The notes under the pieces: generated by a model
Told to the model about the DNA's origin: nothing
Database searches by the model: none
What the model saw: only the letters and a program-made list of their open reading frames with translations
Shown: positions 1-64,000 of the stretch, one piece after another
How the letters are laid out: every line of letters begins with the position of its first letter
Position numbering within the stretch: position 1 is the stretch's first letter
Source of the DNA: Okamejei kenojei
Lineage: Eukaryota
DNA: 64,000 nt
Reading direction: 5' to 3'
Assembly: GCA_035221665.1 (NCBI GenBank)
Contig: CM069162.1
Location: 18,352,001 to 18,416,000, forward strand
Translations under genes and position numbers: made by a program

Positions 1-43
1 TCTCAAATCCAAGTAATTTCGTCGTAACATGAGAGATTCTTAT

Positions 44-340
44 AGGATCATAAGATCACAAGTGATAGGAGTAGAATTAGGCCATTCGGCCCATCGAGTC
101 TATTGCACCATTTGATCATGGCTGATCTATCTCTCCCTCCCAACCCCATTCTCCTGCCTTCTCCCCATAACCTCTGGCGCCCATACCAGTCAAGAATCTA
201 TCCATCTCTGCCTTAAATATATCCCGTTGCTTTGCCTCCACAACCTTCTATGGCAAAGAAATCCACAGATTCGCCAACCTCTGACTAAAGAAATTCCACC
301 TCATCTCCTTCCCAAAAGAACGTCCTTTAATTTTGAGGTA
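44..340 (-). mobile_element. CR1/HER1-type LINE 3' end
   Basis: Reverse complement of the recurrent tail GGGCCGAATGGCCTAATTCT..CCTATCACTT with short cataag repeats; same block recurs at ~18670, 43815, 44280, 57540, 62800. Confidence 0.8.
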
Positions 341-464
341 GTCTTGACTTGGTCTCGACTTGTCAAGGTAGATTTTGAGATGCTGTTTCACCTGCTCAGA
401 TGCTTGAGAACCAGCTGTAAATCGTAAAACAAGGTGTCACCTATTCAGGATCTAGACACACTTG

Positions 465-789
465 TTACTCAACTTTTTCGGTGACTGCCAGCACCCGTCA
501 TAGGTCTTTACAGGTTGCCGAAAATTTTAAACATGTAGAAAATCCAGTGGCGACCAGAACAAGGTACGATTCTTTGGGCGACTACTCAACACCATACAGG
601 CTTCACCCCACGACATGTCGCCAGGGTGTCGCCTAATGGTCGTGAGTAGTCTCCTCAGTCGCCTAAAGAGTCGCAGCGTCTTTCTGGTCGCCGCTGAATT
701 TTCAACATGTTGAAAGTTTTCGCCGACCTACAATGACCTACGACGGGTGCCGGCAGTCGCCAAAAAAGTCGCGTAAGTGGGACAGGCCC
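465..789. mobile_element. Palindromic MITE, PIF/Harbinger-like, left terminus lost
   Basis: ~472-560 is the reverse complement of ~680-770; right end AAGTGGGACAGGCCC is shared with the elements at 30914 and 59564. Confidence 0.75.
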
Positions 790-834
790 TTTATACAGAG
801 AAATGAGAGGTGTTGCATTTTGGGCAATCTATAG

Positions 835-1480
835 TGCACTCTTTAGAAAGGAGGTGAGGAAGAACTTCTTTAGTCGGTGGGCAGTTAATCGGTGGAACTC
901 ATTGCCACAGAGGGCTGAGGCTATGACATCTAGTCCTAGACTCTCCACATCCACTCTATCCAAGCATTTCACTATTCTGGATGTTTCAGAGGTCCCCCCC
1001 ACATTCTTCTAAACTCCAAATACAGTGCCGCCAAATACTCATCATAGGTTAACCTACTCATTCCTGGGATCATTCTTGTAAACCTCCTCCGGACCCTCTC
1101 CGAAGCCAGCACATCCTTCCAGTAAGTATCATAGAACCGACTATCTTTGCTGCGTTCCCAGGCAAAGAGAGGTTAGGAGATGACTTGCACCACAGCTTCA
1201 TCTGCATTTTGATGCACGGGAAACAAAAGTGCCCCTTTTTGAGAGAAATACTTTGAGAATATCGCTGAAAGTCACGTCATTTCCTAACAGAGAACGCCTT
1301 CCTCATTTACCCCCTTTCATAAAGGCCAACGTAAAAGAATGACAAATTAAGAGCTTTATCTCCTCAATCAGCTCCTTTCTCCATGGATTCCTTGGATTTT
1401 TGTACTTCATTTTAGTGTTGGTGCTGACATTACTTACACAGGTGCAATCTTCAACATGCTCAGAGCAGCAGTTAAACATA
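835..1480. mobile_element. Cluster of CR1 RT fragments in both orientations
   Basis: EVRKNFFS..WNSLPQ (+, ~850-920); minus-strand pieces at ~925-1120 and ~1300-1480 resemble the better CR1 copies at 36470 and 44280. Confidence 0.7.
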
Positions 1481-1707
1481 TTCAAGACAAATGCAACTCA
1501 ATGGTGCTCTTTTTCCATTCAGATTTTCTTTTCCATTTAGGTTTTGTTTTAGAAAAAGAGTGTAATTGACTCCATGTGATTTTATATAATTGGGTTGTTT
1601 AGAATTTACACCATTCAATGTATGCAAATGATAGCAGTACGTGAGCAACTACCACTGTTTCTTGTCAGTACTTCACGAGGAGGAACTGGTTAGAACATCT
1701 TACTGAC

Positions 1708-1798
1708 CTGTGTACGTTGCTCGAAGATCCTGGAAAGGTCGTTGGTCAATCTGCCTAGTATGCCATTCTTCGCATCAATAAACCTCTTCCAGAGAGAC
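1708..1798 (-). CDS. Internal coding exon of an unidentified host gene (xSLWKRFIDAKNGILGRLTNDLSRIFEQRTQ)
   Basis: Minus strand: branch-point-like GACTAAT, acceptor GTCTTTCTGCAG|, 91 nt open in one frame only (phase 2 in, phase 0 out), donor CAG|GTCAGT; non-repetitive sequence. Confidence 0.65.
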
Positions 1799-1866
1799 CT
1801 GCAGAAAGACCAGCTTGGATTAGTCCACGACGAACATCTCACTTTGAAAGAACATTTCCCAATGAA

Positions 1867-2096
1867 GATAGACACAAAATTCTGGAGCAACTCAACGGGT
1901 GGGGCAGCATCTCAGGGGAAAAAGGAATAGGTGACAATTCAGGTCAAGATCCTTCATCAGACTGAGCCTTCAGTCTGATGAAGGGTCTAGACCCAAAACA
2001 TCACCTATTCCTTTTTCCCCTGAGATGCTGCCCGACCTGCATTTACTCCAGCATTTTGTGTCTATTGCCAGTGTAAACCAGCATCTGCAGTTCCTT
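1867..2096. mobile_element. Inverted pair of Penelope-type pseudo-LTR units with hammerhead-like cores
   Basis: ~1867-1963 is the reverse complement of ~1972-2065; CTGATGA-AGGGTCTAGACCC-AAAAC core; same unit adjoins GIY-YIG coding remnants at 29510-30000 and 40265-41105. Confidence 0.75.
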
Positions 2097-3887
2097 CTTA
2101 TGCATTTTCTAATGTCCGTTAACCCTTCAAGTGCTGATCCCCCCCCCCCTCTTGCAGTCCACTGTTTGAGACCATTTTGCATACATTCCAGAATTGTTGT
2201 CTTCAAAAGATGTCCATTTCTCATCTTATGGACCTGATAAATCAAGGAAGAATTGGCTTACGTTGGATGCACAAGGGCAAAATCTCACGGGGAAATATCA
2301 TGAATAGGCATAAGGCAAAACCTATTTGCTTAATGATCCCATTGAAGCTGCTGAACAATCAGCGTCAGAGTCAGTATAGCATTCAGTGAAAAAGACCTCA
2401 ACACCTCAGCATTATTAAATGGTTCCACTGAATGCTTCTGTCAAGAAACCTGCAAGACAAGAACTGTCCAAAAAGCCAGATTGCTTATCTGCAAATTATC
2501 ACTGTACTATTAAGGCCACAGACTAATACATTCAAGGATGCAGAACATTTAGTGTTAAAGTATAGATCATTTATAGTTTAGGATATTGGCTGATCTGTCA
2601 CAAATGCAAACTGACACCGTATCAGATGTAATGATAGAAGGCTTCATTTCAGAGCATAAGGGACAACGCACCAATGACTTGTATTAAAAATTGCATTGCT
2701 GTATTGATGAAGTTGTATTAGCACAGAGAGTCCACGGGTTTCACAAGGGTTGTTCCCGAGAACTGTCCATACAACAATTTCTCTGCAAGTCAGAAACATC
2801 CGTTTTCTATAATAATCCATATGGTGTTGCTCTGCAAACACTTGCCATAATTCTTTCATTTCATTCGATGAATCACCACAACACTACACACAATTAAACA
2901 TGGGATATATACCTCATCCAGCCATTAATGAATAACAGGAAATGTATTATTATTAGTATTAGCAGCTTGAACAATGCTTAAAGGTTGATGGGGAAATGTG
3001 TAACGTTACATTTCCATAAGTCAAGTCATTCGTAACCCGGGTAGTCCCTGTGCAGTCAAGAACATATGTCCTCCATTTTAAGAACTCATTACCACCATTA
3101 CAAAAATGAGTTTTCTCCGGGTGCTCAACCTGTCTCTGGTATCCCGAAGAAATATTACTCAGTTAACTGCCACTGCATATTACCCCTTCTGTGTTGATTA
3201 ATGGCAAAATACTCAAAAGGAGAGAGTTGGTGGGCTAATACGAGAGGGGATGAGTTGCAAAGATACAAATGAGGAGAAATGGAGACAGCAAGGACCTAAC
3301 AAGTCAAATAACTCCTCCTGTACCATTATAAAATGTGGTACAATTCTATCACAATTCTTGCAACTTGTTTAGTTGAGTATTATTTATTTTGTTACCATGG
3401 AAGTCGTTTTGGTCAATTAAAGAAATGGTCATGAATTCATGGACTGTACAATGGGAATACAAAATTTCATAGGTAAAGCATGGCTTGGAGAGGCACTGTA
3501 GAAATATAATGATAGTCAGTAAATCAAGATAATTTCCCCAACAGTGGAAACAGTGTGCGTGTGAGGGCTTGTGATCAGGGCGGCTTGCTGGCTATGGCAG
3601 AGATAATTATTGTTTCACATACGTTGTGAATCCTGACCAAGAATAGATTCCTCCTCCTTCCTAACTCTTGGCCCACAGCCCTGCAGAGTGGAGTTGTCCA
3701 TATGTTCACCCAATGTGCCATGTTTTCTCCTCCTCCAAAAAAAAAATGCAGTTCCTCAAATTTCTCAGGGTTGAATTCCATGTCACACTTTGTGCCTGCG
3801 TGTAGATCATTAATATCTTCCCGCAGCCTAGAATCTGCTGTCGTGCCGACAACTACGAATCTAAACCTTCTTCGTCACAACTGACCA

Positions 3888-4200
3888 GGCGGCATGGTGG
3901 CGCAGCGGTAAAGCTACTGCCTTACAGCGCCAGAGACCCGGGTTCGATCCTGACTATGGGTGCTTGGCTGTATGGAGTTTGTACGTTCTCCCCGTTACCT
4001 GCGTGGGTTTTCCCTGAGATTTTCGGTTTCCTCCCATACTCCAAATACGTATACGTTTGTAATTTGATTGGCTTGGTATAAATATAAAATTGCCCTAGTA
4101 TGTGTAAGGTAGTGTTAATGTGCATGGATCACTGGTCGGTGCGGACTCGGTGGGCCAAAGGGCCTGTTTCCACCCTGTATCTCTAAACTGAACTAAACTA
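3888..4200 (+). mobile_element. HE1/V-SINE-type tRNA-derived SINE, full length
   Basis: A-box TGGCGCAGCGG, B-box GGTTCGATCC, central GGTTTCCTCCCA..TCCAAA domain, CR1-like tail GGGCCAAAGGGCCTGTTTCC and (TAAAC)n. Confidence 0.9.
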
Positions 4201-4954
4201 ACAATGTCCTTAACAATTTTTTTCCAATTATGTCCCCCTCGTTTATATCTAAACACTTTATGCATATCACAAACAAAAACTAGGACTCTGGTAATGAACT
4301 CCGTGGAACACAACAGCACATAACTTTCAGGTCACGAAAATTCCTATTGACGTTTCCCAATGTGAATTCCTATTCACCTTGGTGTTTTGCCACCGCAATA
4401 TTTTTGTTAATTCAACTTGCTGCTTGTTCCTTGCAATTTTACTTTATTTAAATCAATCCAGTACATAGGACTTTGCCAATGCCTTGCTAAAATCCATATC
4501 TGCTCCTTCAAATGCCCTCCCCTCACTTGGATTCTTCATTATCTTGAACAATTCAATTAGTCGAATACAACTTTACTTCAATAAATTCATGCTGACTGTT
4601 CTTGATTAACCAGCTCATATTAAATGCCGAATTAAGCTGTCCCTCAGAACATTTTCCAACCATTTTCACACAACGGACACAACTACCATCAGTTGATTAT
4701 GTAAGCATTAAAAATCTCACAGCTGGCAATGCAACGTGCATTGTAGTATCGAAGTATGGATGTCTTCAGTTCAGTTCTCAGATCTGTGCTCCCATTTTGC
4801 CTCAGCCCTCTGGGGCTTGGGTATATTAGTTCAATTCTTCAGCATCAGAGTAGGATCTCAACCTGGACCCCTTGACACTTGCTCCAATCCCCAATCCTGA
4901 GTCTTGCCCTTCGTTTTCTCTCAGCACCATACCACCTTGTAGAAAGCTCTACAA

Positions 4955-6579
4955 TAGTGCATTCAGAAAGTATTCAGACCACTTCACTTTTTCCACATTC
5001 TCTTACGTTACAGTCTTATTTAAAAAAAAATTTATTATCATCAATCTACACACTATACCCCAGAATGAAGCGAAAACAGGTGTTTTGAAATTTTTGCAAA
5101 GTAATTAAAAAATAAATAACTGAAATATCACATTTACATAAGTATTCAGACCCTTTGCTCTGACACTCAAAATTGAACTTGGGCTCATCCTGCTTCCACT
5201 GATTATCCTTGAGATGTTTCAACAACTTGATTGGAGTCCACCAGTGGTAAATTAAATTGATTGGACATGATTTGGAAAGGCACACACCCGTCTATACAAG
5301 GTCCCACCGTTGACAGAGCAAAAACCAAGCCATGAAGACGAAGGAATTGTCCATCGACCTCCGTGACAGGATTGTGTTGGGACACAGATCTGGGGAAGGG
5401 TATCAAACAATTTCTGCAGCATTGCAGATCCTGAAAAGCACATGCATTCTTAAATGGCATGCCTCTGTCATTCTTAAATGGAAGAACTTTGGAACCACCA
5501 GGACTCTGCATAGAGCTGGCCGCCCGTCCAAACTGAGCATTCGGGGAGAAGGGCCTTGGGCAGGGAGGTGACCAAGAACCCAATGGTCACTGACAGAACT
5601 CCAGCGTTCCTTTGTGGAGATGGGAGAATCTTCTAGAAGGACAACTATATCTACAGCACTCCACCAATCAGGCCTTTATGGTTGAGTGGCTAGACGGAAG
5701 CCATTCCTCAGTAAAAGGCACATGACAGCCCGCTTGGAATTTGCCAAAAGGCATCTAAAGGACTCTCAGACCATGGGGAATAAGATTCTCTGGTCTGATG
5801 AAACCAAGATTGAACTCTTTGGCCTGAATGCCAAGCGTCACGTCTGGAGGAAACCAGGCACCGCTCATCATCTGGCCAACACCATACCTACGGTGAAGCA
5901 TGGTGGTTGCAGCATTATGTTGTGGGGATGTTTTCAGCAGCGGGAACTGGGAGACTGGTCAGAATCGAGGGAAAGATGAACGGAGCAAAGTACAGGGAGA
6001 TCCTTGATGAAAACCTGCTCCAGAGTGTTCTGGATTTCAGACTGGAGTGGAGATTCACCTTCCAACCGGACAACAACCCTAAGCACACAGCCAAGGCAAC
6101 ACAGCAGTGGCTTCGTGAAAAGTCTGTGAATATCCTTGAGTGGCCCAGCGAGAGCCATAAACACGGACTTGAACCCGATGGAACATCTCTTGAGGGACCT
6201 GAAAATAGCTGTGCACCGACACTCCCCATCCAACCTTACAGAGCTTGAGAGGATCTGCAGAGAAGAATGGGAGAAATAACCCAAATGCAGGTGTGCCAAG
6301 CTTGTAGCGTCATTCCCAAGAAGACTTGAGGCTGTAATCGCTGCCAAAGGTGCCTCAACAAAGTAAAGGGTCTGAACACTTACGTAAATTAGATATTTCA
6401 GTTATTTCTTTCTAATTACTTTGCAAACATTTCTAACACCTGTTATCACTTTTTTATTATGGGGTATTGTGTGTAGATTGATGATAAAAAAAATAATTTA
6501 ATCCATTTTAGAATAAGGTTGTAATGTAACAAAATGTGAAAAAAAGATGAAGGGGTTTGAATACTTTCTGAATGCAGTC
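4955..6579 (+). mobile_element. Tc1 DNA transposon, IR/DR type, full length but decayed
   Basis: ~200-bp TIRs (4955-5158 / ~6365-6579), each with two AAGTATTCAGACC-type direct repeats; TA after right end; transposase in between. Confidence 0.95.
5332..6365 (+). pseudogene. Frameshifted Tc1 transposase (DD34E type)
   Basis: MKTKELSIDLRDRIV and GRPSKLS paired-like region, [33 protein letters not shown] spread over several frames. Confidence 0.93.
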
Positions 6580-7299
6580 TATAAAGATTAGGACTGCTTC
6601 AATCATACGGTTGGCTTTTAAAATGGGATGAAACTGGAAGAATTATTTCCTGAAGCAAGGGATGTTTCAATTTTGCTATTTTGATTTGGTGACTCCCAAT
6701 TTAGCATTAGAGCAAAATATAATAAAATGCAATTTGTAGGCAATTGCCTCATGCTAATTAAATTTTCCTTTGACCTCCAACAGCGCATCTCTCACAGGAG
6801 TTTCCATTTTCAACTGGAAGAGTCCCAAGCCCACAGGGCAACCACATGCCTACCCTCACCTTTGCCCATTGACAAAAATGTCTTATTTATGCATTTTTGG
6901 AACCAAAAATAAATCTTTGCTGACAGAGGCAAAAAACTAAGCAAACTTGCATTGTGATCCAAAGGGGAACACGCATAACAAAATTACCTACGCCTTACAA
7001 CAAGCTTTGAGTAATAATGCTAATTACCATTTCAAATATTAAACCTATTGTAAGCTTTTTTACAAAGAAGTGACAGATTTAAATTGTGTCAAGTAATGTA
7101 AAAATAACAGCAGCAATTTCAGCCCGACACATACAGAATTAGGTGAACTGCTTTTTTTTAGAATATATAAACAAACCCATTAAATATTAATCTTTACTAA
7201 CCACTGGGGAATAAAATGGAGCATATAAAAATGTCCTAAACGCAACTAGTCTTTGTTCCCCAACAAATTGGTTCCATTAAAAATTGGGTTACACTTAAG

Positions 7300-7527
7300 A
7301 ATTTAGCCAGAGGATGGTGAATCTGTGGAATACATTGCCACAGTGGAGGCCAAGACATTGAGTATCTTTTAAGTGGAGATTATTAGGTTCTTGATTAGTA
7401 AGGGCATCAAAAGGTTACAGGAAGTAGGAGAATGGGGTTGAAAGGGAAAAATAGATCAGCCATGATTGAATAGTGGAGTAGACTCGATGGCTAAATGGCC
7501 CAATTCTGCTCCTATGTTTTATGGTCT
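7300..7527 (+). mobile_element. CR1 3' end
   Basis: GTGAATCTGTGGAAT.. followed by the GATCAGCCATGATTGAAT..TGGCC..TTCTGCTCCTAT tail. Confidence 0.8.
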
Positions 7528-7954
7528 AAGTTAATCAAAGTTAGCAACGCATCATACTGGGGGTTCTAATGACCCTTCCATCCCCTTCAGATACGTATCC
7601 ATGGCTACACCTTTCCATTCTCAGCTCCTTGAGCAAGGCCACAGTCCTTGCCAACATTCAACAAAGCCTCAATATCAGTACACTGTTCAGGGGCAGGTAA
7701 CATTTGCACTCAGAAGGTATCGGACAATCATTAATTCGAACCGGTGAGACTAATCATCTTTGCATCACCTTCAATGGCATCACAGTAGAGAATTCTCCAA
7801 CCAAAGAACAGGCCACACTCTAGGTCAGAAATGGAAATATTCTCCCTTGGTGGTTAAGCACAAATCTAACAAAGGAAAACAAATGTATTATTATGTTGGA
7901 GGAATTTCAGCCCACTGAATCTGTTCCAGCTTCCTTAAGCTTTCTTCCTTAAGG

Positions 7955-8430
7955 GGCGGATCAGTGATGCAGTGGTAGAGTTGCTGCCTTACAGCGCCAG
8001 AGACCCGTGTACGATTCTGATTACGGGTGTTGTCTGTACGGAACTTGTATGTTCTCTGTGACCGCGTCGGTTTTCTCCAGGTGCTCCAGTTTCCTTCCAC
8101 ACTCCAAAGGTGTAAAGGTTTGTAGATTAATTGGCTTCTGCAACATTTTCTTTTTCTTTTTGCTTAATATTTTTATTAGAAGCATTGCATATTATCTAAT
8201 GTACAACAGCACTTCAAATACAAATCAGACTTATCACAAGCGTTATTACGGGATAATTTATATATGCTATAATTTATATATGCTACTGTTTTTGATTTTT
8301 TTTTGGGAAGGTAAGCAACATTTTCTGCAACATTTTCCCGAGTGTGTAAGGCGCTGCTTGTATATGGGGTGATCGCTGGTCAGCGTGGCCTCGGTGGGCC
8401 ATTTCAGTGCTGTATCTCTAAAGTCTAAAC
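7955..8430 (+). mobile_element. HE1/V-SINE interrupted by an insertion at 8151-8322
   Basis: SINE head and V-domain up to 8150; SINE resumes at ~8338 and ends in the CTCTAAAG tail. Confidence 0.85.
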
Positions 8431-11084
8431 AGCCCCATAAGCCACAATGCAAAACACTGAGGGAAGCCAAGGACAGCACAGCATGGAATCTCCATCACCT
8501 CAAAGCTCCATGGACACTTCATATAAAGCAGCACCTTTGCCACGACTGCCAGATAAAATCCTTGAAACTTCCCAATTAACAGCACGTTAGGAGTGCCGTC
8601 ACCTTGCCAACTGGAAATACCCCCAGAGTAGAGATGAGCAACAATAGCCCTTCTCGCCAGCAATGCCAACACCACACACGGGAATGAAAAATGCAGCCAA
8701 AACTTAATATCAAAGGACATCCTGTGCAGCCAAACAGAGTTGTTCTTCTGGATATATTTAAAATGTGCCTCATTGAAATGATATATTAAAATTCTTGCAT
8801 ACACTTTTCCCACATGCATCAGACAAATTGCCCCTTAAGCTGACAGAAGTGACTTTTATGGTGTAGAATTATTTTCTTAATAATGAAACCTCATGCCAAC
8901 CATTCACTGCTACCTCCTCGTGGAAGTGACAAATTCCTGGCGTCATTCTCACACTGTGATGCAGATGCAAAATGGTGCACAAGTTTGAAATGTCAATGAC
9001 AATCCTTCAATTCAATGCAAGATAGCACTCTACAGTCACATGAGATTAGGCATTTGACAAGAAAATATCTAGAAATTAAGTTATTTGATTCTTATTACAT
9101 GGTGGCTTTGGTGAAATTAAATGTCCGAGGAGCCCATCAAAAATATTTGACTTGTAGCTGCACGGGCCATGGTGGGCATTGCAAAGGAATGACGTAAAAA
9201 GGTGGAAAAATTTTAAGAAAGGAATTCTGGAACTTGCTCTAGTAAAGGGAAGACAGAGCCACTAATAGTTGAGTGACGAGAACAGAAATGCAGAAAGACA
9301 AACACACAAAGTGACATACACTGATTTTGTTTTCAATCCAGGGAACTGTAACTTTTGCGCTGGAATACTGCTGGAGGCAACAAAATGTCAGCTTCGAAGG
9401 GGAGTTCAATGAGAACAGTCACATTCTCCACGTACAGATAACATTCATCCTCCCTGATGCCATAAATCTCAAGAATAACCTTTGCTAAGAAGAGGAGACC
9501 CAACCAAACACATTAAATTAATTTGCTAGCGTGCTGGCTGACCTCACTGCATGTTTCCTGCTGACGGTGGCTGGTTTTCAGAATGCACAGTGAAATAAGA
9601 AACCTTATGACTGCGAGTCTTTCCAATCATCAAAAGTCATTCAGTCAATTGTCAAGCAATCACTTACTGCAATACAATCGTAGCGTCACATTACAAACCT
9701 CACTGGTTGTGAAATCTTTTCAGATGCTAAAAGGTCCTGAAAGGTTCTAAACAACAGCAAGTGCTGAGAAACTGACAAACATCTGTAAAATGACCACAGT
9801 AGTGGAACATGCAGAAGAATCTCATGGACATTTTAGTCACTGCAATCAAGAACAGCCCCCTATATCACATACCCTGCAATTCCTTCCATTCTCGCAGCCC
9901 AACCTGACCCGTTTCCAAGGTTCTCGCTTATCCAACGCCTGAACATGCCTCGCTTGCTACATTTTTCACCAAATCATTTCTCCATTAGCTTCCCTCATGC
10001 CCTCCTCAAGCTCAATGTCTTGAAGATTCAACGTTCAACGTTCTCCTTCTCCTTCAACGTTTTGCCTAACAAATTATTGGCCTTTTGTCTCCTGGTCACC
10101 TTTGTCGATACAGTTGATGATCTTCATTCCTATTTTCTTCCACCATTATATGCCAACATCATCTTTCTCAACCCACCTTCTTAGTAAATTAACATTTCAC
10201 CTTCAAACTATCCACAAGTGGTACCCCATCAATGCTCATCTGTCCCAAGACTTCACGTCTGAATTAGTGCAAATTGGATTGCCACCCAGCCACAATTCTC
10301 ATGCTTGTCCTGACCACAGCATTCCCATCTAGCCCCATCGCCTATTTGCAGAGTGGAAGGAAAGCATTCAACCTTTGCCTTTGTCATTTACCCAGATGGA
10401 GACAAGGATTCTCCTTCTACCTCTTCTGGTGCCTTAGACCTCTCCAACACGTTATCTGCACGCAATCCTTCAGCAACATCACAGAATTTGTTTGCAAGAA
10501 TGATTCCAGGAATGAGTGAGTTGACATATGATGAGCATTTGAAGGCACTGGGCCTGTACTCGCTGGAGGTTAGAAGGATGGGGGGGGGGGATCCACGGGT
10601 AGCTGTCTTTGGTTTAAACCAGTATCTGCAGTTCCTTCCTGTACATACACCACTTAATCTGTGGTTGAAACTAGTCCCAATGCCTTGGTCATTTCAATCC
10701 TAAATTCTCCAATCGACCATTGGCTGGACTCGCACAAGAACAAGCTCATTAAAAATGTTAGTCTCTGAATACATTTAACTCATTCTGTGACTCAATTGAA
10801 CTATTTTGATATGGTGTGCCTTAACACCACCTGCCAATTTATCGTCTCTGTACGTCTTTAAGACATCTCTTCCTCTGACTCTGCCAACAGTGGCAGTAAA
10901 GAGAATGGGAGTGCCCAAGAGGGCAATGTCCTCAACCAAGTAGGGCTCACAATGTGGAATTTAAAACATTATCTTTCACTTCTCTGCATATCTCTCCAAA
11001 TAATTCTTCCTTTGGTTCGATACTCACAAGTTTTCCTGATAACACGGTTGAAATACTAAAAGTCTGCCAGATTAAAAGAGGTTC

Positions 11085-11535
11085 TGTTTGGAGCTTGCAT
11101 GTTGTCCCTGTGGTAGTCTCTGGTCTGGTAATTTCCTCGGAGTGCTCCGGTTTCCACCCACATTCCAAAGACTTGCGGATCTGTAGGCTAATTGAACTCT
11201 GTTAATAGCCCCTAGGGTAATTAACCTAGGTCTAGGTAGTGGATGTGAGAGTACGAAAACATAGAACTAGCGTGGACGGGTGATTGACTCGGCGTGGACC
11301 CCGTGGGTCAATAGACTTGTTTCCATGTTTAAGAAGGAACTGCAGATGCTGGAAAATTGAAGGTAGACAAAAGTGCTGGAGAAACTCAGCGGGTGCAGCA
11401 GCATCTATGGAGCGAAGGAAATAGGCAACGTTTTGGGACGAAACGTATTTTTCCTTCGCTCCATAGATGCTGCTGCACCCGCTGAGTTTCTCCAGCAGAC
11501 TTGTTTCTATGCTGTGTCTATAAACTAAACTAAAC
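11085..11535 (+). mobile_element. 5'-truncated V-SINE with a Penelope-type fold-back inserted in its tail (11328-11496)
   Basis: V-domain GGTTTCCACCCACATTCCAAAGAC; AGACTTGTTTC(C/T)ATG duplicated at 11313-11327 and 11497-11511. Confidence 0.8.
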
Positions 11536-12116
11536 GTCCAATGCCAGATCTCTTCTGAATAGATAGGTATTTATGGAACTACTATTTTTAAATATCATTT
11601 AAATCTTGTTTTTACTTGTTGATTTAAACCTTGTATCTCAGCGAGGTCTGGTGGATTGAAGCGTTGCTGCTTTACATGCTACAAGTCTTATATTGAAGGC
11701 ACCACTCTGGGAAAAGTACACCTGCCAAAATAAATCTCTAGTGAACACTAACCAAGAACTATTCAGGGCAGCTAAATGCAAGTATCAACTGCATTTCCTT
11801 TTGCTAAATGACAACATGCGGACTACACTCTCTACCTTTCAAACATCCGGGAGAAAGCAGAATTTAGGGTATACATTTACGAAATTATGTATAATATTAA
11901 TCGATAAAAGCCAATAAAGTTGAGCAGCTTCTAAGAGGACACGCATTACAAACCAAAATGAGGAATTATAGCATGAGACTGGCTACATAAGCATCTTTAA
12001 ATTATACCCCTGAACCCAAAAGATACACAGCACAACACAGGAGGCAGTGATAAAAGCAGGAAATACTGGAAATACTCAATGGGCCCTATCAATGGAAAGC
12101 GAAACATAGTTAACAG

Positions 12117-12490
12117 GCAGGACAATGGTGCAGCTGGTAGAGCTGCTGCCTCACAGTGCCAGAGGACCAGGTTCAATCCTGACATTGGATGCTCTCTGCG
12201 TGGAGTTCGCAAGATTTCCTACTACATCGCAGGATTGTAGGCTTAAAAACAAAGGACAGTGCTGGAGTAACTCACCGGGTCAGGCAGTATCTCTAGAGAA
12301 CATAGACAGGTGACATTTCTGGTGGGACCCTCCCTCATAACTTTGTAGATTAATTGCACTTTAAATTGCCCCTAATATGTGGGGAATTGATGAGAAATTA
12401 GGATAGCAGACCTAGTGTGAATGTGTGATCTACGATTGGCCTGGTCTCTGTGGGCCGAAGGGTCTGTTTTATGCTATATATTTCAATCAA
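12117..12490 (+). mobile_element. V-SINE interrupted by a Penelope-type unit
   Basis: SINE head at 12117-12240, minus-strand pLTR unit at ~12250-12340, SINE tail after. Confidence 0.7.
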
Positions 12491-12719
12491 TCTATTTCAG
12501 GTTGAAGACCCTTCATCAGAACTGGATCATTACCTCAGTACGTTTTGTCAGAATATAATCTTTTCACACAAGGAGTCTGTTCAGAGCATTGAGTTTAAAC
12601 TGACTCAATCCAGTACGTTTGTTGTTTCTTTGTTTCGGCAAATCCCCACAAAAAGTACTACTTATTCCATATTTATTATCTCCAATATTTCATCTGGATT
12701 TTGGATTTTCACCTCCAAG

Positions 12720-13130
12720 GTGAAACTTGTTCACATAGCACCTTGCACAAACTCAGGCACTTCACAGCAAAACCTAGATTCGCAGTGTTGACATTGCGAT
12801 AATGGACAAAACAGTCTTACAAATTAAAATAAAATGTTGACCTTAGATTTCCTCCAGCTCACGAATCAGTGATGCCAGGTGAAAATAAATCCTTCCCAAT
12901 GCAATACAGTCCCTTGCTCCTCTTCAAACCAGTGCCATGGGAACATCAAGTTTCCCCGAGAGGACAGACCAGGCCTTGGGTCACTGCCTTGTCTAAAAGA
13001 TGACATCTCCCACAGTGCTACATACACTCCCTCGGTGCCTTGTTCGACTGTCAGCTGGAATTACGAGTCAACAGAGACCGTGTTTTGAATTCATGACCTG
13101 CGGGCTGAGGAGAGACCATTGCCGACTTCT
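12720..13130 (-). mobile_element. Old Deu-domain SINE (SacSINE1/AmnSINE1-like)
   Basis: AGTGCCATGGGA..GAGAGGACAGAC..AAAGATGACATCTCC.ACAGTGC..CACTCCCTC.GT..TGTCAGC resembles the reverse-complemented Deu core as I recall it; tail-like ATAGCACC..CACTTCACAGC at ~12735-12770. Confidence 0.6.
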
Positions 13131-13999
13131 ACTCAGGGCATGGTCGAGAATGTTGAAATAAAATAATCAAGCAATACTCTCTCACTGCGACAATACTGCT
13201 GCCAGTGCCCCCGTCCAGATTTTCAAAGTTACAGCGAAGATCAGATGTCAGCAAAGTCTGTGGATAACACCACTGACAAGTTCAACAGAAAGGAAGTACA
13301 CTTCATACCACGATGCTGCAGAGTTCGAGAAACATTTTCAAAAAGATTTATTAGTTCAATGCGAAACTCCAAACACAATTGTGATTATTATTTATAAAGC
13401 TTGAAGCTCATCAGATCCGTTTTGGTTGCAACGGCCCAGAAATGTATCGGCACTAATTGCGGAAAAAACATCGTTTGACAATCTGGGGTTGCTCTGGTTA
13501 CTGCCGTCACCTTCCCACGCTTCCATTTGGTGTGTGGCCCATGCCAAGGTTGAAGGAACGACACATTCTTCACACACCTTTACAACTCGCTGGTGTTTAG
13601 CGATTTTGTTTTCCCCAAGCTTCTCTCAAAACCAGGCAGCGTTCTGCAAAGACATATCGTTAAAAATAGGTCTTCGCTGCAATGATTAATTGACACCAAA
13701 CTTCACTGAATTAAGGAAGAGAATTCCACGTCAACATTCACTTGTATCCACATAAAAACACTTGCCACATTTACTAATGCAATTCAGTGGTTAAGCCAGT
13801 GTTTGACAGGGGAGCCCAAAACTTATTATTATAGTAAACAAAAGTAAAAAGAACTGCAGATGCTGGCAATGTGAAATGCTAGTAGAAATACTGGAAGCAC
13901 TCAGCAGTCCAGGCAGCATCTGTGGAAAGAGAAATAGGACTAATGTTCCATCAGCCTAAAACTCATGCTCTATACTATTGGAACAGTTACCTGTGATCA

Positions 14000-15200
14000 G
14001 TCAGTCAGCCAATCGGTCAATTTTGTTTGTATACCACATTTAAAAACAACTCACGTTGACCAAAGTGCTGTACATTAGTGCAGATACCAATGTGTTACAT
14101 ACAATGGTACACAGACCAAACAACACATACATAAACTGGTTACAGCGCCCCCTCAGAGGGCCTCTGAAACGCTAGGGAGTAGAAATAGGTTTTGAGCCTC
14201 GACTTAAAGGAGTCGATGGAGGGGGTGGTTCTGATGAGGAGAGGGATGCTGTTCCACAGTCTAGGTGCGGCAACCACGGTCACCCCTGAGCTTAAACCTA
14301 GACCTCGGGATAGTCAGTAGCCCCAAGTCGGCCGACCTGAGGGACCTGGAGATAGAATGGTGGGTTAGAAGATTTTTAATATTAGGTAGGGGTGGGGGCG
14401 GGGGGGGGGGAGGGGGGGAAGAAGTCTGTTTTGAAGTGGCTTTGTATACGAATAAGAGGAGCTTTAAGTTGAATCTGTACCGTACTGGGAGCCAGTGGAG
14501 AGAGGCCAGAATCAGGGTGATGTACTTTTACGGGTACCGGTCAGAAGTCTCGCTGCGGCATTTTGAGCCAATTGCAGGCGGGACAGGGATGATTGGCTGA
14601 TGCCAGTTTAGAGGGAGTTGCAGTAGTCAAGGCGGGAGGAGATGAATGCGTGGATGATTTTTTCAAGGTCCTCGAATTGGACGAATGGTTTGATTTTATC
14701 TGTGGTACGAAGCTGGAAGAAACTTACTTTTACCACAGAGTTGACTTGCTTGTCAAACTTTAATGCGGAGTCAAATATCACGCCATGGTTTTTGTCGTGC
14801 GGTTTGACTAAGGAGGTTAGGCTTCCAAGGCCTACTCAACTGTTATTGTGTTGATGGAGTTGGAGCGGCCAAGTAGGATGCCCTCAGACTTGCTCTCGCT
14901 TAGTTGGAGGAAGTTCTGGGCCATCCAACACTTTATATCCTCGAGGCAGTGCATGAGGCTGATTGAATTTGACCGGTTGTTGGGTTTCAGGGGGAGATAG
15001 AGCTGTGTGTCATCTGCATAACAGTGGAAAGAAATGCCGCACTTTTGAATCACTTGGCTGAGGGGGAGCATGTACAGAGAGAAGAGAATGGGGCCTAGGA
15101 TGGAGCCTTGTGGCACGTCGCAGAAAAGGCTAGCTGGGCAAGAGAAAGAATTGCTTACGTTGGTAGAGAAACTCCTATTTTTGAGGTAGTAAGAGTCACA
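14000..15200 (-). mobile_element. L2-clade LINE, 5'-truncated (RT C-terminus and 3' UTR)
   Basis: VPQGSILGPILFSLYMLPL..FHCYADDTQLY..WMAQNFLQL in ORF 14832-15230; 3' end TGTACAGCACTTTGGTCAAC..TTTTAAATGTG plus (TGAC)n-like tail. Confidence 0.9.
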
Positions 15201-15499
15201 GTAAGATTGCTCACATTGCTCAAGGTTCAACCTTGAAAGTATTTGGAACTACCACATTACTACCTGGTAATTCACTGAGCCAACCAAGACCATTGCGTTC
15301 AACAATGGATGGACGCAATGGATCAACAGGGGCACTTGCCTCAAAAGGAGAAGATCGTGTTGATAGTTAAGCAACAAAAAGCTGGTCATTCTGCACATTA
15401 GCAATAGCCTTTCAGGTTTAAATATGTATATATTGGACCCCAATAAAAGTTACCTTCAGAAGGAATATAATGAAAATGTTGAAATTGTAGCAAACTTGG

Positions 15500-15770
15500 G
15501 ACGGCATGATGGCGCAGTGGTAAATTTGCTGCCTTACAGTGCCAGAGCGCGGGGTTCGATCCCAGCTATGGATGCTGTCTGGATGGAGTCTGTACGATCT
15601 AACTGTAGCCGCATGGTTTTTCTCCAGGTGCCCCCAAAGACGTAGAGGTTTGTAGGTTAATTGGCTTCGGTAAAATTGTAAATTGTCCCTGGTGTGCAGT
15701 TTACTGGGTGATCACGGGTCGGTGCGGACATGGTGGGCTAAAGGACCTGTTCCAGCGCTGCATCTCTAAA
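15500..15770 (+). mobile_element. HE1/V-SINE (internally deleted)
   Basis: A/B boxes and CR1-like tail as in the 3888 copy. Confidence 0.85.
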
Positions 15771-16344
15771 GCGGCGATTTCTAGGAAAATTGAGTGGTTC
15801 ATTGGGTAATTACAAAAAAAATATTTGACGGGCTTTAGCCTACAACTAATGAATGGATGAGGAACATGATGATGCTCATTCCACTCACCTCATGAGTACT
15901 TGTTATGCCACAGGTTGAAGGGGATAAAAGTATCCGTAGAAATATAGCCATAAAGTATACATAGGAAGGGCAAGGCAGGTGGGCTCAAGGAAGCTTGAAT
16001 GACGAGAGAAATCGAGGCTCTGGTCTGGAAAAAGGCATCACACAAGGCAGCAGGTACAACCAGTAGAGATTGATCGCCCCCAACAAGACCTGCACTAATT
16101 ATGTAAATGAGCTGACAATTTGCAGATGGAATTTAATTTTGATAAGTGTATAGCGACGTGCACCGCTGCAAATAATTACCAACAAAACTGTTTCACAAAT
16201 TACCATGCAATTCTGCACCAGGCCAAAGGAATTGGAGACATCTGAACCACGGCGGCACACTTACAGTGATCAGCTCGGGCGCACTATGGACCCAAATGAT
16301 CCCTGGCCAGTAACAGAGGAAACCTAAACTCCATCCACATGGTT

Positions 16345-16552
16345 AGCAAGGAACTGTAGACATTGTGCAAAACTAAGTGCTGGAGCAACTCAGCGGGTCA
16401 GGCAGCATCTGTGGGGGGGAATGGATAGCTGACATTTAGGGTCCATTTCAAACTAGAGTCTGAAAGAAGGGTCTCGACCCGAAATGCCAGCTACCCATTC
16501 CCTCCACAGATGTCGCGTGACTTGCTGAGTTACTCCTGCACTTTGTGTTTTG
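16345..16552. mobile_element. Inverted pair of Penelope-type pLTR units
   Basis: GCTGGAGCAACTCAGCGGGTCAGGCAGCATC ... GAAGGGTCTCGACCCGAAA ... GCTGAGTTACTCC.GCAC. Confidence 0.7.
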
Positions 16553-16616
16553 CTTGATGTGTGGATGATAGCTGAAACTGCGATGGGGTGAATGAGAAAA
16601 ACAGGAGAGAGACAGA

Positions 16617-17315
16617 NNNNNNNNNNNNNNNNNNNNNNNNNNNNNNNNNNNNNNNNNNNNNNNNNNNNNNNNNNNNNNNNNNNNNNNNNNNNNNNNNNNN
16701 NNNNNNNNNNNNNNNNNNNNNNNNNNNNNNNNNNNNNNNNNNNNNNNNNNNNNNNNNNNNNNNNNNNNNNNNNNNNNNNNNNNNNNNNNNNNNNNNNNNN
16801 NNNNNNNNNNNNNNNNNNNNNNNNNNNNNNNNNNNNNNNNNNNNNNNNNNNNNNNNNNNNNNNNNNNNNNNNNNNNNNNNNNNNNNNNNNNNNNNNNNNN
16901 NNNNNNNNNNNNNNNNNNNNNNNNNNNNNNNNNNNNNNNNNNNNNNNNNNNNNNNNNNNNNNNNNNNNNNNNNNNNNACAGAGGCAGACAGAGGCAGACA
17001 GAGGCANNNNNNNNNNNNNNNNNNNNNNNNNNNNNNNNNNNNNNNNNNNNNNNNNNNNNNNNNNNNNNNNNNNNNNNNNNNNNNNNNNNNNNNNNNNNNN
17101 NNNNNNNNNNNNNNNNNNNNNNNNNNNNNNNNNNNNNNNNNNNNNNNNNNNNNNNNNNNNNNNNNNNNNNNNNNNNNNNNNNNNNNNNNNNNNNNNNNNN
17201 NNNNNNNNNNNNNNNNNNNNNNNNNNNNNNNNNNNNNNNNNNNNNNNNNNNNNNNNNNNNNNNNNNNNNNNNNNNNNNNNNNNNNNNNNNNNNNNNNNNN
17301 NNNNNNNNNNNNNNN
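16617..17315. other. Assembly gaps/masked runs around a (CAGAGGCAGA)n simple repeat
   Basis: N runs 16617-16977 and 17007-17315; the 29-nt island between them is a 10-bp tandem repeat. Confidence 0.95.
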
Positions 17316-18954
17316 GGCTGCTGCAATAACAGCATCTATTAAGAACCATCAGTTGTCCATCAAAAACCTGTGCCTTTGGAGCAAAATGCAGGGTCAACAA
17401 TATACTTCAGGGTTTAATTAAACTAGAATAATTATTCATTAACATTGAATGGAAGCAATCAGTATTAAATGACCAAAGATATATTCATCACTGGCTATGG
17501 TCATTCTAGATAATTGACGCAATGGGTTCACGTTGTTCACTGTTTCACCAATCTATACTTGTAAACCATCCAAATGCTGATAAGTCTAGAGCTGAAATGA
17601 TGTAGCTCTCCTTTGAGAAACCTTGGGCAAGACTGATTTAAACCCTTCCATGCTGATCCAAGCAGTTCAGAAATTACGCGTTAAAAAGGCCAACACAAGC
17701 AGAATTCTGATTTTGCCATGAAATCCAGTATTGAAAGGGCCAGTTTAATACATAGCTTCCCCGAGTCTACCTCAATGGTCAAAGACGCAAAGTAGATCAG
17801 GCTGCATCATGAAGAACATTAGTACGGGTGTCAGGGGTTATGTGGAGAAGGCAGGAGAATGGGGTTAGGAGGGAGAGATAGATCTGCCATGATTGAATGG
17901 TGGAGAAGACATGATGGGCCAAATGGCCTAATTCTTCTCAGGTCACATATGACCTAATGGATAGGTGACATTCCAGGTGCAGGTTCAAAATGTCACATCC
18001 ATGTTTCCCAGAGACGCTGCCTAACGTGCTGAGTTACTCCAACACTATTTGTCTTTTTCTGTAAAACCCAGCATCTGCAATTTCTTATATCAATGGTTAA
18101 AGTGACTACTTTATGCCCATTAACTTTGAAGATCATCCAAAAACAAAATCCCGCAACAAACAACTGTGCTTCAAATGCATGCTTACAAATCAAAATGACA
18201 AAAATATGAATAATCTAAGTTAAAATTAGCCATGTTCCAGCAGGTGACTACTGTGTACAATGCCCAGAATGTCTCCCACACACAAGGATAATTCAAGTAG
18301 AAGTAATTTGTTATTACAAAAGCTGAAATGCCCAAACCACTAACCTCAAAATTAATCTTGTTTACAAGATGCTGCAATTATATCAAGGGTCTCATTTACA
18401 ACTTCATTTTAAATAATATTCCAAGCAAAATGTGCCTCAGTGTTTTGCTGTTCAACAAAGTAGTGTTGGTTTTCTAATGCCCTTTTAACCTTTTCTATTT
18501 GCTCATTTTCTTTTTCATGTTTTAGACTCTTATAAACATTACCCTTGTGCACATTTCTCCCCTCTCCCCTTCCATTCTTTCTCTCTCACACACATTATCC
18601 CCCCCCCCTTCCCCCAACCCCCCCATTTTGCACACACCAGACTCTTAAAATGCTGTCTACACTTTAACTATCATAAGTTCATGTGGTAGGAGCAGAATTA
18701 GGCCATTCGGCCCATCAGGTCTACTCTGCCATTCAATCATAACAAATCTACCTTTCCCTCTCAACCCATTCTCTTGCCTTCTCGCTACATAACCCCCGAC
18801 ACCCTAACTAATCAAGAATCGATCTCTGCCTTAAAAATATCCATTGATGGCCTCCACAGCCATCTGTGACAATGGATTCCACCGATTCAATCAGACACGG
18901 CTCACTACGTCACTTAAAGATGTAATTTTATAACCTATACTGGCTACCAACACA

Positions 18955-19168
18955 GGTTGATCATCGTCTGCTTTGATCTGTCCTTTTCACACCTTACCCT
19001 TCTACATTTATAGTTTCCCTCTCCCCTGCCACTCAGTCCGAAGAAGGGTCTTGACCCGAAACATCACCTTTTCCTTTTCTCCCGAGATGCTGTCTGTTCT
19101 GCTGAGTTACTCCAGCATTTTGTGTCTGTCTTCAGTGTAAACCAGCATCTGCAGTTCCTTCCTACACA
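18955..19168 (+). mobile_element. Penelope-type pLTR unit
   Basis: GAAGAAGGGTCTTGACCCGAAAC..GCTGAGTTACTCCAGCATTTTGTGTCT..AAACCAGCATCTGCAGTTCCTTCCTACAC; similar units at ~17960-18085, 19715-19880, 24303-24433, 39857-39945, 48160-48225, 51922-52012, 52295-52600, 52835-52960, 60575-60720. Confidence 0.75.
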
Positions 19169-19984
19169 TAAGTTTGCCCTGTGTTTGAGAGTGCTGCTGC
19201 TGGTATTATAGCAATGGCATTATCCATTACATTAATGGGTTTATGTCTCCAACAAAACTAATTATGGAGAGGAGGAAAAAAATTCATACATCAAGATACC
19301 GTCATTAAAGAGAATAGAGACATTTAGAGCACATTGTTACGTGGTATGGATTATCTGTGCTCCATTTAGACTTCCTTTTGCCCCAGGCTCTTCTCAAAAA
19401 TATGATAAATAGTCAAGATAAGAGTTTGAAAATCTGTAATTAAAAAATATACAGATATGCTCTTCTAGGTTGTGCAGGCCCTGATAAAATTCGCAGGCAT
19501 CTGCCATCGAAGTGGATGCAAAATTGTTTCCAGCATGGAGCTATATTTAAAGTACACCCAATAGGTGGTCCTGTGTTCTTGTCCATTTCTATTGAAATAG
19601 ATCATCGGACACCAACTAGTATTGCCATCTGCTTGCCGACTCAGGTTTTCTATTATTGGAACAGAAAATACAGGACAAATTTCAGCTAAATGAGGACAAT
19701 CTACATCAGAAGACATCTATATCAACTCTCTATAGCTCACCGTCTATATCTCATGTTTCTCTTTCCCCAGGCTCTCAGTCTGAAGAAGGGTCTCGACCCG
19801 AAATGTCACCTACTCCGTTTCTCCAGTGATGCTGTCTGACCCGTTGAGTCTCTCCAGCATTTTGTGCCCATCTTCAGCTAAATGAAGAGTGTATGTGGCT
19901 AGACGAAGCTGTCAGTGTGTGATGCTTATTGTCTATAAGCGGGGTTATTTTAGTAAGGATGGAGAGCAAAATTAAATTACAGAA

Positions 19985-20270
19985 AGACAGCACAATGACG
20001 CAGCGGTATAGCTACTGCCCGACTACAGGTCCTGTCTGTACGGAGTTTGTATGTTCTCCCTGTGACCACGTGGGATTTCTCAGAGATCTTTGGTTTCTTC
20101 CCACACTCCAAAGATGCTCAGGTTTGTAGGATAATTGGCTTGGCATAAGTGTAAATTCTCCCTGAGTGTGTGTAGGATGTGTTTATGTGCAGGGATCGCT
20201 GGTCGGTGAGGACTCGGTGGGCCGAAGGGCCTGTTTCCACACTCCATCTCTAAACCAAATTAAACTAAAT
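19985..20270 (+). mobile_element. HE1/V-SINE
   Basis: Shortened head, V-domain and GGGCCGAAGGGCCTGTTTCC tail. Confidence 0.85.
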
Positions 20271-20806
20271 CTGTAATCTAAATGCAAGCCCTCCTCCCCT
20301 ACTTTTAATGTAATTAATGCCCCTTTCTCAGCCATCAATTCTAGTTTTTTTTTGTACGTTAGATGTAAGTTCATACTCAGAACCAAAACCCAAAGCCAAA
20401 CCATGAAAACACATAGGTTTAAAGAAGGAACTGCAGATGCTGGAGAATCGAGGGTACACTGAAAACACATAGCTCTGATGATTACCACTTGGCTTTTCCT
20501 CACTATGCTTTATAGCTGCAAAAGCACAGTGATCAAATAGCCACTTACTGTGGAGTCACCAATAAATCCACTGGGAATGTCCAGTTCAAAGTGGTTAGCC
20601 TTGTATGGCAATTTAGCCGCTATTTGTGGCCAATTTGGAGAAGACACGAATCGTGTCTGCTTCTGAATTCTCTGCTGCCAGCAATGTTTTCCAAAGGTCA
20701 CTGGTTAACCCCAGTAAAAGGCAGGTGTTCACGGCAATAATATTTCAGTCACGTCATTCTGGCACACTCACAACGCTAGGAAGGTGTAAAACGGGTGAAG
20801 CTAACC

Positions 20807-20847
20807 AGCCCAGAGCCCAGAGCCCAGAGCCCAGAGCCCAGAGCCCA
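20807..20847. repeat. (AGAGCCC)n 7-bp tandem repeat
   Basis: About 5-6 consecutive copies visible. Confidence 0.9.
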
Positions 20848-22519
20848 CACCTGTTTTGACACCCTTTAGACTTTAGAGTTACTGCACAAAGGAGGGAAAC
20901 TTGGTGGGGCAGGGTGTGGTGGAGATGTCCCTGAAACAAGGGAAGGGATTGCACCCCAGGGGTCCACACGAGTGGCAAGGGTGTCTGGTATAATAACAGA
21001 CTGCTGAATGCTACCATGTTGTAACAATGCTGATGAATATACTGTAGGTTTAGCCGCTGAGAATTTTCAGGAATTTTGCAGAGTTTTTTTTTACAGAGTC
21101 AGAGTCATAGAGCATGGAAACATGCCCCTCGGCACAACTTGCACACACCGACCAACATGTCCAATCTACGTTTGTCCCACCTACCTGCATTCGGCCCATA
21201 TCCCTCTAAACCTGTCCTATCCATTTTTATATATATTTTTTTTTAATTCTGAATAAAGTTTATTTTGGTTAATATTTTTTTTTAAATTGGGCTTTGCTAT
21301 TGGACTCAACATGAAGTTCAGTGACAGAGCATGGGGACACTTGCACCGACTCATCCATTATTGCCTGCACAGTATCCCCGTAACTGAACTCATCAACAAA
21401 CTGCGATCGGTCATTGGTCTTTGCACAGTAAAAACAATTGAAAGTCATATTTTCTGGAGCAACATGGAATAAAGCGACAAATAGTTTAATAGTGTGACAT
21501 TGGTGTTGCTGGTAAAAAATAAAGAGACTATATTCTTTCCTCAAGTGTTGCCTTGGCTATTATTGGTAAAGCAAGAAATGTAAACCCATAATTTATAGAT
21601 CAGTCACTTGAACACAAGCACATCGCTACCACTTTGAATCCTTGAGACTGCAGTTTAAGAGGCATTAAATTTATCTTTTATTGCGGAGTAATCCATGGGG
21701 GGGGGGGGGGTGTCTTAAGGAAGAGGCAATGAGAAAAAGGGGATTAGGGTCAGGGATTCAATAGCTTTTCACCAAAAATAGACAATGAGGGACCTATATA
21801 AAATGCATACAGTACGTGCTGCATACACAATCTTCTGGGAGTCTTTAACTATAAATAGCAAAGCACCCCATTATTCTCTCCACTTTCAGCATTGTGATGG
21901 GAAACCACAAGTCTACACCACAAGCAGGTACAATTCTTTGACTCCATTCACCTTCAAAACACACATGATAGTGCGTTACTTTCAATGGCCAGTGCTTATC
22001 ACAGCATGGGCAGAGGCACACACACACACACACACACACACTATTTGGCCATTCCTTTTGAAAATGTACGCATGCATCTTCTCAAAAAGCAATACCCCAA
22101 AAAGCAGAACAATAAAAAAGGAACAGACGTCCAAGGTAGACAGTAAATCACCACCAAGTTCGAGTTTATTGTCCTACGCATGAGTACGGTGAGGTACAGG
22201 TCACAAAGGATCATGCTTGCAGCATTACAGGCACACAGCCTCAAACACACAAAAGCAAATTGCACATAAGCCATGGATAAAATGTTGATACCATGGAGCA
22301 TGGGACAGGAGCAAAGACCAAATGGTATCTGTGTATGTCAGTATTGATGGTTCTCAATTACAAGTTAATTTTTTTTTTAATTAAAAAAAAACTTAAATTT
22401 CTAGCAATAAGGAGGGTTTATAAAGTTTTAAAATTATTGTATCTCCAAGGTTCAAGCTATGGATCTTAAGGTATTTAGTCGTTTAAAGGCCAGTTGATGG
22501 AGTTCAGGCCTAGCTTGTG

Positions 22520-23650
22520 CTGGTAAGGATGAAGGATAAGGGTGGCAAAGTAGGGGAACTTTGATCAAAGAGGCTGTAAATGTGGTCAAAAAGAAGGAAC
22601 CACATGCAAGATTGAAGAGGATGGAATCAGGGTATTTGAGGAATATAAAGAAAGGAGGAAATAACTCAATTGGACAATTAGCAGGACCAAAAGAGGGCAG
22701 AAAATGGTTTTGGTGAATCAGATTGAGGAAAATCCCAAAGCTCTTCATACCTATATTAAAAATAAGAGGGTAACCAGAGAGAAGGTAGGATCTCATACTT
22801 GCTTAAAGATTGTAGAGGGCAAGGCAGTGACATTACCCATACGGACTTTAGCAAGGTCTTTGACACGTTCCGCATGGGAGGATAGTCTGGATAGCTAGGT
22901 CAATCATATGCATCCAACGTTAGCTGGCTAATTGCATTCAAAATTGGCTTAAAGAATGAGTACAGAGGCCTGTGACAAGTAGTGTACCACACGGGCCAGT
23001 TCCGTTTTTTGTTCGCTACCTTAACTGTTTAGATGACAATGCGGTTAACATTATTAATAAGTTCACAGATAACATCGAAATTGATGACAGGGTGAATGAT
23101 GAGAAAGGATATCCAAGTTTTCCACAGGATTAGAAAGGTGGGTGAAGAAATGGCAAATGGAATTTAAATCGGACAAATATGATAAGCTGCACTTTGGTAT
23201 GTGAGGGGGTGGTGAAAAACGTATTTGACATGCTCGACTTCGTTGGGAAGGGTCTTCAGTTCAAAAATGGGGACAAGATGATAAAGCTGTACACATCGTT
23301 GGTGAGATCACACTTGTAGTACATTAAAGTGGAAAGGGTGCAGGAAAGATTCACCAGGAGGTTACCTGGACACGCGGGCTTGAGTTATAAGGAGCAGCTG
23401 GATCCTCTTTCTTTGGAGTGCAAGAGCTCACAGCGTTGTCCATATCTGGAACAAGCTGCCAGACAAAGTTATACAAGTGGGTGGAAATAAGACATTCAAA
23501 TGACATTTGCACGGATATATGGATAGGACATGTTTAGAGGGATAATCGACAAAATGCAGGTAACTGGGACTACCCCATAATACCAACTTGTCCAGTATGG
23601 AAAAGTTGGGCCAAATGACCCGTTTTCATGCTGTGTGGCCTTCTAACTCG
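22520..23650 (+). mobile_element. Decayed CR1 LINE, multiply deleted ORF2 plus 3' tail
   Basis: IEENPKALHTYIKNKRVTREKVG, GACTTTAGCAAGG (DFSK), TGGCAAATGGAATTTAA (WQMEF), GTGCAGGAAAGATTCACCAGG. Confidence 0.8.
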
Positions 23651-24944
23651 ATCAATATTTCGGCATCCTAACAAATGTTGAAACGGCTTTAACAAATCCA
23701 AAGCAGACTTAAAAATCCATTATCAAGAAACAACCCAGTAGTAACAAGTTGAACAACTTTTTGAGAACTATGTAATTAACCTTGTTTGCAGTTTGCTTTG
23801 AATATTAGGCTTTGCTGTCCATAAGATTACTACTTCCTTAATCAGCTGAAAGTGAATGAACTGCAAATTGTTTCAGGAGATTCTTTCCCTTTGATGGATT
23901 GAGTTTAAGGAATTTGGGTCCCTGTAGAAAACAATACATTAAAAATGTAAGAAGTAGAGCAGCTGCCAAGGAGGCATTCGTTTCTTCTTTGGCTTCTGTT
24001 TACAGTACACTTCTACATTTGGTTTTTGATGACTCCACAGGGACAACCTTTTGCCCACCAGTGAAGTTTTACACAAGCGCCTTACCTGAAGGTAAAAAAA
24101 TAATACATCCTTGGCAATTTAATAGCAATTAGCAAACACATGTTCTTGAGGCATTCCACTAATGGGAGGTGAAAATGTATTTTCAGTCAGATGGCATTTG
24201 GAAAAATGCAAGCAGTCTTGCTGATCGATTGGCACCATCTCAAGCCTTCCGCAAATGGCAGTCTCGGGGCAAACCAAGAGCAGCTGATAGAGAAAGTGGA
24301 ATCCTAAAGAAGGGTCTTGACCCAAAACGTCACCCTTTCCTTCTCTCCAGAGAGGCTGCCTGTCCCATTGAGTTACTCCAGCTTTTTGTGCCTATCTTTG
24401 GGTTAAACCAGCATCTGCAGTTCCTTCCTACACGTGGAATAGTAAGATTAAATGAGAACTTACCAGTTTGAAGTTTGATCTTGATTTTATGAGGAGTTAC
24501 GTTGGTGATTACGTGAAGAAGGCCCGCCAGGCTGCATGCGCAGCAAACTTCAAAGCAGCGGTATGAAATCACAAATAAACAACACCGAAATAAACAGTAA
24601 GATCAGTGACTCGAGAACTACCAGATGATCTTTTATGAGAGAGGGTTGGGCGTGGTGGGCACGTAATCACCAACGTAACGCCTCATAAAATCAAGATCAA
24701 ACTGCAAACTGGTAAGTTCTCGTTTAATCTTACTATTTTACTTTGGAGTCACGTGAGTGATTCCATGAAGAGTTCAAAGCTTTGCGATTTCATGCCGCAG
24801 ATTACAATCTCGGCATCCCACTGCATTTGATTGACTCGAAAGAGAAATAAATGCATTAGTAATAACATTGTATTCAATGTAATAATAGGGTTTATTTAAC
24901 AATGTAAACAAACAACAGTACCTCTAAAATTTAGGTATTTAAAA

Positions 24945-25190
24945 TGTCATTGGCAAACAGCCCTGGATTGACAATTGGCCGATGATAAAATTCTGAAACA
25001 TCAGCTCATTTGCCCATCCGACGGCCGCTAAAATTTGGTCGAAGGACACATCCCTCCCTTTGGCCGCCAACATAGCTGCTGCCCTAGTATAATGAGATGT
25101 AAACACACTATCTAAATGATATACTGACATTGATGCTGACCTGGTGGAATGAGACGTACAATCGTAAATGTTAATACCTGTTGCAGCCAC
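24945..25190 (-). pseudogene. DIRS tyrosine recombinase C-terminal remnant
   Basis: GINIYDCTSHSTRSASMS (H-x-x-R box) and VSFDQILAAVGWANELMFQNF, typical of DIRS YR C-termini. Confidence 0.85.
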
Positions 25191-27874
25191 CTTGAAATAG
25201 TCTGAACCGACCTTCTCTTGTGCAATTGTTTATTAACTAATACACAGTGCTGAATCCATACTTCTAAGGATTCTAGTGGCCTTGATAACATAAAAATGAG
25301 AAAGTGGGGTATTCTAAATGATCTTAAAAATCATGCCCGCCCTGGTCTGCTCTGCTAGTGTAGACCAGAATGTAAAATGTAATGGCAATTCCATAACAGC
25401 CAATTCCATCCTGTCCAGCCACAGCGTTTGTTGTGTCTGATATTAGAGTCATGACTAAGGATGTAGCTGGAACCCCTTGGTGAAATAATGTTTACACATT
25501 TACAATAACCAACTGCATAATCTTGTGATGCGAGTACTTGTATCAAGATCTTTTTAGCAACTTGATATCTGGGTTGGACCCGACAATGTAGTTCCCTTAT
25601 GTTACAGCTGTAATTTCTCTATAACTGAACTATTGTCAATATCACTTAAAATGAACTGGAAATGTCAGTAATTTGTATCGTATCAAATGTATCATTAATA
25701 TTTAACAAACATTTCTGATCCCCTTAATAGAGATGTACTGCTTTTTTGGATGCTATCCATGCACACTGCAGTGAACACCCTCATGGCTAAATGTGACATC
25801 CTGAGGCATAAGTCAATCCATTGAAAATGTGTAGTCAATAATCGTTTTACTGTGCAAAGACCAGTCCCCTGAACCACAGTTTAAAACAGCAAGTTCTTGC
25901 TTTTTGGCATAACTATATGCAGTTGTGCCATAATGCCTGATGAAGCAGGCAACATGGATGCTTGGCCAATCCGATAGTACAAATCCAAACGAGATGTTGC
26001 TGACTGTTTTAAGACCCAGTTAATGAGGAAGATATAGTCCATTCCTCCTATTGAAGCGAGAATGTATTTCTCCACACTGTTGTGTCACATATTTTTGCAA
26101 ACAGTGAAACATGCATAAACATGACGAACATTTAATGAAGTAATGAATCATGCTTTCATCATACTTTGAGATCCAACACTTATTCTGTGTTATTATCAAT
26201 CTAAACTGGACGATACACCAGTGGCAAGGAGATTAATTACAGGATATTCTTCCTAATTACCATGAGACTAACATATGTCACCGTTGTAGAGTAGCAACTT
26301 AAATTTGTGCATGAAGAATATGTATATTCACTCAAAACTTTACTCAACAGTGCATTTAGTGTATATATTTAGTTGATACTAACAACTGAAGAATTTGTAA
26401 CTCATGCAATCTCCACTACCTGTGAGTAGGTGATGGTATTTGGAACTTCTCAACTTAGAGTTCTAAACATCAGTTCATAATAACTGAATTCAACCGACCA
26501 CACTACTGTAGCGAGTTTCAAGTTCAAGTTCAATGAGTTATTGTCATGTTCAGCAAAGCTGAATACTGTTACTTCATCATTGTGGCTGAAGTAGCCTCAG
26601 CTGACAATAGCACAAGGTTGTTAGCACCGATCTAATTGCTACTTACACAATATCAGGTCCTTGATTAGCTCAGCTGCAACCCAGCTGCTATATTGCCTAT
26701 TACTCTTAATGAAAATAACTCAGTTTTGTAACAGATTGCTATAACCCCAATCTCTTGCCACAAGGCAAATAATAATTAAAGGTAAATCCCAATGACCAAC
26801 AAACAGTTTATCCCATACTGCAAAGCTTTACTGTTATAGTACAGTTATATTGTCTTTGATAACCTTTGTAATGGGATTTGTATAACATATATCTCTTACC
26901 TTATGAATCTGTTGGTCAGGAATAAGTTTTTACATTCGGAAAATTCATATGTCCGATACTCTCCATTCTTTATAATATCATGCCAATCCTGCCTTATTGC
27001 ATGGGTGGTTTGCATGAGAACTTCTGCCCAATTTCCAAACCTTGGCCATAATCCAAACCAAATATTTTTACCCTTTGTGTGTTGTACAAACAAATGTAAA
27101 TATTACAACTTGTGAACGGTGCACTACCCAAATTATGGAAGTGCTAGACCCATTTAGTTGAGCAAGATTGGAAGGTGCATGGAATTTCTGAGCTATCATG
27201 CTGCCCCCAGCTCCAGTGAACCGCTACTGCCGATGAGCACCTGGGGTGCGTTCTGAACGATGACTTTTGCCTGTTGTTGGCCGAATTAATTCATCTGCCA
27301 GGCTTCTTCCCCTGTAGAATAGACCTACCTGAATAACCGATTCAGCGGCTGGCTCTCACATCCCCCTGTTGGTGTTGTTCACTGCCGGCACATATGTGCT
27401 TGAGTCTGTTCTATTGACATCTTTAGAGCCCGGAGTCATCTTGACCTTTTGCTCTTCCCTCCTCAGAGAGGGTGATTCGTAGGCAACTCTAACAGGCGCT
27501 GCCGCAGGCCGTAGGATACAATACTGATACGAACCCATTGGCCTTAACCCAATAGAATATTTTACTGGGATGGCAACTTTATTGTCAGGAAAGGTACCTC
27601 TGACACGTGCCCTTCATCCCTTTGGGTATGCCCCATGGCCATACATCTGCCTGAGACTGAGTGTCAGCAGGATACTGACACATCTTGGGCTCTGCCTCCG
27701 AGAGGGAGACCTTTGCAGCACTGTATGCAGCAGCTGTATTTAGGATAGTCGTTTCAACGCACTATCCAGCCCCGGTGAGGAATTCATCCCCCGACTCCGT
27801 GGGCCTTGCTCTCTAGCCCCGGTGGAGAATCATCTCCCGACTCCGTGGGCGAGCAGATATGTGTGAATTAGAGC

Positions 27875-28225
27875 AACACTGTCCCAGGCGTTGCTGGCGC
27901 CGCCTTTCATAAAGGCCGGCGCTTTTTGACATGAACAGCCCTGCATCAGGCACTGTTGGCACGGCTCTCCCATAGGCCGGCACTTCACACATGAAGCAGC
28001 CCTGTCAGGCGCTGCAGGCACGGCTCTCCCATAGGCCGGTAATGCCACAAATGAAACAGCCCTGTATCAGGTGCTGCTGGCACGGCTCTCCCGTAGGCCG
28101 GCACTTTCATATATGAAGTAGCGCTGTCAGGCGCAGTTGGCGCAGCCTGTCCCATAGGCCCGTAGATTTTCCACATGAAGCAGCCCTGTCAGGCGCTTCT
28201 GGCGCAGCTTGTCCCATAGGCCCGC
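27875..28225. repeat. ~60-bp minisatellite (about 6 units) inside the DIRS 5' region
   Basis: Unit ..ATGAAGCAGCCCTGTCAGGCGCTGCTGGCACGGCTCTCCCATAGGCCGG..; TAGGCC anchors near 27974, 28032, 28094, 28155, 28217. Confidence 0.9.
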
Positions 28226-29514
28226 GCTATTGCTGTGTAAGCTCACTAAATCAACATTTAGTGTACAGCTTTACCTGTGAAGGGTAAAAATAAATCATAG
28301 CAACCTGTGCTTAAACAATTATAACATTGTCAGAACATATAACAATAACTTTTTACTTTGCCTTTAGCTTTTACTTAAAGAAAAAACACTATAAAATACA
28401 TACTTTTTATTATAAGGAGAAACACTTTATAGCCCGACTCACCTGAGTCCAAATAGGGCTGAATGATTCCCAGTAATTTCTTGGCTGGGGACCAACGTCT
28501 GTGAGCCACTGACCTCACTGTCGGTGGCTCCAGCGTTGCTTCCTTGCCATTCCAACGGCATCCCACAGGCTGGGAGCCGCTGAACCCCTCCCCCCCCCTC
28601 CTGTCAGCGACTCTGCTTAAATTCCTTGCCGTTTTTTATGGCATCTCTGCAGGCTGGGGAGCCGCTAACTTCACTGTTAGTGGCTCCTTATCTCGCAACC
28701 CGATCAATTTTGCCGGTTTATCCGCATTTGCGGTCAGACTGGAATTTCCCCACAGTCCATAACCGGCAACTTGTCGGGCTGCGAAACTGGCAGGAGAAAC
28801 CTCTGTAAAAAGAGGCTCCTGCCTAAAAACCCCTGGTAAGTAAAAAACCAAACATACCTTTTAAGTTTAACTTACCACCGGCAGGAGCTCTGTCCTGCCA
28901 GACTGGTGCTTGCGCAGGATAACAGCCAACAGCTCATGCGGCCTGGCGGGCCTTCTTCACGGAATCACTCACGTGACTCCGAAGTAACGTTTCTTGCCCA
29001 TTTGCCCTCATCAACATCACTGCCCCACACACTAACCTTTGCACACAAATACTTGCAACTGCCTAATTCCAAATGTTGAAAATGCCGTCCACATTGTGAG
29101 AGGTATTTCCAGATTTATTTTTTTTAAGTTTTCCTTAAAAACAGAACAATGATTCCTAATTATTTTCGAGATGGTTCCCAATGAAATTTCAAATCAGGTA
29201 TAAAACAAAAAATCCCCCCTTCAACAGCAATATAATGCAATAAAAGTAAAACTTGGTATTTGCTGAGATTTGTGATTAGTTGATTATTGCTGTGATATTG
29301 ATCAGTTTGTGCACAAAATTATTATAGATATTTATTTAGAGTGAAACGCCCACTTACAGGTTTTACTTGGACAAATGTATGTATTGATTTTATTTTAATC
29401 ACACTACATATTCCAACATTTACAATCAAATCATTGACTTATGCCCAAATATTAGAACAGATCAGTACAGGAACAGACCCTTCAGCCAAAATGTTCATGC
29501 CGAACATAATGCCA

Positions 29515-30000
29515 GATGGATACAAAATGCTGGAGTAACTCAGCGGGATGGGCAACATCCCTGGGGTGAAGGAATATGTGACATTATGGGTCGAGACCCT
29601 TCTTCAGACTAGAGTCAGGGGAAAGGGAAACAAGGGGTATAGATGATGCAGAGAGATATAATGAATGAAAAGATACAAATGAGTGAAGGTATTACAAAAA
29701 AGTAAGTGATAACGGAAACAGGCCATTGTTAACTGTTTGCGAGGGGAGAACGAAAAGCTGGTGCAATTTGGGTGGGGGGGGCGACATGGAGAGAGGGCTA
29801 CATGCAGGGGCTACTTGAAGTTAGAGAAATCAAAAATCATACCACTGGGTTGTAAGCTGCCCAAGCGAAATACGAGATGCTCTTCCAATTTGCGTTTAGC
29901 CTCACTCTGACAATGGAGAAGGCCTGGGACAGAACGGTCAGTGTGGCAATGGGAAGGAGAATTATAGTGTTTGGCAACCGGGAGATCAAGTAGGTCCAGG
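29515..30000 (-). mobile_element. Penelope-like element 3' part (GIY-YIG endonuclease C-terminus plus pLTR)
   Basis: LPVAKHYNSPSHCHTD..RKLEEHLVFRLGSLQPSGMIFDF followed by the hammerhead-like pLTR. Confidence 0.85.
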
Positions 30001-30913
30001 CCTCTTCTGCTTCCATGTGATCCGTATCCCTCCATATCCATGTGCCTATCTAAGAGGCTGTAAAATACCCCTAATGTATCTGCCTAAACCAGCACCTCTG
30101 ACACCATATTCCAAGCACCCACCTCTGTGTAAAGAAAACTTGACCCGCATATCTCCTTTAAACTTTGCACCTTCCATCTTAAATCTATGCCGTCTATTCT
30201 TTGGTATTTCCACCCTGGGAAAAGCTTTCTGCCTGTCTACCCATCTTTGCCATTAGTAACACTATTTTTTTTTTTTGAGAAGAAGCATAATCTGTTCCAC
30301 TAGTTACACATTTTTGCAGCATATCATAGATTTGCACATGTACTACAATATGCCCGTGCAAATCGACAACACAATATGGAAGCAGCACAGGCTAAAGGTC
30401 AGAATGCAGGGCTGACATGGACCGGCAAGGGAACAGGGGATGAAGTAAACTGTTGTATCCCCACGTGGCGAGTTTTTGGACCACTGCTATTTCCAATCCA
30501 TCCAAATAACGTGGACATCATTTTAATATTTGCACAACACACAATATGTGCATAACACGCAAGATTTGGAAACAATTACGTGAATGTACCAAGACTGCAG
30601 AAGAGTGGTGACACACTGGTGATGTGAGCCATGTAATTTTGAATGGAGACATGCAAAAGGTAACTCGCATGAGAAGGAACCAAGAAGAGAAACACCACAA
30701 ATTAAACAGCATCAACCTGTAGCGGTGTGGAAGGAATAGGTAGTGGTCAGTGATCTGCTTACATATGATAGGATGACTGGTAATGTTAACAGGATTAACA
30801 AAGAGAGCCTACAGCAAGAAACCTTGCATTGAGGACGGTACAGAAGCTTGGAAATGAAGCTAGACTTTTATTGCACGCAGGCTAGACCGCTCCTACAATG
30901 TTGTTTCAATCAA

Positions 30914-31217
30914 GGCCCTGTCCCACTTTCCCGAGCTACTCACGAACTCTCCCGAGTTTTCCCCTTGATTCGAACTTGGAGAACTACGGTAATAGCCGTT
31001 TGTAGGTACTCAGGGCTATTTTTTTAACTCGTGGACATTTTTCAACGTTGAAAAAACGCCCCGACTTACCTGATGCCCCGGGTCGGTATGAAATGCATTA
31101 CGAGCCGCTATGAAACATCTATTGACTCCTACAGGCTCGCTACCGACATTCCCCGAGTTCGAATCAAGGGGAAAACTCGGGAGAGTTTGTGAGTAACTCC
31201 GGAAAGTGGACAGGGCC
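30914..31217. mobile_element. Harbinger-like MITE
   Basis: ~70-bp TIR GGCCCTGTCCCACTTTCCCGAG..TTTTCCCCTTGATTCGAAC / GTTCGAATCAAGGGGAAAACTCGGGAGAG..GGAAAGTGGACAGGGCC. Confidence 0.85.
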
Positions 31218-31892
31218 TTTACACGGTAGATAATAAGGTCCTGCAAAACAAAAGGAAAAGGAAATTTGACAGAATGGTACCAAGGATAAAAAGGACTTCA
31301 GTAATGCAGAGCAATTAGAGAACTTGGTGCTGCTCTCATTAGAACAGAAGGTGAAAGGGTGATTGCATAGGCAGTGTGTTCAAATTCATGAAGTGTTTTG
31401 ATTTTAATTGAGCAAGAGAAATTGTTTCAGAAGCCAAAGTGTTAGAAATCTGGGAGAAGGCTTTAATAATCTCAGTAATCGCCAATAAATGAGCAAAGCT
31501 TCAGTTCTCATTTGGAAAAGGGATATATCTTCGATGAGCACTGGGCACCAGCCTGGAAAGTTATTTTTTAAAAAGCAGAAAGAGTTGTTCGTTTAAAACT
31601 TGGAAGAAAGAAGGATTGTTAAATAAATTAAATAAACCACCCTTTGTGTGAAAAAGTTACCACTCAGATTCCTATTAAATCTTTCCCCCCTCACCTTAAG
31701 CCGATGCCCTCTGGAATAAAGCTCAGGATTCCAGATGTCGATGTGTGTTTTGTTTTCTTTTATTAACTGTCTTCTTAATAAAAGCAGAATGTCATTGCTT
31801 AAATATCGGGCCAGACGCCATGAGGAAATGGCAGAGTAGACTCAGTGGACCGAATGGCTGAATTCTGCTCCTATGACTTATGATCTTGTGTA

Positions 31893-32372
31893 CATAGAAA
31901 CATAGAAAATGGCCCTTTGAGCCTGCACCGCCATTCATTGTGATCATGGATAATCAGAAACCCGTGCCTGCCTTCTCCCCATATCCCTTGATTCCGCTAG
32001 CCCCTAGAGCTCTCTCTTGCTCTCCTTTAAATCCATCCAGTGAATTGGCCTCCACTGCCCTCTGTGGCAGGGAATTCCACAAATTCACAACTCTCTGGAT
32101 GAAAAAGTTTGTTCTCATCTCAGTTTTAAATGACCTCCCCTTTATTCTTAGACTGTGGCCCCTGGTTCTGGACTCCCCCAACATTGGGAACATTTTTCCT
32201 GCATCTAGCTTGTCCAGTCCTTTTATAATTTTATACGTTTCTATAAGATCCTCTCTTATCCTTCTAAATTCCAGTGAATACAAGCTCAGTCTTTCCAATC
32301 TTTCCTCATATGACAGTCCCGCCATCCCGGGGATTAACCTCGTGAACCTACGCTGCTCTGCCTCAATAGCAT
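31893..32372 (-). mobile_element. Well-preserved CR1/HER1 3' fragment
   Basis: QRRFTRLIPGMAGLSYEERL..TRGHSLRIKG..FFIQRVVNLWNSLP; (CTATGTTT) tail. Confidence 0.92.
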
Positions 32373-32744
32373 AAGTGGTAGAATATGGGAGAATTAAAAA
32401 CAAAAGGATCTCAGGATGAACAACAAATCTGGTGGGTAGGATGGGTGTTAAAAATGCTTGACGGTCAGCAGTGACAGTGGGCAGAGGGGGCTGTTTGCAA
32501 CAGCATCTCTCGATGACTCTAATACATGTGGAATGCACTAGCAGAGTGATAGTGGAGGCAAATTCCAGCAATATGTTCAGGAGGGAGGTGAGTGGCCTTC
32601 TGTGCAGTAACATTAAATGAGATTCCATTAAATCCAACAAAGATGGGAGAATCAAAATGTATAGGTTTAGGTTTACTATAGTGCCACATGTACTGAGGAC
32701 CGCTTTGCCCGCTAGCCAAACAGATCAGATATACTACATATAGT

Positions 32745-33135
32745 GATCATTTTCCAATGTTCTATAGACTCTGGATCAGTTCCTGTGGACTGGAGGGTGG
32801 CTAAATGTAACTCCATTTTTTAAGAAAGGATGGAGAGAGAAAATGGGGAATTATAGACCAGTTAGCCTTACATCGATAGTGGGGAAGATGCTCGAGTCAA
32901 TTATTAAAGATGTAATAGCAGCGCATTTGGAAAGCAGTGACGGGATCAGTCAAAGTCAGCATGGATTTTTTTTTAAATAGAAGTAGAATTCTCTGCCAAA
33001 GAAGACAGTGGAAGCCAATTCACTGGATGTTTTCAAGAGAAAGTTAGATATAGCTCGTAGGGCTAATGGAATCAAGGGATGTGGGGAGAAAGCGGGAACG
33101 GGGTACCTAATTCTGCTCCTTCACTTATGACCAAT
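32745..33135 (+). mobile_element. CR1 fragments (RT N-terminal part joined to 3' end)
   Basis: VPVDWRVA, FKKG, NYRPVSLTS, SQHGF codons followed by tail sequence. Confidence 0.85.
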
Positions 33136-33850
33136 AACAAGAGGGTAAAAGATGCTGGAAAAACTCCAGTCAAGTAGGATCTGTGAAAAGAGAAACAGTC
33201 AATATTTCAGGTCTACAACCTTTCTTCAGAACCGAGATCCAAAATGAGTGTAATTTTTCTTTCCACCGACATGGCCTGATCAGATGAATTTTTCTAGCAT
33301 CTCCTATTTATTTCAGATTTCCAACATCCGCAGGGTTTTTTCTCTGCAGGATAAAATATGTTCACTACCCGGTCTGATGGAAATGCACACCTCATTCGCT
33401 TTGCCGGGAAGACAAGGAAGACGTGATCGAAAACGATTCTTACTTTTTTATTAAAAGACACAAAAAAAACAATTTCTGTAAGCCGTGTGCTGGCTCTCAC
33501 CCAACCAGCAGACAAGCAACGACTGGCCAATGTCATTAACTTTTAAATAAGTGAAGGGACTGCGGCCAATTATAAGGAAGCTGCCTGTGCCAAGAAAGCT
33601 TGGAGAAACGACAAAATACATCAAGAAATAACTAAGTAGAGTTAAAAATTAGTGAATGTTCTTTCAAACATCCATTGAACCCAGTAAAAAAAGATTTTGT
33701 TCAGTAGCTGCATCAATGCTTATTCCAGAATTAATGAGCTAACCTGAACATTGTTCTGTGATAATATATTTCCTTCACCTTTTCACAGATGCATTCTTTG
33801 AGTATTCCTTTACTCTTGTCAAACTTTGCAAATGAGCAAAGTTCTTTCGA

Positions 33851-34171
33851 GGGCGGCATGGTCGCACAGCAGTAGAGTTGCTGCCTTATGGTGCCAGCGA
33901 CCCAGGATCGATCCTGACTACGGGTGCTTGTCTGTACGGAGTTTGTATTTTCTCCCCATGATCTGCGTGGGTTTTTCGCTGGGATCTCTGGTTTCCCTCC
34001 CACACTCCAAAGACCTGCAGGTTTGTAGGTCAATTGACTTAGTATAAACCTAGTATAAGACAATTGTTAATTGTCCCTAGTGTGTGTAGGATAGTGTTAA
34101 TGTGTGGGGATCACTGGTCGGCACGGACTCAGTGGGCCGAAGGGCCTGTTTCCTCACTGTATCTCTAAACT
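33851..34171 (+). mobile_element. HE1/V-SINE, full length
   Basis: Colinear with the 3888-4200 copy. Confidence 0.9.
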
Positions 34172-34604
34172 ACATTTGTGATCATTTATTGCAAGGGGTG
34201 TGGGAATATTACAATGGTGGACTTGCTACAATGGTTGATGAAGAAACACCTGGAAAACCACACACAGTTTTGATGCCCTCATTTAAAAGAAGGTTTTTGC
34301 AGGGTCATTTAGTTGATCACCTAAAATGAAGGGGTTGGCCTACTGAGGATGATGGAGCAGGTTGTATCTGCAGTCACTGGTCCTCAGGTCTGATATGATG
34401 TACGAGAAAAGATTCGATTGAAATTCAACACTTGACGGATCTTGACAGGATAGATGCCACGCCAATGTTATCACTTGCGGGGAAAATTCAAAGCAAGGAA
34501 GTCGGAGCTTCGTGATAAGGGGTCTCTCATTTAAGATCCAAAGGAGGGAGTATTTATTTTCCTTGAGGGGCAGCAATCATTGGAATTGTCTACCAAAGAG
34601 AAGG

Positions 34605-34933
34605 AACAAAGAGAAGAAGCTCCCCACAGATTGTGAGGAGGGAGAGGAAGAACAAAGGAGGACCCGGTGTGGGAGATCCGCCGTGAGAGGGGAGGGATGG
34701 AGAATAATGGACCCGGCGTGGGGAATCCACCGTGAGAGGGGGAGGGGGTGGAGAACAAAGGAGGACAGCGCGGAAGAGGAGGCCTGGAGGGGGAGGGAGG
34801 AGGGTGGGAGAGCAAAGGAGGACTTGACGCGGGGTATTTGTAACTTTGGCAGCACCCTTTACGTGGCAACTATTTGTATACCTTGGGTATGCAAGCAAGG
34901 AATGTCGCTGACAATAAAGTATTCAATTCAATA
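34605..34933 (+). mobile_element. Purine-rich noncoding retro-insert with Rex-type tail inside an old CR1 fragment
   Basis: Two ~49-bp GACCCGG.GTGGG..TCC.CCGTGAGAGGGGGAGGG repeats; ends TGACAATAAAG + (ATTCA)n; CR1 sequence on both sides. Confidence 0.55.
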
Positions 34934-35224
34934 ATTGACAATATTTAAGACCAAAATAGACTTTGTAACTGAAGGAGAACCGATGGCTATGGGAGACATG
35001 CAAGATTAAATTATTATAAACGGCAGAGTCGAGGGAGTGAGCTCAAAGGGCCATAAGGCCAAACTCCAGCTCCTATTTCTTTGTGTTCTTCTAAAACATT
35101 CCATATTCAAATAAAATTATTTTACATGAGGGAACAGTTGCATCTACTCATTTTATTCTTGTGGTATTGGTCCCAAATCATCCATTTGCTTGCCAGTGTA
35201 AATAATATTAAATAATTATTTATT

Positions 35225-35770
35225 TTAACTAACGTGATCCCAATACCAGTCACATCTCCCCATCTCCACCCCTTTCCACCTTCAGTGGAGACTGCTCTCT
35301 CCGTAACTCCTTGGTTCATTCATCCCGTCCCACCCAAATCACTGTTCCCCAGGTACTTTCCCCTGCAACCACAGGAGATGCAACACCTGTCCTTATGCCT
35401 TCCCACTTGCCTCCATCCATGGACCCCAGCAGTCCTTCCAGGTGAGACTGAGGTTCACATGCATGTCCTCCAACCTCATCTACTGCATCTGGTGTTCTCA
35501 GAGTGGCCTCCTGTATTCAGGTGAGACCAAGCGTAGACTCGGCAACCGTTTCGTTGAACACTTGCATGCAGCCCACCAAGGCCGAACGGATCGCCAAATT
35601 GCTAACCATTTTAACTCCTCTTCCTATTCCGATACTGACTCTCTATCCAGGGCCTTCTCCATTGTCAGTGTGAGGCCACACGCAAACTGGGGGGAACAGT
35701 GTCTCATATTCTGCCTCGGCAGCTTCCAAACAAATGGTACGAACATTGAAATCTCCAGTTTTGGGTGAAC
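35225..35770 (+). mobile_element. Penelope-like GIY-YIG endonuclease remnant
   Basis: FTCMSSNLIYCIWCSQSGLLYSGETKRRLGNRFVEHL..IANHFNS. Confidence 0.9.
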
Positions 35771-36469
35771 TCTAACAACAACAACAAACCCCCCCCCCCC
35801 CTTAGTGTTGTATTAAAATTATCAGTATTTTGAACTAGCAGCAACCATCAATGTGGTCCTTGGTTAGAGCTCTACTTTGGGCTGCCAGTGAAATGGTGGA
35901 CTATTCAAGGAATGACTGCCGGGGGCTGTAATGGGGGCAGAATGTTGAGCTGCACAACAGCGAAAGGCAAAAGACAGCTGTTGGGGAAACGCAGAGTTTG
36001 ACCAGGGAGATATGGCCGCCTGCAATCTGGCGCAATATCTTGCAAGAACATCAGGTGCAGGGAAAGGGAAGAGCCTGCAAGTTATTGGAGGCTTTGAAGC
36101 AGAATAGTGGCACTGACCACGGAGGCAAATCAATGAACAGGATGAAAAAGGTTTCTTACTGAAAATAATTGTCACCATCTGTTATTTATAAGCCAATAAG
36201 AGAGGTAAAAAAAAAAAATCTCTGATGGAGCAGCATTAGCCAAAGGTTATGGGAGCACAGAAGGTGCAACTAATCTTTTTACAATGTAATTTATTCACTA
36301 ATGATATACAACAGAGTAAATCAAAGACAAATTATTATTCACATTCACCAGGATAAGGTCTGGCCACTGCTCTCAGAAATAATTTCTGTAAACCCGTACC
36401 CTCTTCCACTGCTGCTCTTGGTAGACCACAGAAGCAGAACCACTGGAGTAAGCAGATGGAGTGGGTCAT

Positions 36470-37222
36470 GGACAATAGGTGCAGGAGTAGGCCATTTGGC
36501 TCTTCGAGCCAGCACCGCCATTCAATGTGATCATGGCTGATCATCCCCAATCAGTACCCCATTCCTGCCTTCTCCCCATATCCCCTGACTCCGCTATTTT
36601 TAAGAGCCCTATCTAGCTCTCTCTTGAAAGCATCCAGAGAACCTGCCTCCACCGCTCTCTGAGGCAGAGAATTCCACAGACTCACAGCTCTCTGTGAGAA
36701 AAAGTGTTTCCTCATCTCTGTTCTAAACGGCTTACTCCTTATTCTTAAACTGTGGCCCCTGGTTCTGCATTTCCCCAACATCGGGAACGTGTTTCCTGCC
36801 TCTAGTGTGTCCAAGCCCTTAACAATCTTATATGTTTCAATGAGATCCCCTCTCATCCTTCTAAACTCTAGAGTGTACAAGCCCAGCTGCTCCACTCACT
36901 CAGCATATGACAGTCCCACCATCCCGGGAATTAACCTTGTAAACCTACGCTGCACTCCCTTAATAGCAAGAATGTCCTTCCTCAAATAGGGGACCAAAAC
37001 TGCACACAATACTCCAGATGGTGTCTCACTAGGGCTCTGTACAACTGTCAGAAGGACCTCTTTGCTCACATATTCAATTCCTCTTGTTATAAAGGCCAAC
37101 ATGCCATTCGCTTTCTTCACTGCCTGCTGTACCTGCATGCTTACTTTCATAGCCTGATGTACAAGGACCCCCAGATCCCGTTGTACTTCCCCTTTTCCCA
37201 ACTTGATGCCATTTAGATAGCA
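36470..37222 (-). mobile_element. CR1/HER1 3' fragment, low divergence
   Basis: QRDLGVLVH..KKANGMLAFITRG..RRMRGDLIETYKI..TRGHSLRI..WNSLPQ. Confidence 0.93.
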
Positions 37223-37554
37223 TGTTAAAGGAGCTATGGTAAGGGAGGCATGTCAGAGTTTAGGCCTTGGGAGCTCAAGCTTAAAGATGGCGCCCAACCC
37301 AAACGACTCTCTCTGTGTGCTCTTCACAGAAGTGGATCTACAATCACACTTGGTAATCACTCCACTCTTTTAAATCTATACTCCTACAGCAAGATTTCTT
37401 ACATTAATTACGCTATTTCCTTTGTCATGTATCTGTACATTGTGAATGGCTCGATTGTAATAGTGTATTATCTTTCGGCTTACAGGTTAGCACACAGCAA
37501 AAGCTTTTCACTGCTCCTCGGTGCACATGACATTAAACTAAACTAAACTGCGCT

Positions 37555-37875
37555 CAACGTTTAGTTTAGTGTAGAGATACATCGCGGAAATAGGCCCTTC
37601 GGCCCACCGAGTCCACACCGACCAGAGATCCTCGCACACTAACACTATCCTATACACACACTAGGAGGAATTTTACACGCATACCAAACCAATTAACCCA
37701 CAAACCTGTACGTCTTCGAAGTGAGGGAGGAAACTGATGATCACGGCGAAGACCCATGCGGCCACAGAGAGAACATACAAACTCTGTGCGGACATACGCG
37801 GGATCGAACGCAGGCCTCTGGCGCGGCAAGCGCTGTTAAGGCAGCAGCTCTACCACTGCGCCACCATGCCGCCCA
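37555..37875 (-). mobile_element. HE1/V-SINE
   Basis: Reverse complement of the full SINE; further minus copies at ~39220-39555, 45060-45156, 45973-46050, 48690-48987. Confidence 0.88.
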
Positions 37876-40264
37876 CGTTGCCAAAAGGTGGGACAATGTG
37901 AAGGCAATTTAAACAAGAGGGACCACAAGTCAGAACTGGAAGGCAATCAGCTTTGAGTGACTCGCTCCTAGAGATCATACTCAACTTTCAGATAAAGGCA
38001 ATATCACGCACCCACAAAAACAAAACAGCATTACAACTGAAGATTGGAATATTTACATACAAACATAGCAACAGAAATACTGTAAGATGCTCCAGTTGAC
38101 TTGAACCACATGTTATAAAATTAACAGCATAATTGATTACTAGGGCTCTCTGCAAAATATCTAATGTGTGTTCAGACAATGTCACTAACTGCAGGAAAGA
38201 GGTTTAGTGCACTTTAGCCAGAAAATATGTTAGCTCCAAAAACATTTTAATGCAGCCATTATATTTTCTAATAGCAGGCACTGCCAATGTTAATGGAAGA
38301 CTTGGACTTTATTTGTGTTGCAATTTATTTTTGCAGGGCCAGCAATACACATCTTGTACACATCCATGAAGGGATAATTATGAAGCCTCGACTCAGGTTG
38401 GGAGAGAGAAAACAAAGGGAATTCAGTTAAAAACTGAATGGCAGAGCAAAGGCAACAAAAGCAAAAACAATACCCCTGAAGCAACATCTAGTTCAGCTAT
38501 CTCGTTTACATCTCAAGACAGGGTTCAGGCAACAGAGAGAAACCTTTTGAGCTTCATTCATCTGTTTAAGCATCATCGGAACAACTCAATTAGGTAGCAG
38601 CCATGCTATTACTCACAGGTGTAAAATGTCCAATGTACAGTAATTAGAATACAATGTCTTCCCTGTGGGCAGATAGGCACAGCTACAAACACTACTCAGC
38701 CTTTGTTTGTCTTTGCTTTGTACACAAATGATTTTAAACGCAGGTTAAATAGACACAAGGTGCTGAAGTAACACAGCAGGTCAGGCTGCAAACTGACCCG
38801 CTGAGTTCCTCCACCACTTTGTGTCTTTGGGAAAAACCAACATCTGCAGTTCTTGGTTTCTGCAGGTTAAATAGAGTTCCACTCTAAATGAGATCAGGAG
38901 TCTGAAGTGGAGCATTACATTTGTCACAGACCACAAGAGTCACAAAACCTACAGGATCTGTTTCTTGCCTTCCAAATGTTCCCCATCTCCATTTCCCACC
39001 AATATCTCTGTGGAAGCTGTTTCTGATCAATGTAGAAATGAAGCATTGTTAGTCTAAAATTCTTCAGGCCATCTTTTAGTTAAGGCTTTAGGATGCTTAT
39101 TTACATATAGATATTGTCTCTGCCAAAAACAAAAGAGGAAGACAATGCTGACATATGTTTTTCTTGCCCCGCAGCTTGAAAGGTCTACAGGCCAGTATTT
39201 GTGCCAAAGCTGCTGTCACTTAGTTGTTTAGAGATACAGCATGGCCTTCCACCCACCGAGTTCACACCGACAATCGATCACCCGTTCACACTAGTTCTAC
39301 ATTATCCCACTTCCATATCCACTCCCTACACACCGGGTGCAATTTACAGAGGCCAATTAACCAACAAACCTTTGGGATGCAGGAGGAAACCGGGGCAATC
39401 AACGGAAACCCATGTGGTCACAGGGAGAACGTGCAAACTCCACACAGAAAACACCAGCGGTCAGGATCGAGTCTAGGTCTCTGGCACTGTGAGGGCAGCA
39501 TCTCTACCAGCTGTGCCACCGGTGGAGCTGCTGCCTTGCAGCACTAGAGACCCTGCGTCACTTCCATTCTAAGGACATGAAAACATGAAATCCGGAAATG
39601 TTTCTAATTCCAGTAGTCGACAGGTCAAAGAGGTTTGGAAAGTCTCTCAATTGCAACAAATATCCAAGTTCCCTCCATTCCCATTCTTCACAGGGGTTTC
39701 ATTTTAATTAAGGAAACCATACAATTCAATTTTGCACAAGATTTTTCTGGTGCCCAAATTCATTGATTATCCTGAAGTGTTCAGTACAATTATCCAGCAA
39801 TTGAAAACGTAGCCTGCAACAAGCCACATGGTGCATGAGCTAAAGCAACGCCAGTCTACTGAAGGGTCTTGACCCGAAACATCATCCATTCCTCTCCAGG
39901 GATGCTGATGGTCACGCTGAGTAGCTGCAACATTTTGTGTCTACCAGCTTACTCACGGGTCTTCTCTTCCACACCCAACTGAAAACAAATCTTGCATATT
40001 CACATTTAGTCTTTGAAACGGTCCCCCCTTGTAAGCGATCTTATCCACAATAGAAAGACACAGCAAGTAAGAATTTAATTGTACTGTTCCAAATGCATAT
40101 GACGATTCTTGACATGTTTGCACATGGCATGAAAATTGGTTGCTAGGGTGCAGGCAGCACACATATAGCCTGTCTTTATTAGCCAAGGCATACAATACAA
40201 GAGCAAAGAAATTGTGATACAATTTTATAAAAATGTCGTTCAGCCCATAACTGGAAAATTGTGT

Positions 40265-41105
40265 TAAAGAAGGAACTGCAGATGCTGGAGAATCGAGGGT
40301 ACACAAAAAGCTGGAGAAACTCAGCGGGTGCAGCAGCATCTAAGGAGCGAAGGAGATAGGCGACGTTTCGGGTCGAGACCCTTCTTCAGACTGGTCAGGG
40401 ATCAGGGAAACGAGAGATATAGATGGTGATATGGAGAGATAAAGAACAATGAATGAAAGATATGCAAAAAAGTATCGATGATAAAGGGAACAAGCCATTG
40501 TAAGCTGTTTGTGGTGTGAAAATGAGAAGCTAGTGCGACTAGGGTGGGGGAGAGATAGAGGGAGAGGGAATGCCAGGGCCCGAGGGCTGAGGGAGAGGTG
40601 GGAAGGGGAGGAGACAGCAAGGGTTAACAGAATTGAGAAAATTCAATGTTCAAGCCCAGAGGATGCAGACTCCCCAAGCGGAATATGAGGTGCTGTTCCT
40701 CCAACTTGCGGTGTTGCTCACTTTGGCCGTGGAGGAGACCCAGGACCGAGAGGTCGGATACGGAATGGGAGGGGGAGCTGAAGTGCTGAACCACCGGGAG
40801 GTCGGCTTGGTTATTGCGGACCGAGCGGTGTTCGGCAAAACGATTGCCAAGCCTCCGCTTGGTCTCACCGATATAGATCATCTGGTATCTGGAGCAGAGG
40901 ATGCAGTAGATGAGGTTGGAGGAGGTGCAGGTGAACCTCTGTCGGACCTGGAAGGACAACTTGGGTCCCTGTAAGGAGTGGAGGGGTGAGGTGAAGGGAC
41001 AAGTGTAGCATTTCTTGTGGTTGCAAGGGAAAGTGCCCTTGACAAGGGAGTTTCGGAGGGCGGTCTTTGCGGAAGGCAGACAAGGGGTCACGTTGGAGGG
41101 TGGCA
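40265..41105 (-). mobile_element. Penelope-like element: GIY-YIG ORF end plus complete pLTR with intact hammerhead-like core
   Basis: PCNHKKCYTC..FTCTSSNLIYCILC..IYIGETKRRLGNRFAEH..GLNIEF; CTGAAGAAGGGTCTCGACCCGAAACGTC at 40362-40389. Confidence 0.9.
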
Positions 41106-41303
41106 AAACTGGCGGAGGACTATGTGTGCAGTGGATTGCAAGACCTGATTATACCAGAGAGGGTGCAGAGATGATTCTCCGTTGTTACCTGGGACAGAAT
41201 GCAATTATAAAGGAGATGTGGGAGAGTTTTCCTCTCAGCCAAAAAGGCAGTGGGGACTGTGACAGAGGTGAGGCATCTACAGTGTCGATGGCAAGAAATG
41301 GTC

Positions 41304-42799
41304 TGTAAAAATTGTACCTTTATGTAAATGAAAACTTTACAAGAATGTACAACATCAACGAAGGCGTTATGATTAATGTTTGGGCAAGAGTGAGGTAACT
41401 ATATTAGGTGCATATAAACCCATCTACATCCTTCCCCTTAGAAATCAAAAAACAGATTGTTGTCACGACAACCGAATTAAACAGCAGGAAAGTGGATCCT
41501 GCCCGAGCGCGTACGGATCTGGAGGGCATGGCAGCCGGCTGCGGACCGGGAGACGGAATGCTCCAGCACCCGAGGTTTCAGCAATTGGATCTGGTAGTTC
41601 TGGACATCGACGTGAGCAGGGGACCCCATGGCCGGGGTGAGGTTCAGGAGATTCCAAATACAAATCAGAATTGGATAGTCGCGCCTGTTCCATCAGAAGC
41701 TTGGCGCTGCGGAAGGCCGTTGCTCTGTGGGTAGTGAATGCACGAAGACTTGTCGGCAAAGCTACTGCCTGCCGTTGTCAGTCTGCAGCTGACCGGGGTC
41801 CCAGTGTTTCCGCAGCTTGCGGTCCGACGTGAGGGATGTCAGCCAAATCCACTTCGCGAGTCGACCCAGGACAAGGTAGTGGTTATGGCCACCACACAGG
41901 GGCTGTCGCTGCTGGTGCGGCGCAAGACTGTTGCAAGCAGGCAGAAACTCGGTCTCGGATATATTTGGCCATTCCACCAGAGCGTGGGCAAGCGTTTGCA
42001 GATAACGGCACCAATTTCGTCGCGGACCAGGAAGAAAGGCTTGGTGCTTCAGAGAGCCACCCTGCTTAATCACCGATGCAAGCTGCTGCAAGGCCGGATC
42101 GGCAGCGGTGTGCTCGGCCACCTGTAGCTGCTTGGTGGGAATGTTAACGCCCAGTACGAGCAAGTCCTCTGTTTCGTAGGGGTGGCGAGCTACGCGGGGC
42201 TCGCGACAGGTGTCCGCAATGTGCAGTAGTTGGAGCTTTTGAATCGGCTTGTTCAGGAACCGGTGGTTTTCGTAAATCTGCTGGAAGTCTCTGAACTTGC
42301 AGGAGCGTACCGCTGCTGTGTCCGTCATGGTGCGGGAGGCATAGGAGACGGGATGCAGCGATCCGTCGACCTGAAGGCAGGCCGCACCCAGACCGAACTT
42401 GGAAGCGTCACAGGTGAGGTGATGGGGCGACCCACGTCGAAGAACCGCAACGTCGGAGTGCTAATCAGTTTCGACTTGAGGCGGTCAAAAGCCTGCTGGT
42501 GAAATGCACGAAGACTTGTCAAGTCGCAGCCTGACAAAAGTGGAGAAGTGTTTCCGCAGGATCACCATCTCCGACGTGAGGGATGTCAGAGGACACCAAT
42601 GAAAACATGGAGGCGTGGGTTCGTATCCCACTTCTGACACCATGTAAATGGTACTACATCTTTTGATTGGGTTATTACACACACCTTCAAGCACCGGCTA
42701 CATTTTCTACTGAGGGGAAGGCGTTATGATGATGTTAACTGGGCGGGGTAGTGAAACTATATTAGTATCTACACTTTATGAACGGGTACTATTTTTACA
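41304..42799 (-). mobile_element. Non-autonomous, heavily deleted Gypsy LTR retrotransposon
   Basis: TG..CA LTRs at 42643-42799 and 41304-41428; tRNA-Leu PBS; PPT AGGGGAAGGA at 41429-41438; pol remnants AFDRLKSKLISTPTLRFFD, PVSYASRTMTDT, TAADPALQQLASVIKQG. Confidence 0.85.
42607..42642 (-). promoter_or_regulatory. Primer-binding site complementary to the tRNA-Leu 3' end (extended to 36 nt)
   Basis: TGGTGTCAGAAGTGGGAT directly after the LTR end, continuing ACGAACCCACGCCTCCAT. Confidence 0.88.
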
Positions 42800-42809
42800 G
42801 ACATCCTAT

Positions 42810-43385
42810 GAGCATAGAAGTTGAGACGTTGGTGATGTCGCATTTAGAATATTGTGTTCAGTTCTGGGCACCGTGCAATAGAAAAGATGTTGTCAAACTG
42901 GAAAGGGTACAGAGAAGATTTTCAAGGATATTGCCAGGGCTAGAGGGTCTGAGCTATAGGGAGAGGTTGAGTAGGCTGGCACTATTCCCTGGAGTGCAGG
43001 AGGATGAGGGGTGATCTTATTGAGGTGTATAAAATCATGAGAGGAATAGATCAGTTAGATGCACCGAGTCTCTTGCCCAGAGTAGGTGAATCAAGGACCA
43101 GACAACATTGGTTTAAGGTGAAGGGGAAAAGATTTAATAGGAATATGAGGGGTCACTTTTTCCACACAAACGGATGGTGGGTGTATGGAACAAGCTGCCA
43201 GAGGAGGTAGTTGAGGCTGGGACTATCCCAATGTTTAAGAAACAGTTAGACAGGTACATGGATAGGACAGGTTTGGAGGGATGTGGACCAATCGTGGGCA
43301 AGTGGGACTGATGTAGCTGGGACATGTTGGCCGCTGTGGGCAAGTTGGGCCGACGGGCTTGTTTCCACACGGTATCACTCTATGA
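42810..43385 (+). mobile_element. CR1/HER1 3' fragment carrying the tail shared with the SINEs
   Basis: HLEYCVQFWAP..LERVQRRF..RGDLIEVYKIM; tail GGGCCGACGGGCTTGTTTCC. Confidence 0.92.
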
Positions 43386-44269
43386 CATCCATAAAGTCAA
43401 TTTTGTCCATCGAGTCAGAAAATATCTAAAATCACTTAATATGGTGACCATACCTCTGCAAATCTGTATTAAATTTTGTTTATGAGGCCAATTTAATGGG
43501 AACATTTGCATATTTTCTTCCTCTGCCTAGTTACAACGGTACAGAATCAGGATATTCCATACTCAATGGCTGCTTTCAATGGGCTTGGTATCAATGGCTG
43601 TTACATTGTTTAATAAAGTATTGTTTCACAAGAATCAGTTGAAACGATTGCTTGTTTGTTTTTAAAGCAATTGTCTTAAATAGCCCCCTGCCATGAAACA
43701 GGCTGCCTGCATTTTTAAGATACAAGATTGTGATTGCTGTAGGAAGGTTAGATGTAAACAGGTTTTTTTTTTAAATTTCCAAAATGAGTTCTCATTTGAA
43801 AGCGTAATGAGAACTTCATAAGGTCATAAGTGATAGGTGCAGATATTAGGCCATTCGTCCCATCAAGTCTACTCTGCTATTCGATCATGGCTGATCTATC
43901 TCTCACTCCTAACCCCATTCTTCTGCCTTCTCCCCATAGCCCCTGACATCCAAGCCTGTTCATATCTGCTGTGTGCCAGGCATTCATAACTCATGGATAG
44001 CCTGTAGAAAGGATATGATGGAAGGCAAGGCTAGTGGGCCGGAAGGCTAGTCCTTGCACTGTGAGACCAAGTCTATTTGAAGTCAGAATTTAAAATGGAT
44101 TTGCTTCAACACAAAACTAATCAATTGCACATTATTGCAGCTATCTGAAAGTCAGTGTGTGTTGGGGAAGGCGAGGAATAAGGAAGAAATAATTCAAGGA
44201 GGGAAAAAAAATAATCTATTTTAATAGCAGAGTAACTGCACTTCGGGTAATTGTAGTAATTGGTGATAT

Positions 44270-44965
44270 TAGGTCATCAAGTCATAAGTAAGAATGATCA
44301 GGTCATGAGCAGAATTAGGCCATTCAGCCCATCAAGTCCACTCCACCATCCAATCATGTCTGAATCTATCTCTCCCTTTAATCTTAACCCCATTCTCCTG
44401 TCTTCTCCACACAACCCCGGACTAATCAAGAATCTATCTATCTCTGCTTAAAAAATATTCATTTACTTGCCCTCAAAGCATTCTGTGGCAAAGAACTCCA
44501 CAGGTTCACCACATCTCTGACTAAAGAAATTCCTTCTCATCTCCTTCCTAAAAGAACGTCCTGTAATTCTGAGGTTATAACCTTTAGTCCTAGACTCTCT
44601 GACCCTTGAAAAATCCTCACCATTTCCACTCTATCCCAGCCTTTCACTATTTGGTGCATTTTGATGAGGTCCAACTTCATTCTTCTAAATTTCAGCGAGT
44701 GCAGGTCCGATGTCGTCAACCGCCCATGATAAATTAACCCACTCATTCCTGGGATAATTCTTGTAAACCTCCTCTGGACCCTCTCTGAATGTGCCAACAC
44801 ATCCTTCCCAGATATGATGCCCAAAATTGCTCGCAATACTCCAAATGTGGTCTGACCAGTGCCTTATAGAACCTCAGCATCACCTCACTGTTTTTGTTTC
44901 CTCGCCCTCTTGAAATAAATGCTAGCATTGCGTTTGCCTTCTTTAATGCCAATTCGACTTGCTGC
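44270..44965 (-). mobile_element. CR1 3' fragment
   Basis: KKANAMLAFISRG..LVRPHLEYCEQFW..RVQRRFTRIIPGM. Confidence 0.9.
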
Positions 44966-46279
44966 TTATGTTTTTGGGAAAGTTAAATATTAAACAAATA
45001 ATTTCATTTGTTTAACACTTAACAATTGTCACCGATTATTTTGGAAATAAAAGCAAGTTGGTGTACAAACCCCTTACAGACAGCACCCATAGTCAGGATC
45101 GAACCCGGGCCCCTGGCACTGTTAGGCAGCGACTCCACCACTGCGCCACCATGCCACCTTTCTACTGCAGAATGGCATGGTACATTAAAATGTTCTATTT
45201 TCTCCAAAATGTCATACCTTTGTATGCAAAATAACATGAAGTATTCAAAAGGTTCATTATTTCGAGCAAAGGCACTTTACTCAAAAAGTCGCTTCTAGAG
45301 CAGCTGGCCTTGCAACGTCACCTCACCAGCGTATGGGAACTATCTATAGTGGCAGGACTCTCCCAGACAATTAATAGCCTGACACAGTTGTACTCACTGA
45401 AATTATATTGCACAGGCACTGTGCCAAACTCCTCCATCACAATCCCTGTGTATCTACCCGATCTATTCCTCTCATGATTTTATATACCTCAATAAGTCGA
45501 TGGGGAGAATGTTTCCAGTAATGGAAGAGTCTAGGATCAGGGGCACAGCCTCAGAATAAAAGGACATGCCATTACAAAGGAGATGAGGAGGAATTTCTTT
45601 TAACCAGAGGGTGATGAATCTGTGGAATTCAATGCTGCAGATGGTAGGGGGCTAATTCGCTGTCTATTTTTAAAACTTGAGATTGATAGGTTCTTGATTA
45701 GGAAGGGTATCAAAAGATACGGGGAGATGGCAGGAGAATGGGGTTGAGAGGGAAAAATAGATCAGCCATGATCGAATGATGGGACAGACTCGATGGGCCG
45801 AATGGCCTAAATCTGTTCCTATGTCTTATGAACTATTACCAACTGGTAGCAGAACCTGTGATTGAGCTGGCCAAGCGAACTGGCTGAGATTAGATTAAGA
45901 GAAATCATGCTTGACCAACTGATTTGAATATTTTGATAGAGGCAGCAAAGATTGATGCAATGACTATCATTTAGCTTTAGTTTAGAGATATAGTGTGGAA
46001 ACAGGCCCTTTGGCCCACTGAGTCCGCACCCACCAACAATGTCCGCATATTAACAGTAAAACAATAGCCACACACTCCAGGCAGTGAACTGTCCTCCACA
46101 ACAGCGAGGACTGAATCATAATGATTGCAGAAATATCATATAACCAGTGCCCATCAACCTTCCAAACCCACATCCCCTGCACTCTAAAAGCCCAAATCAA
46201 ATCAGCTGGATGGCCAAAATAGTTTTGGTCTTAACAAATCTCTTTATTAAAACCACCTTCTGATTAACAGAGAAGATTT

Positions 46280-46700
46280 ATGAGGATACTGTCAGGAGTA
46301 GAGTTGTCTGAGCTATTGGGAGAAGTTGAGTAGGCTGGGACTCTACTCCTAAAAGCGCAGGAGGATGACGGAAGATCTTATAGAGAGGAATAGATTGGGT
46401 AGATGCACAGAGTCTCTTGCCCAGAGTAGAGAAATCGTAGACCAGAGGACATATGTGTAAGGTGAAGGGGGAAAGATTTAATAGGAATCTGAGGGGAAAC
46501 CTTTTCTGCAACTGAGCTGCAAGAGGAGGTAGTTGGGGTTGGGACTATCCAAACATTTGAGTAGTAGTTAGACAGGTACATGGATAGGACAGGTTTGTAG
46601 ACATGTGGACAAAATAGGCAGGTGGGACAAGTGTAACTGGGACATGTTGTCCAGCGTGGGCAAGTTGGGCCTATTCCCACATTGTATCACTCTATGATGA
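46280..46700 (+). mobile_element. CR1 3' fragment (another at ~45500-45830)
   Basis: Colinear with 42910-43385 apart from deletions. Confidence 0.85.
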
Positions 46701-48999
46701 TTACGGTGGCTGTTTGCAGTTATAATGAATCCTCCTCCTGTGCTTGCAGTATTCTAGTGATGCAGTTTGGAAACCCGAAGGTTGGAATGGTGTGTTAATC
46801 CAACAGTACACATCAGGTTTTACTTCCAAAAGCTCGCCTCAAGATTTCTTGCATAAAGCAGAAAATTGATTGCACAAAATTCCCGATGGGACACCTCCCC
46901 TCTGCTGCAGTTTCTGTGCTGCCACAGAAATCATGAGCAAATAGAACTAGTTTTCCCTCATCTCTCGTCTCCCTCACCGTGAGTTACAGTCTCTGAAACT
47001 AGGAGGAGGAAATAGTGATCAAATCAAATCTAATGATCATCTAAAAAGAAAATCACTACAAAATACAGGTGGATGTAAATGTGTGGACTGAGATGGCGTG
47101 CACAGATTCCTATGCTGGTCGCAAAATGATACTGGTAGATTGAGCACAAAATTGATCTGATCAAATCCATTGGAAGTATAAGCAAACTATTGTCGGTGAA
47201 CTTTCTCGTGGGATTGAACCCGTGCCAACAGGCGATTTAGAGCATTGAGGCCCTCATTGACTATGTGTGCCAAGCTGGGAATGCAACTAAGTCACGAGTA
47301 AAGAGTGAAAGGAGTGCACGACCTCAAGCGTTACCCACCCGCTCAACCTGTGAGGCACCTCCTTCCCCATCTGTGGAAGAGTTGGTGGTTCCCAAATCAG
47401 ATTCTCGAGTGAATAAAGCCTTGCAAGGCTAGGGGAAGCAAACCATCCTCAACCCCAATCAGCTGCCTAGGAAGAAGGGATGCATAGCGTCGTACAGCAT
47501 GGAAATAAGCCTATTGGTCCAGCTCATCCATGCCAACCAACATGCCTCAGTTAAGCTGGTCCCATTTGCCTGTATTTTGTCCATATCCTTCCAAACCTTT
47601 CCTATGGTGCTCGCATGTAATCGAACCCTGAGCTTGGGTTCCTCGAACATGTGACTCTGGGAGGGGTCGCGTTTTCGCGCATTTTCTGGGCCATGCCCAG
47701 TTAGTCGATCGGGGCCACCGTTGTGGCTAGACCAGTATCCAGAGCGTTTGTTAGACTCATTGTCGTTGAACAGTTTGTGAATAAAACTTGATTCAAAAAT
47801 CCGACTTTGGTCTGCATCCGCCAAATTATGACAATAAAACACTCTCGACTCTTGAAATAGCCTGACTGAAGATGGGAAGTGTGTCAAAGCTGGGAAATGC
47901 CACGAGGCCCAACTCGTTGAGAGCGCGAGATTTGTTTCCAAATAAACTGAAAGATATTTATTGGAAGGTACATATGATTTATTCAATGATGAATATACCT
48001 CAGGCAATAGCTGTTAAAGGCATTTAAAAATCATTTTAATTCCTAATGTATGGGATTCACTTTGGTTTGTCGGACTATCACTCACTATGGCATTGTCAGT
48101 TTCTGGAATCGATGACGTTCCTCTGCGAGTGTTCAACGTTGAGGATGCCAGGCAAATATATCCCTTCTCCCCAGAGATGCTGCCTGTCCCGCTGAGTTAC
48201 TCCAGCATTTTGTGCCTACCTTCAGCAAATATATTGGTCGTGTCCTGCTGCATAAACAGATCATTAATTCATTGTGAGCAGTGTTTTGCATTGACATTTG
48301 CTGAGTGGATGGCAACAATACTCTTTAAAAAGAATGTTTTATTCTAATGGAATGATTGAACTTGGGATTTTTAGGCTTTGTAGTGGTTGTAAATTGAACT
48401 ACTTGTCGCAGCAATTTACTTGGAGAAATGCTCCAGCTTCAGAAATAACGCTATTATTAGACTGAGCAAGATGTTACAAATTCTTGCAAAAGATGAAAAG
48501 AAGATGGCATTGTGTTAGATTTGGAATATTTGTGCCTGTATATCTTTATCATTTTCAGTGAGGTGTGTAAGAAGGTCAGCAAGGATAAGCCGAGGGCCAA
48601 CTGCTGGCCGGAGTGCCCAATGTCAGTGGTGGGTAAGTAGTTTAATTTAGAGACACAAAAAAGAGTAGTTTCGTTTAGTAAGTAAGTAGTTTAGTTTAGA
48701 GACATAGAAACAGGCCCTTTGGCCCACCGAGTCCGCGTCGAACAGCGATCCCCGCACACTAACACTATCCCACACACACTCGGGAAAAACTTACAATCAT
48801 ACCAAGAAAATTAACCTACAAACCAATACGTCTTTGGAGTGTGGGAGGAAACCAAAGATCCCAGAGAATACCCACACAGGTCACTGGGAGAATGTAGAAA
48901 CTCCATATAGAGACAGCACCCGTAATCGGGATTGGACCCGGCTCTCTGGTGCTGTTAGGCAGCAACTCTGCTGCTGCGCCACCGTGCAGCATTGAAGTT

Positions 49000-50222
49000 T
49001 CTTCGGGGCGGATTTACCCGTCATTTGGAAAGGCGCAGATTTGGTTATAGATAGTTGGCACGTGCATGGGGAAACTGTCTCACAAATATGGGTTTTTTGA
49101 AGAGATCACTGAAAGGATTGATGAGGCCAAGGCATTGGACGTTGTCTATGTGGACTTTTAGCAAGGTCGGCTGGTCCGGAAGGTCAGGTCATATGCAAAC
49201 TAAGACAAGCTGGGCAATTGGATTCAATATCAGCTTTTAGGAAGTAGTCAAAGGGTAGAAAAGATTGGAGCCTATCACCATGGGTGCTGTGTTCGGTCCT
49301 GTTTGTTATACATATTAACAATTTGGATGCCAATGTAGTTAACATTGATAGTAAATTTGCAAATGACACCAAAATTGGTTGGAAAGAGGAAGGATATCTA
49401 TATTCTCAGCAACTGCTAGATCTGTTGGGAAGTGGGCCGAGGAATGGAAAATGGAATTTAATTCAGATAAGTGTGCGGTATTGGACTTTGGTATATCAAA
49501 CCAGGGCAGGACACGCACAGCAAATGAACCCATGAGACTGCTGCAAAACAGAGGAGATCTGGGAATACAGGTGTACATTCCCTAATAGCGGTGTGTCAGG
49601 TAAACTGCACGGTGAAGAAGGCATTTGGCGTGCTTGCCTTCATTGGAACAGGTATAGAATACAAAATATGGACATAGTGAAGCAACTGTACTTTCAATGA
49701 TGAGACCACAGTTGGAGGACCATGTGCAGTTCTGGTTACCCAGCTATACGACGGTGTCATTCAGGTGGAAAGGATGCAAAGAGTAACAGGAGGCAGCACC
49801 GTGACGCAGCGGTAGTACTGCTGCCTTACAGCACCAGAGAACCGGGTTTGACACGTTTGTACGTTCTCCCCGTGAGCTGCGTGGGTCTTCTCCGGAATCT
49901 CTGGTTTCCTCCCACACTCCAAAGAATAGAAAGATTTTTGATTAGTACTGGTGTCAGAAGTTATGGTGAGAAGGCAGGAGAATGGGGTTAGGAGGGAGAG
50001 ATAGATCAGCCATGATTGAATGGCGGAGTAGATTTGATGGGCCGAATGGCCTAATTCTACTCCTATCACTTATGACCTCATGACTTAAAGATTCATAGGG
50101 TAATTCACTTGATTTAATTGTAAATTGTCCCTTGTGTGTGTAGGACAGTGCAAGCGTGCGGGGATCGCTGGTCGGTGCAGACTCAGTGGGCCAAAGGGCC
50201 TGTGTCCATGCTGTGTCTCTAA
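49000..50222 (+). mobile_element. Nested CR1 / V-SINE / CR1-tail cluster
   Basis: Old CR1 (FVIHINNLD..SKFANDTKIG, WAEEWKMEFN) to ~49785, SINE head 49791-49925, CR1 3' end ~49930-50085, SINE remainder to 50222. Confidence 0.8.
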
Positions 50223-51359
50223 CAACAAAAGGAGGCAAGGAACCGCAGTGCCAACTTTATGAAACCGTGCTCCCTGTTTCAGGGCGTTCCCTGTGAAACT
50301 ACCATTAAATGTTGGGAACACACTTAAAATTTCCAACGAGCAGCTTTGCGCTGAATGCCAACATTCTTAAACCTTTCTCACAAAGAAACACAAAATTTCA
50401 GCATGTACCCAATGAAAGCACCTTGGAACTCGTATAGACCCAGAAGTCGGGCATTATCGCGTACAGCACAGTTCTTGTACAATAAACAGCTGGGAACCAG
50501 AGATAAGGCCAAAAAGCTAGAAATTCCCAACGTTACATGATCGCACTATCTTGGTTGGCCTTTAACTAAATGATAACACTGAAAATCCGCTGAATACAGC
50601 CTACCGAATTTACACAGAGCTGTGCAAAATAAATCTCACTGCAGCTACAATAACTCCAGTAAGGTAATGTAACATTTTTTTCTTTAAATTTCATACTTGG
50701 GTGGCAGTTAAAAAATGAATGTAAATGCCAGTGTGGAATTTAAACATTCTTAACATGTTTGCACTTCTTAGACCGCGGAATAGGCAGTGTCCAGCTTCAC
50801 CTGCCCAAAGACAGAATAGGAACAGGCCCTTCAGCCCACAATGTGTGTGCAAGGACCCTCTCAGATTATTTAGTAACAAACTGGCATTGCAATATTACCA
50901 GAATCTTAACAGTCTAGTTTCACATTTGAAGGTCAAATTGAGTTGGTGACTAATGATGAGAAATAAAGGGCTAATTTCTCAAGGGTTTTAATTTATGGGC
51001 AAGTTTTGAATTGTGGGAAAAGTAAAGATCTTTCGAAAACATCACATAGTTCTTATCTTCAGAAAGGAAAACATTAGTACATGTTATAGCTATTCAGGTA
51101 AAGAAAATAAATCACCTTTGCAGAATTCATAAATCAATACACTAAAAATTGAGATACAGAATAAAATTTGCTCTTATGGAATTTGGTTTGGAATAAATAA
51201 ATAAACATAAAATATTGATACGATACGATAGAACTTTATTTATCCAGGGAGGCAAATTGATCTGCTAAGTCAGAAAAACACAAAACACATGAATCAGTGT
51301 CTTCAGTGGCATGCAGAATTACAGCATTATAATTCTGAGGAAAGACCACCCCTCCCACA

Positions 51360-51361
<2 letters not shown>

Positions 51362-51401
<40 letters not shown>
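51362..51401. repeat. Poly-C run (~40 nt)
   Basis: Directly visible; length may be a sequencing artefact. Confidence 0.9.
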
Positions 51402-53289
51402 ACCCACCCAGTCTCAGTTTATGCCTCATCGTCTCGCAGTTTCTCGCATTGCCTGAACTCTCAATGCGATCGAACCATATTATTCCCCCAGAAATGAATC
51501 CCAGTGTTTATCTTGAACACGGACTTGTTGCCTTTGTCAGTGGTTCATGCATTTGACTTTGCCATTCTGAAAGTCTTTACATCTGGAATTCTTTGGATGG
51601 TTTTTTAAATTTTTTTTTAAAATTTTATCCTGACAGTGGTTCCCAAGCATAAAAAAGGCAAGAAGATGAGGCAAAATTACATAGCTACTGCCAGTTTGGA
51701 CACCTAACACTTTTGCCCCCTGAGGTCACTTGCCACACAATATACAAGTAAACCTTAACTCCAGACTGGTAAGCCTTAAATGCATCAAATGCACAGACAG
51801 GAGAATATACACACACACACAGCATTTAAATAAGGTCCACTTCAGCCCATGAAAGTATCCCAAAATATGACTGCGTCCCTGAGCACTGTTCACTGCAGTA
51901 TCTGTGCTACTTTGAAGGCGGTAGGCACAAAATGCTGGAGTAACTCAGCGGGATGGGCAGGATCTCCGGAGAGCAAGAATGAGTGTCGGTTGGGGTCGAG
52001 CCCCTTCTTAAGACTTTGGTCCTACTTTGAAGGTGTACAGCGGTACAAGAACAGCCTCCAGAAGGTCACCGCACAAAAGTAGAGTAACCAATTCCTGGGG
52101 TTTCCTGCCAGGCAACAGCAAGTAAATATTCTAGAAAACTAAGAAAATGTTCCAAACTCTTTCCTTTGTAATGGTAACCAGGTTACGCGTAATTCAGAGA
52201 CTTGGCCAATGTTGTGAATGGCATCTACAATGTAGTAGTTCATATAGCAGAGTCGAATAGGAACTTCAGACAAGTGTAATACCATGTGTGTTCAGATGCT
52301 GGTTTATACCAAAGATAGACACAAAGTGCTGGAGTAACTCAGCGGGTTTTGCAGCATCTCTGGAGAAAAAGGATGGGTGACGTTTCGGGTGGGGACCCTT
52401 CTTCAGACTGAAAGTAGAGAGTGGGGAGGGGGAAGGTGAAGAGCTGGAGTCAAGACCAGGACAAATCAGGGCCGGCCACAAATGCCTTTAGGCCCATTGT
52501 TAGCTATAGAATGTGTGATCTCACGAGGGAAACAATGTGGAGAACTGTGGAACTGGTGAAATGACTTGGGTGAAGGAAGGGGGAGTGGGGGGAGGGAGGA
52601 GAGTGTGACTTGCTCTAGTGCTAGAGACATTCAGGTATGTAGTTTAATTGGCTTGGTGTATGTGTAAATTGTCCCTAGTAGTAGGATAGTGTTAATGTGC
52701 GGGGATTGTTGGTCGGTGCGGACTTGGTGGGCCAAAGGGCCTGTTTCCGTGCTGCATCTCTAAACTAAACTAGAGAGGATGCCTGGATTTTTCAAGGATG
52801 GAATCCATTTGGAATTAAGAAATGTGTATGACGGACCTGCTGATGCTGGATTAAACCAAAGTAGACACAAAATGCTGGAGTAACTCAGCGGGACAGGCAG
52901 CATTTCTGGAGAGAAGGAATGGGTGACGTTTCGGGCCGAGACCCTTCATCAGACTGAAAGGAGGAGAAAGAAAACAAAGGAGGTAATGGGACAGCATGAA
53001 CAATTCTAGCTGAAAATGTTAAAAAGGGAACGCAAAGTATTCCATAAGCATGCGAACAGGAAAGAAAATGGAACTGATAGGTGACCATGCTCTGGGAGGT
53101 AGAGCTTCAAGGACAGCAAGTTTCTGCACTACATGGCAATGCTGTTGCTGCTTCAACCAAATAAGGTGTAGTTGAGGTTTTAGACAGGTTAACAATTGAA
53201 AGGATAGGTACTGCAATGAATCATTTAGTCTTGCAGCGATACATCCCAGCCATCTGAAGGGGAAAAAAAGTAAAAATTGCAAAGGTCAT

Positions 53290-54150
53290 AAACATAATCT
53301 TCCAATCATCTGTAAACTGCAGGGTGATGCTTAATATCTGGAAATCTGCAACTAGTATACCTGTGCTAAATTAAAAAAAGTGCAAACCCAGTATCCACAG
53401 AGCAATAACTTCATCTTCAGTGAGAAGAAAATACAGAAAGCAAAAATCCAGGCCAGAAATGGCAGTCACTTGGACAAATGTATATCGATTAGCGAAAGCC
53501 AGCATGGATTTGTTAAATGCCAATCTTGTCTAAACAACTTGACAGTGTTCTTTGATGAAGTAACAGGCAATATCAATGGAGGTAATATATGGATTTCCGA
53601 AAGACATTTGATAAGGTCCAAATAGTCGGCTTACCACAAGACTGAAGGCCTGAAGTTAAAAATAAAAACACTGGAGCAGCATGGGTAAAAGAAGTGGCTA
53701 AGGAACAAGAAGCAATAGTATGGAAAAGGTTGTTTGAAATCAGATGGAGAGAATTGTACAATGAAATTCCCCGGGAGTCTGCATAAATTCTTTAAATATT
53801 CATTGGAGACTTCAAGTTGGACGTGCAGGGGACAACATTTCCAAAAGTTACTGGGGAGTCATGATGCTAACTGTGATGCTAACAGGCTTCAAGGACACAG
53901 AGATATGCTGATGAATTGGGCTGGTAGGCAGCAAGTGAAATGTAAACCTTGAGAAACGTGAAGTGCCACATTATGGTAAGATAAATGAGAAGAGACAATA
54001 TAAATGAATTATAATGCAATAATTCATCGAAAGTGATGAGGCTTGGGTTGTCTAAGCATAACAGAAATGCATACAGGATCACGCATTGAAGAATGGAGCA
54101 CAAGAGAAGGGAAGTCAGGATAAACCTTTATAAAGCTCTGGTTTGTCCAT
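53290..54150 (+). mobile_element. Old CR1 RT fragment
   Basis: SESQHGFVKCQSCLNNLTVFFDEVT motif. Confidence 0.75.
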
Positions 54151-54152
54151 AT

Positions 54153-54435
54153 GGGCGGCTATGTGGCGCAGTGATAGAGTTGCTGCCTCATAGCACCTGA
54201 GACCTGGGTTCAATTTGACTATGGGTGCCGTCTGTATGGAGTTTGTACGTTCTGCCTGTGACTGCGTGGGTTTTCTCCGGGTGCTCTGGATTCCTCCCAC
54301 GCTCCAAAGACGTACAGGTTTGTAGGTTAATTGGCTTTTGTAAATTGTCCCTAGTTTGTAGGATAGCGCTAGTGATCGCTGGTCGGCGTGGGCTTGGTGG
54401 GCTGAAGGGCCTGTTTAAACGCTGCATGTCTAAAA
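54153..54435 (+). mobile_element. HE1/V-SINE
   Basis: A/B boxes, V-domain and tail. Confidence 0.88.
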
Positions 54436-54541
54436 TTCTAAAGTCCAAAGTAAATTGGGTCAACGTGCCTGTTTTTAGTGCAATCCTTGCGGAAAGATGA
54501 GGGACTTGGGGAGGAGAATAAGGTTGCCGAGTAAACAAATG

Positions 54542-57405
54542 TTGGTGCGCCGTGTAGATGGCTGCACTGACGAGAGCTCAGAGTCATCTCAGCAAACTTG
54601 TGTGTATTTATTTTTTATTACTTGTTCTTTTTGTACATACTGTTCTTTCACGCATTCAGTATGACCGATTATTACTTTTGGAGGTAAGCAAGTCAGCCAA
54701 TGGTGACTTGAAGCCGGTTATTGATATCACGGACGGCGGGCTCCCCTGGGTGTTTTGCTAACCCGCACAGCGGCAGCGGAGGAAAGCAAAGCGAGGGAAG
54801 CGTGCTGGCGCTCCGTGCAGAAGCCGGCGAAGAAACAACAAACCACCTCTGCCCAGCATCCCGCTAGCGAATGTGCAATCCCTGGACAATAAACTGGACG
54901 ATGTTGCGCACACGGATCGAACACCATCGGGACATTAAGAACTGCTGTGTTCTGGCGTTCACAGAGACGTGGCTGGAGACCAGCGTACTCGACTGTGCCA
55001 TAACTCCGGGGAGTTTTTCCGTCTACCGACAAGACAGAACGAAGGAATCAGGCAAGTCTAGAGGAGCCGGAGTATGCTTTATGGTTAACTTTTCGTGGGC
55101 CATGGATGTCTGCGTTTTAACTACACGCTGCTCCCCGGTCCTGGAGCTGCTGACCATTAAAACTAGACCTTTCTACCTCCCGAGAGAGTTCAGCTCCAGT
55201 CCTCCTTACAGCTGTTTACATCCCCCCACAGGCTGATAAATCCCTAGCCCTGGAAGAACTGTATAGGACTGTAAATGAGCTGGAGAACTCCCACCCTGAG
55301 TCTGCGGTCATTGTCCTGGGAGACTTCAACAGAGCCAACATGAAGAAGGTTCTCCCAAAATATGACCAACACATCACTTTTCCCACCAGGGGAGAGCAGA
55401 AACTGGACAATTGTTGCACCCCATTCAGAGACTGCTACAAGCCCATCCCCCCCACCCTGCTTTTTGGAAGGCAGATCACTGTTCCATTCTACTGCTGCCT
55501 GCATACAGGCAGAAACTAGAACAGGAAAAAACGGTTTACAGGGACATTTACAAATGGAACAATGAGGCTGATGAGGTCTTGCAGGACTGCTTTGCCAAAA
55601 CCGACTGGCAGATGTTTGAGGATGTAGCAGAAGGCAGCATCAACTGTCTTAGCCTACATAAGTAAGTGCATCGATGATGTTGTTCCAAAAGCCACCATCT
55701 GCACTTACCCAAATCAGAAACCTTGGGTCAAAGGAGAAATTTGTGCTAAACTCAAAGCACGGACCACTGCCTTCAACTCAGGGGACTCCGACGCCTACAA
55801 AGCAGCTAGATATGACCTCCGGAGGTCCATCGGGAAAGCCAAGAGAGTCTACAGGGACAAAGTGGAATCTAATTACTACAGCTCTGACCCCAGACGCATG
55901 TGGAGTGGATTACGTTGCATCACGGATTACAATGGGAAAAACAGGAACACTGTCCAGCCTACCGCTTCGCTCCCGGAAGAGCCTAACACCTTCTATGTCC
56001 AGTTCGATGCACACAACACAGTGCCCACCATGAGTCCACAGGTGTGTAGGGGGACTACCTCACTGACCCTACAAACGGCAGACGTAAGGCGGTCCTTCAA
56101 AAAGGTCAATGACCGCAAAGCTCCTGGTCATTCCAGGGCGGGCCTCTCAGGGTGTGCACTGATCAACTGGCAGAGGTGTTCACCAACATCTTCAATCTCT
56201 CCCCGAGTCAGTCTGCGGTTCCCACTCCCTTCAAAGCATCCATCATTGTTCCTGCTCCAAATAAACCATTAATCTCCTGTTTAAATGACTACCGTCATTT
56301 ATACCGTCATACACTATCATTCCCTCAAAACTCATCCCCAAGCTCCTTGATCTTGGACTGGAAACCTCCATCTGCGGCTGGATATTCGACTTCCTGACGG
56401 GCAGGCCCCAAGTGGTGAGAACTAGCAGCCACACCTCTTCCTCATTGATCCTCAACACATGCGCACCACAGGGCTGTGTGCTCAGTCCTCTCCTGTACTC
56501 CCTGTTCACGCACGACTGTACTGCTAAGCACAGCTCCAACATCATCTTAAAGTTTGCTGACACGAGCATCCTGGGCCTCATCACAGACAATAATGAGGCG
56601 GCCTATAGAGAGGAGGTAAAGGCACTAAACAGCTGGTGCCAGGAAAATAACCTCTCTCTCAATGTCAGCAAATCTAAAGAGATGATCGTGGACTACAGGA
56701 GACAGCAGGGGAGTAAACATCTCCCCATCCACATCGGTGATGCTGAGGTTAAAGGAGTCAGTGTGCACATCACTGAGGACCTCTCTTGGACACTGCACAT
56801 GGACACAATAAATAAGAAAGCCCGCCAGCGGCTCTTTTTCCTGAGAAGACTGAGGAAGTTTGGCATGAACGGCAGCATCCCCACAAACATCTACAGTTGC
56901 ACCATCGAGAGCCAGCTGACGGGCTGCATCACAGTCTGGTACGGGAACTGTTCTGCCCACAGCCGCAAATCACTACAGAGAGTGGTGAAGGCGGCACGGC
57001 ACATCACTGGCAACTGTCTCCCGGCCATTCAGGACATTTTCCACAGGCGGTGCCTGCTGAAGGCACACAGCATCATCAAGGACCACAGCCACCCAGCACG
57101 CAGACTGCTCTCCTTGTTACCGTCAGGCAGACGATACAGGAGCGTGGCTGCACGTACCACCAGACTTAAGAACTGCTTCTATCATCATGCCACCAGGCTT
57201 CTGAACTCATAAACACTTCATATATGTTGATTATTTTATTTATTTTCTTTTACCTACCAATGTCTCTTTTATCTTATATTTTTTAATCTTAATTTTATCC
57301 TTGTAATATCATTGCTGAGGTGACCAGTTGTCTTGTCAAACACATTTAATTGTACCGTTGACCCTGTGTAAACCTACATAGGACAAATAAAACTGAACTG
57401 AACTG
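54542..57405 (+). mobile_element. Rex1/Babar non-LTR retrotransposon, apparently full length, frameshifted and internally deleted
   Basis: APE: LANVQSLDNK, AFTETWL, GKSRGAGVCF, VLGDFN, ADH; RT: [28 protein letters not shown]; stop near 57212; tail AATAAA(ACTGA)3; possible AAATG TSD. Confidence 0.93.
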
Positions 57406-57734
57406 AAATGGGCCTTCCAGCCCGCCATATTTATGCCAGCCTCTTCACCCATCTTCACTAATCCCATTTATGCACATTAGGACGGTATTCTTCTATGGCC
57501 AGCCTATTGAAATTCAAAGATTTCAAAGGTCTTTTATTGGTTCATAAGTTTGTAATTTGTAGGAGCAGAATTAGGCCATTCGGCCCATCAAGTCTACTCC
57601 GCCATTCCATCATGACTGATCTATCTCTATCTCCGAACCCCATTCTCCAGCCTTCTCCCCATAACCTCTGACAGCCGTACTAATCATTTGGATGACAGAC
57701 TAAGCTATAACACAGTCTCTCAATTCGGTTGGTA

Positions 57735-58042
57735 TGTCCAATATTGCAAGGAACTATGCGCAGAAGAAGTGGGAGGTGGTATCTGGTGTCCTAGCAACCA
57801 TTCATCCCTCAGCCAACATTTGCTAAAATGGATTGTAATCTAATTGTTACCTTGATAATAATAATGTATAGTCTTTCTGCTGACTGGATAGCACGCAACA
57901 TGAAACATTTTTCACCGTACCTCAACACACGTGGCTAAACTAAACTGGTCATTATTACACTTTTTTTCAATTAAATTGGACTGATACTTCACCTACATTG
58001 CTTATATTTCCAAATACATCATCGGCTGTGCAGAGTGTTGGG
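57735..58042 (+). mobile_element. Old Deu-SINE 3' part, interrupted by a short Rex-type tail at ~57860-57945
   Basis: GGTGTCCT.GC.A..ATT.ATCCCTCA.CCAACA and CATCGGCTGT..AG.G.TTGGG resemble the SacSINE1 body and tail as I recall them. Confidence 0.5.
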
Positions 58043-58049
58043 TCATCAT

Positions 58050-58698
58050 CGGTGGTGCCAGCAATGGCTGCCTCACCAACAGTCTGTCTGTCCTTTCATT
58101 CTTTGTGTTTTAATTGTATGTGTTAAATGTATGTTTTTAGTGTTCTTTAGCTTGTTTAATGTGGATGGGGGGGGGGGGGGGGGGGGGTGGTTGGAGGAAG
58201 CTTTTTTCAATCTCTTACCTCTGTATCGTTTCTCAGTCCACACTGCGGCCTAACATCGTGGAGTTGCCGGCCTTTTGCTGGAGACCGATTTTGAGAGCTC
58301 CACCGTGGGGAGCCTATGGGACTTTAACATCGCGGAGCCAGCGATCCCCTTGTCAGGGATCGACCTCGGAGTCCCAACCATGGGTGCTTGCGGACTTCAC
58401 ATCACGGAGCCCGCAGTCTCTGGTCAGAGACCGACTTTGGGAACTCCAAGCCGCGGGTGGTTGACTGCCCGGACGCGGGAGTTTCACTCGCCCCGGCGCG
58501 GGAGTTAAGAGGGAAGAAGATTGGAATTTATTTCCTTCCATCACAATGAGGAATGTGGGGAATCCGCTGTGGTGAATATTTACGTTAACGTTTATGTAGT
58601 TGTGTGTCTTGTTGCTTTTTATTTTCGTATGCCTGTATGGTAATTCGCATATCACTGTACCTTAATTGGTACATGTGACAATAAAAGACCTTTGAAAG
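58050..58698 (+). mobile_element. Noncoding CpG-rich non-autonomous retroelement with Rex-type 5' motif and 3' tail
   Basis: Starts near GGTGCCAGCAATGGCTGCC (compare GGTGCGCCGTGTAGATGGCTGC at the Rex 5' end); ends CACTGTACCTTAATTGGTACATGTGACAATAAAAGACCTTTGAA. Confidence 0.6.
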
Positions 58699-59563
58699 CT
58701 TTAATAAAATACATCAAGTAAGTTCTTTACGAAGATGCTCTATGATTAGTTTATAGTTGCATAATACACTTTTTGGTAGGCAAGGAGAGTTGACAAATGC
58801 TGAATGTCAACATGCCAGGGGATATCTGTGAATCACACGTCAACAATGCAGGGATGTCTAGGAACAAAATTACAATATTTTAATATGGCAAGGCAGAAAG
58901 ATTCTCGTGATATGGAGAAAAAGCAGGAATGTGGTACTGATTTTGGATGATCAGCCATGATGATCAGCCATGATCATATTGAATGGCGGTGCTGGCTCGA
59001 AGGGCCGAATGGCCTATTCCTGCGCCTATTTTCTATGTTTCTATGTGTAGCAACAGCCTTGTGTGTCAGAAAATAAAAATGCAACAAGGCTGGAATAAAT
59101 ACTAGTTTTATACATGACATGACAAGCCAGAGAATATCCCAAAGGAAAGACTTTTAATAACCTATTTAAAAACCAAAACTGACTTGCAATCTTCATCCAA
59201 AGGAAGAATGGTTGCAGGCCGACTGGTCACTGGAGACACAGCTGTACATATATAACCACGCTAGAATGTTACCCTGGTAACAGGTCCTTCCTGTGGAATC
59301 TACCACTAACCTTATAAAACTGTAATCACATTCTTCAGTGGCCGTTAAACTTTTACAATGAAGGCATGCACTGGAAAGAACAGCCTTGTTCTAAGACCAG
59401 AGTACATAGAAACATAGAAAATAGGTGCAGGAGGAGGCCATTCGGCCCTTTGAGCCAGCACCGCCATTCAATATGACCATGGCTGATCATCCACAATCAG
59501 TACCCCTTTCCTGCTTTCTCCCTATATCCCTCGATTCCATTAGCCCTAAGAGCTTTATCTTTA

Positions 59564-59798
59564 GGCCCTGTCCCACTTTCACAACCTAATTCACGGCCTC
59601 TGCCGAGTTCGCCCTTGACTCATACTCGCATCATGGTCGTCACAAGGTCGTAGGAGGTCGTAGGTAGGTCATAGCAGGCCGTGATCCTAGTCGTAGGTAC
59701 TCATGGCATAAAGTAGGTCGGGGCGTTTTTCTGGCCTGATGAAAAATGTCCACGAGTAAAAAATGTTGTGAATTAGGTCGTGAAAGTGGGACAGGCCC
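59564..59798. mobile_element. Harbinger-like MITE with TTA target-site duplication, inserted in a CR1 3' end (59405-59815, minus)
   Basis: TTA|GGCCCTGTCCCACTTTCACAACCTAATTCAC..GTGAATTAGGTCGTGAAAGTGGGACAGGCCC|TTA. Confidence 0.9.
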
Positions 59799-61079
59799 TT
59801 AACTCTCTCTCTTGAATACTTCCTTAATTCCAAATACGTTTTCCTTGATCTCATCTAAAGCTGAGATGGGGTGTATGCAGGTTGACTCTAGTACGTTGGT
59901 TCTGTGTGTAGAACCATCTCAACAGGACCCATGTTCACTGGGAAGGATTCGAGGACATGTGCATCCTCTTCCAGACCAGCATCCAGTGCACAGAAGGCCC
60001 TATTGCACTCAGTCAACTCAAGCATGTTTGGCTCCGTCAGGTTCCGCATGGACATTGTGGGCCAATAGGCCCGTTTCTGTGCTACACTGTTCTATGTTCT
60101 ATGCGCAAAAAACAGGTCACATGCTCATTAGACCCCTGAAAGGGAGCCTTCTCCAAGTTCTGCCATGGGAAGAGGTGACCAAGGGCATAAAGGAAAAGAT
60201 TCAGTGGATGTGCTCGAATGCTCCTTGAAGAAAACCTTGCACAGGATTGTAGATTAATTGACTTTGGTAAAATTCGAAATTGTTCCTAGTGCATAGGACA
60301 GTGTTTGTGTGCATGGAGCGCTGATCGGAACGGACTTGGTGGGTCGAGTGGCCAGCTTCTGCTCTGTATGTCTAAACTAAAGATAAATACAACATTCTTG
60401 GTAAGATGGTGTTGAAAATCAAGGCCTTGCATTGGGTGTGCAAACATGCCCCTGTCTAAGCAACAGAATATAAAACCTCACAAACTATCCACGTCAACTG
60501 CGGCCTGAACCCTCAAAAAACTCTGCACTGCCCACATTGTCTCAACCTCCCCTAGAACCCACAAAAACAAAACAGAGCAGGGTCTCGGCCTGAAACATCG
60601 CCTATCCATGCTCCCCATAGATGCAGTCCGACCCGCTGAGTTACTCCAGCACTTAGTGTCCTTTGTGAAGAAGGTTGTTTGTGTCGCGACCGGAGTTACT
60701 CCAGCTTTTCTGTACCTATCTTAGTTTTAATACATATTGGATTGGACCATTTGTCCAATCAACTCGATCCCCAGCTGTTTGGCTCCAAAACATCAGCATT
60801 GACTTAAGTATTGGTCGGTGAGTGACACCTCTAGTTCCTATCCACCTTCAAAGTTATATATTCCAAAATATAATCTTGGTTATAGTCTAAAATGGAAACA
60901 ACAAGGACGATTCAAATGTTTGACCTTTCAATAAATTAAACAGGTCTCTTGCCTATTGTCTGTCATCACGCTCACAGGACTACTTTGAAGAAAATATTGG
61001 AAATGCTAAAACAGATATTCTATGGATCAGACACACTTTCTACTGGTGTTATATTCCTTTCTAGAATAAGTGGTAAGCC

Positions 61080-61395
61080 ATTTGAATGGCGGTGCAGGCT
61101 CGAAGGGCCGAATGGCCTACTCCTGCACCAATTTTCTATGTTTTCTATTTAGGACTATGATGAGGAAAAGCCTTTTCACCAGGAGAGTTGTGAATCTGTG
61201 GAATTCTCTCCCACAGAAGGCAGTGGAGGCCAATTGACTGGATGCTTTCAAGAGAGAGTTAGATATAGCTCTTAGGGCTAACAGAATCAAGGGATAGGGG
61301 GAAAAAGCAGGAACGGGGTACTGATTTTGGATGATCAGCCACGATCATATTGAATGGCAGTGTTGTATCGAAGGGCAGAATGGCCTACTCCTTCA
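61080..61395 (+). mobile_element. Two tandem CR1 3' ends
   Basis: GAATGGCGGTGCAGGCTCGAAGGGCCGAATGGCC tail followed by a longer 3' fragment. Confidence 0.85.
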
Positions 61396-62799
61396 ATGTT
61401 TCTGTTGACTTCCAGGATATGTCAAAGTGTAATGTTTACAGAGGCAGATTATGTCAAGAGCCAAGAGAGTTTATTGTCATATGTACCTGCAATGAAACAA
61501 TGGAATACTTACTTGCTGCAGCTCAACGGGCCCATTAATGCAATAACACTTCCACTTCATTCACCAAAGAAAATCTGGTCCTTATTACAGGCAAACAAAT
61601 ATTCAAAATAATGGCAGAAGCTGCGCGGGAAAGAAACATCATCACTTGAGCGTGAGATCAGCAAGATTTTAAAAAATGCCGGCACGGTTCTTCCGTCTCC
61701 TGTCAACAGAACCTTTTTTTCGCAAAAAAATCCTGATGAAGGCAATGTTCTTAAAACACTATTTGTTTTGCTTTCCATCTTGCTCAGATACATCGGGGTT
61801 TAAATAAAAACCAGTTGCGGAAAATGAATTCTGGCACGCGGCACAAAAAGGCAAAGGCAATATATTCAACAGCAACAGGATCATCTGGCAGGCAAGCAAG
61901 ATAATTTACAGAATTGACATATGATGGAGTTAGGATGGCTGCAAGCTGTAATGCAGATTACCGATTATTTTCTCATAGTCCTTAAACAAGAATAACATCT
62001 CTTGCACGACTGTGAATTTAGGAACCCATTTACTGTATGTACCAGGTCATATGATGGGTGTGCACCAGTTAATACGAGATATATTTACTCAGGAATACAT
62101 GATACAATGTCACAGAGTGGGAAAAAGAAAATCAGCCACAGACGAGAAGAGGTAAAGAGTAGTTGTAAGCTGCATAATTAATTGGCCAGATAATGGGCAA
62201 CAAAAGCATGTCAATCAGTGATAGCAGTTACAATTGGGATGCTGGGACCAAATGAACGGTGTAATGATTAGTCAGGAGACAGTTGCTTTCATAATATTCA
62301 GAGGACACAGCGGCAAGCTCACCGAACATGAATAACACCATGCATTTCAAACTCGGGGGAAAGAAACCAAACTTGAAAAAGATTCATTACTAAATTAAGA
62401 ATACGTCGTCAAATTAGACATCTGGCTCCAATAGCTAAACAAACACTGAAGATGCCAAAATATCATGCAGAGGAGGAGATAAATGTTATGCAACTGAGCC
62501 GCATATTTAAAGAGATTAAAAGTCTGTTTTATAGGTCCTTATGTTATCGAGATGTGTCAAGGAGTGATGTTAATGAGGCAGTGTCAAGAGTCAAGAGCGT
62601 TTATTGTCATATATACCAGCAACGGAACTATGAAATTCTTGCTGGCTGCAGCTCAAGAGGCCCATTAACACAAATAAATGTGCAATAATCAATAAAATAA
62701 TAATCAGTAATAGTATGTAACTAGACCATAACAGTGCAAAATCCCAAATACAGTGTAACCAAATACAGTCCATTAAAAAAAATATCATAGTTGCTGTGG

Positions 62800-63147
62800 T
62801 AGATCATAAGATCATAAGTGATAGCAGTAGAATGAGGCCATTCGGCCCATCAAGTCTACGCCATCATTCAATCATGGCTGATCTATCTCTCCCTCCTAAG
62901 TCCATTCTCCTGCTTTCTCCCCATAACCTTTGGCACCCATAATAAGAATCTATCTATCTCTGCCTTAAATAGACTTTGCCGCCACAGCCTTCGGTGGTAA
63001 AGAATTCCACAGATTCACCACCCTCTTACTAAAGAAATTCCTCCTCATCACCTTTCTAAAAGAACATCGTTTAATTCTGAGGCTATGACCTCTAGTTCTA
63101 GACTCTGCCACTAGTGGGAACATCCTCTCCACATCCACTCAATCCAA
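62800..63147 (-). mobile_element. CR1 3' end
   Basis: Colinear with the 44-340 and 44280-44640 copies. Confidence 0.88.
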
Positions 63148-63330
63148 GTGGTTAGCGTAGTGGTTAGAGTAGTGGTTAGCGTAGTGGTTAGCGTAGTGGT
63201 TAGCGTAGTGGTTAGCGTAGTGGTTAGCGTAGTGGTTAGCGTAGTGGTTAGCGTAGTGGTTAGCGTAGTGGTTAGCGTAGTGGTTAGCGTAGCGGTTAGC
63301 GTAGTGGTTAGCGTAGTGGTTAGCGTAGTG
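63148..63330. repeat. (GTGGTTAGCGTA)n 12-bp tandem array, ~15 copies
   Basis: Near-perfect array with single substitutions in two units. Confidence 0.97.
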
Positions 63331-63880
63331 CAATGAATAAGACCCGGATAATTGCTGGGAAGAAGCTGCTCTTGAACCTGGAGGTCACAGTTTTCACATG
63401 CCTGTACTTTCTTCCCAATGAGAGCAGCGAAACGAGAACATTTTTGGTGATATTCGCTGCCTTTTTGAGGCAGCAACTCTTGTAGACCCGTTTGATGGCA
63501 GGGGTCAGTAGCTGTGATGGACCGAGCAAAGTCCACCACTTTCTGCAGCCTCCTTCGCTTCTGGGCATTCAAGTTACTGAAACAGGCCAGGATGCGAACA
63601 GTTTGCTCTCAACCGTACCCCTGCAGAAGTTCAATGGAGTATTTAGCAACATAGAGAATCTCCTCAATCTTCTACAGAAGTAGAGGCATTGAGGAGCTGT
63701 CTTTTTGTTATTGGATCAATGTACTGGGCTCAGTACAGATCAGAGAAATGCATGACCAGGAACTGTATGCTGCTGACTTTCTCCATTTGTCCCATTGATA
63801 AACGCAGGTTCATAGATCCTGGCTTGTTGAGAGCAAGATTGTTGTTCCGGCACTATTCATTCAGATTATCAATCTCCCTC
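63331..63880 (-). mobile_element. Rex1/Babar RT C-terminal fragment
   Basis: NAQKRRRLQKVV, LLSLGRKYRHVKTVTSRFKSSFFPAIIRVL; homologous to the end of ORF 56412-57212. Confidence 0.85.
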
Positions 63881-64000
63881 CCACTATCACGAGAGAGGAA
63901 CTCATTAACATTAGGCATTCAGTTCCTCCAAACATTGTTCTGGATTACTCTCACTCGTGGGATTATTTGGACACTAGGCAGCGGGGCTGTGGTTATGTGC

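Follow-up and report, generated by a model that had tools for sequence, protein, structure and literature searches.

The primer-binding site of an LTR retrotransposon in Okamejei kenojei extends 17 nt beyond the usual 18 and departs from its tRNA at position 58, and the question raised by this locus is whether it preserves the trace of a reverse transcriptase that failed to stop at m1A58. The element lies in a 64,000-nucleotide stretch (assembly GCA_035221665.1, contig CM069162.1, positions 18,352,001 to 18,416,000 of the forward strand), hereafter the window, and window coordinates are used throughout. A sequence-only reading of this DNA had quoted a 36-nt primer-binding site. Those 36 letters are present at 42607-42642, with T at 42624 and the TG of the LTR adjoining at 42643. 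The extended tRNA match holds, but it measures 35 nt (42608-42639 plus CCA), with a single mismatch, T for A58, against exon 2 of a tRNA-Leu(CAA) gene (L094). The match likewise continues past position 58 as claimed, but for 16 nt instead of 17, since the A at 42607 mismatches the variable-loop C of the genes. A 31-nt stretch of the window has 497 matches at no more than one mismatch in the 2.76-Gb genome while its reversed control has none, and the long tRNA match is therefore not a product of chance. On sequence grounds, this part of the window is a copy of the 3' 35 nt of a mature tRNA-Leu, placed between the 5' LTR and the deleted interior of a Ty3/Gypsy element.

The element itself is a young, internally deleted copy on the minus strand, bounded by a 5-bp target duplication. 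Its parts are given below, with ruler positions that refer to one natural 4689-bp family copy used for coordinates only.

41323-42773, minus strand: internally deleted Ty3/Gypsy LTR-retrotransposon copy with TG...CA ends, 1451 bp (from a pairwise map on a family copy and the empty site elsewhere)
42774-42778, no strand: target-site duplication, right copy, 5 bp
42643-42773, minus strand: 5' LTR, 131 of 187 bp kept, with 7 small deletions
42625-42642, minus strand: canonical 18-nt primer-binding site, equal to tRNA-Leu 59-76 including the non-genomic CCA
42624, plus strand: tRNA position 58, T for A, with dA opposite m1A58 the likely origin (from the spectrum over copies)
42608-42623, plus strand: a further 16 nt of tRNA-Leu that take in the T-arm, position 48 and the variable arm's 3' side and stop one base short of the variable-loop C (end points of other copies pile up there)
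42607, plus strand: A where the variable-loop C is expected; a misinserted base and the first junction base look the same here
42590-42606, minus strand: junction filler, about 16 nt, with no match of at least 10 nt in the family copy
42493-42589, minus strand: integrase-core region (ruler 3501-3662), the first landing piece, which appears again further on
41440-42502, minus strand: what is left of the interior between RNase H and the 3' end (from ruler position 2488), with many small deletions
41429-41439, minus strand: polypurine tract (from sequence and alignment)
41323-41428, minus strand: 3' LTR, 106 of 187 bp kept, with deletion sites that differ from those of the 5' LTR
41318-41322, no strand: target-site duplication, left copy, 5 bp

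Read in its own direction, the copy passes from the long primer site through about 16 filler bases into an integrase piece, returns to RNase H, and ends with the polypurine tract and the 3' LTR. An in-frame RNase H Pfam match survives at 41762-42457; gag, protease and RT are gone. In contigs from two other samples the flanks meet directly, with no element between them, and the insertion is therefore young and polymorphic. Contigs of other samples show no alternative letter at 42624, but none of them spans the element.

Full-length relatives are about 4.69 kb long with 187-bp LTRs that are 96.8-100% alike, and all seven window-family copies examined have 187-bp LTRs and 5-bp duplications. In the natural frames of two relatives (L259 and L256), Pfam places protease, RT, RNase H and integrase in that order. 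The best solved-structure matches of the RT are 4ol8 and the Ty3-G Gag-Pol 7q5b, at E 5e-63, with the foamy and MLV enzymes far weaker. Domain order, RT match, TG...CA LTRs, primer site, polypurine tract and target duplication all identify the element, by sequence comparison, as a Ty3/Gypsy LTR retrotransposon. The short length and the Leu primer make the Mag clade of Gypsy a candidate group.

As assembled, the window copy also bears some 70 small deletions (1-132 bp) and few substitutions, and the deletions differ between its two LTRs; a few other copies are gap-rich too (L235, L242, L232, L233). Microhomology-mediated repair was considered for these deletions and rejected, given that 47 of the 57 breaks lack a shared base where 54% would lack one at random, a comparison that gap placement by the aligner may bias. 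Host sequence around the insertion forms a short palindrome, with 16 of 17 bases complementary (41301-41317 with 42786-42802), and the element occupies its loop.

To which tRNA genes, then, does the long site correspond? The Leu(CAA) 5' exon occurs at 15 places, comprising 11 complete genes, 3 broken ones and 1 retro-copy (L103). All 11 complete genes have an intron after G37, A58, C as the third loop base and no CCA, and all six Leu(CAG) genes have A58 and the loop C. Neither of the findings that would tell against misreading was made: no Leu gene among these carries T58, and the match beyond 18 nt survives comparison with the species' real tRNA genes. CCA is present in the copies and absent from the genes. 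The retro-copy L103 is a whole tRNA-Leu(CAA) from base 1, spliced and bearing CCA, flush against the LTR inside a two-LTR element; it follows that the mature tRNA was the template. ARAGORN found no tRNA in the window, and its calls on the loci at relaxed settings were spurious. Its naming of the intron-bearing Leu genes as Thr was set aside in view of their CAA anticodon, their Rfam RF00005 matches and the spliced L103, for which ARAGORN's own call is Leu(caa). A second intron-bearing tRNA gene lies near one of the Leu(CAA) genes (L102:2664-2752, minus strand).

Two other origins of the altered bases were also discarded. Native inheritance of T58 from the parent element fails on the native base at this place, which is C in the window's family, and CpG decay fails at both altered sites, neither A58 to T nor the loop C (followed by T) being a CpG.

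The long site is one of many. Extended through CCA to the next base, the 31-nt stretch has 139 exact matches in the genome, and its variants with A, C or G at position 58 have 210, genes included. A set of 169 LTR-linked copies was assembled from the 171 exact matches listed between contig 1 and 23.4 Mb of contig 9, less two genes. In nearly all 169 the CCA adjoins the LTR start, with the tRNA copy inside the 5' LTR, at the primer site, an arrangement on which we rejected a LINE-made tRNA retropseudogene or a tRNA SINE. Position 58 reads T in 71, A in 68, G in 15 and C in 15. The junction flanks are distinct in 159 of the 169, which fall into 45 crude LTR-start groups, and counting one copy per junction gives T67, A63, G15 and C14. 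These are hundreds of independent events and not one fixed variant. A non-autonomous (TRIM-like) LTR family with a fixed long primer site was discarded on the same 159 distinct junctions. One locus (L053/L054, G000:C2:8644907-8645022) has a tandem pair of long primer sites at a spacing of 85 bp, and an LTR start follows each of them.

It might be supposed that one or a few founders gained a long T58 primer site and spread as non-autonomous subfamilies. Some junctions are indeed common to several copies (one hot spot in five, one in three, and four pairs), and short two-LTR copies, which keep a primer site and a polypurine tract, might in principle be mobilised again. However, the junctions are overwhelmingly distinct and the one-per-junction spectrum is unchanged, copies that share a junction differ at position 58 or in LTR type, and the main hot spot is explained by 10 bases common to the tRNA and the integrase region. 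We give this explanation almost no credence. The same data correct the proposal that the longer copy had become fixed in the element as an inherited trait: with distinct junctions and all four bases at position 58 within one LTR group, the long site is instead made anew in each defective copy, and copies with a native leader keep the 18-nt primer site.

How common such copies are was gauged on an unbiased sample, the first 100 of 317 exact joints between an 18-nt primer site and an LTR start, drawn from five contigs with exact anchors and with solo LTRs left out. Fifty-two joints reach the variable arm, 8 run 5-12 bases past position 58, 22 have the native leader of the window family and 18 are other, among which 5 prove by eye to be native leaders of the window's or a second family. 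The 60 extended joints in 100 are a census of surviving copies and not a rate per replication, since defective copies may persist longer. In the 52 long copies position 58 is mismatched in 37, against 14 of 780 at 15 neighbouring places (Fisher p about 1e-40). Mixed mismatches confined to position 58 form the pattern that m1A58 would be expected to leave. The A58 copies, 68 of the 169, demonstrate read-through and are not proof of methylation; they would arise by correct insertion or from unmethylated tRNA. When other primer tRNAs were searched in a generic way for this signature, with position 58 changed, 11 matches came up against 7 in the control, no excess, and 5 of the 11 were Leu variants.

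A second site of error lies further into the tRNA. The loop C reads T in 68, C in 43, A in 6 and G in 4 of the 121 copies that run through the loop, and is thus misread in 78; when the five copies at the hot spot are set aside, since their C may belong to the landing site, the tally is T68, C38, A6 and G4. A separate genome-wide list contains 92 matches, 7 of them genes; a tally by eye of the other 85 gives T54, C24, A4 and G3 at the loop place. That place is non-C in 61 of the 85, and its three loop neighbours are off in 2, 2 and 0. All four LTR-linked Leu(CAG) copies read T there as well. The enzyme also tended to stop: 28 of 157 copies end one base before the loop C, as the window copy does, compared with 17 of 496 at the four places that follow (p 1.6e-8), with end points blurred by bases common to the tRNA and the landing site and with L103 scored short at one internal mismatch. 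Mismatches and a stop thus meet at a single C, which points to a modified base, probably m3C; for Leu(CAA) this is a prediction. Correct readings at position 58 and at the loop C are weakly coupled (p 0.03 with the hot spot counted), which hints at a pool of under-modified tRNA.

A third, nearly absolute barrier stands before G37, and m1G37 is its likely cause. Position 38 is reached by 28 copies and is the last tRNA base in 20 of them (p 1.5e-9), with no base favoured at 37 (C8, G8, A7, T5). One copy, L103, passed G37 without error. Reverse transcriptase errors in zebrafish tRNA are described at m1A58, m1G37 and the variable-loop m3C (PMC11417395), and error sites of vertebrate tRNA are also given by PMC8062790.

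The chemistry at the second and third sites could be different, even if read-through is real and position 58 is m1A: C-to-U editing or a modification other than m3C would account for the loop, and structure or other anticodon-loop chemistry for the stop at 38. In keeping with this, T makes up 68 of the 78 loop mismatches, the ends rise in the anticodon stem too (positions 39-42), and PMC11417395 lists the zebrafish variable-loop m3C for Leu-CAG and Ser and not for Leu-CAA. Yet A and G occur as well (10 of 78), a stop one base before the loop C is unexpected from a plain U, and the last barrier lies immediately before G37, where many tRNAs are known to carry m1G. We therefore regard such chemistry as unlikely; it would alter the identity of the marks and not the mechanism.

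Nor do variant genes offer an easy way out. Faithful copies of tRNA-Leu genes with T58 and a loop T, absent from the assembly, are conceivable inasmuch as arrays of tRNA genes may be collapsed in an assembly and a search with the Leu(CAA) 5' exon found only its 15 matches. Against this, each of the two sites shows all four bases, and does so on both isodecoder backgrounds, the 20 further candidates from the genome-wide list all proved to be LTR-linked copies and not genes, and the stops beside the loop C and at G37 would be left unexplained. The chance that such genes are responsible appears very small.

Which enzyme copied the tRNA? The error spectra of two LTR groups differ, with T against C plus G at position 58 standing at 29:3 in one and 7:12 in the other (p 8e-5), a difference to be expected if the tRNA was copied in each case by the enzyme of the element itself. 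The tRNA part might instead be the work of a different enzyme, either a LINE reverse transcriptase or a polymerase of host repair, acting after failed primer removal or during repair. Short unexplained inserts of 1-15 bases at 12 of 30 mapped joints, the window's included, would suit this origin, as would the heavy later deletion in the window copy. It is opposed by the place of the tRNA copy, inside the 5' LTR in primer-site orientation with CCA flush against the LTR and not outside the 3' end, by the lack of poly(A), and by error spectra that follow the LTR group. We judge a foreign enzyme to be very improbable.

Taken together, the gene comparison and the multi-copy spectra strongly support the earlier proposal that the RT misread position 58 and copied on into the mature tRNA, and we consider it very probable that these long copies arose from a failure of the element's RT to stop at m1A58 in plus-strand synthesis. 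In the mechanism that we propose, m1A58 would be bypassed mostly by insertion of dA (read as T) and sometimes of dC or dG. The enzyme would then misread or stall at the methylated loop C and almost always stop at m1G37. An over-long plus strand would no longer fit the native primer site and would anneal elsewhere, often by a few shared bases, giving a deletion when it anneals on the minus strand and an inversion when it anneals on a plus-sense template. Both ends of the product would still be proper LTR ends, and integrase could insert the defective copy in the germline.

Not all joints show the shared bases that this path leads one to expect: 12 of the 30 mapped have the short inserts in their place. 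A script classed 73 window-family loci as 21 native leaders, 40 collinear jumps, 9 inverted jumps and 3 unmapped, in a sample enriched for long sites and with at least two labels that inspection shows to be wrong, L144 being inverted and L229 native. Landing sites are scattered over the element, and 8 of 18 insert-free joints share at least 3 bases, against 2% at random. The interior is inverted relative to the long primer site in L012, L022, L024, L120, L145 and L205, and in several of these the landing site is a single 10-base match within the integrase region. A clean 5-bp target duplication is found in the window copy and in 2 of 16 short copies besides, under crude end-calling in which several LTR ends were called short; integrase presumably inserted the remaining copies as well.

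The native leader of the window family can pair with tRNA positions of about 47-54 through G-U wobbles, in a computed duplex better than 1000 of 1000 shuffles. Beyond 18 nt, computed duplexes between leader and T-arm reach -22.9 and -22.4 kcal/mol in two families, with 0 and 1 of 1000 shuffles as good; for three second-family leaders 1, 7 and 81 of 1000 shuffles are as good. This pairing with the tRNA-Leu T-arm, mostly by G-U wobble, is computed for the leaders that adjoin the primer site in L079 and L254. Such pairing is possibly an extended primer or a rescue element, and would likely rescue short over-runs. Extended tRNA pairing is a feature of Ty1 and Ty3. The leader pairing also resembles the primer over-extension sequence of lentiviruses and spumaviruses (PMC13191261), with the difference that here it is made of G-U wobbles and is computed only. 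In one full-length copy (L072/L264), tRNA positions 54-58 with T58 are rejoined to the native leader.

Related systems are known for the stop and, reportedly, for the transfer step. Pulsinelli and Temin reportedly described in 1991 retroviral deletions that start right after the primer site and reflect misplaced strong-stop DNA within one replication round. Those were reportedly vector experiments with few clones; like the copies here, the mutants would represent aberrant plus-strand transfer, and a direct precedent for tRNA read-through with errors may exist. Our literature search, whose coverage did not extend to the older retroviral work on such transfer, turned up no account of over-run tRNA copies that had integrated with modification errors, and a small-scale precedent is possible. 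For HIV-1 RT in vitro, the main stop is at m1A58, minor products end at 55, 54 and 37, and only short over-runs are productive (PMC13191261). Extra tRNA copying is stated to prevent completion and integration, and whether m1A58 is the plus-strand stop in vivo is described as a question open for decades (PMC8599865). The HIV-1 over-runs (P3-P5; PMC13191261, PMC8599865) represent the same step and the same stop base, with minor products to later modified bases including 37. They were, however, observed in vitro or in cultured cells, whereas here hundreds of over-runs were integrated and inherited with their misinserted bases kept. The reading of tRNA modifications from RT errors follows the same logic, through mismatches and stops at m1A, m3C and m1G; in the present case it was a transposon enzyme that did the reading, in vivo, and the result was kept in the genome.

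The process itself, read-through as seen in vitro for HIV-1, is known; what is added here is a population-scale record bearing three likely modification marks. The genome likely holds a DNA record of germline tRNA modification. We further lean towards a stronger reading, in which the m1A58 stop is so leaky in the germline for this Gypsy group that mis-transferred over-runs are the commonest integrated form with a primer site (60 of the 100 sampled joints), and the genome is a natural modification-sequencing record of m1A58, an undescribed m3C in the Leu(CAA) variable loop and m1G37, with enzyme-specific spectra. If this is true, germline tRNA modifications could be mapped from assemblies alone in other species. 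The copies would provide an in vivo germline read-out of three likely modifications, one of which they predict where zebrafish tRNA-Leu(CAA) has none listed. As hundreds of inherited insertions, they reveal the fate of a leaked plus-strand stop with evidence of misreading at single bases, and point to a major route to deleted and inverted LTR-element copies. Annotation tools that limit the primer site to 18 nt would miss the pattern.

Beyond the retrotransposon, the window contains further features, and its repeats appear similar to those of sharks or rays. The frame at 40627-41148 (minus strand) has a weak GIY-YIG match, E 1.7e-4, just under the Pfam cut-off, and we take it to be possibly a Penelope-like remnant. 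A 12-bp tandem repeat of about 15 copies lies at 63147-63330 beside a SINE-like repeat, and as a guess may stem from a tRNA D-arm-like head. A LINE-type reverse transcriptase fragment, with RVT_1 and ALKBH8_N matches, occupies 56289-57212 (plus strand).
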